Source of the DNA: Rhina ancylostomus
Lineage: Eukaryota
Assembly: GCA_030265395.1 (NCBI GenBank)
Contig: JARFYF010000112.1
Coordinates: forward strand, 62,910,764 to 62,974,763
Direction: 5' to 3'
DNA: 64,000 bases
A program made the position numbers and the translations under genes. Below are positions 1 through 64,000 of this stretch, one piece after another. The notes under the pieces are model-generated. The model did not search any database. It saw nothing but the letters and a program-made list of their open reading frames with translations, and had not been told where the DNA came from. Every line of letters begins with the position of its first letter. Positions within the stretch are counted from its first letter, which is position 1.

Positions 1-1364
1 GAAACCCAGCTCAGAGCAGTGGGTGCAGATGGCAAGCCCCACTTGGCATCATCCCAGCCCTTGTTTCTCCCTTGTCTATTTCCAACTAACTTGCTAAATA
101 CTGCCAGCTATTTCTGTTTTTATTTCACTTACGTGAACATTTGAACATAGCAAAGACACCCCCCACCTCCGCAAAGAAAGTTAACAAACAAAGTAAAACC
201 GATATTGACTCACAGATATTTGAGCTCTCTGAAGGCATTTGGAAGATAAACTACATATGAATGTCTTTGTTACTTTAAGCATGGACAGGCAGTTCTGAAT
301 ATCTGAGGGCTGCATTATAATTGGGAAGTTCCTCCACTGTCCTTGTTTCTGGTAGGAAATACAGACAATGTTTAAAATATCAGTAATGTATTATTAGAAT
401 TTTAGGGAAGAAATCTACTTTGCTTTCTCCATTTTTTTAAAGACAGAAACAATGACTACTGAGGGTGTAAATTCCATGTGGTGACCTTATCCTTTGACTT
501 TGCTGGCAAGTTAGGTGGACACCTTATTGGTAGCAGCCCTTAAGTGTGCTACATTTACAGATCTGAGCCTGTCTGGAAGACCCTGATGGAAACATTTTGT
601 GCAGATGTGTGTACTTTGTGTAGTGCAGGTTGAACCAGACATTGAGCAGCCAATATTGTGACTGTTAAAGGGGCCATGAGCAATAGCCACACTTCTGGGA
701 GGAATAGGTTTGTGCCTTGTGTGCTGTAAAGCACACGACCCCTGCCAGCCGTGTTCAGTGCCTTCCAGTTTACCAGCATGTCTGCTGGTTAGGACAAGCT
801 AGAGTCCAGTGAGTGGCATTGCTGCCTGCCATACCCAGCTTTATTTAAACGTAGCCCTACACTGCACCTCCCTCGAGCTGGGGAAGCAGTTGCCTCATTG
901 ATCTGCAGCCTGCTTTGGCTGTGTCCAGTTTTTTCTTTTCCTCCAAGAGAGACAATGGGCCTATTTTGTGCAAAAATGTTATTGCTTTATCAGACACTGC
1001 TTACCGAAAAAGTCATCCTAGGATGATGGCCCAGATTCTCCTGACTGTAGCCAATGCCCACAGTCACACACAATGCTCCCCACATCCCCAAGTTTGGATC
1101 CAGATCCACGAGGCTAACTCTCCCATGCAGGCACCCCGCTACTGAGCAGTAAGATCCAAGCTCACCTGTGCAATTAAGTGTGCAAATGTGTAGCCACCTG
1201 GTAACTCTCAGTAAGATTTTAAGTGACAACAGGATCTCAGCAATGTAACTGACTGTCATGGGTAAGCTCGAACAACTCACCACGTCCCTGCCATGCAATG
1301 ATGTGTAGTGTGTCTCCTCCCCACCACCCCACCAACACCTGTGAACCAGCTTTGGCACTTATTG

Positions 1365-1842
1365 TAGAACATAGAATAGTATAGCATAGAACAGGACATT
1401 CGGCCCATGATGTCTGTGCTGACCATGATCCATATCTCTCCATTTTCTTCATGTTCATGTGTCTGTCTAAATGCCTCTTAAACACCAGTATTGTGTCTAC
1501 TTCCACCACCACCCCTACCAGCACGTTCCAGGCAACTACCACTCTCTGTGTAAAAAAAACTTTCCCCGCACACCTCCCTCACCTTAAAGCTATACCCTCT
1601 AGTATTTGAGACACATACTCTGGGAAAGAGAATCTGACTATCAACCCTATCTTTGCCTCTCACAATTTTATAAATTTCTATCAGGTACCCCTCAGCCTCT
1701 GACATTCCAGAGACAACAGCTCAAGTTTGTCTAACCTCTCCTTATCGCACATGCCCTCTAATCTAGGCAGCATTCTGGTGAACCTCCTCTGCACCTTCTC
1801 CAAAGCCTCCACATCCTTCCTGCAATGGGGCAACCAGAACTG
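1365..1842 (-). mobile_element. CR1/HER1 LINE 3' fragment (5'-truncated, frameshifted)
   Basis: ORF remnants QFWLPHCRKDVEALEKVQRRFTRMLPRLEG and LIEIYKIVRGKDRVDSQILFPR, typical of the CR1 ORF2 C-terminus; (ttcta)n-like tail. Confidence 0.9.
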
Positions 1843-3049
1843 AAATTGTACTTTCAAGAAACTCAACCACTCTATTTCAATTGAAAAGATTTTGCTTTTA
1901 AATTTCTGTTTCATGACATTTAAATGTAGCTTTTCCACTGCTGAAATTAATGGAAGGAAATTCAAAGCTGGGAGTTACTCATTGACAACGAGTTGACTTT
2001 GCCAAGAGCTAAAGACACATGGCCAATTGGTTATATTATTTTCAATATACATCGGTTTCCATCAAGAAATAAAATCAGAAGTTCACTTTTATACAATATT
2101 CAAATGAAACATAATCGAAAAAGAATTATGCAATCTCAAAAATGATCCAGAAGAGACAAGTTCTTCTCTCATGAACTTTTATGTACATGAGGTTCATATG
2201 GGCTGCTAGTGTGCAATGAAAACTACTCATATATCACTCTCTTCAGAAACGAAAGGTTTAAAAGTACATTATAATCTCTTTGAGGTTTAAAAGCATTTTT
2301 ACTTAGCATAAAAGTTTGGATCAGTAAGTTTTCTGTGATCAGTATGACCTTTCACTTAATTGACTGCATTGAACTATAACTGGGTAAAACAAGATAGTAT
2401 TTAATAGATAAAAATGGTTCTGAATCCAAAGAATTTAATATGATTAAATGTTTCCTGGAGATTTTCACAAAGCCTCCTAACTTTGTGTGTATTTGTCATG
2501 CAATGAAGTTCCCACAGGATTTCCAAATCTGTGTTGGTATGATAAACCAACTTGTTTTTCAAATCTGTTCATGAGATGTGGTCAACTCTTAAAAGACAGT
2601 GCATGTTGTGCCTTGTTAGATACATTGAGACTACTAGGAGTCAATCATACGGTGAACTGAAGCCACTGAACCACTGGAGCTACTATGTACATGTGAATTG
2701 GTGGAAATTTTCAACAAATTAAAATCATTTTGTTGGGTTCCCACAAAGGATCAGAAAATAGATTTCACTTTTACAATTGATTTCTGAATACATAACTGCA
2801 AGTGAACTCAGTTTCATAACACTGCATCGGTTGCCAATTTTTCAACTTTAACTATTTTTCTGGGGCAAACAGTTTACTTCCTAGAATCGGAAAAACTAGA
2901 GCAGAAGAACATTTTTGGAACATTGGTTATATGATGAAGAATTCATTGCGCAACTTCAGGTAACTTGATTTCTCTGTCTGTATCAGTCATCCATCTGTGA
3001 TATTAGCTCAGCTTGTTTGTATGTTTCTTTTCCCCCTCTGGAAGTGGAG

Positions 3050-3385
3050 GACATGCCCAGCCTGACTTGTTGCATTTGGCAACTCCCACATTCTTCTGTC
3101 TATGTCCTCACTCTGTAATTGCTCCCATTCATTCATTGATCAGATAATCTTGTTTACAATTTACCCCCCACGGTCACCCCAGTTTTACCCTACCAGAGAT
3201 ATCTCCCTTCTCCCACACTCACTGCAGTTTAACAAACTTCTTATGTCTCCTTCCCAGTTCTGATAAAGGGCCTTTGACCTGAAATATTAATTGTTTTCTC
3301 TTCTGACAGGTGCAGCCTGATCTGCTGAGCATTTCCCACATTTTCTGTTATATTTTAGATTCCAGCATCGACAGTGCTATTACTT
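3050..3385 (+). mobile_element. Penelope-like element terminal remnant with decayed hammerhead motif (3255-3293)
   Basis: cagttctgataaagggcctttgacctgaaatattaattg followed by gtgcagcctgatctgctgagcatttcc...ttccagcatc; same terminal family as 10118 and 61993. Confidence 0.7.
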
Positions 3386-4199
3386 TTATATTCATTGTGC
3401 ATTGGTTTGGTTTCACAGAGTGGAATGAAACCAAATCAAAAGGGGGATTTCAACTGCCAATGGGCTTTCCATAGGAGACTGTCAGTTTAGTTAGTTTCCT
3501 TCTTGTCTGTATGCTGATTATAAATATACTAACATGCTATACACTGATCCGTCCAATATTGTTGGAGACCTATGATGTCGTCAAACCCTGATTTAGCTTA
3601 TTATCCCAATTACTATCAAAATGGCTCTTCACAAGCAAATTAATCAAGTGTCCAGAATCAGCACTAAAAATTGGGAATGTCAGGAACCAAGGAATTTCCA
3701 CCAGAAGGGTAACCTAGGCATTGTTCTCTGTCAAACAATGAGTTAAAATCAGGGTCTTTGTGCAAATAATAAAGAACAAGAATAACTACGGCAGCCAAAG
3801 ACCAATCAGTCTACCATCAATTACTGACAAAATAATTGTATGTGAATCCAATGGTAGGCAGGCACAGTACTTAATGGTGATTCTTTAATGTAGAACAGGT
3901 GTCTAGACCTAGAAAAGAAAAAATTCAGCCCTGACAAACTTGGACTTCTGAGAATGTAACAAGTAAAACAACAGAACGTCCCATATTTTTGTTTTAGAAT
4001 TTCAGGAAGCTTTGGCAAGACTTCACAGGAAATCCTAATAAAACCCAAGATGAAATAAGAGGTTAAGTAATTTGTGAAAGGTGATGTTAGCCTTATTGGT
4101 GATCAATGACATTTGCAGTATTTGTAACCTGTTATTTCTAATCTGCACAGTCTAATGTAAAGCAGCAAATGTGATCTTGCTTAATGTGCTAACTGAAGT

Positions 4200-4800
4200 T
4201 GATGACTTGATGAAGGCCAAACCACAGCTATACAATGATTTGTATTGATTGTACTATTAGGCACATAAATGGCAATTCATATTTAACATTAAAAAATGTA
4301 AAGCAGTTGAAAATATGGCAAACAATGTAATTAATGCCTTGCTAATTTTTCAAAGCAAATAAAATTGCCAATACAGCAAGTGAAATAAATAGGATTCACT
4401 AATGCTTCATAATACAATGATCAAGTTTAAAATTCTGTATGTCATTCTGGTCACTGGAGAGACTGATCCCAACTTTACGGCGAGAGATTATGACTAATAG
4501 GCAATATTGAATGAAAGCTTAAGATGGAATTTTCTCAAGATGTAATAAGGTAGTAAAATAATGTAGTTCACCCCACAGTGTTGCCTGACATGAAGGTAGC
4601 GAAACAGGCCAAAGCACAGAAAATTTAAAGTAAAATGTAAATTAGAACACATTAGAAAAACTCAGTGTGAAATGTTTGGAATCAGTTCAGGTACATGAGC
4701 CAAGTGAAAAGCACATGGGAGTTTCAGAAAACAAATACCATAATGGAAGATTCAGAATTGGAGAGTGATGAACTTTAATAGAATAAATGAATTTGTCACA
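4200..4800 (+). mobile_element. Ancient, highly decayed CR1 remnant
   Basis: AHKWQFIFNIKKCK at about 4261-4302 resembles the CR1 RT motif ADKWQMxFNxxKC; boundaries uncertain. Confidence 0.4.
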
Positions 4801-6552
4801 TTCATGAATTTTTATTATTTTTGTTATCTAATTGAGGATATTTTGCATTGGTAATTTTTCAGAATTGTAGTGCCAAGTTAGTACGTTACCTATCTCCTAC
4901 ATCCATCAAGAACTGCTAAATTTGTTGTTAAAGTTGAGAATGAATAATGTTTTGATGAAAGTGCTAGCTCAATGGCCATGGTCGAGAGTTTTCATTATCC
5001 TTCAAACTTTGAAAACTATTAAAAGAAGAAAGTTGATGTTTGATGTTGCTTGTTCCCATCTCTTTCTGACCATGGTTGAATTTCCATTGATTCTCTACAA
5101 TTGGTATCAAGCTACTATTGTATCCACCAATGTCAGATAAAACAGAATGATCAATAGACTAATCCTTAATAAGTTGGTCTCCAAAACAAAAATTGCCTTT
5201 AATAGTTATCAGTTATATACCTTTATCAACTGTGAACTTGTAATGACTTTAGATTACAGTTCTCTATACCTGATTAATTACAATAACTGTGCCTTATTGA
5301 AGCTGTATTTATTTTTCTTATCCTTACATATCACTTTACACAGTCTTTTCATCAAAGAGGCAAAACCAGTCAGAAAGCTGGTAGTTAACATGGTTCCACT
5401 GACCTGAGGCATTTTTTCCAGTTAATAAACCCTGAAAGAAAGGTTCTTTTTAATTCTTGTCACTGACAAAAAAATGTTGTACAATTACACCAGTGTTCCA
5501 TCACATATATCAAGGAGTCCTATTTACTCACAATCTCCAGCTGCATAATGCACAATAGTATGATTGTCTCTGTGAGAATTTTTAAACAAAACCTTTTCAA
5601 AGGGCCAAGATCAAAAAGTAAAATTAATAGATGTTTTGTAAAGGTCGTACTCAGAGAAACTGGAACACTGAAGATGAAAGAGAATCACTTACCATGCAAA
5701 GGAGTATAAATCTTGCTTTCCACCTTAGCCAAATGTTCTCAAATTTTAGTGTTAGAGACAGTGTTACACTTCTTGTACAAAACATTTGTCACAATCATTG
5801 GCCATTATTTTTGCAAAAAGTTGAGCTCATTCATTTACTTTCAAATATAATAATAATGCAAATGAGGAAATCAGTTTAAGTGAATAATCTCTCCTTGAAA
5901 TCTGCAAATCACAACTTTTTCTATTTCCTTTAGAATCTTGTCCTTTATATGTAGTTTTCTCAAAAGTGTACAAGTACAGCAGTGAAGGTGTTGTTTCCTC
6001 TATCCATAATATTTAGCTGGGAAGTTAACATATTTATGCTAACTTTATTAATCTATTTAGTTTAAACAGGCTAACAACAGTGTTAATACAAACAAGAATT
6101 CCATCCAAAATGCACTAAATGGTGTCATACAAATAGCACACAAGGAAAATAAAATCCCTGAGGACTAAAACTGGTTTTCATTATTAATTTAGCATCAACA
6201 TAAATCTACTTTTAGCAATTAGAAATTTGCTTTCATGGGTCTTCATTTGAATACAAATGCACCACCTATAGTTGTTTCTATATATTGACATTTCTCATTT
6301 GCCTTTTAAAACAAATAATTGTTATCTAGAAATTCATCCCCAATTGGTGGTACTAAGCACATTATGCAGTCATGCCAGTGCAATGTATCCTGATTCCAAA
6401 ATTCATTCCATTGACTTCAAATGGAATGAATTTCAGAGACAGAGTACAATCTGCTGGCACAATTACCTGGCACATTTAGCATAATTGACAAGGGACGAAT
6501 TTCTAGATGTTATCAATGTAGATTTTGGTTTCAAAAATTTAAAGAAGTTTAT

Positions 6553-6682
6553 ACCATAGAACAGTACAGCACAATACAGGCCCTTCGGCCCACTATGTTG
6601 TGCCAATCTTTAAACCTCGCCTAAGACTATCTAACCCCTTCCTCCCACATATCCCTCTATTTTAAATTCCTCCATATGCTTA
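6553..6682 (-). mobile_element. CR1/HER1 LINE 3' end, young subfamily, runs into an assembly gap
   Basis: Near-identical to 11987-12118; both end in KHMEEFKIEGYVGGRG*. Confidence 0.9.
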
Positions 6683-6782
6683 NNNNNNNNNNNNNNNNNN
6701 NNNNNNNNNNNNNNNNNNNNNNNNNNNNNNNNNNNNNNNNNNNNNNNNNNNNNNNNNNNNNNNNNNNNNNNNNNNNNNNNNN

Positions 6783-7742
6783 CACAGGGTGGTAATAAAG
6801 GGTTGTTTTTCAAATTGGAGACCTCTCGCCAGTGGTGTACCACAGCGATCAGTGCTGGGTTCCTTGTTGATTGTCATATATATCAATGATTTAGAAGAAA
6901 ATGAAGGTGGCATGATTAATCAGAATGCAATGACACCATAAATTGTGATACAGTTGTCAGTGAACAAGATTGTCTAAGGTTACAACAGGATCTAGATTAA
7001 CTGGGAAAGTGGGCAAAGGAATAACAGATGGAATTTAACTCAGACAAGTGTAAAGTGATGAATTTTGGGATGTTAAACAAGGACAGGACATACACAGTGA
7101 ACAGCAGGGCCCTGGGGATGCTTGTCTTCATCAGTCAAGGTATTGAGTACAGTAGCTAAGATGTCATGTTACAGCTGTACAAGGTACTGGTGAAACCACA
7201 CTTGTAGGATAATGTGAAATCCTGGTCATCACAGCAACAAAGTGATTAAGCTGGAGGGGGTGCAGAAAAGATTCACAAGTTCGTTGCTGGGACTGGAGGG
7301 CTTGAGTTATAAAGAGAGACTGGAGGAACTGGGAGTGCTTTCCCTGGAGTGAAGGATGCTGGTGGTGACCTTATGGAGGTAAATAAAATCATGAGAGGGA
7401 TAGTTAAGGAAGATAGTCATAGTCTTTTTCCCAGGGTAGAGAAGTCTAAAACTAGAGTGCATAGGTTTAAGAGAGGGGAAGGATTTAAAGGGGACCTGAG
7501 GGGAAATTTTTTTCCACACAGAGAGCAGTGGGTATATGGAATGAGCTGTCAGTGGATGTGGTGGAGGTAGGTACAATAACAATGTTTAAAAGAAATTTAG
7601 ATGGGTACGTGGATAGGAAAGGTTTAGAAGGATAAGGTCAAATGCAGTTAAATGGGACTAGCTTAGGTAGGCAACTTTATTGACTTGGTGAGTTGGGTTG
7701 AAGGGTCTTTTTCTGTGCTGTATAACTTTATGACTCCATGAT
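6783..7742 (+). mobile_element. CR1/HER1 LINE 3' fragment (decayed RT and 3' UTR)
   Basis: SGVPQRSVLG, YINDLEE, GKWAKE*QMEFNSDKCKV, GDLMEVNKIMRGIVKEDSHSLFPRV; ends tataactttatgactccatg. Confidence 0.9.
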
Positions 7743-8099
7743 TCAAACAAAATAAATTTTGTAATTTACTATTTAACTATACATTTTATAGCTAAAATAC
7801 TTTTGAAAAATATATCACTTCAGCAATCTTTATTATTTTACTTAATAAAAACATTAGGGTCAATTTACGAAGATTTGAATAAACTGTAAACTAGGCAAGC
7901 AATGCTCCACAGGTATACAACAGCACAACAGGCAAATAACATTACTGAAGGTTAACAATGCCATCAGAGGCAAGCAAGTGATCTATCTACAAAAGTATTC
8001 TCGAAAGGCAAACATGAAAATGCCACCTTGTTACCAGAAGAAAAATGCTTTTTGCAACCTACACAGATTGGCTTTACTGACAAAAATTTTACCACTAAC

Positions 8100-8262
8100 C
8101 TTTTGGTAAGCCTTAGTCTCTGAAGCATGAGCATCTTCCTGATTCCTTAGCACCTTCTGGGTTTCCAGGTTGAGTGCCTGCAGCTGCCGGATGATTTCAG
8201 CTTGTTGGGCTGCATGCTCAATGCTTTCTTTGTACAAGCCTTGCAAGTCCAGTAACTCCTTC
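8100..8262 (-). CDS. CNTLN: Internal coding exon of centlein (centrosomal coiled-coil linker protein), likely orthologue of human exon 7
   Basis: Acceptor tttatcacacag|G and donor AAG|gttagt; 163 nt, phase 2 to phase 0. Translates (R)KELLDLQGLYKESIEHAAQQAEIIRQLQALNLETQKVLRNQEDAHASETKAYQK, closely matching recalled human centlein KELQELQNLYKQNSTHTAQQAELIQQLQVLNMDTQKVLRNQEDVHTAESISYQK. Confidence 0.93.
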
Positions 8263-9034
8263 CTGTGTGATAAATTTATGAATTAAATATAAACAAGTTT
8301 ATTGGCGTTTTTGTAGAAGCACGATTGCTAAAAGTGCTGATGGTCAATTGGGAACCCTACATTGAGTGTTTTTGATGTCACAATCAGACAGATTTGAAAA
8401 CAACAAGTCATTCACTGCTTATATTTTTTTATATAAACCTCAAAGCAATGTGCTTTGAATCAATTTAATTGGCTGAATCTTTGAAAATCATTACATGGAC
8501 AGAAACTTCAGATTTACATGGATCCTATATTGTTCCTTTTAGGTACCCATTAATTTTATCAAAGTAAATTTTGATCATTAATAAGGAATTTTAAAAATTG
8601 ACAATAACCCCACAAAATGCAGTCATTACCTTAGCCACACCACCTTCAAAAATTCAGCAACAACTTGCCTTTTCAGAAGTTACCATTCAGGGGGCTTTAT
8701 CCTTGGAGCTCCAATCTTTTGCTGGATATTTGTCATACTGATCCAGATTTTGTTATGTCAGGCATCTTCTACCGTCTGTCATTAGACAGACCTGTCCTTG
8801 CATGTTTAGATTTTTAAATTCCTTTGTAGGGGATCTTGCTAAAAGTGTAAGTTGATAACATTGTAGTGAGGAAAATATGCATCATGGATCTGAGCTAACA
8901 GGAAATGCAACTGGGTTTCTCCATAACCAATCTGGATGCACTGAATGAAGTTCAATCAGATACAGATTGAGAAATAAAGAGGGAGAGAAGGAATGGAAAG
9001 AAAGAGAAGAAAAAGTAAAAATAAATTGAAAAGC

Positions 9035-10180
9035 AAACCACTGTAGCTGTTGGATATCTGAGATGAAAACAGTAAATGCTGCAAATACTCAGCAGTTCAG
9101 GCATCATCTGTGGAGACAATGTATTAGGTTGATAATATTTCATTAAAATTAGGAAAAGCAGGAGGACAAAAAAGATTTAAGTTGCAGAGAGAACAATAGG
9201 TAAGAACCCTCAAATCTCTATCTGTTCCATCTTCCACACCAGTCCCCATCCCCTCTCCTCTCCACTCAGAGCAAATTTAGGGTTCCCCTTACTCTCACTT
9301 TCCATCCCACTTGTCTTCACATCCCATTGATCATCCTTAGTAACATCTTACACCTCCAACAGGATATATATCACTAGTCGAGTATTTCAAAGGACTTTTC
9401 TCACCAGGACATACTGGTTCTCTTCATCTCCATCAATACCCATTCCCTCTTTTACTGCACCCACGGGAGCTGAACACTTGCTCTTCTTTCTCCTCCCTCC
9501 CCATCCTTCAAGGACCCAAACACTCCTTCCAGGTGAAACAACAATTCACTTATACTTCTCACAATTCAGCATGTTGGACTCAGTGCTCATGATGTAGTCA
9601 CTGTAGAAACTGATGCAAAGTGGGTGACCACACCTTCCAGCAAGCTTCCTTTCCTTTTAATTTGCTACAATACCCTGAGATTCCAGTTACTAATCATATT
9701 AATTCTCCATTTCACTTCCATTCAGGCCTGTTTTTGGCTTCCTATGTTATTCCAATAAAGCTCAATGTAATTCAAGGAAAATTCTCATCTTGCAGTTAGC
9801 CACAGTATAGCCATTCAGAGAACATTGAATTTTAGATTATCAGCCACGTTGTTTCTCACACTTCCAACATATAGTTTTACCTCTCTTCTTTTCTGGTAAA
9901 TTCAGATTTCACTTATCTTTCTATTTACACCTGCAAGAAACATTGCTTCTGTTATTCACTTGTCCTTACCAACCTCTTTGAACCAATGCCATTACCACCA
10001 CTTGAGTCACTCACTTTCTCCCAGTGGCTCCATTCTGTCAAAGACCTTCTCTTTGGCTCTCTACTTCCCTCCTCCCTTTGCCTGCAGTTTAAAACATTTT
10101 TTATCACTCACATTTTCCAGTTCTGATGAAAGATTATCAATCTGTAATATTAATTGCTTCTCTCTTCACAGGTCCTCCTG
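9035..10180 (+). mobile_element. Decayed Penelope-like element: inverted terminal segment (9035-9195, minus), GIY-YIG-region remnant, and terminal repeat with hammerhead motif
   Basis: ccaaacactccttccaggtgaaacaacaattcact and the catattaattctcc..tcacttccat region parallel the PLE endonuclease remnant at 62460-62628. The terminus resumes at about 10554-10640 after a SINE insertion. Confidence 0.7.
10118..10156 (+). ncRNA. Minimal type I hammerhead ribozyme motif, probably inactivated (GUAA instead of GAAA)
   Basis: CAGTT-CTGATGA-A-AGATT(ATC)AATCT-GTA-ATATT-AATTG: stem I, intact CUGAUGA box, perfect 5-bp stem II. Confidence 0.55.
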
Positions 10181-10184
10181 ACCT

Positions 10185-10553
10185 CTGAGTCATAGAGAGA
10201 TATAGCATTGAAACAGGCCCACACTGACCATCAACCACCCATTTTACACTAATCCCACAATAATCCTTTTTTATTCTTCCCACATCCTCTTCAACTACCC
10301 CCGAACTATCCCCTCCACCCCCGAATCTACCACTCACTTACACACGAAGAGCAATTTACTGTAGCCAATTAACCTATTAACCCCACACATATTTGGAACA
10401 TGGGAGGAAAGGGGAGCATCCAGACGAATCCCAGGGAGGCACCCAGAAAAACGTGCAAACTCCATGCAGACAATACCCAAAGTCAGGATTGAACCCAGGT
10501 CTCTGGCACTGTGAGGTAGTGGATCTACTAGCTGCACCATTTGTACCACGCAA
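10185..10553 (-). mobile_element. HE1-type V-SINE (tRNA-derived head, V domain, HER1 LINE-like tail)
   Basis: Minus strand: tggtgcagctagtag...ctcacagtgccagagacctgggttcaatcc (A and B boxes), tgcatggagtttgcacgtt...tttcctcccatgttccaaa (V domain), tail gggcctgtttcaatgctatatctctctatgactc. Confidence 0.88.
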
Positions 10554-11984
10554 ATATTTGAGCCCAATTTGCCAAGTATTTCTCGCATTTTCTGTTTTTA
10601 TTTTTAAAAATATTTCTAATTTTAACTTCTGGCATTTTTAAAATCTCCAACACTCAAAATCTGAAGTAATGAAATTCCATAATCATTACAGTCAACTTTC
10701 AATGCCAGAAAGATTGACTGACAGTAATCAATGCTCATCATACCGTTCACAGGGTACTTAGACTGAAATGAACAGGATTTAAAATTTTGTTGAGTTTAGT
10801 TTATATCTACCAAGAAAATAAGCCAACCTCATGCACTTCAATAGTGAGGATAAAATTAGAGGGATGCCACAACTCAGACAACAGTTTTTGTACATCTGCA
10901 TTTAACCACAGATCTACCCCTTGCACCATTTACCCATAAATAATGGCATTCATTTGAAAGGATGTTCTGGGTATACATAACTTTTAAAAATCCATTTGAC
11001 GCCAGACCACAGATCTCAAGAATGTCTTTGTTTCCCATCAAACATTAAAGCATATGTTTAAATCTCCAGTGGAAAGCATGTACACGTGCCTCACATGTAT
11101 GAACTGTAGTCTCTGCACTCCCTTGGGATACAAAGATACATAACTCTTCCTTGTCCCAGAGCAGCAGCATGGGAAATCAAGCATATTACTAAAGGTACGC
11201 AGTATCCAGCTGATAAAGTAAATGCCTAACATAACTGAAAAACAAACCTAAAAGCTAGTGATAAGCATCAAGCAGTGAATAAATAACAACCATTAAATTA
11301 GAGAATGCAGCTAGTGTTTTGCATCAAGATTCACTTTGCTCTTTCACTATCTCCTCCAAGCAAATGTCTATTCTATAAGAAAAATAGAAAAGGACTTGGC
11401 CAAAGAAGGAAATGTCAAAAGTTAATGTTGGTATTAAACCATGAGGAATGGCAACAAGAAATTTTAAATCATTTTAATAACTTCTTTAAACACAATTTTT
11501 CATGATCAAAACAATTCTAAACAGTCGCCAAAGCCTGCAGATAGCAAGGAGTTTTTTTTTTCAAACTTGCTTCTGGCCATCATAAAGCTCAAAGAACCAA
11601 GAAACCAACAAAACTGTTTAAACAAGGAAATTTGACCAAGGCATGAAACTTTAAGTGCATTCTGGAAACTAACTGAAAGTTTTAAAAGCTGACCAGGACA
11701 CATTAAATATGGCCATATTACAGCAGTTTATCACCACTGCTGCTGAGTACATTAAATGAGTAGCTGATAAATGTATTCCGAGCTAGTTGTCACACGTTCC
11801 TTTCTTGTGACTACACAAACTGCTAATCACCCCAGTGAACATGACTGGATAGATTCCAATATGGCTCTTGGCCACACTTCCCACCCAAATCTTATTCAGA
11901 CATCGTTTCATCTTAATCTCACATCTTTTCAAAACTGAAAATGATGGGACAGAGTCCAAGATAGCAACAAGCAGACTTCCCTTT

Positions 11985-13147
11985 TAGAACATAGAACAGT
12001 ATAGCACAATACAGGCCCTTCGGCCCACCATGTTGTGCCAACCTTGAAACCTCGCCTAAAACTGTCTAACCCCTTCCTCCCACGTATCCCTCTATTTTAA
12101 ATTCCTCCATATGCTTATCTAGTAATCTCTTGAATTTGACTAATGTACCTGCCTCCACCACCAGCCCAGGCAGCACATTCCATGCCCCAACCACTCTCTG
12201 GGTAAAAATCCTTCCTCTGATAGCTCCCTTGAACTTCCCACCCATTACTTTAAATCCATGCCCTCTTGTACTGAGCATTGGTGCCCTGGGAAGGAGGTGC
12301 TGGCTATCTACTCTATCTATTCCTCTTAATATTTTGTATACCTCGATCGTGTCTCCTCTCATCCTCCTTCTCTCCAAAGAGTAAAGCCCTAGCTCCCTTA
12401 ATGTCTCTTCATAATGCATACTCTCTAAACCAGGCAGCATCCTGATAAATCTCCTCTGCATCCTTTCCAATGCTTCCACATCCTTCTTATCATGAGGCGG
12501 CCAGAACTGGGCACTATACTTCAAGTGTGGTCTAACCAGAATTTTACAGAGCTGCATCATTACCTCGCGGCTCTTAAACTCAATCCCTCAACTTATGAAT
12601 GCTAACATCCCATGAGCTTTCTTAACTACCCTATCCACATGTGAGGCAACTTTCAGGGATCTGTGGATATGGACCCCCAGATCCCTCTGCTCCTCCACAC
12701 TACCCAGAATTCTGCCATTAACTTTGTACTCTGCCTTGGAGCTTTTCCTTCCAAAATGTACCACCTCACAATTCTCCGGATTAAACTCCATCTGCCACTT
12801 GTCAGCCCAGCTCTACATCCTATCAATGTCCCTCTGCAATCTTTGACAATCCTCCACACCATCCACATCACCTTTGTGTCATCTGCAAACTTGCCAACCC
12901 ACCCTTCCCCCTCATCCAAGTCATTAATAAAAATCACGAAAAACAGATGTCTCAGAACAGAGCCTTGAGGGACACCGCTAGTCACAGCCCTCCAATCTGA
13001 ATGCACTCCCTCCACCACAACCCTCTGCTTTCTACAGGCAAGTCAATTCTGAATCCACACGGCCAAGCCTCCCTGGATCCCTTGCCCTCTGACCTTCTGA
13101 AGAAGCCTACCGTGTGGAACCTTGTCAAATGCCTTACTAAAATCCAT
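11985..13147 (-). mobile_element. CR1/HER1 LINE, about 1.16 kb 3' fragment, relatively young
   Basis: [74 protein letters not shown] across three frameshifted ORFs. Confidence 0.95.
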
Positions 13148-14119
13148 TATAAAATAACATCTAAGATTATTATCCATCTTAAAGTTAAAATAAGAAAGAT
13201 ATTTGCTAATTCACACAACTGCTGAGACTCTGCTGACTTTTTTTTAGTAGAACATTTGTCAAGGCAGCAGATTCTGCAACATAATATGTGAAGTTCAAGG
13301 AAAATTTGAATTCCCTCCATCTTAACTGGACATTCTGTTGGTAGCCACCGATATGCCCCTGGGCAGACTTGCACCTGTTGCAAACCTCTGCATTTGTACA
13401 GGAATGAGAGAATTGGGATGGCATCATTCACTAAGCATGGTTGACAACTGGCCATCAGTCTCAGGGGTGAAGCATGAGTTGGGGAGTCTGTTTTGGTGCA
13501 GAGCTGCTCCATGACAATTTGGAATGGGCCGTGATCTGGTGCTGCTCAGTGTCTCCACTCTTATCATGGAAACACTCATTTTAACATTTGTTCAAACAGC
13601 TTCAGAAGTTGCCCAGCTTCACTTTCAGCTCACCAGACTCCTGCCTGCCTATCATTGATCTACTATTCCAAGGAAACAGTGGGTTCAATTGTATTGCATA
13701 AGCGAGTCTGAGACACAACTATGTTTGTGTTTTTCTTAGGCAACTATTAAACCCTCTGCTCCATTTGTTTTGCCTTTAATAAATAAATATAAAAGCTTGG
13801 TCCATTTTCTTGAAGAGTAATAATAACAGTGAAACAAAACTGCCAAAATATTATATTTGCTGGTGCCGGCAGCTCCAGTCATGTTTTACACCCAGGCCCC
13901 TGCAGGTTGATACCACCCTGTGTGTTACAGAGTTGACTGGAAATTTTCTGGTACAACTTCTTGCTCTAGTACATTCAAATCACCATGATGACTCACAGTT
14001 ACTGATTTACATTTATATACTTTTCCTGATAAAGCAAAGCACATGGAGCCATTTCATGAAATCTGGTAGCCCTTACATTTGGAAATATGGTAACCATTCT
14101 GTGCAAAGCAATCCTCCAT

Positions 14120-14363
14120 AAGCAACATGAGGTAATTCACCTGTCAAACTTTTTTTATTGGTGATATTGTCATGGGCACAATACTGGTCATGGAAGATAG
14201 TAGAATTCTACCATCCACCTGAACCAGAGGAAGAAAGTTTAACATGTCCATTAAATTGTGACAGATGAACACAATTTCGGTACTCCACCAGGTAATGCTG
14301 TGTGCTCAAGATCTTATGTGGAACTCAAACCTATGTGTCCCTGACCCAGAGATGACAAGTATG
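14120..14363 (-). mobile_element. Decayed DeuSINE (SacSINE1/AmnSINE1-like)
   Basis: tccacctga..., gtttaacatgtccat and tgtgctcaag...gtggaactcaaacc...ctgacccagag match the reverse complement of the recalled Deu domain and tRNA-like head. Confidence 0.55.
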
Positions 14364-14715
14364 TAAAGACTCTTAAAGGGTTTGACAGGCTTGTTGCAGG
14401 GAGAATGCTTCCCTTGACTGAGTAGCCTGGGATAGGGGTCACAGTTTGAGATTTAGGGAGTAGCAAGTAATTTAGGACTGAGGTAAGGAGAAATTTCTTC
14501 ACTGAGAGGGTGATGAATGTTTGGAATTCACTAACCCATAGGGTTGCCAAAGCTCAGTCATTAAGTTCATTCAAAATAAAGATAGATTCATTTAAAGGGA
14601 TCAAGGGGTATGGAGATCCCAATGAAAAGTATCACTGAGGTAGAAAATCAGTCATGATTTTGGCGAATGATACAGCAGATGGCCTAGTCCTGCTCCTATT
14701 TCGTATGTTCTTCTG
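14364..14715 (+). mobile_element. CR1 LINE 3' fragment (older subfamily)
   Basis: KTLKGFDRLVAGRMLPL...FRTEVRRNFFTERVMNVWNSLT; tail tggcctagtcctgctcctatttcgtatgttctt. Confidence 0.85.
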
Positions 14716-15026
14716 TTTTAAAAAATAACTTAAGTCTGAAACAATTCACTCCTGTCTGCACAGAACAGGCTGGTACAAAATATGAGGACAAAGAGTACAT
14801 CAATTGCTTCCACAATTCAAGGAAACAGAAAAATGTACAGCAGGTTACTCAATATTCAGAAAAGAAAAATGTGAATGTTTTGTGAAGAGCCCTTCATCAC
14901 AGACCAGACCTTCAGATGCTTTGCAGAATATTCTGTTTTTCTTTCCAGCATTCTACATTTTTTTTAATCCCTGCATTAAGAATTTAGGACAAATATCTGA
15001 GAAACGTTGAGAAATGAATTTAAAGG

Positions 15027-15075
15027 ATTAATGAATGTTTAGTATTCAAAATATTAATGAATGTTTAGCATTCAA
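15027..15075. repeat. 23-bp tandem duplication (period 26)
   Basis: attaatgaatgtttagtattcaa / attaatgaatgtttagcattcaa. Confidence 0.85.
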
Positions 15076-16900
15076 GTGGTTAAACTATGTAATAGAGATG
15101 TTAATGAGAAGTTGTATGGACTTCGAAAACAGTAATGATCTTGACCTTTTGGGAGCTTTGCTGCCTCTTTCCCAAGGATAAATCATTGCTCATCGAGATA
15201 TCACTTTCCTGTATTATTCATGTCTGTGGAAAGCAAAGGTTTGAAACCTTCTGATTCACCATTCTTGTATTTCAGAGGACAGCAACCAAGAATTATTGTG
15301 AAAATGGAACAAAAGAAATGGGTTTGTAGATGGCCCCCAGCTGTAATCATACCTTTAAATCTTGCATTGTGAGAAACCAAGCAGTAAAAAGTGGGGCAAT
15401 TTAGAAAAGATCCTTTTTAAACCATTTAATTTTTTTCCAACAAAGAACAGAGCTAATGTGCTCATCCCTTCTATGGCATCTTAAATAATAATGGAAAACC
15501 CAGCATCAACAGCCATACTGTGTTCATAAAGTAGCTGTACCATTATACTTTGAGGGAAAAAAAGTTCATTATTCCACTTTTATCCACCTCTTTTCTTTCT
15601 CTAAATGATTCATAAAGAGCCAGCAAGTGAACACAATGCATATAAATATACACCAAAATAAATGTGATGTGGCATATTGGAAGTATTGAAATGTGATTCC
15701 TCGTGAACTGTTTTCATTAAATAGGGCATTTGAAAGGTACAGTTGCCATTGGCATGTTAATTTTGTTTTGTTACGCCACCATGGCTATCTTTTTGCCCAT
15801 TACCAGTTGTTCCATACACCACATTGATAACTGATTATATTTTAAAACCAGTTCAACAATGAGGCATTAGTAACTCTTGCTGTAAATAAGATGGCAATAA
15901 GCAGCTAATCATAGCAGAGCACAGCACCAGCCTGTGGCTCCATATTTTGAGGTGAAATTACAATGGAATTAAAGTGGATTATTTTTATCAAATGGGAATA
16001 AACTGTTAATTACCTCCCTGCTGTACCATCTTTTTCAAGGTTGCAACTGTTATTAGCTCTAGATTAAACTGTTGAATTAATTTCCCACTTACTTGCCATT
16101 TCCAGATTTTTTTTTAATAGAGTGTTTAATGTGAAAGTGTATTAAAGCACAAATTGTTGGAGGGATAAACAATTAGGAAATTGATTACAAACTTGTTTGA
16201 ATATAAAAGTATGATTGTGCCTTCAATTATTTTCTTCAAGGACTGGACATGTAATTAAAATTCTATTGAAGGCTTTTTCTTCAAGCTAATTTCTGAGAAA
16301 GCATTACATTCTAAACTTTCAAAGAAAATTATATTTTAAATGGGCTGCAGCACAGAGCTTTTCAATGCAAAGTATAGATGTGAGATTTGTGTGCATTGGA
16401 AGCAACATCTTATAACACAGTCACCATTTAAGTGACTGCTTTTGAAACATTCCTTAGGTAACCTGATTTGGCAAAAACATCTGCTCAGCTGCCCTGCAGT
16501 TCACTGGGTCATTGTCCTGCCCAGTGTGCTGCAGAACCAAACAGAAAAGAAAACTCCAAAGTTCATTCCTCAGTCTATAGAGGGAAAATCAGCCAGAAAA
16601 TCTCACCAAGTTTACTTTCAAGTTGCATATGGATGTGTAAGGGCTGATTGTTCAGAATCTGCACTCCCAGCTTAGTGAAATATAAACGTAGCCACTGTCA
16701 CTGTGTGGATGTTAAATTCTTCTCTCTCATTTAATAAGCTCACCAAGTATTTAAAGGCACTAACAATTTAATGTGGTATTCAGAAATATCAACAGAGTAA
16801 TATAGGAAAATAACTTTTGGTTACTATAAACACTTTCACTTCTGCAATATTTATTTCATGACTGTTGCAAAAATTCTGAATCAAATAATTTGACAGCCTT

Positions 16901-17076
16901 CGAGACACAAGAGACTGCACTTGCTGGTATATGGAGCAAAAAACAAACTCCTCGAGGAACTCAGTGGGTCAGGCAGCATCTGTGGAGGGGAATGTACAGT
17001 CGATGTTTAGGATCGAGACTCTTCATCTGAACTGCTTTTCCTTTGACCCACTGAGTCCGTCCAGCAGTTTGCTTAT
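16901..17076 (-). mobile_element. Small non-autonomous PLE-terminus fold-back element with 12-bp target site duplication
   Basis: TSD tttgacagcctt at 16889-16900 and 17077-17088. Internal inverted repeat caaactcctcgaggaactcagtgggtca / tgacccactgagtccgtccagcagtttg. Decayed hammerhead at 16997-17034. Confidence 0.8.
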
Positions 17077-19936
17077 TTTGACAGCCTTGCTTTGTGCTAG
17101 CATGTGACTAATTAATCTGTGAGTCTTCTCATTCCTGTATAATCTTCATTTACAGTCATGGTCAGAAAATCTTCCCTGCACTCTCCCACCATTGCTCCAC
17201 TGAACACTTCCTCCCATCTGAAATGCCTTTCAGCAGAGTGATGTAGTTGCTGCTGACCTATTTGCCAGTTCTACTCAAGGTGATGCAGGATTTGGCTTTC
17301 TTCAAGTAAGCTGAAAATATGGATGTCTCATCAATTGCTGATAAAACTTGACAGGAATTGTGCAAACTTGTCAATGGATAGGAAGCAAACAGTTCTTATA
17401 TCTACGACAACACTTGTTTCTGCTGTTCTAGCAAATTAAAAACAACCAACCAACTGCAGAAGAAAAGTGGTGTGTGTGTCTAAATTCTAACTGTGTTCCT
17501 TTAAGCTGTACCACACCACCTGCTGGAACTAAACCTGGATTCTCTACCACAGGAGCTGGCCCTTGTACAATTGGTGCACATCTCAAATGCTCGCCACTGC
17601 AGAAGGGAATGTCACAAGTGTATTTAGCAAGATGTGATTTGCACCTCCTGCCTCTGAATGGTCACTTCTACCTGAATGCATTGTTACAAATTCAATCTGC
17701 CACAGATACTTTGTCCAAAATCACAATTTCCTTGTCCCCTACCTGCCAGAGCAGACTTGCTCTGGCCAATTCTAACTCTATGAAAACAAAATCAGTGGTT
17801 GGAACAATAATCACCTTATAATTTGAATTAAATAACTATGTCTTTCACATTTATGCCCATCCTCACTTCCATATGTCTTTCTGGTGTTTTTGAAGGCAGA
17901 CTCAGGACAAGATGAATGAAGGTAGCATACAAATCCAAGATTTTTTAGTTGGTGGTGACCCACTCTCGGTTGCCCCCAAAAGCTGTCCATAACAAGATTT
18001 TGCAGCCTTTGAGGTGTGGGGTTTATTTTTCCCCCAAGTTAATTCATTCTGACATCGGCTTTGGGATCACTCAAGTCCAGGGGCAGTAAAGTGATCAAGC
18101 ACAGAGAAGAATTTTCAGACAACAAATCAGGAATTTACGAGCAGATTTCATCATTCACCTTCACAAAATTTTATATTGTGAATTGTGTTCTGAGATTGGG
18201 ATCTGCGTTTGGGATTTAGCTACACACAGGAAAATCATAAGTAAGCTTTTAAAAGATATTATTACTCATTTAAACCTATGCAATTGTTATTGTGGTATGA
18301 AGAAATTTGATATTCCTCAAGTATAAACCCAGTTTTTCAGGATGAAAAGAGTTGTTTGTAGTAATTATGAGTGTTAAATACTCATTTACACTTCATTTTA
18401 CAATACTTAACCCTTTCAAGACTTTTTTCAGTGACAACACGCAGCAAAACATTGAAATTCACATCAGTTCAGCGATTTCTATTAATTTCCTTCTGTAAAG
18501 AATTCAACATTGGACCAATGGAGATGCAGGATAGCACTCTCTGGCTGCCTGCATTTTGTGACATATGTGGGAACTCTCAATAAAATCATTGATCCAAGGG
18601 TACTAATGGCAGTTAGGTCAGAGGTTCAAATGTTTATATTTGACTGAGATGAAATATGAATATGGTGTTTTTAATTTGGGTGAAGATATGCTTTTCTGTT
18701 AAGTTAAAATCTGAAATTGTTTGTCAGTTTATCATTTTTTTAAACATTTAATAAATGTTCCATGGATCCAGCATTTATATGTCACAATGTTAATCCGGAG
18801 CAAACTCAGAGAACCCAAATGTGGCACACTGATAGAAGNNNNNNNNNNNNNNNNNNNNNNNNNNNNNNNNNNNNNNNNNNNNNNNNNNNNNNNNNNNNNN
18901 NNNNNNNNNNNNNNNNNNNNNNNNNNNNNNNNNNNNNNTCCAGCATGGAATCCATGTGCTGGACAACAAGGCATTAATGGAGCCAAATGAGAGCCAGAAC
19001 TCAGAACCATGACATCATATCCACAGCAGAATCAGCAGAATGATATGCAGGTTAATTGTTATCTGCCATTGAGAATGGATTTTTGAACCTTTGACAAAAT
19101 TATGCAGAGCTATTTATCAGCTGTAGAAAGTGAAAAAACTTGTACTATAATACAGTGTAATGAGAGAGATATTTGCTCATCATCAAAAACTCAGAGCCCT
19201 TAAGAAATATGATTGTGTTAGTAGGTGAAAAACTATAAGTAGAAATAAAATACCAATCAAATAATGAAACCTGACTTTACAGAGGGAAGGAAAAGGCAAT
19301 CATATTTTGGTAAGAACCATAAAAACATCATCATCTGGTATGTTTAGAGTTTGAGTCAAGGAACAGGTCTTGCAACTTGTAGAAAATGCAGTAAAAAGGA
19401 GAATTACAATTATGTACATTACTGAGGGGAAATCTATCTGCCTGAACTGATTATTTCATCCCCAGATTTGAATACAACTCTCAGATTCTATTGAAACAAT
19501 TGATTCTCTAAAGATTCGTTTCACCACCAAACAAAGTAATCAGTTCTGTTGGATATGGCCCTCTGGAACTGGGGACAATCACCCTGCTCTGTGCCTGAAT
19601 CGAATGAACAAAGTCTTCATGGGGTTTGGTGATTCTCACTTCTTTCATACTTACTGTATTAAAATAAAGGACCATCATATTCATTTTCATTTTTGTAAAA
19701 CTCTCCTTTGATTTAGAAAGGCAGGTAACTTGCGTTGTGCAAGTGATACAACATTGGGCTGGGTCCTTCCTGAACCTGGCCCACCAGCCGAACTTGTTGC
19801 TCAGTCTCCACACGCAGACACGGGGTTGGGGCGGGGGCTGGGGGTGCCAATTGAGCTGACCTTCTGCAACTAACAGCTGTCTAGCGAGCTGCAGCAGATT
19901 CCTTGTGATATGTTGGCCCAACCCTAGAATACCCCT

Positions 19937-20226
19937 TCAGAATCAGAATGAGGTTTATTATCACTGGTTTGTATGACGTGAAATCTGTTGTTTTGCAGCA
20001 GCAGTACAGTGCAAAGACATAAAAATGACTATATAAAGTACAAAAGTTAATAAATAGTGCAAACAAAAGGAATAACAAGATGGCATTCATGGGTTCATGG
20101 ACCATTCAGAAATCTGATGACAGAGGGGAAGAAGCTGAACCTAAATCATTGAGTGTGGGTCTTCAGGCTCCTGTACCTCCTCCCCAATGGTAGTAACAAG
20201 AAAAGGGTATGTCCCAGATGGTGAGG
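19937..20226 (-). mobile_element. Rex1/Babar LINE 3' end
   Basis: Minus strand encodes LPLGRRYRSLKTHTQ*FRFSFFPSVIRFLNGP; (ttctga)n tail. Confidence 0.85.
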
Positions 20227-21126
20227 ATAAATATAAGAGACATTTTAGAACTATTCGAATATGATTTTAATCTAAAATAACATTAACTAAAAATGAAAAA
20301 CATTAAAGTAAAGCAAAATAAGTAGCACTCTGTATTTACCTTTTCCCTTTTGAAATCAATGTTGTCACCTCTCTTTAATGTACTTCTCTTTATGCAGTTG
20401 TTGTTCAATGGGGTATAAAGTGACTGGGTGAGCAGATGAAGGCACTGGCATTTGACCTTCAGAAAGTCTTGAATCTCAATGTTTGACCACATATGGGTGG
20501 AAACCTAACACTGGCTGATGGGCAACCAGCTGATAGAATGGATCCTAAGGGCCACCAGTCAGCAGCTATATTTGAAGGGGGTGAAGGTTTGTATAATTCG
20601 AGTGCTCTGTTGGTTAGTCCAACTGCGAAGAAATGCAGAAATGTGCTAGATTGTTCGTAGCATATGTACTTCGTTTCATTGGCTGAAATACCAGCCTGTC
20701 TGTTGATTGTATTTCTGGAACTTGCTTGGGTAATAGCTGATAATATGCATTTTCAGATACTGATTTAAAAGCAGTAATAGTTGCTTATTTAGATCACCCT
20801 TGATGACAATATCAGTGACAAATCAGTCTGGTGTGCCACCAAGCTCCTCATACTCTTCTCTGTTGCTTAAGCACAAAGTGATTAAATTTATAACATCTTA
20901 AATGTCATTCTCTTGTCATTGTTGCTCCCTACTAATAGGGACATACTGGGAACACATATTTCTATTAAGTAGCCAAATTTTTCAGTTTTGCAGTAACTTG
21001 AGCAGCAATTTGAACTAATAACCTATCTGTGGGTGCATTAAACATCCCTACTCATCAGTTTTCCATTATGCAAAAATAAACAACTGAAACAAAGTAATTG
21101 AAACTAGACCACTGCTCTGGATGGCT

Positions 21127-21741
21127 NNNNNNNNNNNNNNNNNNNNNNNNNNNNNNNNNNNNNNNNNNNNNNNNNNNNNNNNNNNNNNNNNNNNNNNNNN
21201 NNNNNNNNNNNNNNNNNNNNNNNNNNNNNNNNNNNNNNNNNNNNNNNNNNNNNNNNNNNNNNNNNNNNNNNNNNNNNNNNNNNNNNNNNNNNNNNNNNNN
21301 NNNNNNNNNNNNNNNNNNNNNNNNNNNNNNNNNNNNNNNNNNNNNNNNNNNNNNNNNNNNNNNNNNNNNNNNNNNNNNNNNNNNNNNNNNNNNNNNNNNN
21401 NNNNNNNNNNNNNNNNNNNNNNNNNNNNNNNNNNNNNNNNNNNNNNNNNNNNNNNNNNNNNNNNNNNNNNNNNNNNNNNNNNNNNNNNNNNNNNNNNNNN
21501 NNNNNNNNNNNNNNNNNNNNNNNNNNNNNNNNNNNNNNNNNNNNNNNNNNNNNNNNNNNNNNNNNNNNNNNNNNNNNNNNNNNNNNNNNNNNNNNNNNNN
21601 NNNNNNNNNNNNNNNNNNNNNNNNNNNNNNNNNNNNNNNNNNNNNNNNNNNNNNNNNNNNNNNNNNNNNNNNNNNNNNNNNNNNNNNNNNNNNNNNNNNN
21701 NNNNNNNNNNNNNNNNNNNNNNNNNNNNNNNNNNNNNNNNN
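21127..21741. other. Assembly gap (largest of about a dozen N runs)
   Basis: N run. Others lie near 6683, 18839, 25215, 26030, 29223, 31186, 49857, 51720, 56087 and 59118. Confidence 0.99.
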
Positions 21742-22419
21742 CTGCTTAGATTCTACCGATGTAACAATCCACTGGAGGCAGCAAGTCATTCTATTGCCTG
21801 TATAATATTCTTAGATTTTTATGAAATTTGTCTAATTCCAAAGTGGAATCAGAATGGAACAAAATGACACTGTTGGTCTGTTCTGTCCCACAAAACTGTG
21901 ACCAAAAGATTTCCACTTAACTTCCTGTATAGCCAGACATCAGGTTTTAGTACTGAGGGAAGATTCAGTACTTCTTCAAAAATAAGGAAAAATACAGGGA
22001 GTAATGCTTTGAATGCAATGTTGTGTTTAAAAAAAAGTATTTCAATTAAGCCAAACACTGATCAATTCAGCCTTGAAAAGCCAAGCTTCAACAGTGAGCT
22101 TATAAGCTGTCATATGCAAAATTGTTTACTATGTTAATCAATCTAATTATTGTTTAACTATTCAATGTTAAGCTATTAAACAAGACAAACACTAAACTGA
22201 GTATCCCAACCTCCAGTTAAATACCTGCTGGGAATTGGAAGGTTACCAAAGATGACAGAATCCCAAGAACAGGTCAGGTGTCTTCTATCTTGAAACCTTA
22301 AAATTGCTACAAGTATTAATCAGTTAAAATAAATATATTTATTTCATGATATCTGACAACAAATAGCTTCTTATTGTAGAATTTCTTTCCACACACTCAA
22401 ATGAATTATATCAGCTAAT

Positions 22420-22745
22420 TGGAGGTATCAACAATTTCACCTTTGATTAGGAAGTTGTTGATTCAAGTCCTGTTCCAGATATTTGAAAACAAAAGCTAGA
22501 CTGATGATACAGTACCACATCTTCTTTACCAGTTGCACATTAAAAATTCCATGGTGATAGAACGAAGAACAGAAGAGTTATCATGGGTGATCTGCCCAAA
22601 ATTTAACCCTCAATCAATGTCACTGAAAAAGTTGATGATCTGGTCATTATCACACTGCTATTTAAAAGTGAGAACAATTCAGCAGTATGTTTTGATTAAA
22701 CGTGCTTTGGGATGTTCAGGGTATATAAATGTTTTCCTTGTTCTC
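22420..22745 (+). mobile_element. Decayed DeuSINE (SacSINE1/AmnSINE1-like)
   Basis: gattcaagtcc (B-box-like), taaaaattccatgg...gaagaacagaagagtt, atttaaccctcaatcaatgtcactgaaa...tctggtcattatcacactgct, gtgctttgggatgt resemble the Deu domain and tail. Confidence 0.7.
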
Positions 22746-24534
22746 CTGTCTGTATTAATGCCACACTACTTTCCTCTCCTTCAAGATAACTTACCTTTTA
22801 TAAATACAACTTAATGTTAAAAAAACAATATAAAATTAACAGTAACCATTATAACACAAGCCATTTAGTATTAACAAATCAGGAAAAAAAGACATTGCAT
22901 TTTCTTAAGGATTCCTTTCACTTTTTAAACAAACACTTTCTAAATTAAAGTTGGCAGTTTGTAAGGTCATTTATGCTTAGAGCACATTTCTACTCCTATC
23001 AAAGAGCCAAGACCCTTACACACAAGGAGCAATTGGCACTTGGATTGTCATATTGGAATGATGTGCAAAGAACTTGGTTGGACCTTCTTACAAGGGGCAC
23101 TATTTACTAAGTGCATACATGTATGTGCAAAAACATTGGTGCAAAAATCTCTAGGAAAAGAAGTGCAATGCAATTTGTCTTGAGGCATTTCTCTGTATGT
23201 TTTGTATCATTTCCTTTTGTGATTACATGCAAAGCATGAATGGGATATGAAGTCAGGGTGTTGCCTACAAATACAATAGTTGGACTGGATAAACATTCAT
23301 TGTGTGATCCTCAAATGAGCCACTTCTCCCAAAATCAATGGACAATGTTTGTTTCAGATGAACGGAATTGGCTATAAATTTTCATTATGACTGTCAGAAT
23401 TATTGATGTTGCAGGTCAAGCCCTGTGATCAGCACTTTTAATTCACCATTTTTATCCAGCAGGTCTTGATTTCAATTTGAGAGTTTCCAGGGCTGTCAAC
23501 AAATAGGTAAATGAAGTTACATGAAAAGGTATGTGTTCATTAAACAATTTTATATTCAAAAAATAACAACACTGAGAAATTAACTATACATTATCAGATG
23601 AAACTATTCAGATTCATTGGTAAAGACTGGGATCTTAATAAAAGAGACAATACTTTTAAGTGATAAGAATGTGGAAGGCACATTTCATATTAAAAATGAC
23701 AGCAATCACAATTTTGCTTGTGGTAAAGACTTTAATAATTCCTCCTAATTTTGACCCAAGAGCAGTGACAATCTAAAGCTAATGAATTTAATGACATTGT
23801 TGCTCATAATGGTTGCTAAATTACATTTAAGCAGGAGCTAAAGAAATACAACAGTATTCATTATGATAATATTCAGGTTTTTGAAATGGAGGTCAGCTTC
23901 AGAAACCTTTATTTATGTGCTCAGACTGTTTAATATTGCGGCTTATCATTGGATTTCAATCTGAACAAGATCACGTGAACAAGAAAATTGCTCAATTTTG
24001 AAAACGTCATCCTCAGTGTATGTGGCACTGAGAAAAGCATATCTAAACATAGGCTTTCTTAGCATGTATGCACATTGAAAAAGTAATCTAATGGGATAAC
24101 CATAATCACTTCAGATTTAATTGCATGGTACTGAATTTTACTGGCCCAGAAATTCATTGGAAAATAAGAAGATGCACTAAAATAGGGTTGTTTAGGGTAC
24201 CTTCACTAGTTTAAACCTATGAGGTTGGCATGAGAATTTCTGACAGCACCTCCTGTGCGCAATTGATGATGCCAATGGATATTTTCCCCAGTAGTGTACA
24301 TTACCATGAATAGTTTCAGGAGACCTACTGAAACTGACCAGCACTAACCAATGTTATGCCTACATCTCAGAATCCAATCACTGTTTAGCAGCTTGGAGAG
24401 GCACACTGGAAGTTGTGACTTCTGCCATCTGGGTACAACCTCCTGCCAACCTAGCTCAGCCTGATGCCATCATAGATCTGGATTCCACTATTGCCAGAGG
24501 CTTTGAGACAGTAACAGGGGTTCACTGGTATCGT

Positions 24535-24802
24535 GCTTGTGTTACAGGAATAGCAAACACAACCCTGGAACTTTGATTCAGAGACACAAGCTCCAGTAAT
24601 TAAATCTTAACCAATGGAGACCAAGAAAATGGAAGATTATTGTAAGAACCTATCTGTTTCACAAATGATATTCTTACCTGGTCTAGCCCATGCGTCACTC
24701 TAAACCCATCAATGTGATTGATTCTTACTGCCTTGTCAGTTCAGAAGCAATCAATGATGGACAATAAGCTCCAGCCTTGCCAGCAGCATCCCTGTTCCAT
24801 AA
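24535..24802 (+). mobile_element. Decayed tRNA-type SINE sharing its 3' tail with the CR1/L2-group LINE
   Basis: cttacctggtctagccca...gatggacaataa...gccttgccagc is the reverse complement of motifs at 35440-35600 and 37200-37270. Confidence 0.55.
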
Positions 24803-24814
24803 GGTGCTTCCAAC

Positions 24815-25214
24815 ATTCACCTACCTGCTTCTGTCTCCCAATTACTCCCTTCCCCCACCTGCCTCCTTCTGCCCATCATCCCTCACCACTCTTCAGTCCA
24901 CCTATCACCTACAGTCCCGTCTCATCCCTCTCCCTCTCCTCTTTACACCAGCCATCGCCCCTCTATACTCTCAGTCCTGATGCAGGGTCTCGACCCAAAA
25001 CATCAACAATTCCTTTCCCCCCACAGATGCTGCTCGACCCACTAAGTTCCTCCAGCGGTTTGTTTTTTGATAAAAATAGGAAATGTTGAAAACACACAGC
25101 TGGTCAAGCAGCATCTGTAGAAATAGAAACAGAATTAAGGTTTTGGGTCCAAGACCCTCGTCTAACAGGAACAGAGAGAAAATATGTTAGTTTTCAGAGG
25201 CAGTGAAGGTGAGG
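24815..25214. mobile_element. Two Penelope-like termini in opposite orientation (plus 24815-25068; minus 25069-25214), each with a decayed hammerhead
   Basis: cagtcctgatgcagggtctcgacccaaaacatc...cacagatgctgctcgacccactaagttcctccagc, then aaatgttgaaaacacacagctggtcaagcagcatctgt...gggtccaagaccctcgtc. Confidence 0.75.
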
Positions 25215-28200
25215 NNNNNNNNNNNNNNNNNNNNNNNNNNNNNNNNNNNNNNNNNNNNNNNNNNATTAAAGTCTTCAGAATGAATCTTCACACTGTCTCA
25301 CTCTGTCCTCAATACCTCTCTCCTCACCTTATAGAAACCTCCTCAAACCCTGTATCAGTGATAGTGTTTTCAATCACCTTGCTCCTATAACTGTTCAGCA
25401 TCCACTTCTCCTCTGTGATGTACCTTAAAGATGCCATTTAAATATATTGTTCCTGACATCGAATGACTATTTTATTTCTTAAGGGAATCCATTGTAGTGT
25501 TTAACTGGTATATGGTTATTCAATTTATGCAATGAATGCAACTTAAATACAATCTACAGCAATTCTCACTTGACCATTTGCATATTGGAACTAATATAAA
25601 ATGGGAAACTATCTCATTAGTACAAGTGGTTTTCCTCATTCATTATCCTGAATATCTCCCATTTTCCACAACCTCACAAGCACCATCCTCATGTGAAACA
25701 GAAAAAATTTTGAAGAGGAAAATCGAAATGACTTCTGGCTAAGTGGGGACAGTAGAGAAATGATGCACAACCAACCAGACTAAAATCCCTGTGACAAGAA
25801 TATGAGAATGTGTGCATGAGCAGCATGACCTAATCAATAAGATATTTTAGATTGAAAATTCTAATGTAGTGCTGGTTCTGTATGTGTACATGTAGAGTAA
25901 GCATTTAGGATGCTAACATAAAATTATACAGTAATCAAAACAGAGTCTGTGAGTAGAATCTAAGAATAGGAACAGAGTGTCAGAGCTGCTCTGCCATCAG
26001 ATTTATATTGGAATAACATGTCGTTTATGNNNNNNNNNNNNNNNNNNNNNNNNNNNNNNNNNNNNNNNNNNNNNNNNNNNNNNNNNNNNNNNNNNNNNNN
26101 NNNNNNNNNNNNNNNNNNNNNNNNNNNNNNNNNNNNNNNNNNNNNNNNNNNNNNNNNNNNNNNNNNNNNNNNNNNNNNNNNNNNNNNNNNNNNNNNNNNN
26201 NNNNNNNNNNNNNNNNNNNNNNNNNNNNNNNNNNNNNNNNNNNNNNNNNNNNNNNNNNNNNNNNNNNNNNNNNNNNNNNNNNNNNNNNNNNNNNNNNNNN
26301 NNNNNNNNNNNNGCTTCTGTGGCCCAAGGCACAGAATTAGTTTTGCCACTCGATAATTTGACTGATTCACTTCACCGCCCAGAACAGGACATTTTATGCT
26401 TGATTTATATGTAATCAAGTCACCTGCTCAGTGCTGGGAAAGGCCAAGTCAATCCTAATCTGCTGAGTACTGAATGTCTGGTGAAGAATACAACACATCA
26501 ACGTGTTTCCTGCCACACTACAAAGATTTTATTAACATGGTTATTAACTCTTTCTGTTCTTGGTTTTAAAAGCTGCAATAATATCTATCATAACATTAAA
26601 CTTGAAACCCAACCAAGTATAATTTAGCAAATCTGATACAAGTAGGATTACTAGGAGAAGCAAATCTTTGCCAAGGACCATTTGCCACAAAGTTTGCACT
26701 TCGGTAGTTTTTTTGCACCACTTATGGCCAAATTGCAAGCCAATTGTGAAAATACCATTTTAAATCCTCCACCCTGTGTTACATATTGATAGAAATTCCT
26801 TTGTTACATGGGCACATTGAAATAGATATCACCAAATAAATGTAACATCCAATGCCCAGCTCTAATTTAACTATTATTTCCATTGTTCTTGAATATATTT
26901 GTCAGTTTTCCTAGTTGTACAATCAGAATCTTGATCTGCAATACAGATAGATTATTATGACTCTGACATGGGGTCCTTCACTCATTCCACTGATGCTTTT
27001 CATACACAGAGGAAGCTTTCAGAGTATTGGAAGGTGTCCACATGATATTAGAAATGATGATTTTTCATCTGCAACACTGCTTGTTACAACTGATCCTATC
27101 TTGTTGGATCAGGGCTAATATGCCCCTAGCCATGAATTCAGATCAGCTGAGTTTAGTTAATTCACCAAAAATAGAAGATTGGACTCTCTGGGTGTGTATG
27201 ATTCAATGTTACATTGAATCATGCTTTTGACCAAATTATGGTTTATAACCTAAAGAGAAAAAGAAGATAACCTGCTGAAAAATAACACTGTGGGTACTAT
27301 TCTAGAATAGAAGAATTAGCACCAAGAAAAAGAATGTAGAATCTTCATAGAGTTAAATGCAATTTAAAGGCAGTTATTGAGTTATGTAAATCTGGGTCAC
27401 TGACGAATAAAGTTCAAATACTTCAGTTCATTTCTAATTCTTTGTAACCCTTTCTGTGAAGAAGCTTGTGCAATACAATACATGCTGCAATTGGATTCAT
27501 GAACTACAAGTGCATGATCAGGCAGAGCCCTGTCATTAACAATTAAAGGTGACCTTGTCATATTTAATAACTGCAGAGCACAAATACTTTTCCAATGCTT
27601 AAAGGTTAATGAAAATTGTCACTGTACCTCCATTTGTCTCGCTGTGGGCCACGGTCTTGTTAGTTCCGAAATTTTCAAACACATTTCTATTTTATGTGTG
27701 TAAGAACTGTAGAAGACAAATTCTCTTTAGTTGTTTTGGGGCAAACCAGATGGAGTTCAGACACTATGGGATGTGTCATTTATCACAGTGACAGCAGGTA
27801 GGTAGAAATGCTCCTAGCAGCCCTGGATAAGTCATCCCTTTTCATATGTAGCAGCTTTAGGGTAGCAATATTGGATTTTCAAGGAAATAAAGAGATTTTA
27901 AATTGAATTTAAGTCACAACTTGTAGAACACTGCATAATGTTAACCCATTCCCACCTATTTTAGAGAAATGATTTTTAAATGATACTCACAGCTCTTTTA
28001 TGACTACAATGGATGTGGAAAATTGACTATGATCATTTTTATGTAATGTGAGCATTGCAGTTGACCCTCACCATAACCCACTCTATACCATGCAATTCCT
28101 GACTCCTTTGATGATAGGGAAACCATTAAAGAAAATCTTGTGTATAGAATCTGCATCATTTAGAACGTGATTCTGTCTAATTCCAGCAACAGTAATACTG

Positions 28201-28877
28201 AGGGCCAACCCTACCAATATTCACATCTTAGTTCAAAATGTCTGACACTCATCAGCTCTTTCCAATCATCAAAATTCACTATGACAGATGACAGTGGTGA
28301 GCAAAATTCAATGCACACAAAACATCACAGTAACACGACCTGGCAGTAAAATGTAGCTCTGGTTTATATTATAATGAAAGCAAAACCCACACATCAGCAT
28401 TCAGAGCAATTTAAATGGTGCCTTTAATATACTACTTCTTCCCTCATATGATTTTCCCCTGCTTCCTCTGCCCATGCAGGATTCCCTTTAGTGCTTCCTG
28501 GCCCTTCAGGCTGTGGGATTAGTCTTTATTCATTGGAAGCGGAAGAAAGTCACAGTAACGAATGTCAGCATTGCATTCAGTCCCTGTCTTGTAAAAGAAT
28601 GGGAGATAGCCAAGCTAATGGACCTCTTACATGAGATACCACCCCACCCTATCTCATACAAATGCAGGAGCGTTGCTAAGTCCAAAGCTTTCAACATCAC
28701 AATTTTCCGGGCCACACAAATGAAAATATTTGTGAATAGTGAATAAAATTTTTTTGAAGAATCTTCAAGTAATTCTGAGCTATTAAAACCTTAGATCTTT
28801 ATCCTAATTTAAACTGGATCATAAATTCTAACATTTATGCAGAAATTTACTTTTATGTGCACCAGAGGGACCATGGA

Positions 28878-29690
28878 GTACTGTAGAACAGCGGGACCTT
28901 GGAGTACAAATACATAGTTCTCTGAAAGCAGCATCACTAGCTCAATGTAACTGCACTATGCAATGAATTGACCTGTACGATTGGTATGCAAGACAAGTTT
29001 TTCACTGTACCTCAGTACAAGTGAAAATAATAAACCAATAACAATACAGGAAGATGAAGAGGCTTTTAGCCCACTGCCCTTTATGTCAGGGTATTGAGTG
29101 TAGGAGTTGGGACATTATGATGCATTTGTACAAGACATTGGTAACACGTTGATGGATTAGTGTGTACAGTTTTGGTTACCCTGTTAAAGGAAGTCATTAA
29201 GCTGGAAAGAGTGCAAAGAATANNNNNNNNNNNNNNNNNNNNNNNNNNNNNNNNNNNNNNNNNNNNNNNNNNNNNNNNNNNNNNNNNNNNNNNNNNNNNN
29301 NNNNNNNNNNNNNNGGAGTGACCTTTCAGAGGTGTGTAAAATCATGAGAGGAGATAGGGTGAATACACAGTCTTTTTCCCAGGGAAAGGGAATCAAAAAC
29401 TAGAGGGCATAGATTTAAAGTGAGAGGGGAAAGATTTAAACGGGGCCTGAGAGGAAACTTCATAATGCAGAGATTGGTATATATATGGATTGAGCTGCCA
29501 GACGAAGTGGTTGAGGCAAGTACATTAACAACATTTAAAAGACCTTTGGACAGGTACATAGATGGGAAAGGTTTAGAGAGATACGGGCTAAATGCAGGCA
29601 GGTGGGACTAGTTTATATGGACATCATGGTCGGCGTGGATGAGTTGGGTTAAAGGGCCTGTTTCCATGCTGTATGACCCTATGAGTCTTA
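28878..29690 (+). mobile_element. CR1/HER1 LINE 3' fragment, interrupted by a Rex1 tail and an N gap
   Basis: VEQRDLGVQIHSSLK and RGERFKRGLRGNFIMQRLVYIWIELPDEVVEA; tail gggcctgtttccatgctgtatgaccctatg. Confidence 0.88.
28938..29046 (+). mobile_element. Rex1 3' UTR tail nested inside the CR1 copy
   Basis: ttttcactgtacctcagtacaagtgaaaataataaaccaataacaatac matches the Rex1 tail at 31705-31755; CR1 sequence is contiguous on either side (gcatcac | aggaagatgaagaggc). Confidence 0.75.
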
Positions 29691-30387
29691 TTTGTTCTTT
29701 TGCAATAGTAAAGGAATCTGATTGGTTTTGAAAATCACAGATGAGACAATAGCACAGTCCTTCTAATTTACTTCCAGTGGAGCAGTAGGAAACAAATGTT
29801 ACTTCCTTGACTAACTTGCAAAATCTAATATCCAGCTTCACATACAGTAGCATTTGATAGCACAATTGATGCCCTGAATCAGGTCATCGGATTGCCAAGG
29901 AAGCCTTTTGGTGCAATATTTGGAGCCTTGAGGAGGCAGCACTTCCTACTAGATCACTGGGCCACCCAAATTACTGAATAAAATGTCTCAAAAATACCTG
30001 CACAGTTACCAGAATCACTGATTTCTGGAAATACAGTTAAATAACCTGTGGTTGCATAATATTTCAGGTTTTTGTTGGTCTTTTCAAGAAGATAGTATTT
30101 GGAATTTGTACAGCAAAAACAAGAGCATGGGTTGAAGCACAGTCACTCTTGCAAAGAACAAACACAGACAGAATAGGCCAGATGGCTGACTCTTGTGTTG
30201 TAAGTTACTAAGATTCCATAAAAAAATTTGACTTTCTTTCCCTTTGGCTTCTCACCCACAATGTCATCCCCAAACAAAAGAAATCCAATCAGGGCAATAA
30301 TGTGAGTGACCCCTTGGGGGCCCTGGGTCAAAGGGAATGGTTGAGCCTTTGCCTCATAGTTCCAGTATTCTGTGCCAAAGCCATCAG

Positions 30388-31185
30388 GTCAAAGTTAAAG
30401 TGGAAGTTGAGTTTATTGTCACATGCACAAGTACATGTGCGCACAGGTACAATTAAAAACTTACTTGCAGCAGCATCACTGCCACATAGCATCATATAAG
30501 CAGCATTCACAAGAAAAACATAAATTAAACATAAATTATACAGAATGTTTAATAAGAAAAAAAACACAATTAGAACCAAAAAAAAGTCCATTTTAGTGCA
30601 AAGTGATCATAGTATTGCTAAACTGTGGTGATTAGGATTTTGCTGGTTGGTTCAAGAACCAAATGGTTGAAGGGAAGTAGCTATTCTTGAACTTGGACAT
30701 GTGGACTTCCGACTTCTGTACCTCCTGCCTGATGGTAGCTGCGAAAAGAAGGCATGGCCCAGATGGTGGGGATCTTTGATGACAGATGTTGTCTTCTTGA
30801 GGCAGCGCCTCCTGTAGATACCACCGATGGTGGGGAGGGATGCGCCTGAGATGTATTGGGCAGAGTCCACTACTTTCTGCAACTTCTTACATTCTTGTGT
30901 ATTTGAATTGCTGTACCAAACCATGATGCAACCAGTCAGGATACTTTCAACAGTACATCTGTAGAAATTTGTTGGATTGATTGGTGACAAGCTGACCCTC
31001 CTTTAACCTGCTAAGGAAGTAAAGATGCTGGCACACTTTCCTTATGATTGCATCTATGTGCTGGGCCCAGAACAGTTAACACCCAGAAATTTAAAGCTGC
31101 TGACTCTCTCCACCACCGATTCTCCAATGTAGGCTGGCAAATGTTTGCCCTCCTTCCCCTTCCTGATGTCAACAATCAGCTCTTT
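30388..31185 (-). mobile_element. Rex1/Babar LINE 3' fragment, runs into a gap
   Basis: TNFYRCTVESILTGCIMVWY...KLQKVVDSAQYI...IKDPHHLGH...LPSGRRYRS; same subfamily as 33440-34535. Confidence 0.92.
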
Positions 31186-31383
31186 NNNNNNNNNNNNNNN
31201 NNNNNNNNNNNNNNNNNNNNNNNNNNNNNNNNNNNNNNNNNNNNNNNNNNNNNNNNNNNNNNNNNNNNNNNNNNNNNNNNNNNNNCACTTGACAATAAGC
31301 TGTGCAGTGATGAATTGGCTAACCTCAGTCAGTAGGCAGGATGTGTGGTAAAAACATATTGTTAGGTACTGGAAGTCTAAAAT

Positions 31384-31755
31384 TAGCAGCTACCATAATC
31401 AAGGACCCATCCCACCCTGGTCATTCTTTCTTCTCCCCTCTTCCATTAAGCAGAAGATACAAAAGCTTGAGAGCATGTACCACCAGGCTCAAGGACAGCT
31501 TCTGTCCCACCGTTATCAGACTCTTGAATGGACCTCTCAGGTGCTAAAAGATGAACTCTTCATCTCCCAATCTACCTCTTCATGGCCTTTGCACTTTATT
31601 TGTCTAACTACACTGCACTTCCTCTGTAACTGTAATGTTATATTCTGCATTCTGTTTTTGTTTGTCCTACCTCAATGTACCTATGGAATGGCATGCAAAC
31701 AAAAACTTTTCACTGTATCTCAGTATGTGTGACAATAATAAACCAACACCAATAC
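31384..31755 (+). mobile_element. Rex1/Babar LINE 3' end (second subfamily)
   Basis: AATIIKDPSHPGHSFFSPLPLSRRYKSLRACTTRLKDSFCPTVIRLLNGP; aataataaaccaacaccaata tail. Confidence 0.9.
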
Positions 31756-31944
31756 TAGCAGTTCAGGTAGCTTCTGTGAACACAGACATTTGATTAGAAC
31801 TTGAAAACTTAAAAATAAAACAAGTTTTCAGATGTGAGGAATATCTGAAGGAGTTAAAGGAACAGCTGCATATGGAATACCTGCACCCTTTGCCAAAGTT
31901 ATAGCAGTAGAGTATCAGCACGATCATGTACCCTACAGAGTGAT

Positions 31945-32578
31945 ACATTGCCCATGTATGTCCAGTTTGCAGTGGATCATCAGCAAAGGGATGGAAGCAG
32001 AGCTTTCAAGTGGCATTTACTCACTAATAACCTGCTCATGAATGCCCAGTTTGGGTTTGCCAAAACAATCTGGCTCCAAACCTCATCATAGCCTTGGTCC
32101 AAGCATGGATCAAAGAGCTGAATTTTGAAGGTATGGTGAGTGTGACTGCCCTTGACACCAAGTCAGCATTGAGTGTGACATTAAGGAGACCTGATAAAAC
32201 TGGTCAGTGGCTGGAGTCAAACCTCACAGAAGAAAGATCATTGTAGATGTCAGAGTCAATCATTCCAGTCCTATAACCTCAGTGCAGGAGTTCCTCAAGG
32301 CTGTGTTCCATGCCAAGACAGCTTAATCTGCTTCATCAATGGAAGTCCATCATAAGGTTACAGTTAGTGATGTTCGCTGATGATTGCACAGTGTTCAATT
32401 CTATTCACAGTTCCTCAATAAATTAACTGTGGCTGCATGCAGCGAGATCTAGACAACATTCAGTCTTGGGATGACAAGTGGCAAGTAACATTTGTGCCAC
32501 AAATGTGTCAGGCAATGAGTATCTCCACAAGTGAGAAGCTACATATCCTTGATATCAATGGCATTGCCACCATAAAGT
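31945..32578 (+). mobile_element. Decayed RT region of a CR1/L2-group (Crack/Daphne-like) LINE
   Basis: IISKGME, HLLTNNLLMNAQFGF, ALVQAWIKELN, VTALDTK, AGVPQG, MFADDCTVF, DLDNIQSWDDKWQVTFVP. Confidence 0.8.
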
Positions 32579-33439
32579 ATGATTTGTAATTATCAGCAGG
32601 GTAGAGGAGGGATAAACTTTCAAAATATTTAACGAAGTTTGTCATGTGTTAAACTCAGAAGAACCAACAGTGACACCAGCCAGTATCAAAGAGAAAATGT
32701 GACAAATTGGGTGCTCACTGGATAAACTTAACCTAACTAGCATAAACGCCCAAGTGATAGTAGATTTATGATCATGTAGTTCAAGACATAAAACCATATT
32801 ATATATTTGCCACTAGAGGACAGTATAGTACAGAATATTTCAGTTAAATCTGCTGTGCCTAAGCCCTAACATGAACAATTTTTAAATTTGTCAAATCTCA
32901 CAGTAGTATTAAAAGGAGTTCACTGGATACGAAGTGTCTTATTTGTGTTTTACTGATGAATTGTAAACCAGAAGTATGAATATGAATTGACCAGAAATAA
33001 GAGTATGTGGAAAATGTCATTTTATTTCAACATTGCTTTGCAACACAAAAAGAACCTCCAGCCCACTGAGTTTATGCCAGCTCTCAGACCAATCATGTTC
33101 CCTCACTAATTTTCCCTGTAACCTATTCTCCTAATATTCCCAACTTTCCCTTCCCATGCAGATCATATTATATTTGGATGAGCATGCCTTTGATTAACAT
33201 GTCCATGCAGATATTCAGAAGGCTAAGTGCAGAAAGAGAAAATATTGCAGGTAAATGTCTGAATCTGGTGCAGTGAATTTTGTTTGTCATGCTTCAAACT
33301 GGGCATTGTTGAACAAGTTACTGGTGAGACCATGGCCAATGACACCGTTGTCATTTTGTTCTTGGGTGAATGTGTGGTAATTATTGGTTTTGTCATTTTT
33401 TTTCCATGAACAGGACATACCCTGAAAATATTCTGCATT

Positions 33440-34535
33440 GTCAAAGTTGAAGTCAAGTTTGTTGTCAGAGGCACAAGTACATGTATGCACTGGTGCAATG
33501 AAAAACTTACTTGCAGCAGCATCACAGGCACATAGATTCAGATAAACAGCATTCACAAGAAAAATATAAATTAAACATGAATTATACTCAATTTTTGCAA
33601 GAAAACACAATTAGAACAAAAATCAAAAGGTCCATTTTAGTGCAAAGTGATCAGAGTGGTTATAGTGTTACTGAACTGTTGTGATTCGGGTTTTGTCGGC
33701 TGGTTAAAGGACCAAATGGTTTTCTTGAACCTGGTTGTGTGGGACTTCAGGCTTCTGTATCTCCTGCCTGATGGTGGCTGCGAAAAGATGACATGGCCTA
33801 GATGGTGGGGATCTTTGATATTAGATGTTGCCTTCTTGAGGCTGTGCCTCCTGTAGATACTACTGATGGTGGGGAGGGATATACCTGTGATGTAATGGGA
33901 AGAGTCCACTACTCTCTGCAGCTTCTTACATTCCTGTGCATTCAATATGCCGTACCAGACCATGATGCAACCAGTCAGGATACTTTCAACAGTACATCTG
34001 CAGAAGTTTGTTAGAGTGTTTGGTGACAAGCTGAACCTCCTTAACCTCCTAAGAAAGTAAAGACACTGGCGCACCTTCCTTGTGATTGCATCTATGTGCT
34101 GGGTCCAGGACAGGTCATCTGATACGTTAACATCCAGGAATTTAAAACTGCTGACTCTCTCCACCATTACTCCCCCAGTGTAGATTGGCACATGTTTGCC
34201 TTCCTTCCCCTTCCTGAAGTCAATGATCAGCTCTTTAGTTTTGCTGATGTTGAGTGAGAGGTTGTTGTTGTGGCACCATTCAACCAGCTGTCCTATCTCG
34301 CTCCGGTAAACTGAGTCATCTCCACCTATGATTTGTCCAACAACAGTAGTGTCATCGGTGAATCTGAAGATGGCTTTGGAGCTGTGCTTAGCCACACACT
34401 CGTGTGTATAGAGAGTTGAGCAGGGAGGTAAGCATGCAGCCTTGAGCTGCACCTATGTTGTTGGTCAACGAGGAGGAGATGTTGTTACCAATCCTCACTG
34501 ATTGAGGTCTGCCAATGAGGAAGTTGGGTATCCAG
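33440..34535 (-). mobile_element. Rex1/Babar LINE, 1.1 kb 3' fragment with an uninterrupted 271-aa RT C-terminal frame (33637-34452)
   Basis: LYTHECVAKHSSKAIFRFTDDTTVVG...LVEWCHNNNLSLNISKTKELIIDFRK...LYFLRRLRRF...GRRYRSLKSHTTRF. Confidence 0.95.
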
Positions 34536-35439
34536 GTAATGGGAGGATCAGATGTGATTTCATCCCATCCTACCTCATATTAAGTGGATCACTGACATGA
34601 TTAAATCTCACATTTGAATTCTGGACAGTTATTAGGAGGTTAGAGGGGGATGTATCCCTGTGGTACTATACCCAGCAGGGGACCAACACATTGGAGAGAG
34701 GAAGGAACTGGAGAAAACTGGCAAAAAATCTTCAAAAATAGTGCTTTACATTTAAAAGTGTTGATTATAAAAAAGATCAAAGTACCATTATAAAAAATAT
34801 ATAAATGAAGAACTGATATCAGAACTCTGAATCTGAGAATTCACTTTATGTAAGTTATTTGTTGTTATTTCTTATTGATAAAACCAACAACTCTCATCGC
34901 ATCTTGGGAGAAAATGGCAATATATAACTTGAGCAATGAATTAGAGTATCAAACAACATTGAATCTGAAACAATGTAACAACAAAGCTATATTGTTTTTT
35001 ATGAATACTCAAAAATCCAATATTCCAACCTCTACTGAAGCATAAAACCCCCTGAAGGACAAGCCTATTCAATCAATATTAGTTCATTTCAATTGAAGAG
35101 CTGTACAATGTCTGTGCTGATGATTTTATGGATTTCATTACCTGTTGGTGAGATGATTCCTGGCGATAAGAGACCTGGGACAGCATGGGGTATGATGCGA
35201 GAATTTTCTGGCAACGTGACACTCAGAGTACGTTTTGGGGGTCTTCCAGGCCTTGAGCTGTTGTGGAAGGAAAGAAGTTTATTTTAATTGTATTGGTTAC
35301 TTTCAAAAGAAACATATATTTTTAGATTGGTACCACTATGTCTCCCAATAACAACCAACTTATAGGACCATGAAATGTAAAACCATAAATCCTGCAGAAC
35401 ATCTACCAGAGCTTGTCTAGTCAATTCTACTTCTATTTC

Positions 35440-35812
35440 CACTCATTCATGGGAACGTGAACACTGCTGCCAAGGCCTGTGTTTAATGTCAATCCTTAAC
35501 TGTCCCTAAACCAAGTGGCTTGCCAGGTCATTTCAGAGGGTGATCAAGATTGAATCGCATTGTTATGGGTCTAGAGGTCAAACTAGGAAAGGATAACTGA
35601 TATGTTTTCCTAAAGGACAAGGGTGAACAAAATTGATTTTAACAACAATCCTATAGTTTCATAGTCACCATTACTGTCGCCAGCTGTTTATTCTAGATTT
35701 ACTAAATTACTTGAATCTAAATTCCCTGGCTGTGTGATGAGATCCCAATTTCACTCTTCAGTTCAATAATCCAGGCCTCTGAATTCTAGTTAACCACAAT
35801 GCCACCATATCC
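35440..35812 (-). mobile_element. Decayed tRNA-type SINE (partner of the CR1/L2-group LINE)
   Basis: Minus-strand head atggtggcattgtggttaactag...agaggcctgg; core agtaatggtgactatgaaact...ggattgttgt; tail shared with the 37200 region. Confidence 0.6.
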
Positions 35813-37194
35813 ATTTTGCTCTGGGGGTGGGGGTTGTGGAAATAGTGAGGTGGAAACAGACCGACACATTTGAAACCAGTCTTCCTTCAACATTATTCAT
35901 AATCGAAGGGATTTTATTACTAGAGCATGTTAAATTAAATGCCTTTATTGCACCAGTGGGACTTGTTAATGGCTATTGATTTCTAAACAAATGCAAGAAA
36001 TATAGCACAACTTGGGTCTGAATTGTGCTGCATAATTTTTGAAATGCAAAGATCTGAAATGAATGGAAAGAGTATAAGATTCCAAACAATAAAATGGCCT
36101 TCATCAATGGGCAGGTCAAAAAGGATATTAAATGGTTCCCTCCCAAGCGAAATTAACTCTGTACAAGTATGCTTATTTTAAAATGACAAGGTCTCAACAT
36201 TAAAAATGTTTTACCATTCCAAGAATCGGATTAAAGAAGAAATGTTTCCCAGAGAAAAGTAATTTAGAAAATAATCCTGATCTGTTTTGAATTGGTTTTC
36301 AAAGCACATGCGGGGGTTCCTGCAAATGAGATTGGAATTAGAAATGATTGTTCAGATCACAGCAGAGAAAGGGGATGGGCAAGTGTTGCAGAGAGTGAAT
36401 TTAAACGAGATTCATAAAAGTAAAATGGAACTATTTCATAAGTTTCCACAAACTTAGGACAACTTGGAGGATGGGAAGAATAAAAGATGAAAGCAAAAGC
36501 ATTTTTACCAGATAAATTGTAAATACATCACTGCCTTGTTCAGGGATTAATAACTTTATTCTAACTGCCTGAAGATTTCATTTGTGCAGAATCCCCTGCA
36601 GCAAAACAATCGCAATCATAAATCCCCAAGCAGATCAATAGCGTACATTTTCATGCATTACTAGAAAAAGAGACTGCAAACTATGCAAAAAGATATTCAC
36701 TCAAAATAATTTGTATCTGAAATGCTCAACAGAATGAAACAAGCTTTCTGATTTTAAGGTTGCTTTAACGGATTAGGAATGTAGTAAATATAATGAAGGT
36801 TATTTAAACTGTCAAAAGCAAGAGGATACAAAACAACTTTTTTTTAAACGAGCAGTTTTAATGAGACCTTTTAAAAAATAAGTTTCCGCTAAAATCTCAT
36901 AAAACCTGGCCGGCTTTGTTGATACAGGGTTGCTATTAAACTTTCCTAGTTTTCAAAGTAGAACTGATTCCGTTGTTAAATAGAAAGCTAAGAAACATGA
37001 CTTTCCCTTCCCAACGGATGGTTACCACTTTCTGAGCCTAGTTTTACAATCACAATACAAGATAGATTAACCCAGAGCATCAAAGCTCAGCTTGATGATT
37101 TGGTTCAGTGTGACTGAAGTTGAGCTCATGAAGTTATTGCTCGGGTCAGAGCTGAAAACTACACTGAAATGGCCCATATCTTTGTGGTTATGTT

Positions 37195-37760
37195 TGGTTT
37201 TCAATCACTTATGTGATATGGGTATCACTGACAAGGCCAGCATTTATTGTCCATATCTAATTGCCCTTGTAAAGAGGGGAGAGTTGGTGGGGTGAGCCTC
37301 CTCTTGAAATACTGAACTCTGTTGTGAAAATACTCCCAAAGTGCTGTTGGGTAGGGATATCCCAGATAAAGAGCGGATATCCCAGATATAGAGCCAGCAA
37401 TAATGAAGGAACAGTGAAATATTTCCAAGTCAGGAGGTGGTCTTCTGAAACATCTGCCACCCTTATCCTTCAGGACAGTTAAGTACAATGGTTGACCAGG
37501 TGCTATCCAAGAAGTGCAGTGAGTCTTGTTGATGACATTCACTACAGCTACCATGAGGCAGTAGTGGATGAAGTGGGTGCTTAGGGTGGTGGACAGGGTG
37601 CCATAAAAATGTTCCACATTGTTCAGGATGCTGTTTGAGTGTTGAGATGTACTCATTCCAAGCAAGTGGGAAACATTCCACCGAACTGCTGAATTATGTC
37701 TTATAGATAGTGGAAATGCTTTGGGAAATTGGGAGGTGAGTCTCTAGATGTAGTGCATAT
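37195..37760 (-). mobile_element. CR1/L2-group LINE 3' end (decayed)
   Basis: MECFPLAW..., SLHFLDSTW, TWKYFTVPSLLL remnants; caaggccagcatttattgtccatatctaattgcccttg tail. Confidence 0.7.
37355..37394. repeat. 20-bp tandem duplication within a LINE remnant
   Basis: ggatatcccagataaagagc / ggatatcccagatatagagc. Confidence 0.85.
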
Positions 37761-38680
37761 GGTAAAAAAACTGCAAAATTCTATTGCCATAATCCTGCAC
37801 AAACTACCCTTATTTACATCACATATTAGTTTGCATAGCCTACCATAGTAAATAACATGAGCACCTCTTATGAGTACATGCATATTCATTTTTTCCTTCG
37901 CTTCTTTTTACTTTGCTGATTTCCTGCCTCTTGTAGATAGCTAGAATTTTGAGCATCACATTCACCAACCAATAGGAAGTGCAAGGAAGCTGTCAGCTGT
38001 AACTTACCCTTGGATCGTTCCTCTCAGCCTTCACAAAACTGGCCAGATGCTCTCCCCACCAACCTGCCCCCTTCGTCATCCTGCCGTTCCTCCATTCAAT
38101 AAGCAATCTGCATTGTGGAGGGCTATAATCACAGAACTATGGTCTGAGCTCCTTCCATGTCACCGACAAACTTCGCACACCAACATGCTGAGCCCAGGCC
38201 TACTGACCATCTGAATCTGACCACCTGATTCCTGGGTTTAGAGAGACAGCAAGGCTGGCCCTCCACATCCAACCCAGGCAAGGGTGGGCAGGTGTGGATA
38301 TTACAGCGAATCTGGCATGTGGACTAAATCCAGCTCCCCTTGCCACGCTAATTCACCAAGCACCCTCCACATTTTTGTCATAAACATGCTGGGTTTTGCA
38401 CTCACTTCTTGGTCTGTACTCACTTGGAAGATTTCCATTTGTATAGCACCTTGTATGAGCTCAGCATGCCTCATAGCACTCAAGCAAAACCAAGTCTTGA
38501 CTTGGAACTTTAAAACAATCTTGAAAGGGGTTCGTCTCAGCATTGTACTCTTGATGAGATGGTTCCATACTTTAGTGATGGAACCATCTCACAAAGAATA
38601 ACATTTTTATGTGAGAGTAAATTTGCTTTTAGAAGATGTTTCTCATCATTTACCCTGAGGTAAATGGGGTACATACAACA

Positions 38681-39393
38681 CAGAACATAGGCAGGACAGA
38701 AAATGTACAGCACAGGAATAGGCCCTTCAGCCCACAATGTTTGTGTCGAACACAATGCTGAATTAAACTAATTCTATTCTGCCTGTATATGATCCATATT
38801 CCTCCACTCCCTGCATATTCAGGTGTCTATCTAACAGCTTCTTAAACACCATTATTGTATCTGCTTCCACTACTTCCACCAGCAGCCTGTTCAAGACACC
38901 TACCACTCTCTGTGTAAAAAAACTTACCTCACATATCTCCTTTAAACTTCCTCCTGCTCATCTTAAATGCATGTCCTGGAGTACTTGATATTTCTACCCT
39001 GGGAAAAAGATTCTGACTTTCTACCCTATCTGAGCCCCTCATAATCTTATAAATTTCTATCATCTCCCTTCAGCCTCCAATGCTTCAGAGAAACAAGTTT
39101 ATACAGCCTCCCCTTATAGCTCATACCCTCTAATCCACGTAGAGTCCTGGTAAACCTCTTTTGTACTCTTTCCAAAGCCTTCACATCTTTCCTGTAACGG
39201 GTGACCATAATTACACACAATACTCCAAGTGTGGCCTAAACTTTATATAGCTGCAACATAACTTCCTGCATTTAATGCCACAACCAATGAAGGCAAGCAT
39301 GCCATCTGCCTCCTTTACCATCCCATCTACTTGCGTGGCCACTTTCAGTGAGCTATGGACTTGGACCCCAAGTTCCCTCTGTACATCAATGCT
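38681..39393 (-). mobile_element. CR1/HER1 LINE 3' fragment
   Basis: Colinear with 1365-1842 and 11985-12700 (ggcccttcagcccacaatgt, accactctctgtgtaaaaaa, tactccaagtgtggccta, ggaccccaagttccctctg). Confidence 0.9.
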
Positions 39394-42300
39394 GGGTACT
39401 GGGGAGATCAGCAGACCCAGTCTGCTTCTATTGGGAAAGCTACTTTTCTACGGTCCAGTCCAATTGTGTTGCTTGCTCAAGTCGACAGGACAACACTGTC
39501 ACCAGCATGGAGGCCACCTGCAGTGACTTTGCAACATATGGGCACTACTAATCCAGTAATCCATTAGTGCCCTCAACCATTAACCTATCACTCAGATCCA
39601 GCCAGCACTACAACATCACATACTGTGCTACCCACATAAGAAAAATACATGAATCATTTTTGATGTGTTAAATGTCGCTAGTGTTTTTAATCCCTTTGCC
39701 ACTGAATACCTTGGCATACTCAAGCCCAGTCATGCCATTATGGTACTTTTCCCAAAGTGCAGGGGTCTAATATTGCCATCAATAATAAGTCCTCAGAGAA
39801 TGCAAAATGTGGCAAAGCATTTTCTATACTTTGCATCTCAACACCATGTCCAGTTGTGTGTAGATAAGCCTATAAATGAGTTATAAAGAAGTTGTAAGGT
39901 TGCTTGAAGGATTGGTGTGGGTGAATACCAAAGATGAAAGGACTAACTTGATCAGTTAACCTTATATTACTCGATTGCTTAAACTAGCTCCTCCCACTTC
40001 TGTTTCCTGATATTGGGATTATTGTTTCAGCATTCATTCCGGCTGACAATTTCTGCCAGCCATGGTGCACTGTAGTCCTCTGGGAAAGGTGTTCCGGAGT
40101 GCCAATAATGGCAGGTCTAATCAAATACATCACATTTCAACAGAATGTCAACTTTGCAATCCATCAAACTGCACTGGGGTCAGCAAAAGCTTCCCAGAGA
40201 CTTGGTTTCATCTGACCTCTTGCATGTTTCCAGCATATTCTGTTTTTATCTCATTTTCATCTGTCCTTCCAGCTTGTATCCCCATGCGGAAGGTCTGCAG
40301 GAGACAGGATGCTCGGGAATCATGAATGTGATTTTGCGATCCAGTATCAGGGGAGCTCCAGACAAACCAGGAATGATGAGAGTGAACAGTTTTAGCTTGA
40401 CATTTGTCTTTGATCAGAATGTTAAATGATCAACTAATGTGTAGAATTTAAAATTAATAACAGGTACCTAAAGAGGTAGGGGTGTCCCTGATCCCCATGA
40501 ATAGACAAATGCTGCAGCCTACAGAATATTTCCTCCTGTCCTATGGTAACACACATGCAAAGTATAACTGATGCCTTCCATTATATCAAGTCCATCAAAT
40601 AATATTTTAACATTGGATTTTTAAAAAATAATAACTTTATGTACAGAGTATTTACTGACATTTGCTTTGTTATGATATTTGTCCACAACTGGCCTCATGT
40701 AAATTCATGCATTAGGATCATTCAGTCAGAGCTCCATACTTAATGAGAGTTTGTGTCTAAAACATTCCCAATCCCAAAGCTATATACGACTTCCATCAGC
40801 AAATTGCAAGGATAGAATTTCCAGTAGATTGCCACATTTGTTCCAGTGCAACTTGACCGATATCAACCAAACCAGTGGAAATGATCAATGAATTATAAAC
40901 ATAGATCATATCTAACACATTAAGGGTTCTGCAATTGTTTGTCCTAATTTAAAAAACATAGTGTTAGAAGGCAGATGATCTATGGTAATAACCACTAGAT
41001 TAGTTATAATCATAGATCAAATTCATTTCCAGTAATTTCACCCATTTGCAGCACTTCAAGAAATCTCTTAAAATTGCTTATTTATATGGTAGAAAACCTA
41101 TTAAAGAGACAACTGTGTAGATGTCTTTACAACATTAAACTCTAAGCCAGTATATATACGTATATAAAATAGAAATATTCAAATGTAACTTTTTTAAGTA
41201 CCTTATGATTCAGCAAAAGATTATGAAATAATTTGCATTAATATCCATTAAATAATTAGTCAGCACAATATCACCTAGACAACAAAATTTTAAAATCCTC
41301 TATGGATATGCTTTGCAGAACTTTGGATTAAGTATGAATCAAACAACATAGAGCTGTTGCAAGGCTTGAACATCTTAATTGTATGTAGAATTGAGTAGAA
41401 TGTGATAGGGGTTTTTTGAATGTGGGTCAATAAACTGAAATGATGCCATTAAAGAAAAAAAATGTGCTGTTGATTCACCCTTTCCATAAAGTGAGTGATG
41501 GTACAGTCTTCTCTTTAACTCCGAACAAGCAGTGCACGGAGAATTCAATGAATGTTGCTGGTTCTGTTATGTCCACCAGTATCATTTACTTCCTTCACAC
41601 ACTTTGCTACTTGCCATGTGGGTCAGCTGTGTCCACACTGCCAGGTGGATAGGATGCTATGATAAAATTCAGCACTCCACCCGAGGGAGAAAGGAAAAAC
41701 TGAAGGATTTCTCACCTACAAACCTTAGTTTTCCAACCACTGGAGCTGGTTACAAGACTCCTGTCGGCTGTTAAGGAAATTTATTTTAAAAAGCAAGTCT
41801 GTCCTTGATTTTCATCGCTCTTTAATCAGAATCAAGGCTCTAAACTTGGAATTCCCTCTCTAAACCTTTCTCTCCCTCACACTCTTTCCTTCTTTAACTT
41901 GCACATTGGGATTTACTATATTCGAGGTACAACATGAATACAAGTAGTTACATCTGATTGCCAGACAAACAGCCCAGAGAATTTACTCAGTCAGGCAATG
42001 TGCTTCAGGGATGTTTTGACAAAAAAAACATACTCCACAAAACAAGTATCAGCTTAAGAAGCAGGCTCAAACATCTGCACTATTACTGATGTACTTGTTT
42101 CTACATTAATGCCAAAAGGATCAATGTTGAGGCAAAAGGGGTGAATGCTGAGCATTTCCCTGTTACTCTTTTCTTTCATGAGCCTCTAGTTTAATGAATA
42201 TCTATCTGTATTTCCAGAGCAACCCTGTGAAGCTCAATATTCTCTCCAAGTCATCAACCCAATGCTGGCAGATTGGCGTCAAAGTGACTGTTCTCTTCAC

Positions 42301-44264
42301 AAACCGTCAAACAATACCTTTTCCACTGAGTGTTTCTAACTAATCAGCAGAGACTGGAGAAAGCCCATGACCAGTCTGTATTCTCCTAAGAGGCCAATCA
42401 TTCTGACAACGGTGATAAGGAGTGGGCACATTTCAACTGAGCTCTCTTTGGCCTTACCCCTCCCAAAGCTCTGCTCCTTAGCTACTGAAGTGAATCAATA
42501 TAAATGCTCCATGATGGTTTCTGTAAATAAGAACATTTATCAAACTAATTACACCTTGTTTCCTTTCATTCGGAAAGGTGTTCCTGCAATGTCTTTTGGT
42601 ACTTAACAGATAACTTTGGGAGCCCAAAACAAACTTAACCTCTAGGCTGCCTTGATCTTCAAAAGTGTCCCAGCCCTAATCTATGCATTTAAGATCTGAT
42701 AAATTAGCAAAAACAGACACAAATGTTAACGGCTTCCTAATCCAAAGGAAAACAGTGTTATCATTGCAACCTACACATTTTGTGAGAAGAAAGCAAACTA
42801 AGTAACCTACTAATCAATCAATGAATCCAGGAATCAGGACTCTTTCAGAGCAGGAAGTAGAATTTAAAAGCCTATGAAAAATTTTTGACCTGTGCATTTC
42901 GAGAAACTACTGAACAAAGGAAAATGTTCAACAAATTAGTCATTTTATATCATTGAGTGTAATGGAGGAATTCTGACTGAACTTGTTTACTCTGCAGGAT
43001 TTGTGCCACTAATGGTCATTATTAACCAGAGCACAGTTCTCTTTTTAATGACAACCCAAAGAATTTGAACTTCTTGTTTTTAAATAATGAAGGTTGGAAT
43101 GCAGCCAGGAAGGAACAATTTGAGAAGTACACTGCTGTATTTGAGATAAGCATTGAAGAGCACAATCATACTTAGTTTGAATTCAGACTGCCCTATTGTG
43201 AACGTAATTCCACTGTTGTTAAATTCCTCAACATACAGAGCTTTTACAGAGTTTGAATTACTATCCTCTTACGCATAATTTCTGGCTACAATAATTCCGA
43301 TATCGCAAAGTGAATATGCTTGGTGACATACTTGTCCAGAGGGAATGGTGTTTTATTTTGAGTTCTTGCAACCAAAAGAACCTGCAATTATTTGTAATGC
43401 CAAATACTACAATCAACAGAAAAATAAAGTGCATCTTTAACCTGCAATAGAATTCACACAGAGAAACATATTTATCATGGAATTAACAATGGCGTTCAAT
43501 TCACTCAGCAAAAGCCCTTGAATGTAAAGGTTTATTGGAAATGTAATAGGAATTAATTATCTATTGTTGGCACTTTGCTCTAAATATAATTTGTTAAGTG
43601 AAAGTTACCCAATATTCATCTTCAGCTATTTGTCTGTAACCGATGTATTTTGAGTAATTGAAGTTAACCCAAGGGCTATAGTCTCTTGTTAATCTGTAAA
43701 GCATTCAAATAGAATTTACATGGAAAAATGCACTTGGGCGAGACTTCAACCTGTTAATTTTTCCTCTGATAACCAACTTATCCCAGATGAATAGTGTACA
43801 TTTTGAGTCAGACATTCCCCAAGGAAGTAGAGAAATTCCCTGGTCCCCAGCTACCAGAAGAGTTCTCTTTCTGCTCGTATGGAACACAGGTAGCTGTTCC
43901 TATACTGGTGAATGAATTTTTAGCTAGATTTTAAATTACCAGCATTTTTGAATCTGAAGAATGCTTAAGCTTTTAGTCAGATGCATGCTAAGTGGCATGG
44001 CTGAACAATTTCTGTGTGATGAATTAGATTTTCCAGACTTTTCTGGAATGAATTGGTTTGTACGAATTGAACTTTTAGAAAGATTGCCTACAATTATTCC
44101 TACCCCCACTGCTCTCCTCCTTGTCTTCCACTCTGTAATGATCTAACAGAAGTGACAATTCTTAGATTGGTTTGTTTTTGTGATAGTTTTCCATTACATA
44201 GGTACATTTCTGATTGAGCTACATATACGGGCTCCCATGCTAATTTTAACTTAATAGTGGCTTA

Positions 44265-44336
44265 CACAGGTTGATAAATGGCACTAAAATTTTAAAACTT
44301 TAGCACAGATTGATAAAAGGCACTAAAATGGCACTA
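44265..44336. repeat. 26-bp imperfect direct repeat (period 39) with a partial third copy
   Basis: cacaggttgataaatggcactaaaat / cacagattgataaaaggcactaaaat / ggcacta. Confidence 0.8.
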
Positions 44337-47300
44337 TTAACTTCTGTCAAAGAAAAAATTGCAAAAGTACCTGTCACAGGCAAGGGGTTCTAAATGCAAC
44401 AAACTGACCTGGGTTAATGCCACTCTGACCACCCATCTCCTCCCCACCTTCTCTCCCCATCCTTCCTTCTGAGATCAGAGTTCCAATAAGGGCAGGAATA
44501 CCTTCTTCAAGCCTGCCTTATAGTCCAACAGTCCACAGCCCAACAATTACCTAAATCGGACTAGGCCTCCCTCAGAGATTGCTTGGACAAGCAGCTGATG
44601 AATTTTGCCTGTCTGAAGTCTGCTCTGATTGGGGAGAATGTAATCAGTCCCGGAAATTCAGAACTTTATTTCAGAGCTGAGAGTGCCTTTGTATTTAGAG
44701 CTAGTGCATCACTGCCTGGTCAGAGGTTAATTGAGAAAAAAATATTATGACATCTCTTTCTTGTTTCAGAGCATTGCTTTAGTTTTATTAGTTAGACCTC
44801 ATTTTAACATTTTTACTAGCAAAAAAAGGCAAAATGTATCCAGAGTCATGAGCAACATGATACTCTGACTCACTGATGGCGAAACAATCAGACTGCAGAA
44901 CAAATGCACTCTATTACACAACTAATCTGATTATAGCCAAGCAGTGCCATTGATGCTTAATGATCAATCAACATTAATCACTTTTGTGGTTGTTCAAGCT
45001 CTTAACTTGATACTTTGTGTTATTTATTGCAACGGGTGTACAAGCAAACACTGTTTTATTGCACAATATGGACCCAGTACATGACGTCCAGTTTATCAGA
45101 GAGAGTTTTCCACTTGTTTACTCATTCAGTTTGAGAGCAAGCTGTAGTGAGCAAGGACTATAACCATGGAGCACAAGCCTTATAATTTATATGAGCCCTC
45201 TTTACCATTAAAGCGTATCTAATTATAAACACCTTCCTTCTAATTGTAATGTATCATCTAGCAACACTTGTCTTAATTTTGGTCTTTTCATTATCCACAA
45301 GCTCTTGAACACCTTTGGTACATTGTAATGATGAGTATATTGGGAATAACTTTGATTTTCTTCAGTAAATATACCTTGAAAAGCAGCTTAATACTCAGCC
45401 AAACAGGGCATGAAGTATTGTGGAATTTTTGACCTAACCTCCACAACTTGTAGTCGACAGAACAAATAAACATTGAGATATGGTTGGCATATTCATATGT
45501 TTACAATCATTAATAATCAAAATATTAATTTAAAGAGGCATGTTTTAGGTTGAACTTATTTCCCCTAACTTGACATTATGAATCATATGCTGGCTATTGA
45601 TATACTGAAATATTAATGGATAATTCTACATCCCACTAATAACACAACACATAATGAAGCTTGATAGAATGGAAAAGTCAATTGCATTTACATGGTATTG
45701 GAAAATCCTTAAGGGGGTCACAGTTTTAATTTTAATTTAAACTCAAGTCTTCATGCATACATTCAGGGATTTAAAACCACCTAACAACATTATACCAATG
45801 CTAAGTATCCTTTAGAGAATTTTATGAGAATATGCAGAAATTGGATTGTGTACATTTTTCTACAGTGCATGATTCAATTTCAATATAAAAACAAATCAAT
45901 TTGTAAAGGAAAAATGTTTACTTACTGCAAGCTCCATAAACTCCTCTATTTTTTTCTTCCAGATCCTCCATGCATCTGACATGCAAGGAAGAACCCAGAC
46001 TACACAAGAACAGCATACACCTGCATGTCACTTCTGTGATTTAGGACCATGCATAAGTGGTCAGCAGAGGGTACAGGCCTTAACAATATTTTGAGGTCTA
46101 CCTCATTGTTACTTAAAGGGGACTGATCTGAGTAGGTGCTAGGGCCTTGGTGCTTGGTGCTGGGATCCTGCCTCCTGTGGATCACCTTTAAGTTAAATAC
46201 TTAATATTGCAACAGCTCTTCCTTGGGCTCCTCATCACCAACCCGCCCACCAGCTTGTGGCCCTCACCACTTCCCCTTCCACTAATCACATGCCCAAATC
46301 ACTATCCATCACCTCAAATGATCTGCCACCTGACCCATTGTCCAATTCACTGCCGATCTGTCTCCTGAATCAATTCCCCCATCCACAATCCTCACTACTG
46401 ATCTAGCACTTGAATCACCATTCCCACTCCATTGATTTGTTGCTTGACTCCTCCTACACCCACTACCCTAGCCATCTAGTATACAACCTCACACATTGAC
46501 TATCCATTACCCAATGTCCTCCTTAACCTAGCTGTCTACTGCCCAACCTTCACCATCTCATCTTGACATGCTACACCACATGAATTTACCTAATGCTTGA
46601 AGTCACAATGGGTCCCACTGGGCTCTCACCCCTGTGATTTGGACCTGGACCTAACTGATATGCTTTGCATACTTGCTCTGCAATGGCGGAAGGCAAGATT
46701 CAAAGTCCTATGGGCATGCAGGGCCTATCCAGCAGCACAGAAAAAAATACTTTGCTGGCCTGTTCTCATCAAGAAATTGGCCCCACTCAATTTTAAGCAT
46801 GAACATTTTCAATAAATGAGAAGAAGCGGTGTATCTCAATTTCCAACCAAACACAACATTGGTATCAAGTATCAAGGACACAGGGTCTGTCCTGCAAGGT
46901 CACCACCCCTACTACCATTTCTTATCTTTGGTGTATGTAACCAAAAAAAAGATTGAGGCAAATCAAAATGGGTTAAATGGCTTCTCTCTGTGCCATAACT
47001 TTCCTGCAATTCTAATCAAGTCTAAAACAGATTTTCAATCATCCCTATTCTCACTGAATGGGCTTTATTATTTGTCCCCTAACATTATGGAAATCAATCC
47101 ATGAATACCACACCAGGACAGGTTCACATCTGCAATTCCCTGTACAGTTAAGTTCTTAATTAGATCCATGCCATCAGGATAAGACTGGTCTCCACAGAGA
47201 GCAATAACAAATCAATGCTTGAATCAACCCAAGTCCACACACAAAAACATAAAGCTTCCATAAAATTAATCAATTGTGACATAGACTGGGTCCTTGAAGT

Positions 47301-47589
47301 AGGTTCCAAGATGCAGTAACCTGTCTGATCTCTCAGTCTGGGAAATACTATGTGAAATAAAAAAAAGATCTAAACAGAAAGAAGAATAATTGTGTAAATT
47401 AGAAGGTAGATGAATGGGGGAGATTTTGAGCCAGGTACTGAGGTAGAAGTAATTATGAGGCAATCAGCACTCACTGTTATTCATATATATATCAGACTGC
47501 AATTCCAGCAACTGAACAGATGCAGTTAAAGCCAGAAATCAGTAAGCTGCTTCTGAGATGCCATGCTCTTCTAAAAGCTACATTAACCA

Positions 47590-47697
47590 GCTAAGACTAG
47601 TGAAGAGGAGTTGAGGCCAGCCATGATCATATTAAATGGTGGGGCAGGCTTGAGGGGCCTGATTGACTACTACTGCTCTTATTTTCTTGTGTTCTTG
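47590..47697 (+). mobile_element. CR1 3' tail fragment
   Basis: agttgaggccagccatgatcatattaaatggtggggcaggcttgagggg...gactactactgctcttattttcttgtgttctt; same tail as 14630-14715. Confidence 0.7.
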
Positions 47698-50600
47698 GAT
47701 ATCAATCATATGGAATATGGATCAATTCCATATGATCCACTGAATCAAATAGAATAGCAGGAAATTGTGATACCTACCTGACAACCATGCACTGAACTCA
47801 ACAGGAACAAAATAAGGTTTCTCCATTCAATGAACATTTTTCACAGTATGATGAGAGCCCCAAACAACCTCACTGACACTGAAAATTAACTTTATCAGTT
47901 CTGGGGCATTATGTCTCCAGACAAAAATTACTTTGGAAATTTAAAAAAATTAGATAAATATTTTCATTAAATTAAATCTTTTGGACTCTTTTATCACTAT
48001 TAATCCAAATTTTCTTTCTCCTTCTTTATTTCACTTGCTGCACCTATTTAAAAAGAATTCACTTTTCTGACTGACACTTGCCAGTTCAGACTGTGCACTG
48101 TTCTTTACACAGTCATTCAATTTGATTGGTTAAGGAGACAGGCAGTTGTTTCTCATATTCACAAATGCACCAGGCATTTTGGATGATTGGCTGACAGGAA
48201 CTTCCAGGGCAAAGGCCCAGAACTCTCGAGAGCAGAGCAAGTGCACACACTGCAAAATGTAGCCCAAAGTTAAAAATGAAAAATAATAAACACTCTGCAT
48301 TTGATGTTAATATTGTAGATTTACCCAGCCATCAGTCTTCAATACATGATCCTGTACAGTAAAATCCATAATAAAGAGATTTATTTACCTAAATAAATAG
48401 TGCAATCAAAATATAGAAAGGCAAATTATTTTGCAGCACCCCATCATACAAATTTTCCTACCAATTTTTTAAAAAAAGTTACATTGTAATCTCATAAACA
48501 AATCCATTCTATTAAATAAACATCATCCAGCAGCTTTCATCTGGGAGCACATACATTTGCAACAATTTTCCTTTGCTTGAAACACATTCACACAAAACGG
48601 ATTTACTGATTTATTATCTATTTCTTCTGTACTCTGTTGCTAGTAAAACAAAAGCTTTGTTGTACTAGGTTTCATACGATTGGGTTTTACATAAATTTGA
48701 GACCATGCGACCTGTGCACATTTTATTTAGGATCAGGATTTGAATATTACCACTTACACTGTAGCCATCCAAACTGTGGCACTAAGACAAAGGCTCCATT
48801 ACATTTGGACCATTACCTGCAATCTTTATTATAAATAGAAACAAGCTGTACTGACTTTCAATCTCATTTTTTTTCTCCCCAAGACTTAAAATATAATTTT
48901 AAATAGTAGTTATCAGTCTGAAAAGGTCCCAAAACATTCATTAAACCTTAATCTATTCAGGCATATTTCTTGGCTAAATGGCGAATATATCTAACTCTGA
49001 TCAAGCCTGGCTGACATCTTGATTAATTGCTGTTACATGACTTCATAATCTGAAAGCCCGGTATATTTGGTCAGCCCTTTACTGCTGAAAGAAAGGCATA
49101 AGCTGTGAAGTTTGTCATGTGGTGTTGCTGCCAACTGATCAATGTCCTTCTGTATCACAGAATAAGAAAGGATTCGCATATTATGTGTATTTTGTGACTG
49201 TGTAAGATTTTAGGACCAGCTGAATGCTGAAATTCAAAGTATGTTTTTAGGCTGGAGTCTTCTGGCATGCAAGGTATGTAAATCATTAATAGCATATCAT
49301 AGCTCTGCTGTTCCATTAAGAATGGGTATGTGAACCAGGACTTGAAAATTCTCTCCTTTATACAGTAACCACATACATTTTGGCATAAAAACAAAAGTTC
49401 ACTTTGTGTTTGTGAGGCATTTCACATCTGTGGAGGGACGTAACCGATCTTGTACGGGATGAAAATATATCGGCCAAAATGTCCCAGAATTGTGGGGGGG
49501 GGCACAGAATGTTAATCTCGATGCTGAGAAATTAGGTTGGTCCTTTCAGATGGGTAGAAAGCCACCCAGTAATTTTCACAATGATGCCCATGCTCCCCTG
49601 AATGCACAGGGAGGTCAGCGCAGCCCAGTGTCTCTGTTAATAGAACCTCTCAGAACATCTCATTTCAATCAACCAAACCATGATGAAAGGTGGGAGACTG
49701 GTGATTGCTGCCAGCTGGACTTCAATACAGAGAGAGAGAATTTCTTGATCTTAAAAGCAAATTACAATGCAGAAAAATTGATCTTGGAAGCAGTTCACTT
49801 TTCATGGAAATTATAAAGAGGATATCTGTTTAGGTCACTTGTTGCATGATGCTGAGNNNNNNNNNNNNNNNNNNNNNNNNNNNNNNNNNNNNNNNNNNNN
49901 NNNNNNNNNNNNNNNNNNNNNNNNNNNNNNNNNNNNNNNNNNNNNNNNNNNNNNNNNNNNNNNNNNNNNNNNNNNNNNNNNNNNNNNNNNNNNNNNNNNN
50001 NNNNNNNNNNNNNNNNNNNNNNNNNNNNNNNNNNNNNNNNNNNNNNNNNNNNNNNNNNNNNNNNNNNNNNNNNNNNNNNNNNNNNNNNNNNNNNNNNNNN
50101 NNNNNNNNNNNNNNNNNNNNNNNNNNNNNNNNNNNNNNNNNGGCTCTTCCTCCTGGCTCCACCATGACATTTTAATTATGAAAAATTTGGGGGGCGTGGT
50201 GCTGAAGAATATTGAGCACAGCAGATCTGATGATCTACTCATCCTAAACCAGCTGCAGTCTAAATTCCTAGCTGCACTCCACACCCATAAGCTCCACTCA
50301 CCCGTATGTGATGCAAAAGGCTACACCTATTTCAGTGACTGACTAGGAAGCTGTGCTCTAGAGTCCCCAAAATGTAACCTCCACTGTGTCCATACAAAAA
50401 AAACAACTACCGATTATATTGTAATTTTTTTCAACTCCAGAAGATCTAAAGTAGTTTACAGCCAATTACATACTTCTGAAGTGTGGTAACTTATAAGGGA
50501 GGAAGTGCATCAGTGAGAGCAGGAGCTGAATGTAGTGGGAGAAAATTCCCTAGGTTATTGAAACACTTTGTCTGCTCCATGGGCGCAGGAATATGAACAT

Positions 50601-52374
50601 TGTTCTTTGTGCCCTTTTGGAGACAGAAACAAAGTTAACGTTTTATGTCAATCACCTTTAATTATCATGCACTAAATGTGCCCTTCTCCAAAAAACCAGG
50701 ACCGTTTAAGATATGGCAATTGCTTATGCTACTTATGATTGATATACTGTATACATACATTTTATAAGAATATAAATACATTTGGTTTCTCACTGGTGCC
50801 GGAAATGCCTCATCAACCAGACATGGCTTCCATACTGATGGCAATAGTGCGGAGTGCTTAATTGTTAAACATGTTGCTCCTCTGTGTGAATATTGTACAA
50901 TTAAATATTGCAGTGTTTTTGTTTAGTTAAGGTATGCATCCAAGGACATACAAACATATAACATTCAGCTTCTGATTTCATATTGTAAGTAAATCTTGTC
51001 AGATAAGACTGAGATTGCCGCTTTTACTACTGCTTCATCCCAAGCCATCTTCTTGGCAGCTTTCTGTTGTTGTGCCAAATGAACATTCACAGTCGACCAG
51101 AACACCTGCCAGCCCTCGGTGCTAATGTGCTTCTGAGAAAATAATGATGAAAACTGAAAACATATCTCGAACTGCCAATTTACTGTTGTAACCTTTCCAT
51201 TACTACGAGGCAAATTTACAACTTCTAAGAGCGATGAAAGGCAAAGGCTCTGGCTAACTGTGCTCACCTGGAAAGCAATGCTTTGTGCAGTGCCGTTTGT
51301 GATATTTTCATCTGCCTTGTTTTGGAAAGAGAAAAGGATCTAAATGTATCACTTCACTAAAGCTGATGGCCTTTGAGACTTGAGGCATACAGTGCTTATT
51401 TTCCATGAGGTGAACTTAACAAGAGATCCAAGGATCCCTCAGGATGAATAAAACACATTTTCTCCTTTTGTTACACATGGATTTGCATTGTCAAAATTGA
51501 GAAGAGCTCTTTCCTGAAGAAACACAGGTGCTTCCCGTTAGCTTATTATGTAGCTGCATTTTGTTTAGCTGAATGTCAACACCCCACAATCAGATAACAT
51601 TAAGAGGCGCACGGCATCTTACTTGTACCATTTTGTTATTTCAGTAATCTAACCACTCTATCAAACATTGTAATATAAAAAAAACAACGCTTAAAAATGA
51701 GGCCAAAAACTTACAAGTCNNNNNNNNNNNNNNNNNNNNNNNNNNNNNNNNNNNNNNNNNNNNNNNNNNNNNNNNNNNNNNNNNNNNNNNNNNNNNNNNN
51801 NNNNNNNNNNNNNNNNNNNNNNNNNNNNNNNNNNNNNNNNNNNNNNNNNNNNNNNNNNNNNNNNNNTCCCTGGGAGCTGATTGCCACTGTGCCAACATGC
51901 AAAATGAGAAACAAACTGTGCCTGCTGTACCTCTGGAGGAAGCTACTTCCATATGTCCATTCTTTACTCACTCTACTAAAAAACTCAAAAAAAGTCACAG
52001 ATTGTATGCTGCAAAAAAAACAGTATTGTTAACTCTTTCCAGTGACTTTCAGCAAGTGTCTGTTCAACCCAAAATGGGCCCAATATAAGTCATCTTCTGT
52101 TCATTCTTTTCCCCTTGCCCATCTTCAGATTCCATTTTGGATTCGGGCTTATTTTTTTTCCTCAGTATTTTCTTCATAAAGCCATAAGAGTTCGCTAAGT
52201 GACTGATGTTAATTATTATTTTTTCATGCATCACAAAATACAAAACAATGAGTAAATAATCCTTGTTTTTTTTAATCTTTTGGTCCCCAAGAGTGTACCT
52301 TGCCTATTTTGTTTAACCTTTAAAAGAAAATCTAGTAAGTAATTTGTATTCACATATGATCTGAGAAAATTAAA

Positions 52375-53625
52375 GTTAGAGTTAATAAAGGAACTGGCCA
52401 TAATCCTTCAATCAACCTTAGACACAGAGATGGTGTCAGAAGAATGAAAGAACTGCTAATGTCATAACCAAGTCAAACAAGGAAGTTAGCAACTACAAAC
52501 TAATCAGTTTAACATTGCTGATGGAGAAATATTTAGACACAACATTACGGACAAAATCAACAGTCCTTTGGATAAGTATGAATTAATTAATGGAACCCAA
52601 TACGGATCTGTAAAAGGCAAATGTGCTTAACAAACCTGATTTGAGTTCTTAGATGAGTTAACTAGAGGATTAATGAAGGTAATGTAGTTGATGTGGTTAC
52701 CAAAAGGCATTTAATGAAGTAGCACATAATAGGCTTGTCAGTAATGTTGAAGTCCAGGAAATAAAAGGGGATAGTGGCAGCGTGGATAAGAAACTAGTTT
52801 AAGAGCAAGAAAGAGCTGTTTTGCCATTTTGGAGGAAGGGATGCAGTGATGATTCCCAAGGGTCAATGCCAGGATATCTGTTTTCTCAGTACATTCAGAC
52901 AATAAATTTGGGTGTACTGAGGATATCTCAACATTTACAGATGATACAAAGCCTGGGAGGATAGTGATAGACTTCACAAGGGCAAAAAGAGATTGGCAAA
53001 TGCAGCAGATGAAATTTAATGCAAAGTGATACATTTTATTAGGAAGAACTATGAGATGCAGTGTAATATGGAGGGTATAATTCTAAGGTAGGTACTTAAA
53101 TATTTAAAGGCAGCAGGACAGGTTGACAAAGCACTTAAACACATACAAATAGAACATAGAGGACAAAAGTGAGGAAGTTATGGTGACATTTTTAAAACAT
53201 AGGTCTGGCTAAAATGTAAGCACATCCATTGAGGATTATGCATTTTAGAAAGAATGGGAAATCCTTGGACAGGATGCACGGAAGTTTTTCTAACTAGGAG
53301 TGCATGCCTTAAAGCAAGATTGTTGAGGGGAAATGTGATAGATGTGACAAACTATTCTAGGGCAAAGGATCAAATTAACAGAAGAGCTAAAGATGACACA
53401 AGTAAAAATATTTTTATGCAGCAAATGGGTTAGCATCTAGAATGCATTGTCTGACAAGGAGGTTAAGGCAGATTGAGTCATGGCTTTTGAAAGGGAACTG
53501 AATTAGTACTTGAAAGAAAACCATTGTGAGACTCTGAGGAAAAGACAGGGGTGGAACCAGCTGCATTGCTCTTGCGAAGTCAACCCAGACTCAAAGGACA
53601 GAATGGCCTCCCTCTGTACTGTAAC
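52375..53625 (+). mobile_element. Old, heavily deleted CR1 LINE (RT to 3' UTR)
   Basis: SNYKLISLTL, EGNVVDVV, KAFNEVAHNRL, STFTDDTK, QMKFNAK, cagaatggcctccctctgtactgtaac tail. Confidence 0.8.
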
Positions 53626-53734
53626 TATATTTTAGCTGGTGCTTTGTGCTGTAGCATTTGTAGGTTCAAAATTTCAGTCAATGTGAACTTGTCATCTTCA
53701 ACATCAAAGACTTTGCTGGCAATTTTAACATTTT

Positions 53735-54035
53735 TCCGGTACAACCCTCCCCCTTGGGAAATCTAGGACGTGGGACACAATCTTAAAATTAGCATTAAAC
53801 CACCCGGGAATTAAATCAGGAAGCACTTCTTTATACAAACAGTGGCTGAAATTCAGAATTATCTTTTCCAGAAGAGTACTGAGGCCTAGTGATTTGGAAC
53901 TTTCAGGACTGAGACTGAGGTAAACCCTGCTTATCTGCAGGATTAGGAATTAAAGGCAGATAAATGGAGTAGAAATACAAATGAGCCAACCACTATTTGA
54001 ATGGTGCAGATTCATAGAGTGCTTGATTCCTGCTG
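53735..54035 (+). mobile_element. Old CR1 3' fragment
   Basis: ggaaatctaggacgtgggacacaatcttaaaattag...aaatcaggaagcacttctttatacaaacagtgg. Confidence 0.6.
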
Positions 54036-55944
54036 GATCATTGGAGGGCAATGCAACGCAGTGAAGGAGTAATTGCTATGCTTGAAACTCTAGGCACTGT
54101 GATGAATCTTAGTGGATCCTGGTGATCATCTTCACTTATTGATCATCGGGAACTGAGCAGGAAAAATGGGTTACACAGGCGACAATGAAAGGAGGGAATG
54201 AAATGATTAGAAAGAGAATATGAGTAATTATATAATTTATGGCTTTATTCTAAAACTTCTCTTTCGTGTTATATAAAAGGGCCTCTTCATCAAGTTCTGG
54301 AAAACGAAGGGCTCAAACTCTCTCAAGCCTCTAATATCCTAGAAAGTAAAGGAATATGGAAGCTCAAGGGAGCTAATGGAGTATACACATTTTAAAGATT
54401 TCAGAATGTTCACTTTAGATGTACATTGATTAGTAACTGAGACATTATGTTAAAGGGCTGGACTGTAATTGCAAGGCACTCTCTCAAAGTAACGTTGCAG
54501 CAACACTCGGCTCTGGAGCTCTCTGTGAACTAATCTGCATACTGAGCCTGTTGCCCTGCCGTGACTGTATCTTAATGCGCTGAACCATGATTCATACAAA
54601 CACTATTCTTTGGCAAACAATTGTGAGATATCAAAAGTACCATGTAGCTGGGCTGGCTGTCCAATAATTCTGCTGATGCAATCCTACTGACTTGATATGA
54701 AATGCTGAAATGGCCAGATTTTACAACACAAGGAATTTGTCTTTATTCTGTGAGATACTAGCATACACTAGTGCAGACACTTAATGTGTTGACTAAAGCA
54801 ACAGAAGGGATAATTTCAATGGAGATAATAACATGTTTATTTTCAAGAAGTCAACTCGTCCCAAAGATAGTAGAAGACAAACTTCAGATAGACACATTTG
54901 CAGTTCATTTATTAATATTGGAAAATATCATTTTAGGGCCAAAACAATTGTGGGAGAAGTGACATGATCTGCATGACACAAGTTCTGAGATACAGGCACA
55001 CGTGGATGTCAAACCCACTTTACAGAAGCCCCAGATAAATGACATCCCTCAGCATTGATAAGTGGGACTGCTCTTTCTGCATCTTTGGTTTGATAAAATG
55101 GGGAAGAACTATTTAAATGTAATCTCAGCTCTACTTTAAATAACTGTACATGTCAGAATTTAAAACACAAAGCCATTGCACCTGACAAAAGCACTGTTTT
55201 GAGATTGAAAAGCAGCCTGGGCCAGGTGGCATTTTCTTACATCGCAATAGTACAGACACTTCTAAAAGTACTAGATTCCGGATCAGTGAGTATTTACATT
55301 TCATTTACAAGTCTAGCAAAAGTTATTTAACCTGTCTAATGATTTGCATTAGCATGCCTATTATTTATTCAGAATCAAACATGCTCCTAATGAGATCACT
55401 ATTCATGTGACACTCACCTCCACCCTAGAAAGTACAAACTTTGACTTTCATGAAACAATTCGGAGTACATTACACCTTTTTATTGCTTTCATCATTGTTT
55501 AAGAGGACACTCTACTGGCATCAGAAACCTGACGAGACAGCTTCACGACTAAGGCTGCTAAAAAAACCTTCCAAAGTCTGCTAAGTTTGCTAAAACTAAG
55601 AGTGTGTTCTCATGCATTTAGCTGCTGACATAACTCACTTGATAGGTGCTTTAGTGTTGATATCATCGTCAACACTCCATGAACAATGTTTTCAGGTGAA
55701 ACGTAGCATAGCAGGATCAATAGCAATGGTAGCAGCTACCATACCAGTGTCATTTATCTCTACCAAATGAAAGATGTAACTTGTGTCAAAATGAGGATGG
55801 TGTTTGAAGATTGTTAGTATCTTCAGAATTATTTATATTTACAAAATATAAAATATTAAAAAATAGCAAAATGTCATACCATTTGGGCTTGAACTTCAAT
55901 ACAATTTTACCTTTTCCATTTCACAGTGTTCTTCTGATCAACTA

Positions 55945-56047
55945 CTGACTATCCCTTTACCTCCGCAGATGCTCACTGAATCACTGAGTTCCTCCAGCAG
56001 TTTATTTTTTGCTCCAGATTAGAGCATCTGCAGTCTCTTGTGTCTCC
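55945..56047 (+). mobile_element. Penelope-like terminal fragment
   Basis: cagatgctcactgaatcactgagttcctccagcag...tttttgctccagattagagcatctgcagtctcttgtgtctc; reverse complement of 16901-16990. Confidence 0.75.
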
Positions 56048-56239
56048 TCACAATCTTCTTGGTGAATTTGGAGGCTGCGGTGTTTCNNNNNNNNNNNNNN
56101 NNNNNNNNNNNNNNNNNNNNNNNNNNNNNNNNNNNNNNNNAGCTTCAGATTGCTGCACAAGGCCAACTCCTGGAGCGGTATGGGATGCCTGGCACCACGC
56201 AGAGGTGAGCGAGCTGCAGGCAGAGCCATGGTGCGAGGT

Positions 56240-56324
56240 GGCTTGGTGCCCTTGTAAGGCTCGACATCAATGCCTTGATTGCCCTTGTAAGGCTTGGTGC
56301 CCTTGTAAGGCTCGACATCAATGC
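56240..56324. repeat. Perfect 34-bp direct repeat (period 51) with a triplicated 15-mer
   Basis: ggcttggtgcccttgtaaggctcgacatcaatgc at 56240-56273 and 56291-56324; tgcccttgtaaggct at 56247, 56280 and 56298. Confidence 0.9.
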
Positions 56325-57239
56325 ACTAGAAGACCTCTTTTGTAGATAATGATGCAACAATCTGCTGGCACCCAAATCACTTCACCAATGCTTCGACCTC
56401 CATTCCTGGAGTAAAGGTGAATGACTGGTCCTCAGACATGGGTGTCCAGCCTGTCCTGTCTTCACTCCTCTGACTCAGCTCTCCATCTGAGAGGTGCTCT
56501 GCTCATGAGGTAGGATGGTGTGAGTGGGGAAGGTGAGGTCCAGCAAGGGCAGTGGGGGTGAATTTCATGTTGAGGAAAAGAGATGAGCCCGCATCCAATC
56601 ACAAAAGAGCAATCTGCTCTTGCAGGAGGCCAGTGTCTGGAGTTCAGCAGCTCTCTGTTTGTGAAGACCAGCCAACTGATGCCTTTGCTCCTGGAGAAAC
56701 GTAGACTGCACTAAGATTATATTCGCATGCCCACTGACAGAAGCAAACTGCTCATTAATTGTTTCTCTCTATTTAATAAAGACATCAAGCTATTCCGAAA
56801 GACCTCCAAGCTCCTCCTGTGTGACACAGAACACACCTCAATGTGCATCAGGTGAGACTGCTTGGAGGCATGTGCCTCCGCCTGTGCAACCTCTAAGTTG
56901 TTTGGTGGTTGAGGTCATGGTCTCCTGGCACTACACAACCTCCCAATGAAAGCTTGGAGATGGATTCCCTTGGGCTCTTTGTCCTCTGCATGCAGAGAGG
57001 CAGACCTGTTAACCCACTAACCATTTATTGAGCATTTACATTAGCCTCATTGCAGAAGCATTGTAAAAGGAATCGAAAGAATTCGGTATGGATTAGGCAG
57101 AAACATGGGCTTGAGGGTGAGGAATAGCCATGAAATTGAATAGAAAGGCAAGTGCATGGGTCCATTTGGCCTAATTCTGCTTCTATTTACTAAGTTCTGA
57201 CTCCATAATTCAATTACAATTCACAACCCACTGATAGAT

Positions 57240-57850
57240 GTCCCATCTTTCCCAGAACTACAAAACAATCCTGCTCCCCTTTATATGATAATAAATCATA
57301 ATGTTCGTCATGATGTCTCAAAGACAAAGGGCTGCCATCCAGCAGTGAAGGGCTTCCTTAGCGGAAGTCTCTCTATGCAGGAGTCCTCCCCTTTTAATCG
57401 GGGAGCTGGGGAGGAGGGTATTGCACACAGAGCTGTGCAATAGGTTTTTAAGTTAGTTCACAGACTCCCAATCTGCCTGCCATTTTTGTAGACTGGAGGG
57501 GTCCATGTTCCACGTTGTGTACAGATTATAAGAGGTTGTGGGCCCTCTGAATATTTGAAGAGGCTGCTCCTCAAGTTCGGGTTGCTCTTCAGCCCCACTC
57601 CCCTGATCTTTGGGCACACAGTGCAGAGGGGAGAGTCTGTTGGAACACCTCCTAGTCAGTCTGGGCCTGGCCAAGGTGGCTAGTCACAGGCCCAGGCAGC
57701 TAGGCATTGAGGGTTCCAGTCAGGTATGCCTGGAAAGAGAGTGCACTGGCTCTCTTGAGGTTTTCCAGGACCAGTGGGCACTGCAGGGGCTGGAGAGTAT
57801 TCTGGTCAAGGATGGTTGATGTTTTAATTTGAAAACCATGTGAATATTTT
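57240..57850 (+). mobile_element. Tx1-clade (L1 group) LINE ORF2 C-terminal remnant
   Basis: Frameshifted ELGRRVLH...CNRFLS*FTDSQSACHFCRLEGSMFH (CCHC knuckle region), LKRLLLKFGLLFSPTPLIFGH, LGLAKVASHR, FQDQWALQGLESIL. Confidence 0.75.
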
Positions 57851-59779
57851 GATGACAATGATGTGAATATGTGAGTAAACTTCATTTAAAAAAAACAAAA
57901 AAAGCTAAAGGGTTTTTGTAGTGCATTGGCAAGAGTTCTGTCCATCAAAACATAAAACTGTATTTTCAGAAGATTGAAGTTCCCACTTCCTAAAAATAAA
58001 CTTCACCAATGCATTGCCAGTGGTTGGGTGTGGAGATGGTTAGATGACATTTTGTGATTTACTGTTGCAGCAACTGAACTTCCACCACTAATATTTAACC
58101 AAGGCCATCACAAGTCGCTAAACAAACAGAATAACTGACTCATACTTCTACAGCAATGATTCTCTTCCTTCGTTACTTTGGTATTCAAATATTTAGAAAA
58201 CTTTTTTTTTGTTTAGCTAACGTATTTAGACTGGAATTAAAATCATTAAACCTGGTACTGTATTGAACATGTGATCAGAGCACACTCTTGTCCTATATGT
58301 TTCCACTATAACCAACACACCTATCACTTAAAAAAATTGTTTTGATCTTTATTTTAATATTTTCTTTTAAAGTAATCTTTAAGCTCCTTCCTAATTTAAA
58401 TTTTTGTCTTTTAATCTAGATTCCTAAAGTATGATGATTTTCATTGAGGTTCTGTAGTACAGAACTTGGTCATCCAACTCCTGGGCATTGAGTGTAAATT
58501 GATAACAAGCTATTCATCACAACCAAATGTGATCTTTACCTGATTTCCACATAGGTGTGTGTCCATTTGTAGATATTTGGCATGAATCATGAGTGACAAA
58601 GTTTTATTTTTTCTTACCTCACTCCAAGAATGGTGAGATGTAGTAATCCACCATCACCCATGCTCAGTTGTCTAACTTGAAAGAGATTGGTTTTCTAACA
58701 TTCAAGCTAGGGCTGTGTAGCTCAATCTGAAACCAAGCCAAACACTTACTAAAAGACTGTAGAATAATCCTGATTTCCAGTGAAAGCTTTTTGATAGTCA
58801 TATGTTTCAGAACTTCCTTGCTGACTTCAGTGATTTGTCACAGGAAGAATGAATTGTTGTATCATTAGTAACTTCTGATGTAGTCTACGGCAATTCAGGT
58901 TCCCCTTGTGATCGGAACAGTGTCAAATTTAAATACATCTGCAAATTCTGTAGAACTTTGAACTGATACAAACTTTTACATATATTCACTGGTTGAATAT
59001 CCACCTACACATCAGTGCAGTTACACCAGTCATATCTTTGCAAACAGGTCATTAACAACATCATATCAGGTAAAGTCAAACATCAGGTGTTTGCCTGTAT
59101 GGTTCTAGCAACATCAANNNNNNNNNNTGAAAAATAGGCAGAAATATACTGAATATTCATGTCCACATTCTCCATGCTAAGGAGAAAGCTATGCAGGATC
59201 ACAAATAGCCTTCTCAACATTTGGACACCATCAATGAACCATTGCCTAATTGTTCTTTTGCATCGTTCAAAGCTTTGCCTTTTTAACTTTCTTTAATAAA
59301 TCTTTAATTGATGGGAATGTGCATGAAAATTACTGACAGGGAAGTGTTCTAGTGGAGAATAAAAGCAGATGAAGCTGTCCATATAGTTTAATGTGTTACA
59401 TAACAAATCTCAGTTCATTCATTTTTAATAAAATCCATCTCCATTTTTAAAAGCTTTAGTTCATTAATACTGTTGCAGTTAATTCTTGCTACTTAAGACT
59501 ATACTTTGGAGGTTAACAAGTCATAAATGATACTGTCAATAATTCAACCAGTTAACAAGATGAGACGGTTGAAGGAGCTGGGCATTTCCAATGCTCCATT
59601 TGAAATCTTTAAAATAAACTAAGCAAATCCATAAAAGAAAATGTTCTACTTAAACAAATCCAGTATCTCACATTATTTAATAAGAACATAGTTTCTGCTT
59701 CTGTTTCGGCTCCTGGCCTTTGGATATCATTCAAGGAGTGAGGGTCTTTGCCTGATTTACAATTATACGTCATCAAGAC

Positions 59780-60070
59780 TGACCCAGGATCTGCTCAATG
59801 GCCTAATGTAGCCAGAGACAGCATTGGCCATACAATAGAGTCGGCCCAAGATTCAGCTCCTGGTCTACATTGTGTAAGCTGTTAGGGGAAAATTCAACTG
59901 GAGAAAAATAAGCTTGGATTCTTGACCACTATCCAGGTACTCAGCTGTGATGATCAAACAGAACTTCAGTTCACAAATGCAGTATGATGAGTTTGTCAAT
60001 GTATAATAAGTTCGTTAGTGCCATACAAGTATGTCCTTTGTGAGTCAACAGCTCCAGTACAGAAAACTGG
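59780..60070 (+). mobile_element. Very decayed SINE-like element; possible opposite-strand copy at about 27100-27235
   Basis: gctcaatgg...gccatac...cccaagattcagctcctggtctacattgtgtaagctg head-like segment; family not confidently assigned. Confidence 0.35.
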
Positions 60071-61992
60071 AAAGATGGAGAGCAAAGTTTCCATTTAGTA
60101 AAATAAATCATGTGTGGAGTTTTATACAAGATTTGAAAAGCATATAAAAACTACTGTGAGGTTTAATGTAGCCATTCATATTTTACATAAAAGAAAAGCA
60201 CAGTTCATGATTATCATTGACTGGTCCTATTCATTTTTAAAAGTACATGGGTTGAAACTTTGCTGCAAAGTCAAGTGGGATGAGGCAGGGTAAGACGTTA
60301 AAACTAAAAATCGTAAACTTAACCCATTCTGAATTCCAATTTTCATCTTTATTCTAGATTCCCAATCTGCAGCATGGGCAGCCAAATCATACCACAGGGT
60401 GGGCAATTAACTATTTAGTCAAGACAGGAAGGCTCACATGTGAGCTTCATTTTATAGGTTTAATCCCGGTTGGCTTGGCTTCTTGGTGTTGAGAAGCCTA
60501 GAATCTGAAGCAAACTCACAACAGCCGGGGAAAAGGTTAGTGCTTCGGCCCAGCCTCCCAAGCCGTCCATCATCTGCCCTCACACTGCCCCAAGACAAGG
60601 AGTAGACCCCCATCCCGGGACCCCAAAGCAACTCCACCACTATCACACTCCCACTAATAATAGCAAGCAAATTACCCTGGTTATAGTCTGCTCTAGAGTC
60701 ATTCCCTGCTGATTGGAAAGCAAGACTGTTAATCAGTCTGAGGTGAGAACCTGTTGAAGCAAAAGTAGGAACCTTACGAGTTAAAACATAGCATGCAGAG
60801 AACCCTAAACATCTGGATTCCACAACAGAAAAAAATACTACACAAACCACTTCTATCAAAATTGAACTCTGCATTTCTATAACAAATTTTTCCAATAAAA
60901 CAGAAGGCACTATATGATTTATTTTGAAGCCTACAAAACCATCTTTGGTGGCAATTATTTTACCTACAACTGAAATAATGTTTCAGTGCTCCTGTTGGCA
61001 CATGTAGTGACATCTCTGTTTATAGTGCATGCTTCTGAACATGGCTGCTTTATTGGCTCATAAAAAGTGGACATTACTGATTCTTCAATCACTGCATACA
61101 GATACTGTAAAATAAGCAGATGGTGGAAGGGAGGTAATAGGGAGACATCTGGACTCTGTGCTGCTTGTTTACTTTATCAGAATCGGAGTGAACAGAAAGT
61201 CAATCCAGTACATATTGCGTTCATTTATTAGCTCATTGATCACACCTACACGTTGCCCAAAGAGTATGGATTCAACCCATTCTTGTTGGAATTTACAGGA
61301 TTTACATTTGCACTACACTAAATGCAATGGTAGAATTATAGCATGTACAGTAGAGTATATTTTTTTTACTCATTCAGTTATCAGGATGTGGGCATTGCTG
61401 GCAAGGCTAGTATTTGTCACTCATTCCTAATCACCTCTGAACAAACAGGCTGGATGGGCCTTTTCATGGGACACTAAGGAGTCAACCATCTCATTCAATA
61501 ATCACATTGAACTTGGAGTGGAAAATGTTGGGAACCACTGTTTTGGCAGTAGTATTGCACAGCTGAAATTGCTTTCACTGGTAATTTTAACTAACAATTC
61601 TGAAAATGGACAGAATGGTAGTTCCTATAAATTGTAATGCTATCAAAAGTTGAATGTTGATAAGCAAGTGCCTTTGCAAAATACATTTTGCTTAGGCTCA
61701 CACTGATCTTTTGGAAAAATTATCAACAAAGTAATTTTACTTGAGACTGAGTGAACACAAGTTGGCAGCAAAATGCCCTTGGAAGCAATAATCAAAATTT
61801 TAAAAAGGTAGAGCAGCCTTTCGTTTCACAATGGAAATAATGTTCCACTTTCCACTGTCATACATTGATACATGACATCCTAAAATAGTTTGAACTGATT
61901 TTCTTTCTCATTGCAGGAAATTTTAAATCTTTCTCAACCACTTTATTTTGCTCAAGTCTAGTACTTTTGCAGAACACTAATATAATTCCAAG

Positions 61993-62628
61993 CAACACAC
62001 ACAAAATGCTAGAGGAACTCAGCAGGTCAGGCAGCATCTATGGAGGGGAATAAACAGTCAACATTTCGGGTCAAGACCCTTCATCAGGACTGAAAAGGAA
62101 GAGGGCAGAAGCCGGAATAAGGAGGTCAGGGGAGGAGGAGGACCACAAGCTGGCAGGTGATAACCGAGTCCAGGTGAGAGGGGGAAGGTAGGTGGGTGGG
62201 AGAGGGGGTTGAAAGAGAATGATGTGAGAAGCTGGGAGGTGACAGGTGGAAGAGGCAAAGGGCTAAAGAAGAAGGAATCCAATAGCAGAGGACAGTAGAC
62301 CATGGAATAAAAGGAAGGAGGTGGGGAATCAGAGGGAAGTGATGGTCAGGTCGTGAGGGCAGGGGGAATGGAAAGAGAAGGGGTGAAGGGGCCACGGGAA
62401 TGAGGAAAAACAAAAGGGCAGGTGGGGAAAAGAGGGAAACAGAAAGAAGGAGTTACCGGAAGATACAGGTTGGAGGCTACCAAGACGGAATATGAGGTGT
62501 TGCTCCTCCAACCTGTGTCTCGCCTCAACGTAGCAGCAGAGAAGGCCATGGATAGACATGTCAGTGTGGGAATGGGAAGTGGAATTTAAGTGGTTGGCCA
62601 CTGGGAAATCCTGGTTGTTGAGATGGAC
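61993..62628 (-). mobile_element. Penelope-like element 3' fragment: GIY-YIG endonuclease C-terminus, pyrimidine-rich UTR, terminal repeat
   Basis: DFPVANHLNSTSHSHTDMSIHGLLCCYVEARHRLEEQHLIFRLGSLQP; terminus catagatgctgcctgacctgctgagttcctctagcattttgtgtgtgttgc. Confidence 0.92.
62055..62092 (-). ncRNA. Minimal type I hammerhead ribozyme motif (PLE type), catalytic core intact
   Basis: CAGTC-CTGATGA-A-GGGT(CTTG)ACCC-GAA-ATGT-T-GACTG: perfect 5-bp stem I, CUGAUGA and GAAA boxes, 4-bp stem II with tetraloop, NUH triplet GUU. Confidence 0.75.
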
Positions 62629-63619
62629 ATATAATGCCAAGTGTATCCACTAATTTATTTTTAATATGCTCATTTATTTAATTGAGGACATTTCAGTCCA
62701 AGCCCATCATCAGAGATGAACCCACAAAGCCTGCTCAAGTATACCATAGGGTCTTCTCCATTGCTGAGCTTGGACCTTGGTTGAAATTTACTGGCAGGCT
62801 GCAGCTGATGAACAAGGTCTCTGTTGCAGAGTGATGCAAAACTATGTGATGTAAAAAGTGATGCAATCCTTTTACAGACCCAACAGCAATTGGAGTCCAG
62901 TGAGCAAGAGGAGGATGTAGATCCTGGGGTTGAGAACGAGCTGGAAATTGATTGCAGAAATGGAAGAAGCATTTACCCAGCCTCACGTAAGTAGTAAAAG
63001 AAATTAAGCTGCAATTATGAAACATCTTCCACAAGCACTGAGGATTCCAATTCATTTTTTTGGAGCAATTTCCACTGGTTAGGCCTCTCAACAACTGGGA
63101 AAAGTGGGGTTTACGGTCAGTTTGCATGCTCTGTCTAATTTTCCACAACAGTTGCAACTAGGATCCTACAAATGGTATTAGTCCCCCGTTTGCATATTGA
63201 GACAGTTTCTTGACTGTATGGGCAGGAAAAATAAGTGGTCATTTAAAGACCTGTTTGGTAACTGTATCAGACAGCCAAATTAGAGCATAAGTCCCACAAC
63301 CATTGCAAATTATTTTGGGGAGGTACAGGCAACCAGAAGTTGAAAATCCTTTGCAATGAGATCCAATAAGCTGTTATGATTTAAGGGTGTCAAGGCTAAT
63401 TGGTTACTATTGCAGTCAGCTCATCTGTGAGTCTCTCTCTTTATGAAGCTGGTCACTCGTAACTTGTCCAATCAATCTCATAGCTGGAGCCAGTTACATC
63501 CACACCACAAAGTTGACATGACAGGTATTTAATTTCCACAAGTGATGCCAATGATATTAATTTATCTGTTTTAATTTAAAGAGACAAATCCTAAAGGATT
63601 CACAACTACAGTCCATGTG

Positions 63620-63755
63620 GCAGGAAGTTGTTTTGTTGGCGCTGGAAGCGTGGTGACACTTATGGGCTGCACCAGAACACTCGATGCATAAGATGTATTT
63701 CACTGTGTGTTTTGATGTACATGTGACTAATAAAGAAATTCTGTCTTATCTTATT
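63620..63755 (+). mobile_element. Rex1-type 3' UTR fragment
   Basis: tttcactgtgtgttttgatgtacatgtgactaataaa followed by a (tctta)n tail. Confidence 0.65.
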
Positions 63756-63889
63756 TTGAAATCATGCAAAAAAAAATCTCCTGTGATGTCTTAAATTGTG
63801 AATTTGAATTACTAGATAAATTGAATTCTTCTTGAGCACAAAATAGCTCTGAATTAACAGGAACAGAGTGCCTCTGGCTGGATAACCAG

Positions 63890-64000
63890 TGTAAATATAA
63901 GCTGAAAATACTGGAAATACTCAATGGGTCAGGGAGCATCTGTGAAGGGAGAAGTAAAATTAACTCTTCACAATGAAGGGTCAAGAGCCAGAGAACCAGA
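63890..64000 (-). mobile_element. Penelope-like terminal remnant at the window edge
   Basis: gaaaatactggaaatactcaatgggtcagggagcatctgtgaagggaga. Confidence 0.65.

Follow-up and report, generated by a model that had tools for sequence, protein, structure and literature searches.

The window analysed here, a stretch of 64,000 nt from Rhina ancylostomus, carries on its minus strand, at 62055-62092, a 38-base motif of the minimal type I hammerhead class (min-HHR) that is known from Penelope-like elements (PLEs). Its parts are, in order, a stem I of 5 bp, the box CUGAUGA, an extra A, a stem II of 4 bp with a 4-nt loop, the box GAA, the letters AUGU, a U, and the closing strand of stem I; the scissile bond is predicted at 62060/62059. 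All of the core positions C3-A9, G12-A15.1, U16.1, and H17 are present, as are helices I and II, the extra base between positions 9 and 10.1, and the G10.1-C11.1 pair, while helix III and a loop I for tertiary contact are lacking. The minus-strand reading of an earlier note on this DNA, with stem I, both core boxes, stem II, and a GUU triplet, is exact in sequence, and its assignment to the minimal type I hammerheads of a PLE is borne out by core boxes, stems, and element context. When both strands of the whole 64 kb were searched with a minimal type I hammerhead descriptor, 62055-62092 was the sole match. The Rfam matches at E<=10 in 58000-64000 are five weak ones, none of them to a hammerhead. 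A canonical type I hammerhead was rejected on the lack of an Rfam hammerhead match and of helix III. Folding in a context of 91-351 nt gives stems I and II predicted pair probabilities of 0.82-1.0; the fold of the motif alone is modest (z -1.93, with 9 of 200 shuffles equally good).

The motif sits near the 3' end of a 5'-truncated PLE of 636 bp (61993-62628), which was delimited by alignment to other copies and runs on the minus strand from 62628 to about 61993. Two 13-bp AT-rich direct repeats flank it (61980-61992 and 62629-62641; 12/13 identical) and likely represent the target-site duplication of the PLE insertion; as a control, 3 matches in 400 random box draws reached 11/12, N-containing draws being skipped. 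Compared with the majority of the stacked copies, the element differs at 49 of 616 non-CpG columns (~8%), a value that is a floor because part of the comparison set was picked by likeness to the window. At 62467-62628 (minus strand, approximate limits), a C-terminal remnant of the PLE GIY-YIG endonuclease is found, with 61% identity over 74 amino acids to the end of P0121, a protein with reverse transcriptase (RT) and GIY-YIG. In proteins like P0121, from stingray and devil ray, a C-x4-C-x2-C linker and a GIY-YIG domain accompany RT motifs that were recognised by eye; P0121, P0122, and P0125 match the Pfam GIY-YIG family with E values of 5e-4 to 1e-3, slightly short of the curated cut-off, and the atlas matches also carry GIY-YIG. 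No Pfam family was found for the endonuclease tail of the window alone, nor for the relative copy L193; the tail was recognised as endonuclease by its homologues.

Within the family, the features of an endonuclease-bearing (EN+) PLE are seen, namely, RT followed by a C-terminal GIY-YIG domain, 5' truncation, and dispersed copies in high number. The C-x4-C-x2-C linker between RT and EN is seen in L193 and P0121 and is absent from the truncated window copy. A CX2-5CxxC linker is described as a mark of Neptune and Nematis PLEs (PMC8557442), and the family of the window copy has a linker typical of these groups. Among 150 scored matches, the nine with long open frames that were examined held no intact ORF, the frames being largely N-runs. 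That the motif lies in a PLE terminus, as had been claimed, is confirmed by the copy alignment, the element limits, and the endonuclease tail. In the 30 position-ordered copies L131-L160, a second motif within 1.5 kb is found on the same strand in three and on the opposite strand in nine, and 19 have none; inverted arrangements are reported to be typical of PLE insertions (PMC8557442). More decayed PLE ends of related families occur in the window at 3248-3329, 16943-17034, 24971-25063, 9074-9115, and 55960-56003, none of them with an intact core. Public stingray and devil-ray gene models (P0121-P0131) include pieces of PLE RT-endonuclease, and some PLE-derived models bear the name of a host gene, for example "mucin-2" and "divergent protein kinase domain 1C"; these are probable annotation artefacts.

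The host gene is DACH2 ("dachshund a"), which shows 100% identity over 147 amino acids to the sawfish protein; around the window, 11 of its segments follow one another in the proper order, all on the minus strand. Exon 2 (35140-35259, minus strand; amino acids 148-187, 100% identical to P0139) marks the 3' end of intron 1 and begins at 35259, 26.8 kb left of the motif; exon 1 ends 118.5 kb to the right of it. Because exon 1 lies to the right and exon 2 to the left, both on the minus strand, the motif is located by sequence on the sense strand of the ~145-kb DACH2 intron 1, a placement that depends on scaffold order in a fragmented assembly with at least one apparently misplaced piece in the gene; no 100-N run occurs between exon 2 and the motif. 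Transcription through the motif would take place with the DACH2 pre-mRNA. Head-to-head with DACH2 exon 1, reading frames are present on the plus strand (L045:955-1341 and L047:5161-5751), which we take to resemble CHM/REP1; no matching family for them was found in Pfam.

The earlier note had seen the motif on the sense strand of CNTLN and, given upstream CNTLN exons beyond 64000, within the CNTLN pre-mRNA. Of this, the sense strand of a long gene stands, and the gene has to be corrected. The window holds a lone CNTLN exon (8100-8262, minus strand; amino acids 232-286, AG/GT ends, 93% identity to sawfish centlein), which sits inside DACH2 intron 2 on a 12-kb piece (6783-18838) between two 100-N runs. 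Of 26 centlein matches in the genome, 25 are on scaffold C104 and only this exon is on C112; no CNTLN exon was found within 180 kb to the right or 200 kb to the left of the window. Since the 12-kb piece is bounded by 100-N runs, a scaffolding error is likely to have placed the exon in DACH2 intron 2. On C104, the 18 kb between the exons neighbouring the missing one gave no match to it and holds a 7-kb N-run (G000:C104:49334255-49341322), under which an original may be hidden, of which the lone exon may be a duplicate.

The 5' junction of the PLE insertion is bridged by contigs of organisms B and D (X2 record 16 and X4 record 31), and because contigs of both bridge it, the insertion predates the split of these two organisms. 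Bridging was counted for this junction only, as the relatives' contigs that are anchored in the unique flank end at 62018-62019, only 26-27 letters into the element and below the 31-letter rule. Next to the element, 45 bp outside it, lies a second, broken hammerhead-like relic (62673-62717, minus strand) with both core boxes, a broken stem II, and no stem I; it is present in organism B and absent from one contig of organism D.

To see the motif among its relatives, the genome was searched with a 35-letter pattern in which four CpG sites were left free, yielding 1630 matches, the window copy included. With the reversed control, 0 matches were obtained, and because 1630 exact family matches stand against none, the motif at 62055-62092 is a real copy of a PLE minimal hammerhead and not a chance likeness. 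The family form has four CpG sites, of which the window copy keeps that of C11.1-G12 and has TG at the other three, in loop II, in the palindrome, and at position 17. The proposal that an ancestral ACGU-C decayed by CpG transitions to AUGU-U is supported by this pattern. At 15.1-16.1, the ACGU of the family form (L137) is a true palindrome, and the AUGU of the window copy pairs with itself only via two G-U wobbles. Wobble-compatible AUGU is found in 481 and pairing-breaking ACAU in 541 of the 1630 matches (p=0.065); as AUGU does not exceed ACAU, no selection for G-U pairing is seen in the family. At the G12 site, G12A is the commonest state (613), followed by intact CG (538) and TG (479, by subtraction). 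This exchange slows hammerheads 500-fold to about 1e6-fold (PMC2553840), and since it is the commonest state and not a rare one, no selection for catalysis is seen in the family either. Loss of the general base G12 and the states of the palindrome are what neutral decay predicts. The state of the window copy is shared by 37 copies (first 35 letters the same apart from the loop CpG). In 30 columns, the window motif has 0 non-CpG changes, for which the probability at the copy's own rate is 0.08-0.25; it is slightly clean, not unusual, and its conservation is within neutral expectation.

Relics were also counted in a sample of 947,334 non-N bases in 101 pieces (the window, 38 flanking pieces, 2 from C104, and 60 at round coordinates). 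It gave 119 matches, of which, excluding the window copy, 52 cover the core, 6 keep both boxes, and 2 pass every criterion. This amounts to ~55 relics per Mb, or of the order of 1e5 per genome, and to roughly one "intact" motif per seven 64-kb windows, a rough figure based on two events. In this sample, sibling PLE lineages carry one and the same core change in many copies, U4A in 14 and A9C in 15 of the 52 relics, and the letters downstream are characteristic for each change. Judged from these sequences, parent elements may have multiplied although their hammerhead cores were changed or dead, in line with reports that insertion does not require cleavage.

PLE min-HHRs are devoid of helix III, and it has been proposed that two of them supply it by pairing with each other (PMC4209133; review PMC6765202); cleavage was undetectable for single motifs and low for dimers (PMC4209133). 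For the double hammerhead, nearest-neighbour energies, which ignore core tertiary structure, are predicted as -19.3 kcal/mol for intact ACGU, -14.4 kcal/mol for the AUGU of the window, -17.2 kcal/mol for the mixed pair, and -12.4 kcal/mol for ACAU; two self-closed monomers of the window copy are at -21.8 kcal/mol. The AUGU homodimer is accordingly predicted to be 4.9 kcal/mol weaker than that of ACGU and ~2 kcal/mol better than that of ACAU, and a heterodimer of the window copy with an intact copy would lose only 2.1 kcal/mol. In DACH2 intron 1, nine relic matches were found, six of them sense; only 62055-62092 fits the descriptor, and no other intact motif was found in the intron as a dimer partner. 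The relic at 62673-62717, ~600 bases upstream, was rejected as a partner, its stem II being broken and its stem I strands mismatched. The self-pairing of AUGU through tandem G-U pairs that had been put forward would be possible in the model, at a cost of about 5 kcal/mol compared with ACGU. The further step to retained activity finds no support, given the lack of enrichment of AUGU over ACAU, the weaker predicted dimer, and the failure to find an intact partner in the intron.

By its sequence, the window motif belongs to the min-HHRs of metazoan PLEs, with a degraded palindrome. It agrees with those described by Cervera and De la Pena in 2014 (PMC4209133) in type I order, CUGANGA and GAAA boxes, the extra base between 9 and 10.1, the G10.1-C11.1 pair, a 5-bp helix I, the absence of helix III, a 15.1-16.1 stretch that is palindromic in the family form, a location near the PLE end, and the prevalence of single dispersed copies and truncated elements. 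It departs from them in the decay of the palindrome to AUGU and of the site to GUU, and in being a single copy without a second pLTR; its helix II has 4 bp, compared with 7-8 bp in the schistosome families of the same study. Cartilaginous fish are not named in the consulted text of that paper, and the literature search made gave no description of a Penelope hammerhead from a shark. In Anolis, the Poseidon element PAc, described by Frangieh et al. in 2024 (PMC11167929), likewise is a vertebrate EN+ PLE with a hammerhead and an AT-rich target, but PAc is intact and of the Penelope/Poseidon clade, and the window copy is a 636-bp remnant from a family with a Neptune/Nematis-type linker. Animal non-LTR retrozymes also possess a PLE-related type I hammerhead and, in vertebrates, the dependence on dimers (PMC7229834; bioRxiv 10.64898/2026.07.22.740005); one chondrichthyan genome was sampled for them according to the latter preprint. 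In contrast to the non-coding tandem repeats of retrozymes, the window holds a single copy with a coding remnant of the endonuclease and target-site-like repeats, and a non-LTR retrozyme was rejected on these grounds. In amniotes, certain intronic hammerheads of the canonical kind have tertiary contacts and are deeply conserved; the window motif differs from them by its missing helix III and its repeat-like decay. What it has in common with them, for example with that of the RECK intron (PMC6155905), is a sense-strand position within an intron of a vertebrate.

Summarizing, the motif is the min-HHR of an old, 5'-truncated PLE copy that lies sense in DACH2 intron 1, and it is very probably an inert passenger in neutral decay. 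In an active parent element, two motifs would pair via the ACGU palindrome and so build the helix III that each lacks alone; each motif would lend its core and stem II for cutting the other after GUC, probably with help of the element's protein. The window copy would be transcribed with the DACH2 pre-mRNA and fold stems I and II on itself; with no helix III, no intact partner in cis, and weaker pairing through AUGU, any cutting ahead of splicing would hence be too slow to matter. The intactness of its core would be owed to its few mutations having hit other places. Even hammerheads of the canonical kind, in a zebrafish intron, reduced mRNA by less than 3-fold, and only an engineered fast one reached 20-fold (PMC11856399). 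Counting against inertness are the intactness of all catalytic residues and both stems, an absence of non-CpG changes that is somewhat better than average, the predicted advantage of AUGU over ACAU and small loss in the mixed dimer, the age of an insertion shared with related species, and the ~27 kb before exon 2, which would leave time for a slow cut. GUU, too, is listed as a cleavable NUH site, GUC and GUA being fastest (PMC3138052); a quantitative rate of GUU versus GUC was not found in the literature. It is unlikely that the motif has stayed chemically competent and is slowly cut in trans, by ACGU/AUGU pairing with the RNA of an intact element or another copy and with the PLE protein as chaperone, in a small share of the DACH2 pre-mRNA and with no selected function. 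The intact core, the small predicted heterodimer penalty, and the 538 of 1630 copies that keep C11.1-G12 would be in keeping with this, and protein-assisted cleavage has been shown for the lizard PLE, the hammerhead of which cleaved only with the element's protein (PMC11167929). However, no intact ORF was seen in the nine long open frames checked, largely N-runs, the concentration of a nascent partner would be low, and the study of the lizard element saw no RNA-seq ends in vivo at the hammerhead site (PMC11167929). For insertion in vitro, the lizard hammerhead was not required (PMC11167929).

Co-option of the copy as a regulatory intronic ribozyme of DACH2, kept by selection, must be rated as highly improbable. 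The sense position within the first intron of DACH2, a developmental regulator, the 0/30 non-CpG changes, and the insertion shared with organisms B and D speak in its favour, and the neutrality of the family as a whole is compatible with selection on one copy. Set against this are the decay of three of the four CpG sites, two of them at functional places (palindrome and position 17), the lack of helix III and of a loop I for tertiary contact, the 37 copies in the same state, and a conservation within neutral expectation. The chance that the motif belongs to the CNTLN pre-mRNA after all, its own piece being misplaced, is close to negligible: the apparently misplaced CNTLN exon in the window and the many 100-N joins of the assembly would allow for it, but 25 of the 26 CNTLN matches are on C104, with none in the flanks searched, and the motif is separated from the CNTLN exon by DACH2 exon 2, to which it is joined without a 100-N run.

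As an inert passenger, the motif is one more copy in a class already described, and its gene assignment is corrected from CNTLN to DACH2; it belongs to a very large number of decaying copies and is most likely inactive. The lone CNTLN exon points to a probable error of scaffolding. The genome-wide counts provide a clean neutral baseline, according to which both G12 and the palindrome are freely lost from min-HHR copies in the genome. Very unlikely, yet of wider consequence, is the idea that sense-strand min-HHR relics are latent cut sites, at which the RNA and protein of an intact element, once expressed, would provide in trans what the double hammerhead lacks, so that host pre-mRNAs would be cut, in this case within DACH2 intron 1. 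If true, such trans or protein-assisted cutting of intronic relics would give retrotransposons a new way of acting on host pre-mRNA and would be relevant to the role of PLE hammerheads; through the latent cut sites, the output of ray genes, possibly thousands of them, would be tied to the activity of retrotransposons.
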